47,320 nucleotides of DNA from an uncultured Gammaproteobacteria bacterium (GTDB lineage: Bacteria > Pseudomonadota > Gammaproteobacteria > UBA6002), in assembly GCA_963705725.1 (NCBI GenBank), contig CAVPKM010000005.1, forward strand, positions 1 to 47,320, written 5' to 3'. How positions within the stretch are numbered: position 1 is the stretch's first letter; the number at the start of each line of letters is the position of its first letter. The notes beneath the pieces are model-generated. The model ran no database searches. It was not told the origin of the DNA and worked only from the letters and a program-made list of their open reading frames with translations. The position numbers and the translations under genes were made by a program. This document shows positions 1 through 47,320 of this stretch, in pieces.

Positions 1-1
1 A

Positions 2-2230
2 AAAAAATATTTGGGACAAAATTTTGATGTACTCGCTTCCTATGGCCATGTTCGCGATCTTGTGCCTAAGGAAGGAGCTGTCGATACCGCTCATAATTTT
101 GCTTTAAAATATGAAATTGTTGAAAAAAATGAAAAGCATCTCCGAGCTATCGCAAAAGCTCTCAAAAAAGCAAAGACTTTATATCTTGCCACTGACCCCG
201 ACCGCGAAGGGGAAGCTATTTCTTGGCATATTGTGGAATCGATGAAAGAAGAGCACGCGCTTAATTCTAAATCAATTTTTCGAGTGGTTTTTCATGAAAT
301 TACTAAAAATGCAATCCAGGATGCGATTATTCATCCTCGAGAAATCTCTCTGGATTTAGTGCATGCTCAACAGGCAAGGCGCGCCCTGGACTTTCTCGTT
401 GGTTTCAATCTATCGCCCTTGTTATGGAAAAAAATACGTCCTGGACTTTCTGCGGGAAGAGTTCAAAGTCCTGCTTTACGATTAATTGTTGAACGAGAAG
501 CTGAAATCCTTCGTTTTGAGCCAAGGGAATATTGGACAATTGAAGCAGACTGTAGCGCAAAGGATCAGCATTTTCGTGCAAAATTAATCTCTTACCAAGG
601 GAAGAAGTTATCACAATTTTCAATCACCGCCGATAAACAAGCACATGGTATTGAAAATACATTAAAAGAAGCAGCAAAAGGCGAGTTAATCGTCGTCAAT
701 ATCGATAAAAAACAACGCAAACGCAATCCTGCTCCGCCCTTCATTACCTCGACACTACAGCAGGAAGCTGCTCGAAAATTAGGTTTTACCACCTACCGGA
801 CCATGCGTGTCGCCCAGCAATTATATGAGGGCATTGATCTGGGAACCGAAGGTTCACTCGGTTTAATCACCTACATGCGTACCGACTCTGTTAACCTTGC
901 CAGTGAAGCAATCACTGAGATCAGGGAGCTGATTACTCAAAAATATGGGGAAGAAAATATCCCAGATAGCCCTCGTTTTTATCAAACAAAGGCTAAAAAT
1001 GCACAAGAAGCACATGAAGCAATTCGACCTACTTCAATCCAATATCTACCGGATGACATTAAAAGGCATTTAACAGATGAGCAATACCGATTATATGATT
1101 TAATCTGGAAGCGCACAGTTGCTTGCCAAATGATTCACGCTACTATTGATACGGTTGCTGTTAATTTAGCTGTCTCAAATACCGATAATTTATTTCGAGC
1201 AAATGGTTCAACTATTACCAATCCGGGTTTTATTAAAATTTACCAGGAAGGCATTGATGATGCCAAAAAAGAAGATGGCGATGAAAAATTGCTCCCCGTT
1301 TTAGAGAAAGGGGATATTATTCAGCTAGTTAAGCTCAACTCATTGCAACATTTTACCGAACCACCACCTAGGTATACGGAAGCCTCTTTAGTCAAGGCAT
1401 TGGAAGAATATGGCATTGGCAGACCTTCTACCTATGCAAACATTATCTACACCATTAAAAACCGTGAATATGTCGTCCTTGAACAAAAACGATTCAAACC
1501 AACTGACGTGGGCAGTATAGTTAATAAATTTTTAACTACCTACTTTTCTCAATATGTGGATTATGATTTTACGGCTAAAATGGAAGACGAACTCGATGCT
1601 GTCTCTCGCGGAGAAAAAGAGTGGGTACCGATGCTCGAGGAATTTTGGGTGCCGTTCAAAGAACTGATTCTTGTTACAGAAGAAAATGTTAAAAGAAAAG
1701 ATGTCACTCAAGAAGAAATTGGTGAAAATTGCCCTAAGTGTCATAAACCTTTGACTAAACGCTTGGGTAAGAGAGGGACTTTCATTGGTTGCTCAGGTTA
1801 TCCGGATTGCGACTATACGCGAGGATTAGAAGAATCAGCAGCGGAAGTTGAAAAGGTAGAAGGCGCTGAATGCCCAGAATGCCACTCCCATTTAGTCATT
1901 AAGTACGGTAAATATGGTAAATTCATTGGCTGCAGTAACTACCCAACCTGCAAGCATATGGAACCAATAGAGAAACCAGCGGATACTGGCATTGACTGTC
2001 CTATCTGCCATCAAGGTCATTTACTCAAGCGTAAAAGTCGTTACGGCAAATATTTTTATTCTTGTTCCACTTATCCAAAATGCAAATATGCCGTTTGGAA
2101 TGAACCGATTTCCGAATCTTGTCCTAAGTGCCAGTGGCCAATCCTCACGATCAAAACTACCAAAAAACGCGGAACTGAAAAAGTCTGCCCGCAAAAAGAA
2201 TGTGGGTTTTCAGAACCTTATCAAGAATGA
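2..2230 (+). CDS. topA: DNA topoisomerase I (5'-truncated by window edge)
   Basis: Toprim ATDPDREGEAI, SAGRVQS, catalytic GLITYMRTD, AQEAHEAIRPT and C-terminal C4 zinc-ribbon repeats. The frame is open from base 2 (KKYLGQ...), so the true start is upstream of the window. Confidence 0.98.
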   Translation, partial: KKYLGQNFDVLASYGHVRDLVPKEGAVDTAHNFALKYEIVEKNEKHLRAIAKALKKAKTLYLATDPDREGEAISWHIVESMKEEHALNSKSIFRVVFHEITKNAIQDAIIHPREISLDLVHAQQARRALDFLVGFNLSPLLWKKIRPGLSAGRVQSPALRLIVEREAEILRFEPREYWTIEADCSAKDQHFRAKLISYQGKKLSQFSITADKQAHGIENTLKEAAKGELIVVNIDKKQRKRNPAPPFITSTLQQEAARKLGFTTYRTMRVAQQLYEGIDLGTEGSLGLITYMRTDSVNLASEAITEIRELITQKYGEENIPDSPRFYQTKAKNAQEAHEAIRPTSIQYLPDDIKRHLTDEQYRLYDLIWKRTVACQMIHATIDTVAVNLAVSNTDNLFRANGSTITNPGFIKIYQEGIDDAKKEDGDEKLLPVLEKGDIIQLVKLNSLQHFTEPPPRYTEASLVKALEEYGIGRPSTYANIIYTIKNREYVVLEQKRFKPTDVGSIVNKFLTTYFSQYVDYDFTAKMEDELDAVSRGEKEWVPMLEEFWVPFKELILVTEENVKRKDVTQEEIGENCPKCHKPLTKRLGKRGTFIGCSGYPDCDYTRGLEESAAEVEKVEGAECPECHSHLVIKYGKYGKFIGCSNYPTCKHMEPIEKPADTGIDCPICHQGHLLKRKSRYGKYFYSCSTYPKCKYAVWNEPISESCPKCQWPILTIKTTKKRGTEKVCPQKECGFSEPYQE

Positions 2231-2243
2231 AGGCGAAAAAATT

Positions 2244-2741
2244 ATGAAAAGCAAATTTGTTGCAATTTTAATGGGATCTGACTCTGATTTAGAAACCATG
2301 AAGTCTACTGTTGAAATTTTAAAAAAGTTTAATATTTCTTTTGAAGTGAAAATTGCTTCTGCTCATCGAACTCCTAAGCAAACTCAAGAATATATTTATC
2401 ATGCAGAAGAAAGGGGCTGTTCGATTTTTATTGCTGCAGCAGGCTTAGCCGCGCATTTAGCCGGATTTATTGCTGCCCACACTACAAAACCAGTCATTGG
2501 CGTACCGATGGATGCCGGCGGTTTAAATGGTCTTGATGCCTTATTGTCCACGGTACAAATGCCCGGAGGGATTCCTGTTGCAACGGTTGCAATCGGCAAA
2601 CCTGGCGCTAAGAATGCGGGTTACTTAGCAGCAGAAATGCTTGCACTCAATGATGATGAGTTAGCAAAAGCACTCTGGCAAGAAAGGAAAGATAATATTG
2701 CAGCAATACAAGCTAAAAATGAACAACTCGGTGAATTGTAA
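2244..2741 (+). CDS. purE: N5-CAIR mutase
   Basis: MGSDSD, SAHRTP, AGLAAHL and VQMPGGIPVATV motifs; ATG at 2244 (the ORF-track start at 1992 overlaps topA). Confidence 0.96.
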   Translation: MKSKFVAILMGSDSDLETMKSTVEILKKFNISFEVKIASAHRTPKQTQEYIYHAEERGCSIFIAAAGLAAHLAGFIAAHTTKPVIGVPMDAGGLNGLDALLSTVQMPGGIPVATVAIGKPGAKNAGYLAAEMLALNDDELAKALWQERKDNIAAIQAKNEQLGEL

Positions 2742-3300
2742 TTTGATTTTATCTGAGGATATTTCTCAAGCTGTTCAATTTTTAATGGCCGGAAAAATTA
2801 TCGCCTACCCTACCGAAGGGGTTTATGGACTTGGCTGCGACCCTTACAACGAACAGGCCGTCTCTCGATTAATTGCTTTAAAACAACGAGATAGAGATAA
2901 GGGGCTCATCTTACTGGCAAGCCATTATGAGCAAATCCAGGATTTGATTTCCCCCTTAACAGAATTTCAATATCAATGCTTAATCAATGAAACACAAAAG
3001 CCCATCACCTGGTTATTGCCGGCGAGTGAGCACGCATTAAAATGGGTTACAGGCAAACACTCCAAAATTGCTATCCGTTTAACGACCTTTCCTTTAGCAC
3101 AAAGCCTATGTAAACTTTTCAACAAACCTATCGTTTCAACCAGTGCTAATAAATCAGGTCAACCACCTGCAAAAACTTCAAGCAAGGTCATGGAGTATTT
3201 TAATGATGAAATCGACATGATTCTAGAAGGAAGGGTTGGGAGTTTGAATAAACCGACAGAATTACACGATATAGTAACGGGTGAAATTTTACGAAAGTAG
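2719..3300 (+). CDS. tsaC: Threonylcarbamoyl-AMP synthase (YrdC/Sua5)
   Basis: AYPTEGVYGLGCDP, KQRDRDKGLI and STSANKSG motifs; start approximate. Confidence 0.93.
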   Translation: MNNSVNCNLILSEDISQAVQFLMAGKIIAYPTEGVYGLGCDPYNEQAVSRLIALKQRDRDKGLILLASHYEQIQDLISPLTEFQYQCLINETQKPITWLLPASEHALKWVTGKHSKIAIRLTTFPLAQSLCKLFNKPIVSTSANKSGQPPAKTSSKVMEYFNDEIDMILEGRVGSLNKPTELHDIVTGEILRK

Positions 3301-3357
3301 CTAACACTGTTCAGCATCCCTGCTATACCCTTCAAAGCTACAATATTATGTTTTCCC

Positions 3358-3417
3358 GTATCTGCTCACACCTAAGATAATTTGTTGGCTAAGACGTCCG
3401 CTTCTAGGGGCAAGTAG
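3358..3417. mobile_element. 60-bp dispersed hairpin element (family A, copy 1) with perfect 12-bp flanking direct repeat TTATGTTTTCCC (3346-3357 and 3418-3429)
   Basis: Near-identical to 40767-40827; flanking duplication read directly from the sequence. Confidence 0.7.
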
Positions 3418-3460
3418 TTATGTTTTCCCTTTTGATATTATTACATTTCCATTGGCGCTC

Positions 3461-3490
3461 ATCCTACCTTTATTCTCTTTCATTTGTCAA
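3461..3490 (-). promoter_or_regulatory. Candidate sigma70 promoter TTGACA-N18-TAGGAT firing into the tsaC-ubiA intergenic region
   Basis: Perfect -35, 4/6 -10, 18-nt spacer; no long ORF downstream. Confidence 0.35.
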
Positions 3491-3541
3491 TTGAACTTAA
3501 CGCAAATGAGGTTTAGGGGTGAAGCGAGTGCAAAGGGTGCG

Positions 3542-4402
3542 CTAGGCCCATCCTTGAATTAACAATCCAATAAATATCACTAGACCAAACCAATGATTAT
3601 TATAAAAAGCCTGATAGTAATCTTTAATCCCTTGCCTGCTAATTAATTTCATTTGATACAAACTTAGCCCTAGCGCAACGATTACTGCGATAAAAAAATA
3701 AACATTAAAGTGCAAAATTTTTCCAAGCGTAATTAATCCGATCAACACAAGCAGTTGTATGGCAAAAATCATTTGCATATTGTATTGCTTAAATAAAATT
3801 GCAGTGGATTTGATTCCAACCTTTAAATCATCCTCCTTATCCATTAAGGCATAAATTGTGTCATAAGCAATTGGCCAAAGTACTGCAATCATAAACAACA
3901 GGCCGGAGATAGCCGGCAAGTACCCATTAACAGCCATGAAGGCCATTGGTACAGACCAGGCAAAAGCTGCGCCTAGAAATAGCTGGGGAAGATAAGTTAT
4001 TCTTTTGGTGAAGGGATAGAGTATCGCAAGCAGCAAGGCAATAACTGAAAGTGCTACTGTGCGAGCATTCAGTTGCAAAACTAAAATCAGCCCGATGAAA
4101 TCAAGCAATATAAATAAGATCCAAGCTGACCTTAAGCTCATTTCACCCGCAGCTAATGGTCTTTTTTTTGTTCGCCATACTTGTCTATCGAATTTTTGAT
4201 CAGCGATGTCATTTATCACACAACCCGCAGAACGCATAACAACGACGCCCAATGTAAAAACCACCAAATTCTTCCAACCCGGAAACCCACGCGCAGCTAC
4301 CCAAAGCGCCCACCAAGTGGGCCAGAGCAATAATAAGCTACCAATTGGTTTATCAAGGCGCATAAGCTTGAAGCAAGTTTTTATTTTAAATTTATTTTTC
4401 AT
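3542..4402 (-). CDS. ubiA: 4-hydroxybenzoate octaprenyltransferase
   Basis: MRLDKPIGSLLLLWP, NDIADQKFD, RPLAAG and YDTIYALMDKEDD motifs. Confidence 0.97.
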   Translation of the reverse strand: MKNKFKIKTCFKLMRLDKPIGSLLLLWPTWWALWVAARGFPGWKNLVVFTLGVVVMRSAGCVINDIADQKFDRQVWRTKKRPLAAGEMSLRSAWILFILLDFIGLILVLQLNARTVALSVIALLLAILYPFTKRITYLPQLFLGAAFAWSVPMAFMAVNGYLPAISGLLFMIAVLWPIAYDTIYALMDKEDDLKVGIKSTAILFKQYNMQMIFAIQLLVLIGLITLGKILHFNVYFFIAVIVALGLSLYQMKLISRQGIKDYYQAFYNNHWFGLVIFIGLLIQGWA

Positions 4403-4946
4403 AAAGATACCGAATGAATAACGGTGAAAAATACTCAGTTAACAACAGAATATTTTTTTCTTTTGTAAAAATGGATTGTCTGGCCCAAATGAATGAGGTG
4501 TGATTGTTTTCGTTATTGGCTATCAAGCCAAACTCAGGATAATCAGATGAAATTTTTGCTATTTTCAATTCTTTTCGAATGAGACCCTGCCTTGCAAATA
4601 ACATTTCACCCAAAGGTCGGCTACCCAAGCCCCGAAATTTTTTTTTGTATTGCCAACTCGCTGTTTTTGGCATAACACTTCTCGCGAACATCAATTTACG
4701 ATTGCCAAGATAAATTAGAATTTCTCTAAAGAAAAAATACCGACAATCAAAAAAAGCATCAATGCCATCTTTAGCAAGCCCTACTCCTTCTTTTATTATC
4801 TGAATAGTAAGCGGAGAAGTGCTGGTACTAAATGCGCGGACTTTTTCAGTAAAGGAACCACAATAACATAGCCATTTGGCCCATTCCCCATTTAAATCCT
4901 GGCGGGTGTAAGTCATTGGATCTTTCCAGATAAGAATCTTTTTCAC
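4392..4946 (-). CDS. ubiC: Chorismate pyruvate-lyase
   Basis: WL..GSFT, REI.I..G....FARS, LGSRPLGEMLF, WARQSIF and LLLTEYF; overlaps the ubiA start. Confidence 0.85.
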   Translation of the reverse strand: MKKILIWKDPMTYTRQDLNGEWAKWLCYCGSFTEKVRAFSTSTSPLTIQIIKEGVGLAKDGIDAFFDCRYFFFREILIYLGNRKLMFARSVMPKTASWQYKKKFRGLGSRPLGEMLFARQGLIRKELKIAKISSDYPEFGLIANNENNHTSFIWARQSIFTKEKNILLLTEYFSPLFIRYLYEK

Positions 4947-5054
4947 TTTTATTCCTAATTATTTAGATTCACTCTAACACTGCATATTAACTACTTTCAA
5001 ATAAAAGATTGCTATATAATGGTCTGCTTAATACTCAAAAAATGGATGCCTTGA

Positions 5055-6338
5055 ATGCGCGGAATCAGCTTTTCTCGAGCAGGCTATCTACCCTTCTTAG
5101 TTTGTGGTGTTGGCGCTTTTTTTTATGTTTATGAATTTTTCCTTCGAGTCATGCCAAGCGCCATGACAGATGAACTCATGCGAAGCTTTCAAATTGACGC
5201 AGGAGGACTTGGGGTCTTAAGCGCTTTTTTTTATTACGGCTATACCCCCATGCAAATTCCGGCTGGCTTATTGCTGGATCGCTATGGACCCCGTGTTTTA
5301 TTAACTTTATCCATGGGAGTTTGTGCGATTGGAGCACTAGCATTTGGTTTAACTAATAGCGCTATTATCGCCTCGTTTGCCCGGTTGTTCATTGGACTTG
5401 TTTCCGCCTTTGCTTTTGTTGGCGCGTTGGTACTCGCTTCTCGCTGGTTTGCCCCGCGTTATTTTGCATTAATAGTAGGATTAATTCAGCTCATGGGGTG
5501 CATTGGAGCAATTGTAGGAGAAGCACCCGTTGCTGTTATCGTTGAGCATATTGGCTGGCGAAACACGATGTTTTGGTCAGCCGCCATTGGCGGGGTCATT
5601 GCTATCTTATTTTGGCTAGTTATTCGCGACAGACCCGAAAATTCTGAAAACATCCATTCTCATCCCACTGCCGCCACTAATACTGAAATTCAGCGCTTGC
5701 TAAAAATTTTAAAAAACCCACAAACTTGGTCGGTAGGGCTTTACGCCTTCTCCTGTTGGGCACCCATTTCTATTTTTGCAGATTTATGGGGCATTCCCTA
5801 CCTTAAACTTTTTTATAATACCAGCGTGACAACTGCCGCCACCGGAGTGGCGATTGTCTGGATCGGAATTGCAGTGGGCAGTCCGCTGGTAGGCTGGTGG
5901 TCAAATAAAATCGCTAACCGTAAACTTCCACTGTTAATTTGCGCAATTTTCGGTTTAATTTCGTCACTTTTCATACTTTATATTCCTCACCTACCTTGGT
6001 CTTTCATGTATGTCGCTTTATTTTTATTTGGATTTGCTGCCTCTTCTCAATCTGTGACGTTTGGTGTGGTTCAAGACAACAATCCATTATCTGTCGCCGG
6101 CACAGCCGTTGGCTTTAATAATATGGCCGTTATTTTAGGAGGAGTCTTATTCCAACCGCTGGTAGGATTTGTCTTAAATGCTCGCTGGGATGGGACAATC
6201 ATCAATGGTTTACATTTTTATTCTTTAGCTGATTATCGTATGGCACTTATACTCCTACCACTTTGTTCTCTTATTGGCATTTTTAGTAGCCTCTTCATCA
6301 TCCATGAAACACATTGCAAGCCTCAATACTCCATTTGA
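5055..6338 (+). CDS. MFS transporter, Pht (phagosomal transporter)-like
   Basis: 12-TM pattern, MQIPAGLLLDRYGPR motif A, FYVYEFFLRVMPS N-terminus and HETHCK C-terminus. Confidence 0.88.
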   Translation: MRGISFSRAGYLPFLVCGVGAFFYVYEFFLRVMPSAMTDELMRSFQIDAGGLGVLSAFFYYGYTPMQIPAGLLLDRYGPRVLLTLSMGVCAIGALAFGLTNSAIIASFARLFIGLVSAFAFVGALVLASRWFAPRYFALIVGLIQLMGCIGAIVGEAPVAVIVEHIGWRNTMFWSAAIGGVIAILFWLVIRDRPENSENIHSHPTAATNTEIQRLLKILKNPQTWSVGLYAFSCWAPISIFADLWGIPYLKLFYNTSVTTAATGVAIVWIGIAVGSPLVGWWSNKIANRKLPLLICAIFGLISSLFILYIPHLPWSFMYVALFLFGFAASSQSVTFGVVQDNNPLSVAGTAVGFNNMAVILGGVLFQPLVGFVLNARWDGTIINGLHFYSLADYRMALILLPLCSLIGIFSSLFIIHETHCKPQYSI

Positions 6339-6396
6339 GCCACTCTCTGTCTATCTCAGGTTTTTCTACCAAGGAATTTCACAAAAAAATTCTATA

Positions 6397-6429
6397 TTTA
6401 ATATTTAATTAAGGTTATGCGCTTATACT
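6397..6429 (+). promoter_or_regulatory. PmrA-type element tTTAAtatT-N2-aTTAAggtT-N7-TATACT
   Basis: Fits the Legionella/Coxiella PmrA consensus geometry (cTTAAnntT direct repeat, then N7, then -10), 41 bp upstream of the ATG at 6471. Confidence 0.6.
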
Positions 6430-6470
6430 TTTCCTTATGTTAAGTTAATAAGACACAGCGAGTACCTAAA

Positions 6471-7022
6471 ATGTCTACCTTCTCTAAGTATATTTTAAAA
6501 TTATTAAATGATTATAAACGCCTTCTTCGACGTTATGTTTCAACTACCGAGCGCGAAAAAATTATCATTAATTTGGGGATTAAAAGAAAATCACTGAAAT
6601 TTGATAATGATGTCATTCTCTACAATAAAGCCTATCGCGTTATTCAAGATATTGAGTATTGGACAGAAAAAACACAGCGTACGGCGGCTGAGCATTCTGG
6701 AGTCGATGAATTTTACCAGCATCTTAAAAACTATCTGTCACAATATCGCGTCGAAAATAATCTTATTGTGCATGTCACCCAAAAAATTTCTTGCGCCTTA
6801 GTGCAGGCAATACAACTTGCCTCATCTAAGCATTTAACAGAAGAAGATTTATCAAAATTAGAAAATTGCATTCAAAGTGTCAAAAAATATGGTTCGGCTG
6901 ACCAACAGTCAGTATTGCTAAAAGCGCTCAAACAACATTCACCCGCAACTGCTAACCTTTTTGCTCCAATGTTTGAGCCTCTTCTGCAAAGTCAAGCTGA
7001 AAGCGCGCTTGGCTCTGAGTGA
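6471..7022 (+). CDS. Hypothetical helical protein, possibly PmrA-regulated
   Basis: 183-aa ORF, soluble, no recognisable motif. Confidence 0.75.
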   Translation: MSTFSKYILKLLNDYKRLLRRYVSTTEREKIIINLGIKRKSLKFDNDVILYNKAYRVIQDIEYWTEKTQRTAAEHSGVDEFYQHLKNYLSQYRVENNLIVHVTQKISCALVQAIQLASSKHLTEEDLSKLENCIQSVKKYGSADQQSVLLKALKQHSPATANLFAPMFEPLLQSQAESALGSE

Positions 7023-7046
7023 GCCACTCGTTATGATGCTGATATT

Positions 7047-8114
7047 ATGATACCTCTAGAATATTATCGCCGGCTCATTGAAACTGATCAGATTTTACCT
7101 GACGAGCAACAGGCAGCAGTGATTAGTGAGCTGCAGATCGTATTTAATAAATTAACCCAGCAAACAAAGACGGGATTATTAAATCGATTTAGCCTCAAAA
7201 AACCACCGCCTATCAGCGGGTTGTACTTATGGGGAGCAGTCGGAAGAGGAAAAACCTTCCTGATGGATTGTTTTTATTATTGCTTGCCTGGAAATCGTAA
7301 GCTACGAATACACTTTTTTAAATTTATGCAAATGATCCAGCAGCAGCTAAAAATGTTACAAGGCAAGCCCAACCCATTAGAAAGTATTGCAAAAAAACTG
7401 GCAAGTGAAGTTTCCGTCATCTGTTTTGACGAATTATTAGTAAATGACATTGCCGATGCCATGCTGCTCACTGGTCTTTTTAAAGCCCTTTATCAGCAAT
7501 CTATCTGCATTATCTTCACCAGCAATACTGCACCAGACAACCTTTATTTAAAAGGATTACAACGAGAAAGCTTTCTTCCTGCCATTGCTTTGATCAAGAC
7601 GCATTCAAAAGTGATAGAAATTACCACCGACCGTGATTATCGTCTTAAAAATTTTAAAGAAAATACTTTTTATTACTCTCCACTAAATAAAGCGACTGAA
7701 GCTAAACTTGAGCAAAAATTTATTCAAGCTGCTGGGTTAGCCTTGGTCAGTCAAGATCCGATTATCTTATACGGTCGCCATATAACCATAAAAAAAAGAA
7801 CCCATAATATTATGTGGCTTGAATTTAAAGATATTTGTGGAGTACCAAGATGTAAAGATGATTATCTTGCCATCGCAGGCCAATACAAGATGTTACTAAT
7901 CAGCAATCTTTTGCAAATTAAACCTGAACAAAATGATTTAATCCGTTCTTTTATCGAACTCATTGATGTGCTTTATGATGCAAATACAAAACTCATTATT
8001 TCGGCCGAAACATCTATAAAACAAATTTATTTTTGCGGCCGTATGCTAATTGAATTTGCCAGAACCCGTTCAAGATTAATAGAAATGCAAACCCTGACTT
8101 GGCATCAAAAGTGA
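7047..8114 (+). CDS. zapE: AFG1/ZapE-family ATPase
   Basis: GLYLWGAVGRGKTFLMD, CFDE, TSNTAPDNLY..GLQR, DYR and RTRSRLIEMQ. Confidence 0.93.
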   Translation: MIPLEYYRRLIETDQILPDEQQAAVISELQIVFNKLTQQTKTGLLNRFSLKKPPPISGLYLWGAVGRGKTFLMDCFYYCLPGNRKLRIHFFKFMQMIQQQLKMLQGKPNPLESIAKKLASEVSVICFDELLVNDIADAMLLTGLFKALYQQSICIIFTSNTAPDNLYLKGLQRESFLPAIALIKTHSKVIEITTDRDYRLKNFKENTFYYSPLNKATEAKLEQKFIQAAGLALVSQDPIILYGRHITIKKRTHNIMWLEFKDICGVPRCKDDYLAIAGQYKMLLISNLLQIKPEQNDLIRSFIELIDVLYDANTKLIISAETSIKQIYFCGRMLIEFARTRSRLIEMQTLTWHQK

Positions 8115-8155
8115 CATCCAATGCCCTAGTATCCACAGAAAGTCGCGCCTCTTTA

Positions 8156-8659
8156 TCATTGTTCTAAGGATTTACGCCAACTTGCACAAGCACTTTGACC
8201 AGGGCCGGAGAAAACTTGCACGTAGATGCCCACGACTTCATACTTTTCAATCGAAAGTTCATCAGCTACCATTTTTTCTACAAACCATCTAGCGAGCTCT
8301 TCTACGCTAATGTTCCTTAGCGGCAACAACAACACGTCCTTCTTTAAAAAAGGAATTTTATCCTCATGAAAATAGGCATAACAATATTCCCCATCTTCTT
8401 CAATTTTTAAATAAGGTGATTTTGTGGGTAATAAAAAATAGCTATCGAGTTCCTTGCATAGTTTTTTGATAATGCCTTTATAAACGGCATAATCAAAGGC
8501 CATTCCTCTATCCTTTGACATTTTGGCATCGATTTTTGCCGAGACTCGAAAATTGTGACCATGAAGTCGCTCTCTTTGAGTGGAAGAAAATATGGTGAAG
8601 TGACCTGCTGCGAATTCCATATCCTCTTTAGTCAATTCAATTGTTGTAATTTCGCGCAT
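8156..8659 (-). CDS. 6-pyruvoyl-tetrahydropterin synthase family protein (PTPS-III-like, E-x-L-HGH)
   Basis: FAAGHF, RERLHGHNF and SVEELARW motifs. Confidence 0.85.
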   Translation of the reverse strand: MREITTIELTKEDMEFAAGHFTIFSSTQRERLHGHNFRVSAKIDAKMSKDRGMAFDYAVYKGIIKKLCKELDSYFLLPTKSPYLKIEEDGEYCYAYFHEDKIPFLKKDVLLLPLRNISVEELARWFVEKMVADELSIEKYEVVGIYVQVFSGPGQSACASWRKSLEQ

Positions 8660-8688
8660 GCCGGTAGCCTTACATTAAATACGATTAC

Positions 8689-9792
8689 TCAATATATTCG
8701 CGATAGTTTTTCGCGAATATCAAGTAATGAAAAACCGATTAAAGGGTAGTCGATATTTTGCGTCAGCGCCATCACTTTAAATAATTCGCCCATCTCATTG
8801 GGAGAGGTAAGCACTTTTATTTGATTCGCTAACTGAAAATAATTCTCTTCTTGTTTTTGGAGTTCTTCGGCAATTCCGCAAGAAATTAAAAACCCTGCTT
8901 GGTTTGTGAAATTTGCTACCGCAAAGTTAGCTGCGATTGCCGCTTCTGCTACTGCGGTAAAATCTATATGAGAAGTAATATCCTGTTCACCCAGGTGAAT
9001 CAAGGGATTGCTGTGCGCTTGGTGCCGATAATGACACATTAACGTGCCTTGATTCCGTTCGCTATGATAATACTCATGTCTTGGAAAACCATAATCGATA
9101 ATGAGACATAACCCTTTTCGCAACACCTTACTCACAGCCTTTACCCAATCAAAAAGTAACAGGTTACATTCACTTTCATACCCTTCTTGATAAGGCAAAT
9201 TCAATTTTTTTATATATTGCTCAACTGCTTGCCCAGGTTTTAATAGGACATAGCGGCATTGATCATCCAGCACATCCACAAATAACTCAAATAACTGGTT
9301 ATCTTGAAATTTAAAACGATGAATCGGGAAGGCATCTAAGACTTCATTGGCAATCACCACTCCGTCCAGCACTAAACCCTCGAGCGTTGCCAACCATTCA
9401 ACTAAATGAATTAAATGCGGCACTTGATGCTGCAGTGTTTCTCTTTGTTTAGTTTGTAAGCTTCGACTGACTTCCATAATATAATATTTTTTTGGTAACG
9501 CCCTGTCGATTTCGAGCTTCTTTAGTATTTGTGCGGCCATCACCCCCGTACCTGCACCAAACTCTAAGATAGCTTCACCGGAATTTTCCAGAACCTGATG
9601 GCATTGTCTTGCAATACAATTGGAATACAATATTGAAAATTCAGGCGCGGTGGTGAAATCACCAAATTGTCCAAATTTTGGACGATCTCCAGAATAATAT
9701 CCTAGCCCTGGCGCATAGAGCACTTGCTCCATAAAATGCGCAAAAGAAATGGGACCATTTGCAAGAATTTCTTGTTTGATGTGAGTTAACAT
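8689..9792 (-). CDS. SAM-dependent methyltransferase, MidA/NDUFAF7 family
   Basis: GDFTTAPE, EFGAGTG, ANEVLDAFP, IDYG, GEQDITSHIDF and MGELFKV. Confidence 0.92.
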   Translation of the reverse strand: MLTHIKQEILANGPISFAHFMEQVLYAPGLGYYSGDRPKFGQFGDFTTAPEFSILYSNCIARQCHQVLENSGEAILEFGAGTGVMAAQILKKLEIDRALPKKYYIMEVSRSLQTKQRETLQHQVPHLIHLVEWLATLEGLVLDGVVIANEVLDAFPIHRFKFQDNQLFELFVDVLDDQCRYVLLKPGQAVEQYIKKLNLPYQEGYESECNLLLFDWVKAVSKVLRKGLCLIIDYGFPRHEYYHSERNQGTLMCHYRHQAHSNPLIHLGEQDITSHIDFTAVAEAAIAANFAVANFTNQAGFLISCGIAEELQKQEENYFQLANQIKVLTSPNEMGELFKVMALTQNIDYPLIGFSLLDIREKLSRIY

Positions 9793-9812
9793 ACGGAGAG
9801 TATAGGTGGCTT

Positions 9813-10553
9813 ATGAGTGAAAATAAAGTTGCATTGGTGACAGGCGCTGCGAAACGTATTGGTGCGGCAATAGCAACAGCCCTGCACCAACAAGGAATGA
9901 ATGTTGTGATTCATTATCACCATTCGAAACAAGAAGCAGAAGCCCTGTGTTTAAAGCTAAATCGACTACGTCAACATTCCGCCATTAGCCTGGGTCTTGA
10001 TATTAGAAAAACCAGCGCATGCCAAACATTAATTCAACACTCAACAGAAGCTTGGCAGCGATTGGATTTATTGGTCAATAATGCCTCTAGCTTTTACCCT
10101 ACCCCCATTATGAAAACCCAAGAAAAGGAATGGGAAGATCTGCTCGGCAGCAATCTAAAAGGACCTTTTTTTCTTAGTCAAGCAGCTGCGCCTTTTCTCA
10201 AACTATCACAAGGAAATATTATTAATATCACTGATATTCATGCTGATCGACCTCTTAAAAATTACACGATATATTCAATTGCCAAGGCGGGATTAGTCAT
10301 GCTGACTAAGTCATTGGCAAGAGAACTTGGGCCTAGGGTAAGGGTGAATGCGGTTGCCCCTGGCGCAATATTATGGCCAAACGAGGAAAATGCGCTTAAC
10401 GAGAAAATTCAACAGTATGTTGTAGCTAGAACTTGCTTAAAACGGCAAGGTTTCCCGCAAGATATTGCAGCGGCAGTGCTTTTTTTAAATGGTCAAAATT
10501 ATATTACTGGTCAAATTATCACAGTGGATGGAGGAAGAAGCATCAAGGATTAG
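9813..10553 (+). CDS. folM: Pteridine/dihydromonapterin reductase (SDR)
   Basis: TGAAKRIG, NNASSFYPT, YSIAK and RVNAVAPG; pterin-gene context. Confidence 0.88.
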   Translation: MSENKVALVTGAAKRIGAAIATALHQQGMNVVIHYHHSKQEAEALCLKLNRLRQHSAISLGLDIRKTSACQTLIQHSTEAWQRLDLLVNNASSFYPTPIMKTQEKEWEDLLGSNLKGPFFLSQAAAPFLKLSQGNIINITDIHADRPLKNYTIYSIAKAGLVMLTKSLARELGPRVRVNAVAPGAILWPNEENALNEKIQQYVVARTCLKRQGFPQDIAAAVLFLNGQNYITGQIITVDGGRSIKD

Positions 10554-10914
10554 ACAACTTATTCTGGACTCTGGTAATTGAAATGCCGACAGTTTCCACA
10601 TCATCAAGTGCTTTTGGCTTATAAAGAGCGCACTTTACTTTGACCACATTAAATCTGACTAGGATCTGCCTGGCAATATTGTCAACCAATGATTCTAATA
10701 AATAAAATTGACTATTTGCCACATAGTTTTTAATAAAATCTGCAACAAGGTCATAATCCACAGCATCATGGATGGAATCGGTTTTTGCAGCATGACTGAT
10801 ATCAAAATATAATTTGATATCAAGACTCAGGGGCTGTTTAATTTTACGCTCATGATCATAAACTCCAATCACCGCTTCAAGCGCTAAGCCTTTAATGAAA
10901 ACATGGTCTGACAT
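10543..10914 (-). CDS. folB: Dihydroneopterin aldolase
   Basis: IGVYDHER, DAVDY, FYLLESL and YKPKA (catalytic Glu/Tyr/Lys retained). Confidence 0.93.
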   Translation of the reverse strand: MSDHVFIKGLALEAVIGVYDHERKIKQPLSLDIKLYFDISHAAKTDSIHDAVDYDLVADFIKNYVANSQFYLLESLVDNIARQILVRFNVVKVKCALYKPKALDDVETVGISITRVQNKLSNP

Positions 10915-10940
10915 GAATCTCTCCCTTTTGATCTTATTTT

Positions 10941-11714
10941 TTATGCCCGAATACCGATTCCTTTTTTGAGCAGATATAGCGCAAGGATAATTAAAATGAT
11001 TATCGTTGCCAAAATGATGCTTAATGAAATGCCGATATTGACGTCACACACGCCTAATACTCCATACCTGAAGGTGCTGACCATATAAAGAATGGGATTG
11101 GCATAAGAAATAAAGCACCAAGGTTTGGGCAACATGTGAATGGAGTAAAATACCCCTCCTAAGTAGGTCAGTGGGGTTAAGACAAAGGTTGGAATGATGG
11201 CAATATCATCAAATTTTTTAGCAAAAATGGCATTAATAAACCCCGTGACAGAAAACAAAAGCGCCGCAAGAAAGGCAACTAAGAGCATCACCGAAAGATA
11301 ATGAATAGTAAATTTAGCAAAAAAAGCTGAAATCAAGGTCACAACAAGACCGACTACTAAACCTCTAAACACGCCACCTGCGACAAATCCAGCTAATATG
11401 AGCGCATTAGACATCGGCGAGACTAACAACTCTTCAATACTTCGCTGAAATTTTGTAATAAAAAATGAAAAAGTCACATCCGCATAAGAATTGGTGATAA
11501 TTGAAATCATAATTAAACCCGGGGCGATATACTGCGAATAGGGAAAACCCTCTAGCGTTCCAATTCTACTGCCCATCAAATGACCAAATATCACAAAATA
11601 CAACGTCATGGTAATTGCAGAAGGCAAGATAGTTTGTGTCCAAACGCGAAAAACTCGGGATATTTGTTTTAGTAAAAGGGCTTGTAGTGCTATCAACCCA
11701 CCTTTAAAATTCAC
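10941..11714 (-). CDS. yadH: ABC-2 transporter permease
   Basis: RVWTQTILPSAITMTLYFVIFG, KFQRSIEELLVSP and PLTYLGGVFYS. Confidence 0.9.
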   Translation of the reverse strand: MNFKGGLIALQALLLKQISRVFRVWTQTILPSAITMTLYFVIFGHLMGSRIGTLEGFPYSQYIAPGLIMISIITNSYADVTFSFFITKFQRSIEELLVSPMSNALILAGFVAGGVFRGLVVGLVVTLISAFFAKFTIHYLSVMLLVAFLAALLFSVTGFINAIFAKKFDDIAIIPTFVLTPLTYLGGVFYSIHMLPKPWCFISYANPILYMVSTFRYGVLGVCDVNIGISLSIILATIIILIILALYLLKKGIGIRA

Positions 11715-12624
11715 GTTCTTCCCCTACGATGGATAAAAACATTTCTTCAAGTCGATTTGCTTTATTTTCCATGCTTTGCACCAAAATATTTTCTCGTGAT
11801 AGCACCTCAAATAATCCATTTAAGCCCTGGCCAGCCTTAATATCTACTTCAAGTGTGCAATTATCCACCAATCGCAATAGGTAATTGGGAACATGGGGCA
11901 ATACTCCAATAGGATTTTTAAGAAATAAAATGAAAGTTTCGACGCGAAGTTTTGCTAAGAGGAGGGAGATACTGGTATTTTCTATAATCTTACCTTGGTT
12001 AATAATGGCAATATTTTTACAAAGATGCTCTGCCTCTTCAAGATAATGCGTAGTAAGAATAATTGTGATTCCATTTTTATTTATTTCTTTCAAAAAGCGC
12101 CACATTGATCGACGGATTTCGAGATCCACCCCCGCTGTGGGCTCATCCAAAATTAATAATTTTGGCTCATGCATCAACGCTCGAGCAATCATTAATCGTC
12201 GCTTCATGCCGCCCGATAAAAACCCTGCTTGCTGATCTCTTTTTTTCCACAAATCCAGCTGCGTGAGATATTTTTTAGCTCGTTGCTTCGCGATAGTTCG
12301 TGAAATTCCATAGTATCCAGCTTGATTGACGACAATCTCTTCCACTGTTTCAAAAATAGAGAAATTAAACTCTTGCGGCACGAGACCAATATAAGATTTA
12401 GCACCTGCCAAATCTTTATCAATGTCTTTGTCAAATACCATGACTTTTCCAGAGTCTTTCGTGACTAAATGTGTCACAACTCCAATCAATGTGGTTTTTC
12501 CTGCCCCATTTGGACCAAGCAGGGCAAAAAAATCACCAGAAGCCACGCTAAGATCAATGCCAGTTAATGCCAGTTGGCCATTTTTATAGGTTTTTTTTAA
12601 ACCCGTAATTGTTAGTGCTTGCAA
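11704..12624 (-). CDS. yadG: ABC transporter ATP-binding protein
   Basis: GPNGAGKT, LSGGMKRR, LILDEPTAGVD and NRLEEMF. Confidence 0.92.
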   Translation of the reverse strand: MQALTITGLKKTYKNGQLALTGIDLSVASGDFFALLGPNGAGKTTLIGVVTHLVTKDSGKVMVFDKDIDKDLAGAKSYIGLVPQEFNFSIFETVEEIVVNQAGYYGISRTIAKQRAKKYLTQLDLWKKRDQQAGFLSGGMKRRLMIARALMHEPKLLILDEPTAGVDLEIRRSMWRFLKEINKNGITIILTTHYLEEAEHLCKNIAIINQGKIIENTSISLLLAKLRVETFILFLKNPIGVLPHVPNYLLRLVDNCTLEVDIKAGQGLNGLFEVLSRENILVQSMENKANRLEEMFLSIVGEEREF

Positions 12625-12629
12625 GGAAA

Positions 12630-13079
12630 TTAAGTGTCTCCCGTCTGTTTCTCACGAATTTCATCAAAAGTTTTACAATCAATACATAATTCAGCAGTAG
12701 GCCTGGCTTCAAGACGCCGAATACCAATTTCAGCGCCACAACTTTCACAAAAGCCATAATCGCCACGATCGATACGCTCTAAACTATATTCAATTTTCCG
12801 AATGAGTTTACCTTCTCGATTACGATTGCGTAGTTCCAAAGTAAACTCTTCTTCCAACGCTGCGCGATCGATAGGGTCAGAATAAATCGCTGCTTCTTCA
12901 CGCATATGATGAACAGTGTGATCTACTTCTTCCATGAGTTGCTGCTTCAAAAGCCGTAAAATATTGCGAAAGTGATCTAGCTGAGTGTCATTCATATATT
13001 GCTCCCCTTTTTTTATTTTATAAGGAGTGAACCCTATTGGACCCAGCGTGCTGGATTTTTTTTGCGTTGTCGTTGCCAT
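12630..13079 (-). CDS. dksA: RNA polymerase-binding transcription factor DksA
   Basis: YMNDTQLDHFR, DPIDRA..EEE and C4 zinc finger (CESC...CIDC); ATG at 13079 with GGAGG RBS. Confidence 0.96.
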   Translation of the reverse strand: MATTTQKKSSTLGPIGFTPYKIKKGEQYMNDTQLDHFRNILRLLKQQLMEEVDHTVHHMREEAAIYSDPIDRAALEEEFTLELRNRNREGKLIRKIEYSLERIDRGDYGFCESCGAEIGIRRLEARPTAELCIDCKTFDEIREKQTGDT

Positions 13080-13109
13080 TATTTCCTCCACCTCGGCAGC
13101 ACATAATTT

Positions 13110-13201
13110 GTAACTTTCAATACAGGATTGAAACGTCCCTATTCGAATTTGGCTCAAATCTGAACGTTTTTGCCACTTTAACTAACGTGCCAAATAGTTA
13201 C
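13110..13201. repeat. Degenerate MITE-like element, family B (GTAACT...ACAGGATTGAAACGTCC ... GTGCCAAATAGTTAC)
   Basis: Both ends align to the reverse complement of 30772-30832. Confidence 0.55.
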
Positions 13202-13221
13202 TAATTTTTAAGTATAGCGGA

Positions 13222-14082
13222 TTATTTTATTTTATGTATAGAGGGCATCGTAATTTCACCTTTGAATACGCTTTCAGCTGGACCGGTGAGATAAATCGGT
13301 TGATCGGGCGAAGTCCATGTCACGGATAAACACCCACCCGGCAAGATCACTTCTACTGTAGATGATAGCTGATTGTGCATTTTACCCACTGCCACTGCAG
13401 CACATGCACCACTGCCACAAGCCTCTGTTTCGCCATCAACACCTCGCTCATAGACACGGAGTTTAATTTGATCATGGCGAATAATTTCCATAAAGCCAAC
13501 ATTCACCTGTTTTGGAAAAGCTGGATGTATTTGAAGTAATTTTCCAATTCGTGAAACAGGCGCCTGAGATATATCTGGCACGCAAATTACGGCATGAGGA
13601 TTTCCCATGGAAACAACATTAAGCGTTAACTTCTCTCCCCCTGGTAATGTTATTTCATTATCCGATCCTGCACTCTCTCGGATAAAGGGGATCTCTTCAA
13701 ATACAAAATTTGGCTTGCCCATATTTACTGTAATCAAATTATCATGCTCATTCAATGCCTCAAGACGTCCCGCAAGGGTATCTAAAATAATTTTCTTTTT
13801 TGTGAGGTGTTTTTCTGTGAACAGGTAACGCGCAACACATCTTGCACCATTACCGCATTGCTCTACCTCTTGCCCATTTGCATTGAATATTCGATAGCGA
13901 TAATCCACCCCTTCGTGCCTTGATGGCTCGATTAATAATAATTGGTCAAATCCAATTCCCCTTCGACGATTAGATAACTGTTTGATTATCGATAAAGAAA
14001 GATCAATGGGTTCCTGGGTTGCATCAATCACAATAAAATCATTGCCTAACCCATGCATTTTGGTAAACGTTATTTTTTTCAT
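13222..14082 (-). CDS. dapF: Diaminopimelate epimerase
   Basis: FTKMHGLGNDF, EQCGNGARC, SMGNPH and ERG..ETEACGSG. Confidence 0.97.
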   Translation of the reverse strand: MKKITFTKMHGLGNDFIVIDATQEPIDLSLSIIKQLSNRRRGIGFDQLLLIEPSRHEGVDYRYRIFNANGQEVEQCGNGARCVARYLFTEKHLTKKKIILDTLAGRLEALNEHDNLITVNMGKPNFVFEEIPFIRESAGSDNEITLPGGEKLTLNVVSMGNPHAVICVPDISQAPVSRIGKLLQIHPAFPKQVNVGFMEIIRHDQIKLRVYERGVDGETEACGSGACAAVAVGKMHNQLSSTVEVILPGGCLSVTWTSPDQPIYLTGPAESVFKGEITMPSIHKIK

Positions 14083-14084
14083 TC

Positions 14085-15335
14085 TTACCCTTCTGGCAAC
14101 AAGCTTTCATGCATAAAAAGCTCTTCAATCTGCTCTCTTCTTCGAACCAAGTAGGCTTGATCTTTATCTACGAGGATTTCAGCAGCTCTTGGCCTGGAGT
14201 TGTAATTTGAACTCATCGTAAAACCATAGGCTCCAGCTGTACGAATCACCAGCAAATCTTCGTCTTGAAGCGTTAATAATCGACTTTTCCCTAAAAAATC
14301 CGATGTTTCACAAACCGGCCCCACAATATCAAACTCCATCGGGACGCCTTCATGAGGTACAACGGGTAATATTTCTTGATAGGCATTGTAAAGTGAAGGA
14401 CGCAGTAGGTCATTCATTGCGGCATCTACGATAGCGAAGTTCTTGTGACGCGTCATTTTTAAATACTGAACACGTGTAAGCAAAATTCCTGCATTTGCCA
14501 CAATTGCGCGACCTGGCTCCATAATAATTTCAAGGACATCGCCACGAAGTTGGCTTAAAATCGCATCGATATATTCTTGAGGAGAAGGTGGGGTTTCTTC
14601 ACCATAACGCACCCCTAACCCACCGCCAATATCCAGATGACGAATATTAAATCCTTTATCTTTAAGCAGGCTCACCAGCTGATAAACCTTTTCAAAGGCT
14701 TCCATAAAAGGACGAAGCTCTGTCAATTGGGAGCCGATATGATAGCCAACTCCCCTTATCTCTATATGGGGCAAGGTTTTAGCAAGTGCGTAAAACGCTA
14801 AAGCCTCATCAATATCCACTCCAAATTTATTCTCTTTCAATCCTGTTGAAATATAAGGATGGGTATTGGCATTGATATCTGGATTGACACGCAAGGAAAT
14901 AGGCGCCTTTTTATTCATGCTGCCTGCTATTTCATTCAAAGTTAGCAGCTCTGGTGTAGATTCAATATTAAAACAGGCAATCCCCAAGGTTAATGCCCGC
15001 TCTATTTCACCTCTTAATTTGCCTACCCCAGAAAAAATAATTTTGTTGGCAGCGCCACCTGCTTTTATAACACGCTCCAGTTCTCCTTGTGACACGATAT
15101 CGAAGCCTGCACCAAGCCTAGCCAGTAGATTTAAAATCGCAAGATTAGAATTAGCTTTTACCGCATAGCAAATGCGATGAGGGTGGGAATTAAAAGCGCG
15201 ATCAAAAACCTGGTAATGCCTCTCTAGCGTCGCTCGAGAATACACATAGGTGGGAGTACCCCATTCCTTTGCAATTTCAGTGAGGGGTTTATCTTCTGCA
15301 AATAATTGCTTATTTTGATAATTAAAATAATCCAT
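14085..15335 (-). CDS. lysA: Diaminopimelate decarboxylase
   Basis: YAVKAN (PLP lysine), HIGSQ, DIGGG, EPGR, GPVCE and YNSRPR. Confidence 0.97.
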   Translation of the reverse strand: MDYFNYQNKQLFAEDKPLTEIAKEWGTPTYVYSRATLERHYQVFDRAFNSHPHRICYAVKANSNLAILNLLARLGAGFDIVSQGELERVIKAGGAANKIIFSGVGKLRGEIERALTLGIACFNIESTPELLTLNEIAGSMNKKAPISLRVNPDINANTHPYISTGLKENKFGVDIDEALAFYALAKTLPHIEIRGVGYHIGSQLTELRPFMEAFEKVYQLVSLLKDKGFNIRHLDIGGGLGVRYGEETPPSPQEYIDAILSQLRGDVLEIIMEPGRAIVANAGILLTRVQYLKMTRHKNFAIVDAAMNDLLRPSLYNAYQEILPVVPHEGVPMEFDIVGPVCETSDFLGKSRLLTLQDEDLLVIRTAGAYGFTMSSNYNSRPRAAEILVDKDQAYLVRRREQIEELFMHESLLPEG

Positions 15336-15347
15336 AATTATTACTGC

Positions 15348-15443
15348 TTAATTTGTCTGACTACAAGGTGGTGGCAAACACAAATTTCCGGTTTGGCCAC
15401 ATCCAACGATAAGAAGGAGGAGGGTTATCATCATTAATTTCAC
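15348..15443 (-). CDS. lptM: Small lipoprotein LptM/YifL (31 aa: MKLMMITLLLLIVGCGQTGNLCLPPPCSQTN); not in the ORF track
   Basis: GTG start after AAGGGG, lipobox IVGC, CGQxGxLxLP motif, canonical position upstream of lysA-dapF. Confidence 0.85.
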   Translation of the reverse strand: MKLMMITLLLLIVGCGQTGNLCLPPPCSQTN

Positions 15444-15533
15444 ATCTATACCCCTTCGTGAACTGAGTTTATACTTTCGCGTTAAAATTGTTAATGCTAG
15501 CATTTAGTGTTACATCAAGTATAGGGAGCCAAC

Positions 15534-16196
15534 ATGCACGATTTAAATTTTATCGAAGTCAGCACAAATAATTCACCGAATTCCTGCGTGATATGGCTGC
15601 ATGGTTTAGGCGCTGACGGGCATGATTTTGAAAGTCTTGTTTCGCAATTACAATTACCAGAAAAAATGGGCGTGCGCTTTATTTTTCCGCATGCCCCTAT
15701 TCAGCCAGTGACTATTAATGCTGGCTACCCGATGCGCGCTTGGTTTGATATTTTAGGTCTTGACGCAAGCGCCAAACAAGATGAGTCAGGCATTCGCAAA
15801 TCACAAAAATCTGTTGAATATATTATCGATACCGTCATTAAAAGCGGCATTTCAAGCGACAGAATTATTTTAGGTGGGTTTTCTCAAGGAGGAGCGCTTG
15901 CCCTGCATATTGCCTTGCGCTTAACTACCAAACTGGCAGGAGTGATCGGCCTCTCGACTTATTTGCCTCTCGCTGATTTGCTCAATGTTGAACGCCATGC
16001 TATCAATGCAATGACTCCAATTTTTTTAGCGCATGGCCGTTTGGATTCAATCGTCCCGTTTAATTTTGGCAAAACTTCCTGTGCACTTCTCACAAAATTA
16101 GGCTATGGCGTGACGTGGCATGAATATGACCTCGCACATTCAGTCAATGCTGAAGAGGTGCGAGATATCAGCCGCTGGATTCAATCGATTTTATAG
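15534..16196 (+). CDS. Phospholipase/carboxylesterase (Abhydrolase_2)
   Basis: WLHGLGADG, GFSQGG, AHGRLD and LAHSV triad. Confidence 0.93.
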   Translation: MHDLNFIEVSTNNSPNSCVIWLHGLGADGHDFESLVSQLQLPEKMGVRFIFPHAPIQPVTINAGYPMRAWFDILGLDASAKQDESGIRKSQKSVEYIIDTVIKSGISSDRIILGGFSQGGALALHIALRLTTKLAGVIGLSTYLPLADLLNVERHAINAMTPIFLAHGRLDSIVPFNFGKTSCALLTKLGYGVTWHEYDLAHSVNAEEVRDISRWIQSIL

Positions 16197-17199
16197 TAAC
16201 CTCGCCCCTGGAAGGAAACGCGATTAGGTTCCTTTTCATAAATTGTTGAAAGGATGAAAATTCGGGATATTTATTTAGCACCTGCATTACATATTCTAAA
16301 ACTCTCGGAATATCACTCAAATACCGATCTTTTTTGTCGCGGTGGTAAAGTCTTGAAAAAATGCCCAAAACTTTTAAATGTCTTTGTAAACCCATCCAAT
16401 CAAACCATTGCAAAAAAAGTGATTTTGAAGGAAGCCGCAACATGGATTCACTTTTTAGCATTTCATAAAAAACCGCTAACCAATCATGAACTTTTGCAAC
16501 CGGCCAGCTTATATAGCAATCACGAAGCAATGAGACCAAGTCATAAGTCAACGGTCCTTTGACTGCATCCTGGAAATCCAAAATGCCCAGTTGATTTCTA
16601 TTAATTACCATTAAGTTTCGTGAGTGGAAATCGCGGTGAACACAGATTTGCGGCTGTCCCAGGGCAGAAGCGATTAATAACGAATCGACTTCACTCAATA
16701 ACATCAGTTCTGAATCTGTTAACTGCAGGCCCAGCATTTTTTGTAAATACCATTCTTGAAAGCAAAGAAATTCCAAGTGCAGTAATCGTTCATCATAGGC
16801 TGGCAATTGCCAATTCTTAAAATCCTGACAAGATTGTAATTTAAGCAAGTTTTTCATTGCCCTTCGGTAATATTCATCCGCATTCGCTTCAGTCAGGCAA
16901 TTAAGCAATAGGCTGTCCCCTAAATCACTTAATAATAAAAAACCCTTTTCTTTATCGCTGAATAAAATTTTTGGCACAGCTAACCCATGCGCTGAAAATG
17001 CGCTTGCAACCGCAATAAAAGCCAAATTATTTTCTAAATGTGGGGGCGAATCGACAGCAATATAAGAACTTGCTCGACTTTGTATTCTAAAATATTTTCT
17101 AAAACTCGCATCACCTGGGATGGGCAATAGATTATCTACTATCATCTTGCTCTTAACCCATTGTATTAATAAAGCTTTTCTTTCATCTGTATTTTGCAT
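16168..17199 (-). CDS. amgK: Anomeric MurNAc/GlcNAc kinase (APH-like phosphotransferase)
   Basis: GDASFRKYFR, HRDFHSRNLM, LDFQDA..GP..YDLVSLLRD and QRHLKVLGIF.RL; divergent from lptD. Confidence 0.88.
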   Translation of the reverse strand: MQNTDERKALLIQWVKSKMIVDNLLPIPGDASFRKYFRIQSRASSYIAVDSPPHLENNLAFIAVASAFSAHGLAVPKILFSDKEKGFLLLSDLGDSLLLNCLTEANADEYYRRAMKNLLKLQSCQDFKNWQLPAYDERLLHLEFLCFQEWYLQKMLGLQLTDSELMLLSEVDSLLIASALGQPQICVHRDFHSRNLMVINRNQLGILDFQDAVKGPLTYDLVSLLRDCYISWPVAKVHDWLAVFYEMLKSESMLRLPSKSLFLQWFDWMGLQRHLKVLGIFSRLYHRDKKDRYLSDIPRVLEYVMQVLNKYPEFSSFQQFMKRNLIAFPSRGEVTIKSIESSG

Positions 17200-17259
17200 A
17201 GTGGTTACCGAAATTTGATTGTATACTCTTTGAAAATCGATTTTAGGCTATGCGCGAGC

Positions 17260-17290
17260 GCGACTTCTAGCATTTGTGCGGAATAGTTAC
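17260..17290. repeat. One end of MITE-like family B
   Basis: GCGACTTCTAGCATTTGTGCGGAATAGTTAC is 29/31 identical to the reverse complement of 30772-30802. Confidence 0.7.
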
Positions 17291-17327
17291 CTTACCTTAT
17301 ATCTTACAAAATAATAAAGAGCGACAA

Positions 17328-19799
17328 TTGCTAAATAATAAGATACTAGCCTTAATACTTTTGGGGATAAGTCTTGCAAATCAGGGGCTATACGCCCTTC
17401 CCCGCTTACAGCCTGGTTTACCTTCCACTGAAATTGCAGAGCTATTAGGCTGGAAGCCTACCCACAGCAATATTTGCGGTGGCTATTATTGCGAGCCAGA
17501 TATTATTCTTGCCTGCTCTCATCCTCTAGATTTAGATTCTGCTCCAACCACCATCACCGCTGATCACACCGTGGCTTTTTCTACCATCGGCACATCGAAG
17601 CTTGAAGGCAACGTGGTAGTGACGCAACCCGGCAGAAAAATGACAGCGGATAAAGCGTTATTATTTCGTGACCCTGCCTTACATGAAATCAGTCAAATTT
17701 TACTACTTGGTAATGTTCATTATTATGAACCCGGTAAACATATCGTGTCACAGCAGGTTTTCGTCGATTTAAAAAATAGATACGTCCAAGTGAAAGAGGC
17801 TTATTATCGATTAGTCCGGCCCCATCACAATCAGCCACTTAATGCCTGGGGCAGCGCTGAAACTTTTGTTCGACAATCAAAACATGAAATTTGCCTGACC
17901 CGGGCAAGCTACACCACTTGCCCGCCTATCAATCCCACTTGGCGAGTGGTGGCAAATAAAATTCATATTGACCGCGAAGCTGGCTGGGCAAATGCTATTA
18001 ATGCTTTTTTATTGTTGCACGAATGGCCGATTTTATGGGTTCCCTATTTCTCGTTTCCCATTGATAAAAAAAGAAAAACGGGTTTTTTATTCCCCACTTT
18101 TAGTTATTCTAACACCAATGGTCTTAATTTTAGTATTCCGTATTATTTTAATTTGGCACCTAACTATGACCTGACTTTAATACCCAATTATATCTACCGC
18201 CGCGGGATTCAACTTGAATCACATTTCAGATATCTGACCTGCAACAGCACGGGCTGCTTAAGCGTTGAGTTCATCCCCTATGATAAATTATTTGCTGATT
18301 TTAGAAAAACCGCGCCAGCTGTCTATGGCGTTAATTTAACCACACTACCTTTTTTAGATCGCATTAAAGATTCAAGTAATGGCAGAGGCTGGCTTTCTTT
18401 TTTTGATAGCACCACTTTCAATGATCATTGGTGGGGCAATGTTAGTATTAATTACGTGACGGATGATTACTATTTACAGGATTATGCCTACAACCCTTTT
18501 CGAAGCAGCATTGACCAATTATTAAACCAGCTTGAAATTAATTATGCTTCTGATAATTGGCGCTTTCTTGGTCGACTACAAACCTACCAAACGCTCCATC
18601 CGATCAATCAACAGCCAGTGCTTGATCTTTATTCAAAATTACCCCAGCTGTCCTTGGTTAGCGATTATAGAGAAATCCCCTTCCATTTCAATTATCAGCT
18701 GGATAGTGAACTCGTCAATTTTGTTAAACCCAGCGACTACATCACTGGACAAACATTTATGGGTTGCACTCGAATTCATTTAGCACCGAGTATCGATTTT
18801 CCTATTATTTTTCCAGCTAGCTTCTTTATCCCAAGGCTAGCGCTTGATACTACTTTCTATAACTTAAATCATACAAACAAACAGCCGACTCAAAATAGTC
18901 GCATTCTTCCTGTTTTTGATATCGATACTGGCTTGTATTTTGAGCGCGATGCGGCATGTTACAAGCAAACTTTAGAGCCACGATTATTTTATCTTTTTGT
19001 ACCAGAAGATAATCAAAACCACTTGCCATTATTTGATACCACGTTGCCTCCTTTCAGTTTTAGCCAACTGTTTCGCACAAATCGCTTTGTTGGCTATGAT
19101 CGACTAGGAGATGCTAACCAAATTTCTTTTGCACTAACCTCACGATTTTTGAATCGTTGCACCGGCGAACAAAAGTTACGTGCCAGCATTGGTCAAACCC
19201 TGTATCTCAAGCCGCCTGAAGTTTGTTTAACCAACAACTTTCATCATGATTATTATGCGCACAAAAGCCTTTCTCCCTTGGTGGCCGAAGTGAATTATTT
19301 TTTTAATACCCCTTGGGAGATGGTCATTGGTGCTGGATTCGATCCCATCGACCAAGGATTAAATACCACCTCTTTACAATTTCACTATCGTCCTGATTGT
19401 AAACATATTTTTAATATTGGTTATGATTTTGTACGAAAAGGAGATACACTGAGGACTTACGCATTAAATAGTAGTAATAATAATTTAAATCGTATTAATT
19501 TAGCGACCGCCTGGCAGCTCAATGATCATTGGCAAGCTGTGGGCAACTTTAATTACAATCTAAGCCATGGCCACCCTGAAGCTTATTTTTATGGTCTGCA
19601 ATACGATAGTTGTTGCTACGCATTACGATTTGTTGCAAGCCGCATCATTACCGCTGAAAATAGTAATGGTACTGGCACTTTTCAAACCAATATTTATATT
19701 CAATTGCAATTAAAAGGCTTGGGTAATATCGGCAATAGTGATCCTGGCGGCCTACTAGCAAGCAGTATTATTGGCTATCGTGATACTTTTAAGGATTAA
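17328..19799 (+). CDS. lptD: LPS-assembly outer-membrane protein LptD
   Basis: YTTCPP, RKTGFLFP, PYYFNLAPNYD, QTLEPRLFYL, DRLGDANQ, YDSCC and LQLKGLG. TTG start at 17328 is preferred because the track start lies inside a repeat. Confidence 0.95.
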   Translation: MLNNKILALILLGISLANQGLYALPRLQPGLPSTEIAELLGWKPTHSNICGGYYCEPDIILACSHPLDLDSAPTTITADHTVAFSTIGTSKLEGNVVVTQPGRKMTADKALLFRDPALHEISQILLLGNVHYYEPGKHIVSQQVFVDLKNRYVQVKEAYYRLVRPHHNQPLNAWGSAETFVRQSKHEICLTRASYTTCPPINPTWRVVANKIHIDREAGWANAINAFLLLHEWPILWVPYFSFPIDKKRKTGFLFPTFSYSNTNGLNFSIPYYFNLAPNYDLTLIPNYIYRRGIQLESHFRYLTCNSTGCLSVEFIPYDKLFADFRKTAPAVYGVNLTTLPFLDRIKDSSNGRGWLSFFDSTTFNDHWWGNVSINYVTDDYYLQDYAYNPFRSSIDQLLNQLEINYASDNWRFLGRLQTYQTLHPINQQPVLDLYSKLPQLSLVSDYREIPFHFNYQLDSELVNFVKPSDYITGQTFMGCTRIHLAPSIDFPIIFPASFFIPRLALDTTFYNLNHTNKQPTQNSRILPVFDIDTGLYFERDAACYKQTLEPRLFYLFVPEDNQNHLPLFDTTLPPFSFSQLFRTNRFVGYDRLGDANQISFALTSRFLNRCTGEQKLRASIGQTLYLKPPEVCLTNNFHHDYYAHKSLSPLVAEVNYFFNTPWEMVIGAGFDPIDQGLNTTSLQFHYRPDCKHIFNIGYDFVRKGDTLRTYALNSSNNNLNRINLATAWQLNDHWQAVGNFNYNLSHGHPEAYFYGLQYDSCCYALRFVASRIITAENSNGTGTFQTNIYIQLQLKGLGNIGNSDPGGLLASSIIGYRDTFKD

Positions 19800-19802
19800 A
19801 CA

Positions 19803-20762
19803 ATGAAAAAAAAATTATTTCTATTCATCACCTTGTTTTCAATTTTCTCCAGCCATACTCTTGCTCAAGCCCCTGGAAATAAAGGAAATTATATTAAATT
19901 AGATAGAATCATTGCCATTGTTAACCAAGAACCCATTACCTCATCTGAATTCGACAAAGAGTTAGACAAATATGCACAACAATTGGAACATCTCAACCAA
20001 CCCTTGCCTGCAAGAGCTGAACTGAGAAAAATTGCACTGGATAATTTAATTTCGAAAAATCTACAGTTACAGCTTTGCAAAAAAAATAATATCAAGATAT
20101 CAGATAATGACATCAATCAAGCCATGACAAATATTGCTATAGCGAATAAGCTTTCTGTCGCCCAGTTAAAACAAGCCATTTCACAAACTGGACTGACGGA
20201 GAGCCAATATAAAGAGCAGTTAAGGGAACAATTAACCTTACAAAAATTACAGCAAGAACAAATCAGTAAAACTGTCTCCCTCACTCCAGAAGATGTGAAA
20301 GAATTTTTAAAAGCAAACCAAAATAAATTGAATCAATATAGCACCTATCATGTAATAGATATTCTTTTTCCAGCTAACGAAAAATCCACCGCCATCATGA
20401 TTGCAGAAAACAAAAAAAATGCAGAAATATTTTCGGCTCAATATCGAAAAAGTCAGGATGTCGATGCGCTATTAACTCGCTACCCGGGAGCTGAAAAAAA
20501 TGATTTAGGCTGGCGATCCTTAGCCGAATTTCCTGCTTTATTTCAATCCAACATTGCGATGATGAAACTTAATGAAGTGAGCGCGCCTATTCAAGCGCCC
20601 AACGGCTTTCATTTATTAAAAATCACTGAAGTCAGAGGGGATGTGATCAAGCCTACTGAAAAAGAACTAAAAAATCTTGCTTTTCAACAAAAAGCTCAAA
20701 ATGCAATCAAAGAATGGTTACAAAATCTAAGAAAAGAAGCCTATATCAAAATAATAAATTAA
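19803..20762 (+). CDS. surA: Chaperone/PPIase SurA (short, single parvulin domain)
   Basis: Signal peptide, LDRIIAIVN, DLGW, NGFHLLK and WLQNLRKEAYIK; follows lptD. Confidence 0.88.
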   Translation: MKKKLFLFITLFSIFSSHTLAQAPGNKGNYIKLDRIIAIVNQEPITSSEFDKELDKYAQQLEHLNQPLPARAELRKIALDNLISKNLQLQLCKKNNIKISDNDINQAMTNIAIANKLSVAQLKQAISQTGLTESQYKEQLREQLTLQKLQQEQISKTVSLTPEDVKEFLKANQNKLNQYSTYHVIDILFPANEKSTAIMIAENKKNAEIFSAQYRKSQDVDALLTRYPGAEKNDLGWRSLAEFPALFQSNIAMMKLNEVSAPIQAPNGFHLLKITEVRGDVIKPTEKELKNLAFQQKAQNAIKEWLQNLRKEAYIKIIN

Positions 20763-20775
20763 GGATAAGCTTTTT

Positions 20776-21561
20776 TTGAACCACCTACCAAAAAAAAAAT
20801 TTGGTCAAAATTTTTTAATTGATCAAACAATTATCCAGCAAATCATTGATTTAATCGCGCCGAAATCAAATGATCATTTAATTGAAATTGGTCCTGGGCT
20901 TGGGGCAATCACCTTCCCCCTCCTAGCGCTTGTCCAGCGTATCGATGCAATTGAGCTGGATCGAGATGTGATTCCCTTACTAAAAAAAAATGCAAACAAT
21001 TCGCCAAAGTTAATTATTCATGAGCAAGATGCCTTAAATCTTGCGCTAAGCGAATTTACCAATCAAAAACATATGCTGCGAATTGTTGGCAATTTACCCT
21101 ACAATATTTCTACCCCTCTGCTATTTCACTTACTTAGCCAGACAACTTTCATTATGGATATGCATTTTATGCTACAAAAAGAAGTAGGAGAGCGCCTAGC
21201 AGCCTGTCCTGGCTCTAAAAAATATGGCCGTTTATCTGTCATGACGCAGTATTACTGCGAAGCTGAAATGCTACTCCAAGTTCCTCCTCATGCTTTTACT
21301 CCTCCACCCAAGGTACAGTCTCAGTTTATTCGTCTGTCACCAAAGCCCCCTGAATTAATAGCTAAAAACTGGCAAACCTTTTATCGCGTAGTCAAAGAGG
21401 CTTTTTCCCAGAGACGAAAAACGTTATATAATACCCTGAAGCATCGAATAACCAAGGCGCAATTATTAGAATTGAATATTGACCCTAGCCAGCGCCCCGA
21501 AGAATTGTCCGTATCACATTTTGTCCAAATCAGTAATTTCTGTAACGATCTTAGAAACTGA
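20776..21561 (+). CDS. rsmA: 16S rRNA m6,2A dimethyltransferase
   Basis: KKFGQNFL, EIGPGLG, GNLPYNIS and AFSQRRKTL. Confidence 0.97.
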   Translation: MNHLPKKKFGQNFLIDQTIIQQIIDLIAPKSNDHLIEIGPGLGAITFPLLALVQRIDAIELDRDVIPLLKKNANNSPKLIIHEQDALNLALSEFTNQKHMLRIVGNLPYNISTPLLFHLLSQTTFIMDMHFMLQKEVGERLAACPGSKKYGRLSVMTQYYCEAEMLLQVPPHAFTPPPKVQSQFIRLSPKPPELIAKNWQTFYRVVKEAFSQRRKTLYNTLKHRITKAQLLELNIDPSQRPEELSVSHFVQISNFCNDLRN

Positions 21562-21592
21562 GAAGAGAAGCGAAAAGCAAGGAGAGCTTACC

Positions 21593-22027
21593 ATGTTAAT
21601 ATACCGACACCTCTTATTAACCACTGATTTATCTAATCAAAAAAATAAAATCGGGGAAACAGCAAGGCACATTGCCTTGAAGTCTCAAGCAAAACTATCA
21701 TTGGTTCATGTTTTAGAATATACCCCGATTGTTTATGGTGGGGGAGAATTTTCCATTCCAATTGACCTTAGCCTGGAAGAGCAGCTCAGGCACCGAGCGA
21801 CACGTGCACTTACCAACCTAGGGAAAAGTTACGATATTGCCGAAGAAGATCAATATTTACTTAGCGGTTCTGTTAAGAAGGAAATTATTCAGCTAGCCAC
21901 TACCCTTCATGTGGATTTAATTGTAGTAGGAAGCCACAGTCATGGCAGCATGTCAGCACTGATTGGTTCCACAGCCAATGCTATTTTACACGCTGCCAAA
22001 TGCGATGTGCTTGCAGTTAGAGCCTGA
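21593..22027 (+). CDS. Universal stress protein
   Basis: YRHLLLTTDLS, DLIVVGSH and LIGSTANAILHAAKCDVLAVR; ATG 21593 with GGAG RBS. Confidence 0.93.
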   Translation: MLIYRHLLLTTDLSNQKNKIGETARHIALKSQAKLSLVHVLEYTPIVYGGGEFSIPIDLSLEEQLRHRATRALTNLGKSYDIAEEDQYLLSGSVKKEIIQLATTLHVDLIVVGSHSHGSMSALIGSTANAILHAAKCDVLAVRA

Positions 22028-22029
22028 TT

Positions 22030-22461
22030 TTATAATTCAAAAGTAGAATCATAATCATAAGAATTCTCTGGCAATTCCATTACCTCAGGGTTTTTACCTA
22101 TTATTTTCGCAAAAATAAATGGAAGTATGCCACCATGAGTAGAGAAACTCGTGACTGTTGTTACTGAGTTTGCCAGTTCATCTGATGCAGTTAAAGATGG
22201 CAATCCACACTGATCTAATAACACAGCAAGAATTAAACCCATTGCAAATCCTAGCGACGAACCAGTAAGAAGAAAAGGAGCAGGCTTGGTAGAATTATCA
22301 TCTTTCCAATCATTAAAAAACAAGCCAGTAGCCAATAACAAACCAACCGTTGCTGCAACAGTGGCTGTACAAAAATAGCCTTTAATAGAATTGGAATTTA
22401 CAGTACACCTAAATTGGGAATTTGGACGAGTTAAAGAAGTACTTTCGTCGTAACTTTGCAT
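22030..22461 (-). CDS. Hypothetical membrane protein (2-3 hydrophobic segments, acidic C-terminus)
   Basis: 143-aa ORF with GAGG RBS; no known motif. Confidence 0.7.
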   Translation of the reverse strand: MQSYDESTSLTRPNSQFRCTVNSNSIKGYFCTATVAATVGLLLATGLFFNDWKDDNSTKPAPFLLTGSSLGFAMGLILAVLLDQCGLPSLTASDELANSVTTVTSFSTHGGILPFIFAKIIGKNPEVMELPENSYDYDSTFEL

Positions 22462-22616
22462 GCTTGCCTCTCAATCTGAATTTATATTAATAACTAGGGA
22501 ACTATTATTTAATATTGATATTTTAAATGCAAGCAATTTGCTATTTTTTGTTAAATTAAAATTTTTTTATGACGAGAGGTTAAATAAAGAGTAAATTCAT
22601 TCACCAAGGATATAGA

Positions 22617-23801
22617 TTACTCAGCGAACAAATCTTGCAAGCCTTTGCGGTAAAAATAAAGCGCCTTTTCATCCTCTCCGAGTTTTTCATGCACCAAACC
22701 GAGAGCTGAATAAGCTTTGGGACAAGCAGCTAAGTTTAAGCTTTTCTCAAGATAATCTTTTGCCTGCCCCCACAAACGATTTCGCATGCAAAGCAGACCC
22801 ATCGCTCTTAGGGAGACAGCATCTTCCTGATGGTTCTTAAGATATTTTTCGCCTAATGCAACCTGTTTAACAGGATTTGAGGCTCCGAGGGTTGCATAAT
22901 ATTCCATCAGGCGAGCGTTATCATTCTTTTTTAAGGCTTTCCGAACTAATCCTTCCGCCTCTTGCTCGCGATTCCAGCGCACAAGATGAACGGCATAAGC
23001 AATCAATATATTGACATCTTTTTTTAAATAAGCAGGCACCCCATTCCATATTCGCTGAATTTCTGAAAAATCACCAAAAAGACGATCACTCAAAGCATGC
23101 AAATATGTCTCGCGCTCGATTTCTAAAAAAGCATTCCTGTCAAATACATTAAATTTCTTTAACTCTGTTAAAATTTTTTGTAAATGCTGCCACTCTCCTA
23201 ACTCAATATAACAAAGCGCTTGCAGCTTAATGATTTGCGGATCTTTAGGCCTTTCTGCTTTTAGTTTAATCACCTTGGTCAACGCAGATTCGACTTGTTT
23301 ATCTTCCAGCAAAAATTTTGCATGTCTGGTTTCTGCCAAATAACTTTCTTTTTTATTTTGCTGCTTGGCTAACGCAAGATAATGATCTCTTTTTTTAGTA
23401 GATATTTTTTGAATCTGAGCAATCTTCGCTGCCATCATATAATTCACAAAAGCAAGATTTTTATTCTTTGCACTTTTAGTCAGTTTTTTTTCAGCAAGTC
23501 GATAGTTCCCCTTTAAAAAATTCACATAGCCTTTATTTAACAATCGAATGGCTTTATGCGTGGAATGGACCTGCCACCAGGCATTAATATGTGCTGGAAA
23601 TCGAACTATTCCCTTAATTAAATAAAATAGAATCGACAAAATAAAAAATACAAGCATCAACACCAAGATAAGAAACCACATAGTGGTTTCAACTGCCCAT
23701 TGTTGATAATAAATGAGCATATATCCCGGATTTTGGTAAATTTTAATCCCGAGCCAAATTGAAGCGATTAAGATTAAAAAATAAAATATCAATCGTTTCA
23801 T
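22617..23801 (-). CDS. hemY: HemY-like TPR membrane protein
   Basis: NPGYMLI...WAVETT N-terminus, TPR-like LWGQAKDYLE; follows hemX. Confidence 0.88.
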   Translation of the reverse strand: MKRLIFYFLILIASIWLGIKIYQNPGYMLIYYQQWAVETTMWFLILVLMLVFFILSILFYLIKGIVRFPAHINAWWQVHSTHKAIRLLNKGYVNFLKGNYRLAEKKLTKSAKNKNLAFVNYMMAAKIAQIQKISTKKRDHYLALAKQQNKKESYLAETRHAKFLLEDKQVESALTKVIKLKAERPKDPQIIKLQALCYIELGEWQHLQKILTELKKFNVFDRNAFLEIERETYLHALSDRLFGDFSEIQRIWNGVPAYLKKDVNILIAYAVHLVRWNREQEAEGLVRKALKKNDNARLMEYYATLGASNPVKQVALGEKYLKNHQEDAVSLRAMGLLCMRNRLWGQAKDYLEKSLNLAACPKAYSALGLVHEKLGEDEKALYFYRKGLQDLFAE

Positions 23802-24919
23802 GAAGGCAATGCCTGTGGCGAAGAGGCTGAAGGAAAAGCTCCACCCACTGGAATTTGATTTGGAGGCTTTGTCTGAGGCACCCCGCTAGAAGCTGGCTGG
23901 CTAATCGCAGATTTTGTTATGGTGTTATCCTCATTGGAATGCGCCACAATTTGATTTTGAATAAAAGCTCGCAGTAAATTGATGATATTCGACAAATCCG
24001 GCAAAGTTGACTCGAGATTGATACGCTGTAACTCGGTAATTTTCTGCAACATTTGAACACCCGCCTGACTTTTCGCATAATGCACTTCTATTTGTCTTTT
24101 AGCTTGTTGCAAGCTTTGTTGATAGAGCGCATTGTTTTTATGCAAGATTGCCCACTCTGCTTTTGTTAACTGAAATTGAATATTTTCAATTAAATAAAAC
24201 TGTTGCTCGGCAGAGGGTAGCGGAACAACAGGTTCTTTCAATCGGCGAATTGAAACGATCCCCTTCAAACTGTGAAGGGTAGCGAGTAGCTTTTGCTTCC
24301 AGCCCGCTAATTGCGTGGTGGGTTTTATTTGGCTTGAAGGGATGGATACAGGGAACATAGGAAGCATGGCGGCTTGATCACTCAGGGAAGATAATTCCTT
24401 GAGGAGTAAGGTAATATTAGGGCTGCTTTCTCTCATGTTTTTCAGTTGATTATTTATGCTGTCCTTTGCAGAATTTAAATTTGAATCTTTCAACTGTTCA
24501 ATTCTTTGACCTGCTTCGAAAATTAAACGACTAACCAACTCAAGATTGTCTCCAAATAACCCGTGATATTGAGCAAGAGTCAATAAAAATTCCGCTTCCT
24601 CAGCAGGCAATATTGCAGAGATTTTTTCTTCTCTTTGATTTTGTACAATAATTTCCTGTATTGCTTTTTTCTGTTCGTTTTGATCAGCATAAATTTTATT
24701 AACTGTAGCGCTAAGCAGCAATTCTCCTTGCCTTGATCTTGCTAAAGACTGCGCATTCTCTTTTTGATATAGCTGATAGAAATAAACTAAGGCAGCTAAA
24801 GAAAAAATCGCAATTAATAAAGCAATTAGAGCGAGCAGCAAACTGAGTGACCATTTTTTTTGAGGTCCAGGTAACAAGACCGGTGTCGACTGAATTTCTT
24901 CTTCATTGGATTCTTGCAT
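23798..24919 (-). CDS. hemX: HemX family protein
   Basis: N-terminal TM, EAEFLL.LA, IVSIRR and YLIENIQFQL..AEWAIL....LYQQSL. Confidence 0.82.
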   Translation of the reverse strand: MQESNEEEIQSTPVLLPGPQKKWSLSLLLALIALLIAIFSLAALVYFYQLYQKENAQSLARSRQGELLLSATVNKIYADQNEQKKAIQEIIVQNQREEKISAILPAEEAEFLLTLAQYHGLFGDNLELVSRLIFEAGQRIEQLKDSNLNSAKDSINNQLKNMRESSPNITLLLKELSSLSDQAAMLPMFPVSIPSSQIKPTTQLAGWKQKLLATLHSLKGIVSIRRLKEPVVPLPSAEQQFYLIENIQFQLTKAEWAILHKNNALYQQSLQQAKRQIEVHYAKSQAGVQMLQKITELQRINLESTLPDLSNIINLLRAFIQNQIVAHSNEDNTITKSAISQPASSGVPQTKPPNQIPVGGAFPSASSPQALPS

Positions 24920-24932
24920 ACGCTTCCTTTGA

Positions 24933-25742
24933 TCAAGCTGACGGGGTGATGGTTTGAGCCTTATCAATAGCATACCATTTAATTAACTGCGCTAAAATAG
25001 TCTGATCAGCTCCATTCTCTGCCATAATGATTTGGTTCGATGACCACCCCTTTTCAAGTATGAAATTTTTAATACGTTCACTAATCACGAGGATAAACTC
25101 CCTCGTTAGCCATGAATCGACAAGGTGTCGCTTGCTCATCTCGAATAGGGCATCAAAACCCTCGCAGCTGGTCACAATAGTCACACTATTTTTTATAGAC
25201 GCAACTTGATGCAAAAAAAGCGCATCTCCAAAAGCTTTCTTGCGTCGATATACAGCTAATTTTGTAACTTTTGCACCCGCTATTTTCAATTCATTTTCAA
25301 GATAATTTCTTCCGCCCTCTCCAGATAGAATTAAAAATTTTTTACCCGCTAAGGGCTCGCGTTTTAATAGCATCAGCAAATGCTCGCTATCATATTTAAG
25401 CGGCATATCAACTGTTTTTATTTGATAACTGGTTAAACACTTAGCGGTTGCCGCACCAATAGCGATAATGCGCTGATTAGCATTAGCGTGTGATGTCATA
25501 AAGGGTGCAAAACTTTTCACTGCATTTTGGCTTAAGAAAATCACCCCGTCATATTCATGGATGGTTTGTAGAATGACCTGCATTTCTGGCGAATGAATAA
25601 AAGAAATTTCCAAAGCGGGAAGCAAAATCGTGGTTCCACCCTGCATCTCAACTAAATTAGCTAACTGCTGACCTTGGGCAAATGGTCTGGAAATAATGAC
25701 GGATAGGCCATCTAGCGGCTGAATTAAATTGCAACTACTCAG
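24933..25742 (-). CDS. hemD: Uroporphyrinogen-III synthase (start uncertain; CTG at 25742 proposed)
   Basis: IFLSQNAV, AIGAATA, GEGGR..L, VYRR and VTS. The conserved N-terminal LDGLSVIISRP lies upstream of the first in-frame ATG (25646). Confidence 0.88.
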   Translation of the reverse strand: MSSCNLIQPLDGLSVIISRPFAQGQQLANLVEMQGGTTILLPALEISFIHSPEMQVILQTIHEYDGVIFLSQNAVKSFAPFMTSHANANQRIIAIGAATAKCLTSYQIKTVDMPLKYDSEHLLMLLKREPLAGKKFLILSGEGGRNYLENELKIAGAKVTKLAVYRRKKAFGDALFLHQVASIKNSVTIVTSCEGFDALFEMSKRHLVDSWLTREFILVISERIKNFILEKGWSSNQIIMAENGADQTILAQLIKWYAIDKAQTITPSA

Positions 25743-26664
25743 CTTTCATCACCTTTTGTAATAATTCCAAAGCACCTTGTTTAATCAAATCTTCAAGTGC
25801 CTCTTCCGCGATATCTAATGCCTCTCTCAAAGGACCATTTTTATGGGTTCGAATGATCCTCTCTCCACATAAATCGCCTACTACCGCAGTTAAAGACAGT
25901 CGATCCTGTTTCACCACTGCATGAGCGGCAATTGGAAACTGGCAGCTTCCTCCCAGACGATAATTAATTGCCCGCTCTGCCAAAATAGCATAAGAAGTTT
26001 CTGCATCATTCAGAAAATGAACCAGTGCTTGCGTATTCTTATCTTCTATTCGACATTCAATGCCAATCGCTCCTTGCCCTGCAGCCGGCACCATTTCATC
26101 TAAATCAAAATAAGAGGTGATTTGCTCTTCTTTATCAAGACGCTTTAGTCCTGCAGCAGCCAATACGATGGCATCAAATTCTTCTTTATCTAGCTTTTCA
26201 AGTCGCGTATTAACATTTCCCCTCAAGGGTTTTACTAATAAATCGGGCCTCATTGCCAATAATTGCGTTTTTCGGCGCAAACTTGAGGTGCCAATAATTG
26301 CGCCTGCTGGTAAATCTGAGAGGGAGGAATAATGATTTGATACAAACGCATCTCTTGGGTCTTCTCGTTTACAAATGACAGCCAATGTCAAACCTTCAGG
26401 CAAGAGAGCAGGCATATCTTTAATTGAATGCACGGCCATATCAGCACGATGTTCAAGTAATGCAGTTTCCAGCTCTTTAACAAATAGCCCCTTTCCCCCA
26501 ATTTTATTCAATGGGGTTGTCAGCATTTTATCTGCAGTAGTCAACATGCTGAGAAGCGTTATTTCAACACCAGAATGCTGCGCTTCCAGTCGTTCTCTAA
26601 CAAAGTTTGATTGCCATAATGCTAATGGGCTTTTACGTGTTGCTATTTTAACGCTTTGCACCAT
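25735..26664 (-). CDS. hemC: Porphobilinogen deaminase
   Basis: IATRKSPLALWQ, GGKGLFVKELE, AVHSIKD, GTSSLRR and LGGSCQFPI. Confidence 0.98.
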   Translation of the reverse strand: MVQSVKIATRKSPLALWQSNFVRERLEAQHSGVEITLLSMLTTADKMLTTPLNKIGGKGLFVKELETALLEHRADMAVHSIKDMPALLPEGLTLAVICKREDPRDAFVSNHYSSLSDLPAGAIIGTSSLRRKTQLLAMRPDLLVKPLRGNVNTRLEKLDKEEFDAIVLAAAGLKRLDKEEQITSYFDLDEMVPAAGQGAIGIECRIEDKNTQALVHFLNDAETSYAILAERAINYRLGGSCQFPIAAHAVVKQDRLSLTAVVGDLCGERIIRTHKNGPLREALDIAEEALEDLIKQGALELLQKVMKAE

Positions 26665-26678
26665 GATGTCTCACAGAG

Positions 26679-27584
26679 TTACGAAGAATTCTTGCTAAGG
26701 GCTATTTCGATCATTTCATCTTTTTGCTGCCAGAGCCGGTTGATCCATGCCTGAAAGTTTTTTCTAAAAGCTCCATTATGATAATAATCGCCAAAATTTT
26801 CTTCGCCAAGTGGCAATACCGTATAGTGGACGGTGATTTTTTTTATTTGACCCGACATAAAACGCCAAAAAGAAGGATTGGGATCACTATATATCAAGGT
26901 GACGTTAATCAACTCCTTGATACGACTTTGCAACTCATTAAGCACCAAGGCGGCTCCGCCAACTTTAGGTCGCAGCAAATGCTTGTAGGGTGAAGAACGC
27001 GCTTTCTGTTTTTCGGGAGTAAATCGGGTGGCTTCTAAGAAATTAATGACGGTAGTAGGACGATTTTCGAAAAGACGACAAGCTGTCTTAGCCGCTTCTA
27101 GATCCGCACCTTTTTTTTCCGGATGTTTCTTTAGATATCCTTTGCTATATCTTTTCATAAAGGGATATCCGAGCATCCAACAAGCCAGTCCACCCATCGG
27201 CAATGACCAAAGCAGTTCCTGCTTCATAAAAAACTTTAGTAACCGAATTTTTCTATTAAAAACATGCTGCAAAATCAGAATATCGGCCCATGAACAGTGG
27301 TTTGCAATCACAAAATACCAACTGTTATAATCCAGTGGCGCCTGCCCTTGAACTTCTATTTGTGTTTTTGAAACAAGTTTAATAATCAAATAGTTAAAAT
27401 CTGACCACAAACTGGTCACGATGTCATTTTGAATGGTGGTAAAAGCTTTTTTAATTTGACGAAAGGGCATAATCATGGAAAAAACCCCAGCCACAATCAC
27501 TAAAAAGCTCATGATGATGATATTGAGAAGCAATAATAAGCCTGCTATCGCGCCCCTTAAGAAGGTCGGCAGAAAAAATAACAT
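26679..27584 (-). CDS. yihG: Lysophosphatidic acid acyltransferase, YihG family
   Basis: ANHCSWAD, LKFFMKQEL, FLEATRFT and SPYKHLLRPK.GG. Confidence 0.88.
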   Translation of the reverse strand: MLFFLPTFLRGAIAGLLLLLNIIIMSFLVIVAGVFSMIMPFRQIKKAFTTIQNDIVTSLWSDFNYLIIKLVSKTQIEVQGQAPLDYNSWYFVIANHCSWADILILQHVFNRKIRLLKFFMKQELLWSLPMGGLACWMLGYPFMKRYSKGYLKKHPEKKGADLEAAKTACRLFENRPTTVINFLEATRFTPEKQKARSSPYKHLLRPKVGGAALVLNELQSRIKELINVTLIYSDPNPSFWRFMSGQIKKITVHYTVLPLGEENFGDYYHNGAFRKNFQAWINRLWQQKDEMIEIALSKNSS

Positions 27585-27605
27585 GATAAAAAACCTCTTC
27601 TAGGT

Positions 27606-28232
27606 CTATGCGCCATTCTGATTGAGTATATCGGGTTTCCCCTTGAAGAAATCTAAACTTTTGTAAATCTGCTGCATATTCACCTGTTTTGTTTTAACAA
27701 TAAAAGGACAATTTAACACATTGGTCGAATGACAATTACGATATCCTCCCAAATCCTTTCCCCATGAACCCCCTTGTGGAGCTTGGGATAACGTATCATT
27801 TTGAACCGGTATAGTAAAAGAGAGCGACTGGTTCCCCTTATAAATGCAAATCATTCTACCTACATTTATTCCTACCCATTGCGCCCCAACAAAGCCCACA
27901 ATATTTTGATCAAAAGACTCACTATAACTTTTCCAGCCTCCCGTCCTTGTTCCCCAATACAAGCCGGTTTTTATCAGCTGATTAGGCATGGGGCAGTACA
28001 CGGTTTGGATGACTTCATTTGTCCCCTTACCATTGTTAATAATTTGAGGGGTAGCTGTCGTACCTGCACCAGGCGAAACCCCTACTTGGGTAGAAGACGA
28101 ATTAACTGGCGCTTGACTTGGCGCAATCGATGATTGCTCAATGCTTTGAGCACAAACTCGACTACATACACAGCATGCTAATGTCACATAAATTAATAAT
28201 TTGCATAATACAGACATCTTAAACTTCATCAT
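27606..28232 (-). CDS. eirA: Exported protein resembling Coxiella T4BSS-associated EirA
   Basis: Signal peptide, YCP..., GGWKSYSESF, GAQWVGINVGRMIC, NCHS...NCPF; next to yihG-hemC as recalled for Coxiella. Confidence 0.72.
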   Translation of the reverse strand: MMKFKMSVLCKLLIYVTLACCVCSRVCAQSIEQSSIAPSQAPVNSSSTQVGVSPGAGTTATPQIINNGKGTNEVIQTVYCPMPNQLIKTGLYWGTRTGGWKSYSESFDQNIVGFVGAQWVGINVGRMICIYKGNQSLSFTIPVQNDTLSQAPQGGSWGKDLGGYRNCHSTNVLNCPFIVKTKQVNMQQIYKSLDFFKGKPDILNQNGA

Positions 28233-28668
28233 ATACTCTTTTTTTGTTACCTTTGGCGGATATTCTTCGCCATAATTTCGTGCTGGGTATTCGCAAAAAA
28301 ATAAGTACTATTATGGTGGTGATAGCACCTACGGCATACATCCCAAAAGCAATAGCCAAGCCAATTGCAGAAGTACACCAAAGTGTGGCAGCAGTAGTCA
28401 ACCCCCCTACATAATCCCCCACACGAAAAATAACGCCAGCCCCTATAAAGCCAACTCCAATTGCTACTTGGGAAGCAATGCGCGAAGTATCCGCAGGCAG
28501 AGGAACGTGTTGTGAGATGAGGCCAAAAACACAAGCACCCATAGCGATGTACCCAAAAGTTCTAATTCCAGCATGTGCTCCCTTGTGTTCACGCTCCCAA
28601 CCGATTAATCCTCCTACAAAAAACGCGAACAACACTTGAAACAACATAAAAATTTGTTTTATTAACAT
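28219..28668 (-). CDS. mgtC: MgtC/SapB family protein (membrane domain only)
   Basis: IGWERE, AGIRT, RIASQV.IGVGFIGAG and GLTTAATLW. Confidence 0.88.
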   Translation of the reverse strand: MLIKQIFMLFQVLFAFFVGGLIGWEREHKGAHAGIRTFGYIAMGACVFGLISQHVPLPADTSRIASQVAIGVGFIGAGVIFRVGDYVGGLTTAATLWCTSAIGLAIAFGMYAVGAITTIIVLIFLRIPSTKLWRRISAKGNKKRVYDEV

Positions 28669-28853
28669 TTTACTTCCTTTTAGCTAATGATATACCAACA
28701 GCTAATTCAATGTCTGTTCAAATTTTTTTACTCGCACCTTTTGGCGAGGCAAAAAAGTTATTTAAAGATTTTTTAACCGGCGCGTAGGGACTAGTTATTC
28801 CGTCAAAAACAAGTTAAAATCTCATATTTTTCATTTATATAACAGGAGTATTG

Positions 28854-30142
28854 ATGCGTTCGTCCGTTGCTGTGACCCACCCCTCTCCTCTCAGAAGTAT
28901 AAATTATTTGCCGTGGCTAACTTGCATTTCGGCCGCTTTCTTTTTCTTTTTTGAATTTATGCAAGTTAACATGTTCAATGCAATTACGCCTTACTTGATG
29001 CAAGAATTTTCACTTTCTGCAGTACGCATTGGTCAAATGTCCGCTAATTATTTTTACGCGACACTCTGCTTTCTTTTCCCTGCAGGAATGATTCTTGATC
29101 GATTTTCAACACGGAAAATTATTTTAATTGCAATGGGATCTTCTGTACTCTGTACTTTTATTTTTGCATGCACTCACCATATTTGGGCAGGCGATATCTG
29201 TCGATTTATAACAGGACTTGGAGGATCTTTTTGTTTTATAAGCTGCATTCGATTAGCGGTAAGCTGGTTTCCTCCTAAACGCCTAGCCCTGATTGTTGGA
29301 CTTATTGTTACCATTGCGATGTTTGGCGGTATGTTAGCGCAAACTCCCATGACATTACTTACCGATTCTCTAGGGTGGAGGAAAATGCTATTTCTCGATG
29401 GGCTAATGGGCATCGTGATACTGATTGTCATCTCTATTTTTGTTCATGACGCCCCCTTGACCACGGATTTAAAAATTAAAACTATTTCCCGCACCGAATT
29501 CATTGCGCAATTAAAACACGCACTTTTAAACTCGCAAAATTGGCTCGGCGGTCTTTATACTTCATTATTGAATCTACCCATCCTCCTCCTAGGCGCAATG
29601 TGGGGCGGGCTTTATCTGGTCCAAATCCATCATTTAACCCGAACCCAATCTTCACTGGTTACTTCAATGATATTTGCCGGAATGATGATAGGTTCCCCCC
29701 TACTCGGATGGATTTCTGATCGGATTGGACGACGACGATCCCCAATGATTATCTGTGCGATTTTTGCCTTGATATTTATTCTTTGCATCATGCTTATCCC
29801 TCACCTTTCATTTTATGCGCTAGCTAGCTTATTTTTTGGACTTGGCTTTTTTACCAGCGCCCAAATACTTAGTTATCCTCTTATTACAGAAAGCAATCCT
29901 AAGGCCTTGATCGGAACGGCAGAAGGCGTGGCTTCGACGTTAGTAATGGGGGGAGGAATACCCAGCCCATTTTTGGCGCATTAATCAGTTGGAAATGGAG
30001 TCACCTTGTTGTTGACGGCATCCCACATTATGGCAAACAGGATTTTATGCTAGCGATGTCCATCATTCCCATTGCCTTTGGCATTGGATTAATTGCTGCT
30101 TGCTTAATCCGTGAAACTTATTGCAAGTCGAAACAAGATTAA
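28854..30142 (+). pseudogene. Pht-like MFS transporter with a 1-nt frameshift near 29960
   Basis: The frame stops at 29984, but the -1 frame continues TQPIFGALISW...IRETYCKSKQD* to 30142, matching the C-terminus of the paralogue at 5055. Confidence 0.8.
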
Positions 30143-30237
30143 TGCATAAAATTTATTCACGAATGATTCATTCTTGGCTAATGGCAGTAATTAAGCTATT
30201 GTTATCTTTAGGAAGTGATATGCTTAAGGAGCGACAT

Positions 30238-30744
30238 ATGAAGTTTATTACACCGCGAACCATAAACTTATGCAGTTTCTTCATTTGTTGCGGCTTAATG
30301 ATCTTTGCCTATTACCTACAAACCACACTCAACTTGCAACCTTGTCCACTTTGCGTTTTAGAGCGAATCATATTTAGTTTATTAGCTTTTCTTTTTTTAG
30401 TTGCCACCTTGCACAATCCCGGCATCAAAGGACAACGAATCTACGGCTCATTGACATTATTATTTGCATTATTTGGAATGGCGTTTGCAGGCAGACATCT
30501 TTGGCTTCAAGGACAACCCAATCCGCTTGGACAAATTTGCGTTCCCGGCATCACCTACCTGTTAAAAACCTTGCCTTTTTCTCAAGCCATTAAGACGATG
30601 CTCCTTGGCTCTTCAGAATGCGCTAAAGTAGATTGGCGTTTTTTAGGTTTAAGCATGCCTGGATGGACATTTTTATTTTATGATATCTTCGCACTATTGG
30701 GTTTGGGATTCATACGGGGTATTTTTGGACGATTTTTTTTCTAA
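30238..30744 (+). CDS. dsbB: Disulfide bond formation protein B
   Basis: PCPLCVLER, RHLWLQ, ECAKVDWRFLGLSMPGW; ATG 30238 with AAGGAG RBS. Confidence 0.94.
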   Translation: MKFITPRTINLCSFFICCGLMIFAYYLQTTLNLQPCPLCVLERIIFSLLAFLFLVATLHNPGIKGQRIYGSLTLLFALFGMAFAGRHLWLQGQPNPLGQICVPGITYLLKTLPFSQAIKTMLLGSSECAKVDWRFLGLSMPGWTFLFYDIFALLGLGFIRGIFGRFFF

Positions 30745-30771
30745 GCCTATCAATAACTAGGTGACTCTCTC

Positions 30772-30832
30772 ATAACTATTCAGCACAAATGCTAGAAGTC
30801 GCTGGACGTTCAATCCTGTGCTAAATAGTTAT
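30772..30832. mobile_element. 61-bp MITE-like element, family B, with 16-bp terminal inverted repeats (ATAACTATTCAGCACA / TGTGCTAAATAGTTAT); overlaps the uvrD stop codon
   Basis: 15/16 inverted-repeat match; related copies at 13110-13201 and 17260-17290. Confidence 0.65.
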
Positions 30833-32985
30833 ACTTTTTCTAGTTTTGCTAGTTCTGCTACCAACCACTTTACTCCAGACCGTTGAAATTTGACTTGAAC
30901 ACGCGCCTTAGCGCCTTGTCCTTCATAATTTATGACCACGCCTTCTCCAAAGTTTCGATGCGCAACTCTTTCGCCCAGCTGATAATCAAGCCCAGTATCA
31001 TGAATCACTTTTGTACTGGCAGAAAAAGAGGAAGCGCCGAATACTTTAGCTCGAACTCTCACTTCTTTGATTAAATCAGATGGGATCTCCTCAATAAAAC
31101 GAGACCTGTGACGATAGGTTTGATTACCATATACCCGCCTTGCCTCAGCAAAACTTAAATAAAGTTTTTTTCTTGCGCGTGTCATTCCAACGTAACAGAG
31201 CCTGCGTTCTTCTTCTAATTTATCTGGCTCTTCAATTGACATTTTATGAGGGAATAACCCCTCTTCCATGCCTGCTAAAAATACAATATTAAATTCCAGC
31301 CCTTTGGCAGAGTGTAATGTCATCAGCTGGACGCTATCTTCATAATCTTCAGCCTGTGTTTCACCGCTCTCTAAAGCGACATAACTTAAGAAAGCTTGAA
31401 GTTGAGGAATCGCGACGAGAGCCTCATCTTGTTTAAATTGAGCAGTAGCCTGTACTAATTCGTCGAGATTTTCTAATCGTGACTGGGCTTTATCTGCCTG
31501 ATCTTTATGATAATGAAGAAAAAGGCCACTCTCTCTAATCACTTGTTTAGTGATAACAGACAGCGGTAACGTCTTTGTTTCTTCTTGAAATCCTTGTATC
31601 AGTTGCAAGAAACTATCAAGGGCATGATTAGCACGCGGGGTGAGACGATTTTCTCGGATCAAGCTTCCCGCTGCTTGCCAAAGCGATATGTTTAGGCGAT
31701 TCGCTTCCTCTCTTACTAAAGAGAGCGTTGTCAACCCAATGCCACGTGGCGGCATATTCACTGCTCGCTCAAAAGCTGCGTCATCCAAAGGATTCGCCAG
31801 CAACTTTAAATAGGCCAAGGCATCTTTGATCTCGGCTCGTTCAAAAAATTTCAATCCGCCGTAAATGCGATAAGGAATATTGGCGCCGACTAACACTTCT
31901 TCTAAGATACGCGATTGCGCATTCGATCGATAAAGAATAGCCATTTGCTGTAACCTTTCGCCGGTTGCCTGCCATTCCTTAATTTGATTGATTAAGTATC
32001 GTGCTTCGTCAAGTTCATTAAACGCCATATAGAGTGAGATTAAGTCCCCATCCAAGCCTTCCGTCCATAAGTTTTTACCGACTCGACGTAGGTTATGGGA
32101 AATAACTGCATTTGCTGCTGATAAAATAGTTTGAGTAGATCGATAATTTTGCTCTAATCGAATGATTTGACAAGGAAAATCACGTTGAAATTCATCAACG
32201 TTTGTCACTTTGGCTCCTCGCCAACTATAAATAGATTGGTCATCATCCCCAACAATAGTGATAACCGAATCTTTACCTGCTATCAGCTTTAACCAGGCGT
32301 ATTGAATTGCGTTCGTGTCTTGAAATTCATCCACTAATATATGTCTAAACCGATCGCGATAATGAAGAAGAATAGCGTCGTTTTGAGAAAGCACCTCATA
32401 ACTTCTTAGTAAAAGCTCAGCGAAGTCCACTACCTCAGCACGCTGACATTGCCCCTCATAGATTTCATAAACCTTTTTTAAAATATGATCGAAATGCGTG
32501 TTTGCCATCACATCTCTTGCGCGAAGTCCTGCTTCTTTTTTATTGTTAATATAATTTTGCGATTGAGCGACCGGCCATTTATCAAAATCCAAGTTAAGTG
32601 TTTGTTGTACTTTGCGAATCATACGGTACTGATCATCTGCATCTAAAATTTGAAAACTTTCTGACAGCCCTGCTTGTTTATAATGCAGCCGCAAGAACCG
32701 ATGAGCAATACCGTGGAATGTTCCAAGCCACATTGTTTTGACTGGTGCAAACGTTAATTTTTCCACTCGCGATTTTAATTCATTCGCCGCTTTATTAGTA
32801 AAAGTAACGGCAAGGATGCAATTTGCAGAAATATGTTCATGTTCAAGCAGCCAGGCGATACGATGAACGAGTACCCGAGTTTTACCACTTCCTGCACCCG
32901 CAATCACAGCCAAGTGAGATAATTGAGCCATCACAATTTCTTGCTGCTTTGCATTTAAATTAGCTAAAATATTTATATCACTCAT
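30829..32985 (-). CDS. uvrD: DNA helicase II
   Basis: AGAGSGKT, VDEFQDTN, VGDDDQSIY, LEQNYRST, TLHSAKGLEF and C-terminal Tudor-like tail. Confidence 0.97.
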   Translation of the reverse strand: MSDINILANLNAKQQEIVMAQLSHLAVIAGAGSGKTRVLVHRIAWLLEHEHISANCILAVTFTNKAANELKSRVEKLTFAPVKTMWLGTFHGIAHRFLRLHYKQAGLSESFQILDADDQYRMIRKVQQTLNLDFDKWPVAQSQNYINNKKEAGLRARDVMANTHFDHILKKVYEIYEGQCQRAEVVDFAELLLRSYEVLSQNDAILLHYRDRFRHILVDEFQDTNAIQYAWLKLIAGKDSVITIVGDDDQSIYSWRGAKVTNVDEFQRDFPCQIIRLEQNYRSTQTILSAANAVISHNLRRVGKNLWTEGLDGDLISLYMAFNELDEARYLINQIKEWQATGERLQQMAILYRSNAQSRILEEVLVGANIPYRIYGGLKFFERAEIKDALAYLKLLANPLDDAAFERAVNMPPRGIGLTTLSLVREEANRLNISLWQAAGSLIRENRLTPRANHALDSFLQLIQGFQEETKTLPLSVITKQVIRESGLFLHYHKDQADKAQSRLENLDELVQATAQFKQDEALVAIPQLQAFLSYVALESGETQAEDYEDSVQLMTLHSAKGLEFNIVFLAGMEEGLFPHKMSIEEPDKLEEERRLCYVGMTRARKKLYLSFAEARRVYGNQTYRHRSRFIEEIPSDLIKEVRVRAKVFGASSFSASTKVIHDTGLDYQLGERVAHRNFGEGVVINYEGQGAKARVQVKFQRSGVKWLVAELAKLEKV

Positions 32986-33019
32986 CAGTGTTCTCAAAAA
33001 ATAGTTACGAAGAGTTTTA

Positions 33020-33664
33020 ATGAAAAAACATCAACATGATTTTATCCGCTTTCTAATCGATCAAAAAGCCCTGCTTTTTGGCCAGTTCGTGCTTAAATCA
33101 GGGCGAACAAGTCCTTATTTTTTTAATGCCGGGCAATTTAATAATTCTGCCGCCTTGACAAAACTGGGCCATTTCTATGCAGATGCTATTGCGCAGTCAT
33201 GTCTTAAGTATGACATTTTGTTCGGACCAGCGTACAAAGGTATTCCAATTTTATCCAGTGTTTGTGTTGCATTATACGAAAAAATGGGGTTAACCATTCC
33301 TTTTTGTTTTAACCGCAAAGAGGCTAAAGCTTATGGCGAAGGGGGCGAGCTCATCGGCTCCCCTCTTCAAGGTCATGTCCTAATTATTGATGATGTCGTG
33401 AGTTCGGGAACAACTTTCCGAGAGTCGGCTACGTTAATTGCCAAATACCCAACCAAGTTAGTTGGAATGGTTACGGCTCTCGATCGCGAAGAACGCGGCA
33501 AATCAATTCATTCTGCAACAAAAGAAATAGAGGAGCAATATCAGATTAAAGCCGTCTCTATTGTTCGCATCCGAGATGTCATTGATTTTTTAAATACAGA
33601 GGGGCATAACCCAAAAATTCTTTCTGCCATATTAAAATATCAAGAGCAGTATGGCGCTGATTGA
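33020..33664 (+). CDS. pyrE: Orotate phosphoribosyltransferase
   Basis: LKSGRTSPYFFNAG, FGPAYKGIP and IIDDVVSSG. Confidence 0.97.
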   Translation: MKKHQHDFIRFLIDQKALLFGQFVLKSGRTSPYFFNAGQFNNSAALTKLGHFYADAIAQSCLKYDILFGPAYKGIPILSSVCVALYEKMGLTIPFCFNRKEAKAYGEGGELIGSPLQGHVLIIDDVVSSGTTFRESATLIAKYPTKLVGMVTALDREERGKSIHSATKEIEEQYQIKAVSIVRIRDVIDFLNTEGHNPKILSAILKYQEQYGAD

Positions 33665-33714
33665 AGTTTACTGGTAACTTCATAAATTGGTTACTGGTTA
33701 CAGGTTCAAAAGAC

Positions 33715-35358
33715 ATGCTAGCGCATCAAGAAATTACTGATTGCTTAAGTAAACATGCAGAGGCTATTAAGCGCGCACACTTAAGAGAATTATTTATCAA
33801 AGATAAACACCGGTTTGATCGCTTTTCTTTAATGATTAATGATTTGCTGTTTGATTTTTCTAAAAACCGGATTATAGACAAAACCTTGCCGCTACTTTTC
33901 AAGCTGGCGGATGTTTGTAAATTAACTGATAAAATTGATCAGCTTTTTTCTGGCGGAAAAGTCAACATCACTGAAAATAGACCCGCGCTTCATCCAGCGC
34001 TTCGACATCAAAATTCTTCAACCTTAATAGTGGATGGTGCAAACATTACTAGAGCTGTCAACGAGGCCTTAGATGAGATGACAGCTATCGTCCAAAAATT
34101 ACATGACAAAGCGTGGCTGGGTTTTAGCGGAAAACCCATAACAGATGTGGTTAACATAGGTATTGGCGGCTCTGATCTCGGACCGGTAATGACCACATTT
34201 GCCTTAACTCCTTACCACTTAAACAAATTAACCCTGCATTTTATTTCAAATATCGATGATTCTGCTTTTTGGGAAACCACTCGTCACCTCTGTCCTGAAA
34301 CCACTTTGTTTATTGTTGCCTCAAAAAGTTTCACTACGAGAGAAACTTTATGCAATGCCACTACAGCAAAAAAATGGTTACTAAAAGCTTGCGGCGATGA
34401 ATCGAAACTTACCATGCATTTTATTGCCATTACGGCAAAATTTGAAAAAGCTAAGGCTTGGGGAATTCAAACGATTCTACCCATTTGGGATTGGGTAGGA
34501 GGACGTTTTTCACTTTGGTCCGCTATCGGCTTGCCCATTGCTCTCGCCATTGGTATGGATAACTTTAAATCTTTATTAAAAGGCGCAAACCTTGTTGATC
34601 AGAATTTTCGTGAAGCAAATTTTGAGAATAATCTACCCGTCATTCTTGCCTTGTTAAATATTTGGTATATCAATTTTTTTAATGTACATAGCTATGCCAT
34701 CCTTCCCTATGACCAATATCTACTTCACCTTCCTGCCTACTTACAGCAACTTGAAATGGAAAGTAACGGCAAATGCCGACGATTGAGTGGAGAAAAAATT
34801 AATTACTCCACGAGTCCCGTTGTTTGGGGAATGGTTGGTAGTAATAGTCAGCATGCTTTTCATCAGTTGCTGCATCAAGGCACAGAACTGATTCCTATTG
34901 ATTTTATTTTGCCACTGACCTCTCATCACCCTATTGGAGACCATCACACGTGGTTGGTTGCAAACTGTTTGAGCCAAAGTCAGGCACTGATGTATGGCAA
35001 AAATGAACAAGAAGTCCGCTCGGAATTAACTCGGCAAGGGTTATCTCAATTACAAATTGAAACATTATTACCCCATCAAATACTGATGGGTAATCGTCCT
35101 AGCAATACAATAATTATTCCTAAGCTGACCCCATTTTTTTTAGGCGCACTAATTGCTTTATATGAGCACAAAGTATTTGTTCAAAGTGTTATCTGGGACA
35201 TTAACTGTTTCGATCAATGGGGTGTTGAGCTAGGTAAGCAATTGACTCAAGGCATCTACGAGCAGCTTACCGCAGTCGAAAATCTTTCGACAATCTATGA
35301 TAGCTCCACGCATGGATTAATAAATAATTACAAAAAATTGCTCAATAGTGACACATAG
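33715..35358 (+). CDS. pgi: Glucose-6-phosphate isomerase
   Basis: IGIGGSDLGP, ASKSFTT, DWVGGRFS, QQLEMESNGK and FDQWGVELGK. Confidence 0.97.
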   Translation: MLAHQEITDCLSKHAEAIKRAHLRELFIKDKHRFDRFSLMINDLLFDFSKNRIIDKTLPLLFKLADVCKLTDKIDQLFSGGKVNITENRPALHPALRHQNSSTLIVDGANITRAVNEALDEMTAIVQKLHDKAWLGFSGKPITDVVNIGIGGSDLGPVMTTFALTPYHLNKLTLHFISNIDDSAFWETTRHLCPETTLFIVASKSFTTRETLCNATTAKKWLLKACGDESKLTMHFIAITAKFEKAKAWGIQTILPIWDWVGGRFSLWSAIGLPIALAIGMDNFKSLLKGANLVDQNFREANFENNLPVILALLNIWYINFFNVHSYAILPYDQYLLHLPAYLQQLEMESNGKCRRLSGEKINYSTSPVVWGMVGSNSQHAFHQLLHQGTELIPIDFILPLTSHHPIGDHHTWLVANCLSQSQALMYGKNEQEVRSELTRQGLSQLQIETLLPHQILMGNRPSNTIIIPKLTPFFLGALIALYEHKVFVQSVIWDINCFDQWGVELGKQLTQGIYEQLTAVENLSTIYDSSTHGLINNYKKLLNSDT

Positions 35359-35368
35359 GATACGACCC

Positions 35369-36586
35369 ATGACCTGGAACCCCACCTCTTGGCACAATAA
35401 AAAACTGATACAACAAGTTTCATACCCTTGTGAGGAAAAAAGAGATAGCGTGATTTCTCAACTAAGGCGGCTTCCACCCCTGGTTACCCCTGCAGAGATA
35501 GAGCAATTAAAGCAACAACTCATACTAGCCGCTGAAGGGAAGGCTTTTTTATTGCAGGGAGGAGATTGCGCAGAAAGTTTCGCTGATTGCACCCCCGAAG
35601 CTATCCTAAAAAAATTGCGCATCTTAATGCAAATTAGTTTTGTTTTATTTAACGGGCTACATAAACCTATTATCAAAGTCGGTCGAATAGCAGGGCAATA
35701 TGCAAAGCCGAGATCTTCAGAATATGAAACGATTGCGGGAATCACCTTACCTAGTTATCGTGGTGATTTGATCAATGGCGATCATTTCGATGAAAAAACA
35801 CGCACGCCTGACCCTAATCGTTTACTTAAGGGCTACCAATATTCCGCACAAACCCTCAACTACATTCGTTCCTTGATTAGCAGCAGAGAATTAGCCAATA
35901 TTTTGGGAATGGAGGCAGAAAATTTATCAAGGACTGAATTTTACACCAGCCATGAAGCGCTTCATCTTTATTATGAAGAGGCGCTAACCAGGGAAGAAAA
36001 AGACGGCAGGTGGTATAACGTAGGAACCCATTTTCCATGGGTTGGGATGAGAACAACCACAATAAGCAGCGCACATATTGAATATATCAGGGGGCTAGCT
36101 AATCCTATCGCTATTAAGATAGGTCCTGCAATGACACCTCAAACATTAATCCAATTAATGGAGCGTATTAATCCAACCAATGAACCAGGAAAGCTGACAT
36201 TGATTCATCGATTTGGCGCAGAACAGATCAAATACAAACTCCCTCCCCTTATAGAAATGGTCAAAAACCATCAGTTTAATACACTTTGGTCTTGTGACCC
36301 CATGCATGGCAATACAACTTTAACTAAAACTGGATATAAAACTAGAAATTTCGATTCAATTTTATCAGAACTGGAGCAGGCGATCCAAATACATCGCGCT
36401 TGTCATAGCTACTTAGGAGGGGTGCATTTTGAATTAACCGGTGATGATGTGACGGAGTGTATTGGCGGAGCCCATGGAATAACAGAAGAGGACTTAAAAG
36501 AAGCGTATCATACCTTAGTTGACCCGAGATTAAACTATCACCAATCGCTTGAAATAGCCTTGCGCTTAGTTAATAGCGCGACTTAA
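35369..36586 (+). CDS. Class II DAHP synthase, short (type IIB-like) form
   Basis: LQGGDCAESF, GRIAGQYAKPRS, YTSHEAL, CDPMHGNT, GGVHFELTG and DPRLN; 405 aa. Confidence 0.93.
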   Translation: MTWNPTSWHNKKLIQQVSYPCEEKRDSVISQLRRLPPLVTPAEIEQLKQQLILAAEGKAFLLQGGDCAESFADCTPEAILKKLRILMQISFVLFNGLHKPIIKVGRIAGQYAKPRSSEYETIAGITLPSYRGDLINGDHFDEKTRTPDPNRLLKGYQYSAQTLNYIRSLISSRELANILGMEAENLSRTEFYTSHEALHLYYEEALTREEKDGRWYNVGTHFPWVGMRTTTISSAHIEYIRGLANPIAIKIGPAMTPQTLIQLMERINPTNEPGKLTLIHRFGAEQIKYKLPPLIEMVKNHQFNTLWSCDPMHGNTTLTKTGYKTRNFDSILSELEQAIQIHRACHSYLGGVHFELTGDDVTECIGGAHGITEEDLKEAYHTLVDPRLNYHQSLEIALRLVNSAT

Positions 36587-37285
36587 TTAGTCCTGCGGCA
36601 AATCATTCCCTGGCAAGCAATCCGGGCAATAGGCATTGTTATAACGACCGTTACAAATGTCATTGCGACTAAAATCTAACCGAATCTCCACTCTTCTGTT
36701 ATCTGTACTCCCAAATACAGATGAATCACTGGCAATTGGATCACAATCAGCCCTGCCACTAACGCGAAGCCTATCCCAGTGTACACCTTGTGCCCATAAG
36801 TTAGCCGCAATTGCTCTTGCCATTTCACGCGAACGTCTTAATTTCTCAAAACGAGGTCCAACATTATCGGTGTGACCCGTAATTACAACAGGGACGCAGG
36901 GAATGCATTTAATTATTTCAGCAATATCCGCCAACGTAGTGAGATGGCATTGGTTAATCGTGACATCTTTACAAAATTCCATAGAATCACGAGTAAAAAT
37001 ACAATCTGACGGTAAAATAAGTCGAAGTCGATCGCCAAGTATGATGACACCAATTCCTCGCTGCCTCAAAGCACTTAATCGTCGATAATTTTCAAGACAA
37101 CCAAAATCACTTCGATAAAATCCAGGGAATCGAACATAAGGACAAGGCTTTGGAAAAATTCCGCAAGGCGCTTGATTACTTGGCTGATCAATATACTCAA
37201 CTTTTTGACAGTGAGTACGGCACATCAAGCTACAGCCTTGCAATAACAAAACAATGCTAAAAAGAACCAAATTCCATGACTTCAT
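36587..37285 (-). CDS. Cys-rich OmpA-domain lipoprotein (IcmN/DotK- or CmpA-like)
   Basis: Lipobox LQGC; GIGVIILGDRLRLILPSD, ITGHTDNVG and NRRVEI. Confidence 0.8.
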   Translation of the reverse strand: MKSWNLVLFSIVLLLQGCSLMCRTHCQKVEYIDQPSNQAPCGIFPKPCPYVRFPGFYRSDFGCLENYRRLSALRQRGIGVIILGDRLRLILPSDCIFTRDSMEFCKDVTINQCHLTTLADIAEIIKCIPCVPVVITGHTDNVGPRFEKLRRSREMARAIAANLWAQGVHWDRLRVSGRADCDPIASDSSVFGSTDNRRVEIRLDFSRNDICNGRYNNAYCPDCLPGNDLPQD

Positions 37286-37287
37286 TA

Positions 37288-37965
37288 TTACCCTCTGTAA
37301 AGCTCTATGGCTTTATGGACACTTGAAAATTGCCGAATCCACGGCTTGAGGTTTTTAATCGCAACAGGAAGCCCATCAATGGCTTTGAGTGCCTCAGTAT
37401 GATTTTTATAATTACCTGAAATCAGCACATACCAATCTTTATTTAGGTAATAAGTGTGGAAAATTCTTGCGTCTTGCAGGTGATTATCGCTAATGAAATG
37501 AGTCAGTTCCTTTGCTTCTCTCACCCCCATTAATTGCAAGGTGAAATTTTGGGAGGGCACTTTTAACAAGTCCTTCTCATCATTTGTCAATGGCTGTTCT
37601 GCAAGCGGTTTATTATTGCTTACATACGCTTCCAATTGTTCAAATGTTTTCGATTCTTGTAATGAAAGTGCAACAGGTTCTTTGATATTACTTATTGAAG
37701 ATAAAGTCGGGACCTGTTTATTGATACTAAAGGATGGTTTGTCCGCTTTTAAATGTTCAAATTTAGTTTTTACTACTTGTAAGGCATAGTTTTGCTCAAG
37801 AACTAAACGTTGCATTTTTAAGACTTGATACTTATCTTGCAACGAAAAATATTTTCTTTCTAAATTAATACACTGTAAAGGGGCGAGCACTAACCAAAGC
37901 TGATAGACTAAAAAAACAGTGCTTATCAAAATTAATAAAATTAAAAAAGTCCGTTTTATTGCCAT
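37288..37965 (-). CDS. SPOR-domain membrane protein (DamX-like)
   Basis: N-terminal TM; FTLQLMG, WYVLISGNY....A..A...LP and PWIR. Confidence 0.82.
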   Translation of the reverse strand: MAIKRTFLILLILISTVFLVYQLWLVLAPLQCINLERKYFSLQDKYQVLKMQRLVLEQNYALQVVKTKFEHLKADKPSFSINKQVPTLSSISNIKEPVALSLQESKTFEQLEAYVSNNKPLAEQPLTNDEKDLLKVPSQNFTLQLMGVREAKELTHFISDNHLQDARIFHTYYLNKDWYVLISGNYKNHTEALKAIDGLPVAIKNLKPWIRQFSSVHKAIELYRG

Positions 37966-38077
37966 TTAATAATTAGTCTCCCCAGTTGGCGCTGTATCGC
38001 AATTCCCTATAAAATAACTTAGAATCAAATCTTGGGCAATTTTTGTTTACTCTTATGCTCATCGTTAAGGAATCTGG

Positions 38078-38869
38078 TTGTTAAAGAAACTCCTCATCTT
38101 TTCTCTTTTTGCGGTTGCGCTGATAGCAGAAGCAAAGCCTTTGCTAGACATTAGCCACGAAACTGCTTTAAGAATTGGAATCAAAATTTGGCATAATGAA
38201 TGCAACGGTAAAATTTCAGGTTTAACTAGCTGGAATGTAGGCGAAAACTTCGCCTCTTTGGGAATCGGTCATTTTAATTGGTACCCCACTAATCGTTCTG
38301 ATTCCAGTCACGATGGCTTTCCGCAGTTAATCAAATATATGGAAAAAAATGGAATTACTGTTCCTACTTGGCTACAAGGCGAATCTGTTCCTCCTTGTCC
38401 ATGGCAAACGCGTGAAGCTTTTATCAAGGCTCAAGATTCAAAAAAAATGAAGGAACTCAGGCAGTTCTTAGTAGCGACAATTCCACTTCAAGCTCAATTC
38501 ATGGCGTATCGATTGGTCAGTGCCCTACCAAAACTCATTACTGCCGCCCCTTACCCAGACCGAGAATATATTTTTACGCAGTTCAATAGAATTGCAAGCT
38601 CGCCTCAAGGCGTTTATGCGCTCGTTGACTATGTTAATTTCAAGGGAGAAGGCTCTGCTACGAGCAAAACTGGTTCAAATTGGGGATTGCTGCAAGTCGT
38701 TGAAGGAATGAGTCATGCTCCTCCTGAGTTGAGTGCATTGCAGTCTTTCGTCTGGTCAGCGAATGCAGCGCTTACTGAGAGAGCACGTAAAGCTCCGCCC
38801 GCTAGTCATGAACCGCAATGGCTGCCAGGCTGGAGAAAACGTCTCTCTACTTACTTGTTAGCTGCTTGA
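38078..38869 (+). CDS. Exported conserved hypothetical protein
   Basis: Signal peptide (AEA|K); KIWHNEC, WNVGENFASLGIGHF, YALVDYVNFKGEG and WLPGWRKR. Confidence 0.8.
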   Translation: MLKKLLIFSLFAVALIAEAKPLLDISHETALRIGIKIWHNECNGKISGLTSWNVGENFASLGIGHFNWYPTNRSDSSHDGFPQLIKYMEKNGITVPTWLQGESVPPCPWQTREAFIKAQDSKKMKELRQFLVATIPLQAQFMAYRLVSALPKLITAAPYPDREYIFTQFNRIASSPQGVYALVDYVNFKGEGSATSKTGSNWGLLQVVEGMSHAPPELSALQSFVWSANAALTERARKAPPASHEPQWLPGWRKRLSTYLLAA

Positions 38870-38881
38870 CCCAATATGCCT

Positions 38882-39736
38882 CTATGGCCAGTTGCCCATT
38901 TGCAAAACATTACCTGATCGCACATTGTGACGAAGCAACTCTGCGGGTTTCGTATAATAATAAATATTGCTTGTACCATTTGCAAAAGCCCGCAAACTGC
39001 CATAGGTGCGAACCGTTACTAAGGTGTCATCTGCCGCCTCAACGAGCGCATCTTCTGAAGTCATGAAACGCGTATCAACGGTTGCTTGTTGAAATGCTCT
39101 GATTAAAAGCAGATGCACAGCTCCTGATAATCGAATCACACTGCGACGGGTTGCAAGGACATGCAAATGTTCACTATTCACACCCTTAAAACAAAGCACG
39201 CCATTGCCGCTATTTTCAATTCGAAAAATTCTCAAAGGGCCGTGAAGACAAATTGAACCATTCCCGCAATTAGTGATAGCTAAGCCACATGCGGTATTCA
39301 GTCCATAACCGGTCACGATACTGTCACCTTGTACTGCTAAGTGATTAAATCGACTGATATAAAGTTTCAAACAAGGCCTGACATTTTGATCAGAATTGAT
39401 AGATCTTTCATAGCTTATATAAATTCCTCTTTGGCAAACCTTCACTGAAAGTCCTGGATAGAATTTTTTTAATTTAATTCGATTCTCTGAGGAGCCAATC
39501 AGTTGGATATTGATGCCACCACGAATAAAAACGGAATTAATTTCAGGTAGTTTGCGCGAAAGGCTAATGTTTGCGGGTGCTGAACGAGAAAACCCTCGCG
39601 AACTATAATGAGCTTTTGGTGATTGACAATGTCTTATTCGATCACCAAAGCTAACTTCTCGATGTAGTTGAATCGGTTGACTATAAGCCATTTCAGTCAT
39701 AATCAAGAGCAGTATGCAAATAATTTTTGACAGCAT
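38882..39736 (-). CDS. Exported GIN-domain (DUF2807-like) beta-solenoid protein
   Basis: Signal peptide; repeated G-S/N-G-x-I turns; LRAFANGTSNIYY..KP C-terminus. Confidence 0.7.
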   Translation of the reverse strand: MLSKIICILLLIMTEMAYSQPIQLHREVSFGDRIRHCQSPKAHYSSRGFSRSAPANISLSRKLPEINSVFIRGGINIQLIGSSENRIKLKKFYPGLSVKVCQRGIYISYERSINSDQNVRPCLKLYISRFNHLAVQGDSIVTGYGLNTACGLAITNCGNGSICLHGPLRIFRIENSGNGVLCFKGVNSEHLHVLATRRSVIRLSGAVHLLLIRAFQQATVDTRFMTSEDALVEAADDTLVTVRTYGSLRAFANGTSNIYYYTKPAELLRHNVRSGNVLQMGNWP

Positions 39737-39752
39737 GTCATCTTCCTTAGGT

Positions 39753-40733
39753 TTACGAAGGGTATATTACTTGAGAAATCCGGCTTTCACTGGCATTAAA
39801 TGTTTGAGGCATTCTAATTAATGGTCGTTTTACTGCTTCAGCAAGGAGTTTCTTGATTAGCTCCGTTTTTTCTTGAATAGGCAAGTTCGAAGGGCAAGGC
39901 CAATAAAGGCTTAACATCAGGCTTATACGGAAATCTTTTGGTTCGGGCAAATCACCCGTGATATATTGCGAACGAAGACTCAACTCCATTTGAGGACAAG
40001 TATGAACAGGAATTTGCCACCTCAGCTCGCTAGCATAACGATTAAAAAAAGGGCTTGATGTTACTGCAAGCTGGCAAGCTAAACATAATGGCAAGGCTTG
40101 TTCTAACGCTAAACTATATCCTAAATTTTTTTTCGGTGAACGTAAATGATCCTGATAGTTAAGCGTTTCATAGAGCAAGTCGACAGAGATATGGGTTGGA
40201 GAACAAGGTTCAAGCACAACGCCAACACTCCCTCCTGCGCCCTCCGCCCCCTTTATTAATCGATGGACTATTTGCTGCGAATTTTGTTGTCCTATAGCAA
40301 CAGGCGGAAGCTCAGTGTTATTTGAATTAACCGAAAAAGCGGAAAAAGCAACTTGTTTTAGCCAAGGAGCAGGATAGAGAAAGCGATATCCCATGCCAAA
40401 TGCATACTGGTTATCCCATACCAGATGAGAACCAGTTAAGTAAGAAAATTCATTACGATTGGCAAGATAATCCACTGTCAATTGAAGTTCTTGATTTAAA
40501 TTAATACGCTTAACTAAATTACTATTTAGTCTAAATTCAAATTTTCCAAAATCCACTTCAAAGCCAAGCGCGCTCGTCCTGTTAAGTAAATTCGCATAGC
40601 ACGCATTGGTAACAAGCTGGTACTTTGTGCTGTTCTCAAAGCCAATTGCAAAAAATGGCAAGCTTGGGCTTGCCTCAACATAAGAGCTGGCTGCGATAAG
40701 TAAGATAAATATCCGTAAAATCTGAAATACCAA
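39753..40733 (-). CDS. Putative outer-membrane beta-barrel protein (inverse-autotransporter beta-domain-like)
   Basis: TTG start gives signal MVFQILRIFILLIAASSYVEA; alternating amphipathic strands; the track start at 40841 runs through a repeat. Confidence 0.55.
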   Translation of the reverse strand: MVFQILRIFILLIAASSYVEASPSLPFFAIGFENSTKYQLVTNACYANLLNRTSALGFEVDFGKFEFRLNSNLVKRINLNQELQLTVDYLANRNEFSYLTGSHLVWDNQYAFGMGYRFLYPAPWLKQVAFSAFSVNSNNTELPPVAIGQQNSQQIVHRLIKGAEGAGGSVGVVLEPCSPTHISVDLLYETLNYQDHLRSPKKNLGYSLALEQALPLCLACQLAVTSSPFFNRYASELRWQIPVHTCPQMELSLRSQYITGDLPEPKDFRISLMLSLYWPCPSNLPIQEKTELIKKLLAEAVKRPLIRMPQTFNASESRISQVIYPS

Positions 40734-40766
40734 GCGTCCATCTTCTATATAAAATAAGGATTTAGC

Positions 40767-40827
40767 GTATCTGCTCACATCTAAAATAATTTGTTGGCTA
40801 AGACGTCCGCTTCTAGGGGGCGAGCAG
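40767..40827. mobile_element. 61-bp dispersed hairpin element (family A, copy 2) with degenerate 12-bp flanking direct repeat (TAAGGATTTAGC / TGACGATTCAGC)
   Basis: 4 substitutions plus 1 indel versus 3358-3417; flanks 9/12 identical. Confidence 0.65.
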
Positions 40828-40910
40828 TGACGATTCAGCAATAATTTAGAGAGTATATATCCTAACCAATCTCAAGTGACAGGGTTTTCAAGTTTTCTCC
40901 TTTTCTTCTC

Positions 40911-42425
40911 TTACCTCCCTTGCAATGATTTATCAAAAATTCGATAAGAAAGCGCTTCTTTTAAATGGTCTATGGTTATTTTCTGAGTTTGTTCAAGGTC
41001 GGCAATGGTGCGCGCAACTCTTAATATGCGATGGTAAACCCTAGCAGATAAATTTTTTTGATTACTGTACTTTTCCAAAAAAGCAATTTCTTTGCCACTG
41101 AGGTTACAAGCAGTTAAAAGCTCACCGGACGCTAGGTAGGCATTAGATTTTTGATTTCTTTTAATTTGTTGCTCTCTTGCAAGCAAAACCCGCTTCGCAA
41201 CTTCACTACTACTTTCAGCTAAAATTTCCGTACTGGTTAGCAAGGAAGTCGCTAAGGGCTGAAGCTCTGCCTGGAGGTCGATGCGATCGAGTATGGGGCC
41301 AGAAATACGAGATTGATAGCGCTTAATTTGATCAGGCAAGCAAGAGCAATCCCCTCTAAAGTTACCATAAAAGCCACAAGGACAAGGATTCATTGCCGCA
41401 ATGAGTTGAAATTTGGCAGGATATTCGATTTGTATCGCAGCTCTTGAAAGACAAACCCTCCCTGCCTCGAGTGGTTCTCTTAGCACTTCTAATGCTTGCC
41501 GTTTAAATTCTGGAAATTCATCAAGAAATAGCACTCCGTGATGAGCAAGTGAAATTTCGCCCGGTTTAGGAGGGTTACCACCACCGATCAAAGCAAAACT
41601 AGAAGCGCTATGATGTGGCGCACGAAAAGGCCTTTGCCGCCAGGTTGCCGCTTGCAGTTTCATTCCCGCCACTGACTGTATGGCAGCAAGCTCCGCCGCC
41701 TCGGCTTCTGCTAATGGAGGTAAAATGCCCGGTAAGCAATGGCTCAGTAAAGTCTTTCCTACCCCAGGAGGACCAATCATTAAAATACTATGTTGCCCAG
41801 CTGCTGCAATTTCAAGTGCTCTTCTTGCTTGGTGCTGACCCTTCACATCTTTCAAATCTGGATATGGTAAGGCCGCGAGGGAGGTGAATTTTGCAACATG
41901 TTGTTTTAAGGGTGTTTTTTTTAAAAAATGGCTACATACTTCAAGAAGATGCTTTGCAGGAAATAAAGAAATCTCTTCTATCCGCTCTGCTTCTAGCGCA
42001 TTTTCAAAAGGCAGGATTAAACTTCTTCCTGATTTTTTAGCGCCTAGCGCGATGGGAAGAATACCTGTTATCGATCGCAGCTCACCAGACAAAGCCAGCT
42101 CACCTGCAAATTCATAAGCATCAAGCTCTAGGCAAGGTATTTGCTTAGAGGCAACCAGAATCCCAAGCGCAATAGGTAGGTCATACCTGCCTCCTTGCTT
42201 GGGTAAATCTGCAGGTGCAAGATTCACCGTAATTCGTTTCATTGGAAATTCAAAATGCGAAGTAATAATTGCACTACGAACACGATCTTTACTTTCTTTA
42301 ACAACAGTTTCAGGCAATCCAACGATATGCAGCGCAGGTAGACCGCTAGAAATATGCGTTTCTACTGTGACGCTTGGAGCATCAATTCCCAGATTAGCAC
42401 GGCTGTGGATGATAGCGAGATTCAT
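40911..42425 (-). CDS. comM: ComM/YifB Mg-chelatase-like AAA ATPase
   Basis: IVGLPET.VKES.DRV, NLAPADLPK, GPPGVGKT, PFRAPHHS, LFLDEFPEF and NPCPCG. Confidence 0.96.
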   Translation of the reverse strand: MNLAIIHSRANLGIDAPSVTVETHISSGLPALHIVGLPETVVKESKDRVRSAIITSHFEFPMKRITVNLAPADLPKQGGRYDLPIALGILVASKQIPCLELDAYEFAGELALSGELRSITGILPIALGAKKSGRSLILPFENALEAERIEEISLFPAKHLLEVCSHFLKKTPLKQHVAKFTSLAALPYPDLKDVKGQHQARRALEIAAAGQHSILMIGPPGVGKTLLSHCLPGILPPLAEAEAAELAAIQSVAGMKLQAATWRQRPFRAPHHSASSFALIGGGNPPKPGEISLAHHGVLFLDEFPEFKRQALEVLREPLEAGRVCLSRAAIQIEYPAKFQLIAAMNPCPCGFYGNFRGDCSCLPDQIKRYQSRISGPILDRIDLQAELQPLATSLLTSTEILAESSSEVAKRVLLAREQQIKRNQKSNAYLASGELLTACNLSGKEIAFLEKYSNQKNLSARVYHRILRVARTIADLEQTQKITIDHLKEALSYRIFDKSLQGR

Positions 42426-42568
42426 ATTTTTTCATTTTAATTTTTTTTTAAACGATAAAATATTTCGTGCTAATGGACAATTACGTGAATATTACGGTGT
42501 TGAAAATTCTACTCTAATGGAGTGCTGCTTGCTGGCGCTTTAGTAAATTCTATAAATTTCATTTCATT

Positions 42569-42615
42569 AATCTACTGGGCTATATATAAATCTGTTATAT
42601 ATAGCCCAGTAGATT
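42569..42615. repeat. Perfect 21-bp-arm palindrome (5-nt loop) just downstream of the ATPase gene
   Basis: AATCTACTGGGCTATATATAA-ATCTG-TTATATATAGCCCAGTAGATT. Confidence 0.9.
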
Positions 42616-42629
42616 TTATTTCGATTAGC

Positions 42630-44084
42630 CTATAAAAACAAATCTTCTAAAGTTGCTATTGCACTTATGCAATCAGCATATTTAGACTTTGCAATCCCAT
42701 TAGCTGAAATAAATGCAATAAATATTTGCTCTGATGTTTTTGAAACTTTTCTATAAACATCTACTTTGTTCATCAAATTACTGTAATATGGCTTATCAAT
42801 TTTAAATGGCTTATCAGTAAATTTTATTTCGCAGATAGTTACCGCATCATCGCTTCTTTCAAATAAAAGATCAATTTGTGCGCCTTTTTCTTTACTGCTA
42901 TCTTTAGGGTTAAAACGCCAGGTTCCTACCTGCGATCCAGAGGGTATTTTAAGAGATTTTTGAATTTGATTGATGTGTTTATAGCATACTGATTCAAATG
43001 AGTATCCAAGCCATGCATAATACTGGGATGTATTTGAATGATGTAACCAATAATCATTGCCTGATTGATTGGAAAGCATATGTTTTTGTGGTTCAATCCA
43101 TTTCAAATAAAAATATACATATTCATCAATTATACGATAATAAACTCCTTGGCGTTGATGTTTTAACGGTAAGAAAGACTTTATAAAACCAGCTTGTTCC
43201 AAATCGTTTAGCCGATCTGTAAGTGTACCGCCTTTTTTGGTTAATTTACTCTTTCCCTCGACATATGACCTTGTAACGCCTTCCCTCAAAGTTGAAACAA
43301 TTCTTATGAGCTCAATGTATACTTTTGCATCTTCAAATAACGATTTAAACAATTTTTCAAACTCAGAAAACAAGATACCATTTTCCCTAAAACACAGATG
43401 TTCAATATTTTGTGCAGTGGACAATCCTTTCTTCACTTTATCAAGATAATGTGGTACTCCACCAATAGCCATGTACAACTGTAATATTTGCTTATCACCA
43501 ATTTTGATACCTCTGTTTATTACAAATTCTTTCGTTTCATGCAGTGAAAATGGTTTTATTAATAAACACCTAGTGTATCGATTATGGAGGCCACCTTTAT
43601 TATAAATAATGTTTTTTATTATCCATGACGCACTAGATCCACAAACAACAAGTTTTAGTCTTTTGTTTTTTGACCAACAATGATTCCAATAGTAGTCTAA
43701 TGCCTGTAATATCCTTGATCGCCTTGTAGCCATCCAGGGCAACTCATCTATAAATATAACGATTTTTTTAGTGCCAGATAAATTATTAATTGCGCTGTTT
43801 AACTCTTCAAAAGCTTCCATCCATGTAGGAGAGGTTTTGATGCTTGCCCCATTATAAAATGCTTTTCCTATAACTTTTGCAAATTCTGCGAGTTGCTCTT
43901 TTAACAAGCCGTCTTGAACACCAGTAACATGAAAGAATATACATTTTTTGGGACGAAAGAATTGTTCAATTAAGAATGTTTTCCCTATTCTTCTGCGGCC
44001 ATATACAACAGCAAACTCCGCTTTCTTAGAGCCAAAAAGGTCAGTTAGTTCTCGTTGTTCCTCTTTTCTTCCAATAATCTTCAT
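42630..44084 (-). CDS. Archaeal-type AAA ATPase + winged helix + PD-(D/E)XK (DUF234-like) nuclease
   Basis: IIGRKEE, Walker A YGRRRIGKT, Walker B IFIDELPW, CGSS, GGVPHYL, wHTH-like LNDLEQAGFI, FESVC and QIDLL...ICEIKF. Confidence 0.88.
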   Translation of the reverse strand: MKIIGRKEEQRELTDLFGSKKAEFAVVYGRRRIGKTFLIEQFFRPKKCIFFHVTGVQDGLLKEQLAEFAKVIGKAFYNGASIKTSPTWMEAFEELNSAINNLSGTKKIVIFIDELPWMATRRSRILQALDYYWNHCWSKNKRLKLVVCGSSASWIIKNIIYNKGGLHNRYTRCLLIKPFSLHETKEFVINRGIKIGDKQILQLYMAIGGVPHYLDKVKKGLSTAQNIEHLCFRENGILFSEFEKLFKSLFEDAKVYIELIRIVSTLREGVTRSYVEGKSKLTKKGGTLTDRLNDLEQAGFIKSFLPLKHQRQGVYYRIIDEYVYFYLKWIEPQKHMLSNQSGNDYWLHHSNTSQYYAWLGYSFESVCYKHINQIQKSLKIPSGSQVGTWRFNPKDSSKEKGAQIDLLFERSDDAVTICEIKFTDKPFKIDKPYYSNLMNKVDVYRKVSKTSEQIFIAFISANGIAKSKYADCISAIATLEDLFL

Positions 44085-44094
44085 AGATTGATCC

Positions 44095-44145
44095 TTAATT
44101 TACTGGGCTACTTATAATTATATTATATCCAGCCCAGTAAATTAA
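44095..44145. repeat. Palindrome with 15-bp outer arms and TATAA/TTATA inner arms, overlapping the RBS/promoter of the ATPase gene
   Basis: TTAATTTACTGGGCT-act-TATAA-ttata-TTATA-tcc-AGCCCAGTAAATTAA. Confidence 0.88.
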
Positions 44146-44332
44146 AGAGCCTTCGTCAAGTTTTTCAGAAGGCCTCCTTACAGCCTCTGCTTTTCCAGAT
44201 TAATTAATCTCTTTCAAAGGATGACTATCATGCTTTCCATTAAAAAAAATCTTCTAATATTTTACATTCTTATATTTTATCGGTAAAAACCATGTTGCAA
44301 TGCGGTTAAAGCAGCAATGTATGCGAATAAAT

Positions 44333-45508
44333 CTACTTTATTAAGGCAATGGCATGTTCTTTTAAACTAGTTTGAATAGCAGCTAGGTTGTCTTCAGGTA
44401 AGTTTGAAAAAAAGCTTTGAGAAGCACTACTTAAAGAAGGCATCGCCTTAGGATGGAGGGTTAAATTTAAATGCTCCTGAATGATGGGCGTCATTTTAGA
44501 TTCATCCTGCTCTTTTTTTCTCCTCATTTTTATACTCGTATTTCCCTTTTCTTCATCCCGTCTTTTTGCAAAATCCAGAAGTGTTATATTTCTTATTGAA
44601 TAAAAAGGATCCGCATTCTGTGTTAATAGATAGGCGACAATGTTGCTTCGTTTATTATAAATAGCAGCAGACAGTGGGGTTGCAGAATCGAATGAATACG
44701 CTTCTGAATAACCTTCGAGATGATTGGTTGCCGCATGGTAGTCTTCAATTAATGACTTAACGAGTACTAATGCCTTTTTAGAATCAAAGCACTGTTTTAT
44801 TATCTCAGTTAAGAGATTCGGTAAATCATACCCTGATTGATGCAAAAATTTAAATTTATGGCGGAATTCATGTAACAAGGGGCAATGTTCAGCTAATTGA
44901 AGCGATGCTTTTAAAGCAGGCTCTAAATCTTCAAACGCAGTATTTGATAGACTTGCTTCTTGGAGAATGGCTTTCGTCTCTCTACCCAAAATCACGGATA
45001 TATTTTTCTTTCCACCAGGGCAGCTTATCATTTCAAAAGCAAATCGATTATTTTCTAGCAAAGTAAAATGACCAAAATGCAAATCTTCAGAAGGAGCCAC
45101 CACTTGAACTTCTGGCATATTTAATGTCAATTTGGCAAAAGCAAATTGCATATTATCGAGTTGCGCCAAACTTCCAGTGGAGCAAGAATCTAAAAATAGA
45201 GTTGCATCTTCAGTTAAAATTGAGGGTAAGCAGGCAAAAATTTCCTTGCAATTGTTCGTGGTTAACTGAAGGTTTTCAGTTGCCGTCATCGATTGCGGAC
45301 TACCATGCATCCTTAGCCAAAAAAACCCTACGCTGTTTTTAGGAAGATTCTCTAATTGTGAAAACGGTTCATTTATTTCCATGTTGAGCTTCAAAACGGT
45401 ATAACCCGCCTGCTCTAAGTCATGAACATTTTTCTGATAAAACCCATAAGTAGAACGGAATTGATTTACTCGATGGGTAGTTTGTAAAATCACAGCGTAT
45501 CTTGGCAT
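44333..45508 (-). CDS. Effector-like protein: N-terminal His-Gly/Ser-Cys (clan CD-like) domain plus ankyrin repeat
   Basis: FWLRMHGS...LFLDSCSTG; ATPLSAAIYNKRSNIVAYLLTQNADP then TLLDFA; ATG 45508. Confidence 0.7.
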   Translation of the reverse strand: MPRYAVILQTTHRVNQFRSTYGFYQKNVHDLEQAGYTVLKLNMEINEPFSQLENLPKNSVGFFWLRMHGSPQSMTATENLQLTTNNCKEIFACLPSILTEDATLFLDSCSTGSLAQLDNMQFAFAKLTLNMPEVQVVAPSEDLHFGHFTLLENNRFAFEMISCPGGKKNISVILGRETKAILQEASLSNTAFEDLEPALKASLQLAEHCPLLHEFRHKFKFLHQSGYDLPNLLTEIIKQCFDSKKALVLVKSLIEDYHAATNHLEGYSEAYSFDSATPLSAAIYNKRSNIVAYLLTQNADPFYSIRNITLLDFAKRRDEEKGNTSIKMRRKKEQDESKMTPIIQEHLNLTLHPKAMPSLSSASQSFFSNLPEDNLAAIQTSLKEHAIALIK

Positions 45509-45669
45509 AACAGTCTCAATAAATAACAATAAATGTCATTATTTTGCCATATTTAATCTATTTTGTAAATATTTGATTAATTTTTCATATATCTATGATG
45601 CTGTTGAACTATCACATGATAAACAGCCAAAAGAAAAAAACAAAGCGGGACAAAATTAAAGCAACAAAC

Positions 45670-46502
45670 TCAAGCATTGAAACTTGATAGTTCTATCAAA
45701 TCTTCAGACGTACTTGATAATAATTCAGATTTAAAAGAAATGGTTTTTTGTTCAATCGAATTCATAAAATTCTTGGCCTCATGCTTTAATTTTGAAAATT
45801 CAAAAATATGGTGCTTTGAAAGTTTATAAGGGAAAGAGTTATCTAGTTGAGCGCCATTTATTAAATAATTTGCAAATGCTTTAACGGCAAGATCTAAGCT
45901 AATTTTCCCATAATTGATAGGGCAAAAATAAATTAAGGCACTAACGTGTTTAGAGTATGTTTTATGTGAAATTTCTTTGCAGACATGAGTTCCTAAGTAA
46001 TTGCGAACACCGATTACGGACTTTCCAGTGGTGTTCCAACAATAATTTGCATCATCATCTTTGGTTAAAAACATATTTATTAGCTTTAGAAAGTTATTAT
46101 GAAGATAATTTGTTCTAGGATCCTTAAAATTTGTAGGGTTGTTAGGTATTGATATAAATTTATTATTCTTAGAGAGCAACGGAGAATATTGTGAGTTTGA
46201 TCAAAATTAGCAAGGTCTACCCCTTGTTTTAAATAAAGCACATGGTCCATTAAATACGGATAGTTTGATAGAATTTGAGTTTGAGCTTTCTCTTCTGAAG
46301 AATGCTGCTCTGTTTCGAATAATAATGCATAAAGACTGAAAGAATTTATTTTTTTAGAGGATGGACAACATTCAGCCAAAGCGATTAAGGTCTGGAAGTT
46401 TGGATTTTCCTTCGCTTCACTTAATAGTTGGTGAGGTGATTTTAAACTCTGACTCTGATCTGCTGCTAATGGGAAACACTTCGAAAACATATCTAATCTC
46501 AC
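45670..46502 (-). pseudogene. Orphan gene apparently split by a frameshift (ORFs 46086-46502 and 45670-46179)
   Basis: Two same-strand ORFs overlap by 94 bp in different frames; the second begins with a TTG lacking an obvious RBS. Confidence 0.5.
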
Positions 46503-46587
46503 CTTTATAAAATATGAATATCATATAAAAATTAATTAAATATATCAATAAAAAAAACAGAATTGTGATAAAGTAAAATGAAGCAAG

Positions 46588-46658
46588 GGTAGCGCAAATA
46601 ATTTGGTAGCGTAAATAATTTTGTGTAAGCAGGTTGAGTCAGCAGATTTTTTGCTACC
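46588..46658. repeat. Tandem 17-mer GGTAGCG(C/T)AAATAATTT x2 plus partial inverted copy TTTTTGCTACC
   Basis: 46588-46604 and 46605-46621 are 16/17 identical; the inverted motif ends at 46658. Confidence 0.6.
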
Positions 46659-46663
46659 GCAAG

Positions 46664-46993
46664 TTAGCTAGCCCATTTGAACTCCGGATCAATGTCTTCT
46701 AACAGCCACATTAAAGCACCTGCTATTTGTATAGGCTTTTTATCTAATTGCTTATATGCATTAATTAACTCTTGTATAGAAAAATTAGACAGCACCTCAT
46801 TCAAATCAGATTGTGCTGCCGAGGCGATATTATAACAACGCAAACAATTCTTTATGAATAATTCTTTGTTAACCATAGATAAAATTTCATCAAGTATTTC
46901 TATATTCGTTGAAAGAACATGGGCAGCCCAAATGGCTTTATCCTTTTCTATTAGTTTATTAACAATATCCACCCAATATGTTTTATTTACCAT
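46664..46993 (-). CDS. Hypothetical protein
   Basis: 109-aa ORF from ATG 46993, helical composition, no motif. Confidence 0.55.
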   Translation of the reverse strand: MVNKTYWVDIVNKLIEKDKAIWAAHVLSTNIEILDEILSMVNKELFIKNCLRCYNIASAAQSDLNEVLSNFSIQELINAYKQLDKKPIQIAGALMWLLEDIDPEFKWAS

Positions 46994-47167
46994 AATTAGC
47001 ACCCTGATTCGTATTAGTAAACTATGATGTGTGCATCTCACCTTTTTTGTTAGTCATGAAATCTATTGCAACTTCAAGCAGCGTCCATATATGAACAGTT
47101 TTCGGCTCAGGGTAATTCCTTCCAATTGGATGCGCATGCTTCCACCTTCACTCAATACCTTGGATAA

Positions 47168-47203
47168 AGGAGAAAATTCACCATTTCGATCTCGAGGAAC
47201 TTC
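47168..47203 (-). mobile_element. Tiny IS256/Mutator transposase remnant (EVPRDRNGEFSP)
   Basis: 12 codons matching the hallmark VPRDRxGxFxP motif; no flanking transposase sequence recognisable. Confidence 0.45.
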
Positions 47204-47226
47204 GGCTGTGCAAAAAACGTAACCGG

Positions 47227-47319
47227 CTATAAGTTATCAAATTTAATTCCTGAAACTAATCTTTTAACTATTTCCACAGTTAATTCTTTATAAACTTCTT
47301 TAGTGGGAGTATCTGTCGA
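47227..47319 (-). CDS. 3' end of a CDS starting beyond the window (…STDTPTKEVYKELTVEIVKRLVSGIKFDNL*)
   Basis: Open frame from the window edge to TAG at 47227. Confidence 0.45.
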   Translation of the reverse strand, partial: STDTPTKEVYKELTVEIVKRLVSGIKFDNL

Positions 47320-47320
47320 G

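What the first reader, a model, noticed from the sequence alone, without database searches (positions are those of the whole stretch)
42569..44145. ATPase-wHTH-nuclease gene precisely bracketed by two homologous palindromic sites: candidate cassette or self-targeting system
Seen: 14 bp after the stop and 10 bp before the start lie palindromes sharing the exact 39-bp geometry TACTGGGCT-N3-TATAA-N5-TTATA-N3-AGCCCAGTA. The N3 and N5 positions differ while arms and spacing are conserved, and each site has its own self-complementary outer extension (AATC/GATT versus TTAATT/AATTAA). This argues for selection on symmetry, not simple duplication. The upstream site overlaps the AAGGA RBS and contains two TATAAT hexamers on the coding strand. 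I saw the motif nowhere else in the window. Known: this ATPase/DUF234 architecture is widespread, sporadic and poorly characterised, and NTPase-nuclease fusions are often anti-phage. Inference, three options: (a) recombination or hairpin ends making a 1.58-kb single-gene cassette moved in trans (the core resembles dif ATAA-N6-TTAT but with N5, and no recombinase is in the window); (b) paired operators bound by the protein's own wHTH, looping the gene; (c) sites recognised or cut by the nuclease itself.
Basis: partly seen in the sequence, partly recalled or inferred. Interest (0 to 1): 0.75.

Follow-up and report, generated by a model that had tools for sequence, protein, structure and literature searches.

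The report
Own-operator palindromes around ATPase-nuclease gene
The two palindromes are copies of a DNA motif that most relatives of this ATPase/DNA-binding/nuclease gene carry just in front of themselves, most likely so that the protein can shut off its own gene; this is an ordinary kind of control, but it gives a first experimental handle on a widespread, untested candidate anti-phage gene family.

Summary
Two 39-bp palindromes of identical geometry bracket the gene at 42630..44084 (-). There are 2 matches in the window and none in 100 shuffles.

The gene is a full-length member of PADLOC candidate family PDC-S27 (E 3.6e-168). It combines an Orc/STAND-like ATPase, a winged helix and a PD-(D/E)xK nuclease domain.

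The upstream palindrome is a family trait, not a peculiarity of this locus:
- 49 of 75 homologue loci (35-52% identical) have a strong palindrome within 150 nt of the start codon, against 27 of 528 control ORFs.
- The palindromes share a half-site: variable arm, then GC-N4-TATA.
- The half-sites are essentially confined to the gene's own flanks.
- They differ between paralogues in one genome.
- They track winged-helix divergence best.
- In Bacteroidota they overlap a promoter element.

A second copy just after the stop codon, as in the window, recurs in 8 of 75 loci.

Best reading: operators bound by the protein itself (option b). The role of the downstream copy is unresolved. The cassette reading (a) is weakly supported; the cleavage-target reading (c) is untested. 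Novelty and interest are moderate.

The parts
42569..42615 (.). Site A: perfect palindrome (21-nt arms, 5-nt centre) made of two half-sites of the family motif (outer arm, GC-N4-TATA). It starts 14 nt after the stop codon. It is the downstream copy of the operator module.
   Evidence: I4. It would fold to -30.7 kcal/mol as RNA. A terminator-like T-run is present only on the + strand, which is not the gene's strand.
42630..44084 (-). Gene for a 484-aa ATPase-wHTH-PD-(D/E)xK protein (PDC-S27 candidate defence family). Walker A is G29-T36 and Walker B is D113-E114. The winged helix is about residues 251-320. The nuclease motif is D405...E419-x-K421.
   Evidence: ATPase_2 residues 6-217, DUF234 residues 326-424; PDLC04984, E 3.6e-168; invariant residues; pLDDT 91; fold matches.
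44092..44096 (-). AAGGA ribosome-binding site. It overlaps the outer extension of site B.
   Evidence: Read; 7 nt lie between it and the ATG at 44082-44084.
44092..44148 (.). Site B: imperfect palindrome (27-nt arms, 85% complementary; 39-bp core at 44101-44139). It ends 10 nt before the ATG and contains two TATAAT hexamers on the coding strand. It is the proposed promoter-overlapping operator.
   Evidence: I2. Homologues carry equivalent sites at the same place.
44149..44173 (-). GCCTTC/GAAGGC hairpin (13-nt loop) followed by a T-rich tract on the - strand. It is a likely terminator of the upstream ORF 44333..45529, which would make the ATPase gene its own transcription unit.
   Evidence: Read. 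Inference.

Best explanation
The two palindromes are copies of the cognate DNA-binding site (operator) of the protein encoded between them. That protein is an Orc/STAND-like ATPase fused to a winged helix and a PD-(D/E)xK nuclease, and it belongs to the untested PADLOC candidate defence family PDC-S27.

Each palindrome is two half-sites: a lineage-specific outer arm followed by GC-N4-TATA(A).

The upstream copy (site B) overlaps the likely -10 hexamers and abuts the ribosome-binding site. Occupancy by a dimer or higher oligomer of the protein would therefore repress its own transcription. This would keep a potentially dangerous nuclease at a low, self-limited level, and would do so in whichever host the gene lands in.

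The downstream copy (site A) is a second operator module that about one homologue in nine also carries. I think it most likely acts as an auxiliary site, by cooperative binding or looping, or as a roadblock that insulates the gene from neighbouring transcription. This part is conjecture.

Shown here: the sites, their family-wide conservation, their restriction to the gene's flanks, their co-variation with the protein, and their promoter overlap in Bacteroidota.

Inferred: that the binder is the gene's own winged helix, that binding represses, and everything about the downstream copy.
For: 1. Conservation. A palindrome of score >=12 lies within 150 nt upstream of the start codon in 49 of 75 homologue loci, against 27 of 528 control ORFs from the same loci (Mann-Whitney p 3e-30).

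2. Shared half-site. GC-N4-TATA occurs at least twice in the 150 nt upstream in 34 of 77 homologue genes, against 2 of 446 controls. Among 124 aligned half-sites, T occurs at -4 in 106 and at -3 in 81. The window's TTTACTGGGCTGGATATAA resembles the Legionellaceae-MAG L016 TTTAGGGCTGGTTATA and the L029 GATTTGGCTGGATATAA.

3. Independent records. The same motif at least twice upstream was found in 4 of 11 plasmid or phage records fetched afterwards: a Paracaedimonas plasmid, Wolbachia phage WO, a Butyrivibrio fibrisolvens plasmid and an Emticicia plasmid.

4. Specificity to the gene. In the 56 loci with a palindrome of score >=10, 53 have at least 2 half-sites within 300 nt upstream, 27 have at least 3 and 10 have at least 4. 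Only 4 single, mismatched half-site matches occur in the other 791 kb.

5. No shared partner gene. Neighbouring genes differ from locus to locus, so no co-inherited separate regulator exists.

6. Paralogue specificity. L025 and L035 lie on one contig and have different outer arms.

7. Co-variation. Half-site distance correlates best with wHTH distance (rho 0.34; partial 0.17, permutation p 0.002). The independent correlation with the nuclease domain is absent (partial 0.03, p 0.36), across 33 loci.

8. DNA level, not RNA level. Arm mismatches show no wobble bias: 13 G-T, 10 A-C and 39 other, out of 62. Unpaired third half-sites are common.

9. Promoter overlap. In 31 of 41 Bacteroidota-labelled loci a TAnnTTTG element lies within 80 nt upstream, against 36 of 225 control ORFs. 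It is often fused to the half-site as TAnnTTTGGC...TATA. That this element is the Bacteroidota -7 promoter box is recalled, not from a call.

10. Fold. The model is confident (pLDDT 91). Its best matches are archaeal AAA+ proteins 2qen and 2fna, then DNA-bound Orc1/Cdc6 (2qby, 2v1u) and MalT.
Against: - No binding or repression experiment exists, and I found no publication on it.
- The sigma-70 consensus scan found no promoter-like site on the gene strand inside site B.
- 26 of 75 homologues lack a palindrome of score >=12.
- The GC-N4-TATA pattern was derived by eye from the same loci that it was then counted in. Only the plasmid/phage set is independent, and there 7 of 11 records lack two copies.
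- The Mantel-type correlation is modest and is confounded by shared descent.
- Autoregulation alone does not explain a copy after the stop codon.
- As RNA, site B would pair with and hide the AAGGA if transcription began upstream of it.
- The contexts of the closest relatives (70-88% identical) could not be inspected.
Confidence: 0.6

Rival explanations
1. Mobile single-gene cassette. The palindromes are the ends or recombination sites of a 1.58-kb unit that is moved either by the encoded ATPase-nuclease itself or by a host recombinase acting in trans. The upstream end survives everywhere because it doubles as promoter and operator; the downstream end decays.
For: - The nearest neighbours of the homologues are mostly unrelated housekeeping genes (queA/yajC, hisS, rpsL/ffh, nifU/ftsW, gidA, mutS, uvrB). 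This was seen in 127 of 136 nearest ORFs scanned. The gene with its sites therefore behaves as a solitary insert in several phyla.
- 8 of 75 homologues and the window have the module on both sides.
- In L045 the site-gene-site unit is nested in a direct repeat of about 70 nt.
- Homologues occur on 148 plasmid records and 8 phage records.
Against: - 67 of 75 loci have no downstream copy.
- Upstream sites form arrays of up to 8 half-sites.
- Orientation of the downstream copy is direct in five loci but inverted in two.
- Only 1 integrase and 1 IS110 transposase appear among the 127 neighbours.
- The central spacing is not constant.
- The two window sites differ at 11 variable positions, so they are not a recent duplication.
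- The window gene adjoins further low-GC orphan ORFs.
Confidence: 0.12
2. RNA-level hairpins. Site B would be a 5'-UTR stem that hides the ribosome-binding site. Site A would be a 3' stem that terminates or stabilises the mRNA.
For: - Both sites would fold strongly as RNA: -30.7 and -30.4 kcal/mol, z about -7.6.
- The site-B stem includes AAGGA.
- Site A lies 14 nt after the stop codon.
Against: - There is no U-tract after site A on the gene strand.
- A specific sequence (GC-N4-TATA), not just pairing, is conserved across phyla.
- The N3/N4 positions are often non-complementary, and mismatches show no G-U bias.
- 27 of 56 loci have three or more half-sites, including unpaired ones.
- No Rfam family comes near its threshold.
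Confidence: 0.08
3. Substrate sites. The nuclease domain itself recognises or cuts the palindromes. This would be self-targeting, self-excision, or a two-site restriction-like enzyme.
For: The PD-(D/E)xK residues D405, E419 and K421 are invariant in 60 sequences. The C-terminal model's best matches are nucleases such as McrC, EndoMS/NucS, Cas4-family proteins and restriction enzymes.
Against: - Cutting sites that flank one's own gene in the chromosome would be self-destructive, yet the arrangement recurs.
- Half-sites of about 17-19 bp are too rare to serve as targets in foreign DNA.
- Site divergence shows no independent correlation with the nuclease domain.
- The fold matches are weak: best E 1.1e-3, TM 0.47.
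Confidence: 0.05
4. Operator for some other, host-encoded regulator, or an Orc/ORB-like replication element of a degraded mobile element.
For: - Binding by the gene's own product is not shown.
- The fold resembles DNA-bound Orc1/Cdc6 initiators.
- The sites are inverted repeats around an AT-rich centre next to the initiator-like gene.
Against: - The sites travel with the gene through at least six phyla while the neighbours change.
- Paralogues in one genome have different sites.
- The window is ordinary chromosome with housekeeping genes.
- No replication genes are nearby.
Confidence: 0.05

Closest known systems
PDC-S27 (PADLOC phage-defence candidate, single gene)
   Same: Full-length match to PADLOC model PDLC04984 (E 3.6e-168, residues 1-483). 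The family is described as an ATPase fused to a PD-(D/E)xK domain (PMC12988326, passages).
   Different: Nothing differs in the protein. The family's cis-element was not mentioned in the passages I read. The candidates are stated to be untested ('145 untested phage defence candidates', bioRxiv 10.1101/2024.01.29.577857, passage).
Controller (C) protein / C-box control of restriction-modification systems (recalled, not from a call)
   Same: A horizontally moving nuclease system carries its own palindromic operators in front of the gene that encodes the DNA-binding regulator. This gives self-limiting expression in a new host.
   Different: - Here the DNA-binding domain is part of the ATPase-nuclease itself.
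- Half-sites are longer (about 17-19 bp).
- Arrays reach 8 half-sites.
- One locus in nine has a copy after the stop codon.
- Binding is not shown.
Archaeal Orc1/Cdc6 initiators with ORB repeats (PDB 2qby, 2v1u)
   Same: AAA+ plus winged-helix fold (Foldseek E about 1e-8). Inverted repeats flank an AT-rich centre beside the protein's own gene.
   Different: - Global TM-scores are low (0.31-0.37).
- There is an extra C-terminal nuclease domain.
- The setting is a bacterial chromosome among housekeeping genes.
- There is no evidence of replication.
STAND/MalT-type ATPase transcription regulators (PDB 8bob; mycobacterial IniR)
   Same: A signal-transducing NTPase of this fold class coupled to promoter binding. 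The IniR ATPase domain is reported as SSO1545-like (PMC5760070, passages), and SSO1545 (2fna) is the second-best fold match here.
   Different: - Those proteins are activators with LuxR-type HTH and sensor repeats.
- They have no nuclease.
- No autoregulatory palindrome family is known to me for them.
Gene units flanked by palindromes: Xer/dif modules, integron attC cassettes, REP/RAYT (features recalled)
   Same: One gene is bracketed by related imperfect palindromes. As with RAYT and its REP, the palindromes co-vary with the protein.
   Different: - The central spacer is 5 nt here and is variable in homologues.
- I saw no GTTRRRY-type cores by eye.
- No integrase is in the window.
- Copies are not dispersed.
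- The protein is not a Y1 transposase.

Membership tests
PDC-S27 (PADLOC candidate defence system) | Full-length match to the family's profile HMM | tested here: met
   PDLC04984: E 3.6e-168, 558 bits, residues 1-483 against profile positions 1-473 of 474.
PDC-S27 (PADLOC candidate defence system) | ATPase domain fused to a PD-(D/E)xK nuclease domain | tested here: met
   - Pfam ATPase_2 (E 5.7e-20) and DUF234 (29.6 bits against a cut-off of 22.5).
- DUF234 is listed as a PD-(D/E)XK family (PMC3424549, table row).
- D405, E419 and K421 are invariant in 60 sequences.
- The fold matches to nucleases are weak: best E 1.1e-3.
PDC-S27 (PADLOC candidate defence system) | Protection against phage | not testable with these tools
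   The source paper says the candidates are untested. Neighbouring window ORFs have no defence-family hits.
Autoregulatory operator of the gene's own product | Site lies at the gene's own promoter or translation start | tested here: inconclusive
   - Site B ends 10 nt before the ATG, overlaps AAGGA and holds two TATAAT hexamers.
- The consensus scan found no sigma-70 site on the gene strand there.
- In Bacteroidota-labelled homologues, TAnnTTTG is fused to the proximal half-site; 31 of 41 loci carry the element.
Autoregulatory operator of the gene's own product | Site is conserved with the gene and specific to it | tested here: met
   - 49 of 75 loci against 27 of 528 controls have a strong upstream palindrome.
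- 34 of 77 against 2 of 446 have at least two motif copies.
- Only 4 stray half-site matches occur in 791 kb.
- Paralogue-specific arms.
- Co-variation with the wHTH.
Autoregulatory operator of the gene's own product | Protein has a sequence-specific DNA-binding domain, binds the site and represses | not testable with these tools
   A winged helix is predicted at residues 251-320 (helices at 253-263, 272-278 and 286-297, then two strands), and the fold resembles DNA-bound Orc1/Cdc6. Binding and repression need experiments.
Xer/dif-type site (IMEX or dif module) | Two 11-bp arms around a fixed 6-8-bp centre, with arms conserved within a phylum (recalled) | tested here: not met
   The centre between the TATAA elements is 5 nt in both window sites. 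In homologues the spacing ranges from 0 to 7 nt, or 12 to 26 nt in the everted form, and the arms differ between close taxa.
Integron gene cassette (attC) | attC with RYYYAAC/GTTRRRY cores, cassette array, and an integrase or a cluster of attC sites (recalled) | tested here: not met
   No such cores at the site borders by eye. Only two sites in 47 kb. No integrase domain among the window ORFs scanned.
REP/REPIN with RAYT | Many dispersed copies per genome and a Y1-transposase gene between them (recalled) | tested here: not met
   Two copies in 47 kb. Homologues' half-sites are absent from 791 kb of flanks apart from 4 mismatched single hits. The protein is ATPase_2/DUF234. The rest of this organism's genome could not be scanned.
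Intrinsic terminator (for site A) | GC-rich stem followed by a U-tract on the transcribed strand | tested here: not met
   The stem is present (-30.7 kcal/mol). The T-run lies only on the + strand, which is opposite to the gene. The gene strand continues AATGAAATG.
Orc1/Cdc6-ORB replication origin | AAA+ and wHTH initiator fold beside inverted repeats around an AT-rich unwinding element, with origin activity | tested here: inconclusive
   The fold resemblance is significant, but global TM is 0.31-0.37. The repeat geometry is similar. Origin activity is not testable. The context is ordinary chromosome.

The most novel reading that the evidence does not exclude
Site-gene-site is a minimal self-mobilising element. 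In this reading the Orc/TnsC-like ATPase with its winged helix recognises the flanking palindromes. The PD-(D/E)xK domain cuts there, so that a single gene excises and re-inserts itself between housekeeping genes. Bracketed loci would be young insertions. Older ones would keep only the upstream end, because it doubles as operator and promoter. This would be a new class of one-gene transposon-like element. It would also mean that a supposed defence gene family is largely selfish DNA.
Probability: 0.08. Interest if true: 0.85.

Novelty: new variant of a known kind. Interest (0 to 1): 0.5.

Why it matters
PDC-S27 is reported as one of the most common candidate defence families, with 3503 archaeal and 4562 bacterial instances in one survey (PMC12988326, passage). 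Yet it is untested, and I found nothing in print about what its winged helix binds. The searches were for DUF234, PDC-S27, COG1672/PF01637/PF03008, PABY2304/SSO1545 and ATPase_2.

A conserved, gene-linked half-site gives three things:
- a concrete DNA ligand for gel-shift, footprint and structural work;
- a probable explanation of how a free-standing nuclease gene stays harmless after transfer into very different hosts;
- a sequence signature for finding family members and their promoters.

If the downstream copy proves functional, whether as a loop, an insulator or an element end, it would be a less ordinary feature. If the reading is simple autorepression, it is a tidy but unsurprising addition to how defence genes are regulated.

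Tried and rejected
Whether the protein self-associates therefore stays open.
- NCBIfam: no family matched.
- PDB by sequence: no match with the single protein. With the profile there were only weak AAA+ matches (2qen E 2.8e-4, TnsC E 2.6e-3).
- Rfam: only sub-threshold generic hairpin matches.
- Sigma-70 and terminator consensus scan: no promoter on the gene strand in site B. Site A is terminator-like only on the wrong strand.
- Downstream palindromes in general are not enriched in homologues: 10 of 75 against 64 of 528, p 0.16. Only copies of the gene's own site are enriched: 10 of 75 against 6 of 457 at score >=14.
- L027 looked bracketed, but its flanking repeat is a different GC-rich palindrome. 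It was not counted.
- Idea that site A is the operator of the next gene: rejected. In bracketed loci the next gene is unrelated, lies 200-360 nt away, or is convergent (L044, L062).
- Idea that the downstream copy is left over from a collapsed tandem gene pair: unlikely. Similarity stops at -3 or -7 from the ATG and never enters the coding sequence. The 17-codon ORF after site A resembles the gene's start only weakly.
- Defence-island context in the window: none found.
- tRNA as an integration site: no tRNA in the window.
- Literature searches were partly swamped by unrelated terms: DUF2345, 2FNA and ATPase2.
Full report
OBSERVATION

The pattern TACTGGGCT-N3-TATAA-N5-TTATA-N3-AGCCCAGTA occurs twice in the 47,320-nt window, at 42573-42611 and 44101-44139. 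There is no third match even with three mismatches, and none in 100 shuffles.

Site A is a perfect palindrome with 21-nt arms (42569-42589 and 42595-42615). Site B has 27-nt arms that are 85% complementary. The two sites bracket the ORF 42630..44084 on the minus strand (484 aa), lying 14 nt after the stop codon and 10 nt before the ATG.

THE GENE

- Pfam finds ATPase_2 (residues 6-217, E 5.7e-20) and DUF234 (residues 326-424, 29.6 bits against a cut-off of 22.5).
- NCBIfam finds nothing.
- PADLOC model PDLC04984 (PDC-S27) matches end to end at E 3.6e-168.
- In an alignment of 60 relatives (50-88% identical), the Walker A residues G29, R30, R31, R32, G34 and K35, the Walker B residues D113 and E114, and the nuclease triad D405, E419 and K421 are invariant.
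- The AlphaFold model is confident (pLDDT 91, pTM 0.88). It shows a winged helix at about residues 251-320, between the ATPase and the C-terminal domain.
- Its best structural matches are the archaeal AAA+ proteins 2qen and 2fna. DNA-bound Orc1/Cdc6, MalT and STAND/NLR proteins follow.
- The C-terminal domain modelled alone (pLDDT 88) matches PD-(D/E)xK nucleases only weakly (best E 1.1e-3, TM 0.47).
- DUF234 is listed as a PD-(D/E)XK family in PMC3424549 (one table row read).

THE UPSTREAM PALINDROME IS A FAMILY TRAIT

Of 605 matched stretches, 602 encoded relatives, and the best 80 loci were kept (35-52% identity).

Gene models could be set in 78 of the 80 loci (79 genes). L025 and L078 were dropped because their matches were split or partial. 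Three more genes ran off the contig and one had a short flank, which left 75 genes.

The best inverted repeat within 150 nt upstream scores at least 12 in 49 of 75, and at least 10 in 55 of 75. Among control ORFs from the same loci, 27 of 528 score at least 12 (Mann-Whitney p 3e-30).

Read side by side, the sites share one half-site: a lineage-specific arm, then GC-N4-TATA(A), with T-rich positions just before the GC. Examples are TTTACTGGGCTGGATATAA in the window, TTTAGGGCTGGTTATA in L016 and GATTTGGCTGGATATAA in L029.

The motif GC-N4-TATA occurs at least twice in the upstream 150 nt of 34 of 77 genes, against 2 of 446 controls. I derived that motif from the same loci, so this count is not independent.

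An independent check came from records fetched later out of the plasmid and phage collections. Four of 11 have at least two copies upstream:
- a Paracaedimonas plasmid;
- Wolbachia phage WO;
- a Butyrivibrio fibrisolvens plasmid (a Firmicute, with TTTTGGCGGAATATA, a 14-nt gap, its reverse complement, and a third half-site);
- an Emticicia plasmid.

Two more have related palindromes. The four most distant records (24-31% identity) have other palindromes or none.

SPECIFICITY AND CO-VARIATION

Each locus's own arm was searched over the whole locus with at most 2 mismatches. The results for 56 loci (window included) were:
- 53 have at least 2 half-sites within 300 nt upstream;
- 27 have at least 3;
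- 10 have at least 4; L015 has four palindromes at a 56-bp period;
- only four single, mismatched hits lie elsewhere, in 791 kb.

L025 and L035 lie on one contig, and their paralogues have different arms: TTCTGGCTAC against TTATCCGCCAC, each before TTATA.

Across 33 loci, half-site distance correlates with protein distance most strongly for the winged-helix segment (rho 0.34; partial 0.17, permutation p 0.002). It is weaker for the ATPase (partial 0.11, p 0.04) and absent for the nuclease domain (partial 0.03, p 0.36). This test is confounded by shared descent and is supportive only.

DNA SITE OR RNA HAIRPIN

Both window sites would fold strongly as RNA (-30.7 and -30.4 kcal/mol), and the site-B stem would hide AAGGA. 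Four results point to a DNA-level site instead:
- Arm mismatches in 50 palindromes show no wobble bias: 13 G-T, 10 A-C and 39 other, out of 62.
- Unpaired third half-sites are common.
- A specific sequence is conserved, rather than mere pairing.
- No Rfam family comes near its threshold.

Site A has no U-tract on the gene strand.

In 31 of 41 Bacteroidota-labelled loci a TAnnTTTG element lies within 80 nt upstream, against 36 of 225 controls. It is frequently fused to the proximal half-site. I recall this element as the Bacteroidota -7 promoter box; that identification comes from no call. For the window itself, the sigma-70 scan gave no hit on the gene strand within site B. Promoter overlap there therefore rests only on the two TATAAT hexamers.

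THE DOWNSTREAM COPY

Copies of the gene's own site just after the stop codon are enriched. The up/down shared score is at least 14 in 10 of 75 loci, against 6 of 457 controls. With gapped alignment over 600-nt flanks, eight loci and the window exceed the maximum of 150 shuffled pairings. One of those eight, L027, carries a different element and was not counted.

The clear cases are L026, L031, L043, L044, L045, L059, L062 and L064. L059 scores 31-32, below the shuffled maximum of 35, but both of its half-sites are matched downstream. This makes 8 of 75; L006, L008 and L037 are weak.

The copy starts 0-100 nt after the stop codon (0-65 nt in all loci but L031, where it starts at about 100 nt). 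It is in direct orientation in the window, L026, L031, L043 and L044. There the similarity runs from the site to -3 or -7 of the ATG but never into the coding sequence. It is inverted in L062 and L064.

The next gene downstream is unrelated, lies 200-360 nt away, or is convergent. The copy is therefore not the next gene's operator. A collapsed tandem pair does not explain it well either. Its function is unresolved.

CONTEXT AND MOBILITY

The window is ordinary gammaproteobacterial chromosome: topA, ubiA, dksA, dapF, lysA, lptD-surA-ksgA, hemYXDC, uvrD, pgi and a comM-like gene directly downstream. GC content falls from about 0.40-0.47 to 0.29-0.37 from 42.4 kb to the window's end. The ORFs at 44333..47041 have no Pfam or PADLOC match. 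There is no tRNA in the window.

Among the homologues, 127 of the 136 nearest ORFs were scanned; nine longer than 1000 aa were left out for the size limit. They are mostly housekeeping genes. About nine are mobile or defence-like: HEPN, HipA, IS110, Schlafen/AlbA_2, Uma2, JetD, an integrase, Fic and ParA.

The gene plus its operator thus behaves as a solitary insert. This keeps a mobility reading alive, but no recombinase travels with it.

LITERATURE

- PDC-S27 is called a candidate found by 'guilt by embedding', abundant in archaea and bacteria, and an ATPase fused to a PD-(D/E)xK domain (PMC12988326, passages only).
- The source preprint states that 145 candidates are untested (10.1101/2024.01.29.577857, passages). 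Its supplements are closed, so the family's definition there was not seen.
- Whole-word 'DUF234' is held by two papers. 'COG1672/PF01637/PF03008' is held by six. Of these I read passages in two (PMC3424549; PMC1913061) and saw the rest only as search listings; nothing I saw concerns DNA sites.
- I found no description of the half-site. This is a statement about these searches only.

MECHANISM

Most likely (confidence about 0.6) the protein binds its own half-sites through the winged helix, perhaps with help from the ATPase domain as in Orc1, acting as a dimer or higher oligomer. It would occlude its own promoter and ribosome-binding site, and so hold the level of a potentially toxic nuclease low in any host.

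Site A would be an auxiliary operator. Whether ATP state or a phage cue releases the protein from DNA is speculation.

NOT CHECKED

- The contigs of the closest relatives (70-88% identical).
- All biochemistry.

Noticed in passing
L045: about -168..-95 upstream and +90..+167 downstream of the homologue: The site-gene-site unit is itself nested in a direct repeat of about 70 nt that includes the 3' half of a terminator hairpin. It looks like a duplicated target or a Campbell-type junction. This is a single case.
   Followed up: partly
L027: -336..-261 and +76..+150 relative to the homologue: The gene is flanked by a different GC-rich palindrome (REP- or terminator-like), unrelated to its own operator-type sites near the start codon.
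   Followed up: partly
L015: 31-217 nt upstream of the homologue: Four operator palindromes (eight half-sites) lie at a regular 56-bp period. The nearest upstream ORF is an IS110-family transposase.
   Followed up: no
L025 (6148-7556 and 10001-11318) and L035, on the same contig: One genome holds at least three family copies. The two in L025 are broken into several frames, and the copy at 10001 has its own distinct palindrome.
   Followed up: partly
L082 (Wolbachia phage WO record), L088 (B. hungatei plasmid), L091 (Rhodothermus plasmid): One homologue sits inside a prophage record, next to head-tail connector genes. Others lie within about 0.5-1.5 kb of cas12a or csm5.
   Followed up: no
window 44149-44173 (- strand): A GCCTTC/GAAGGC hairpin with a 13-nt loop and a T-rich tail lies immediately upstream of site B. 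It is a likely terminator of ORF 44333..45529, which would make the ATPase gene a separate transcription unit.
   Followed up: no
window 42400-47320: A low-GC block (0.29-0.37, against 0.40-0.47 before it) runs to the window's end. ORFs 44333..45529, 45670..46179, 46086..46502 and 46664..47041 have no Pfam or PADLOC match.
   Followed up: partly
window about 42512-42562 (- strand), just after site A: A 17-codon ORF (MKFIEF...) starts 10 nt after the palindrome core. It loosely parallels the gene's own spacing and its MKII start. It is too weak to call a relic of a second gene copy.
   Followed up: partly
L018: 20-100 nt downstream of the homologue: A very long perfect palindrome (32-nt arms, GC-rich), unrelated to the operator motif, lies between the homologue and a TPR_21 gene. 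It is probably a genome-specific repeat.
   Followed up: no
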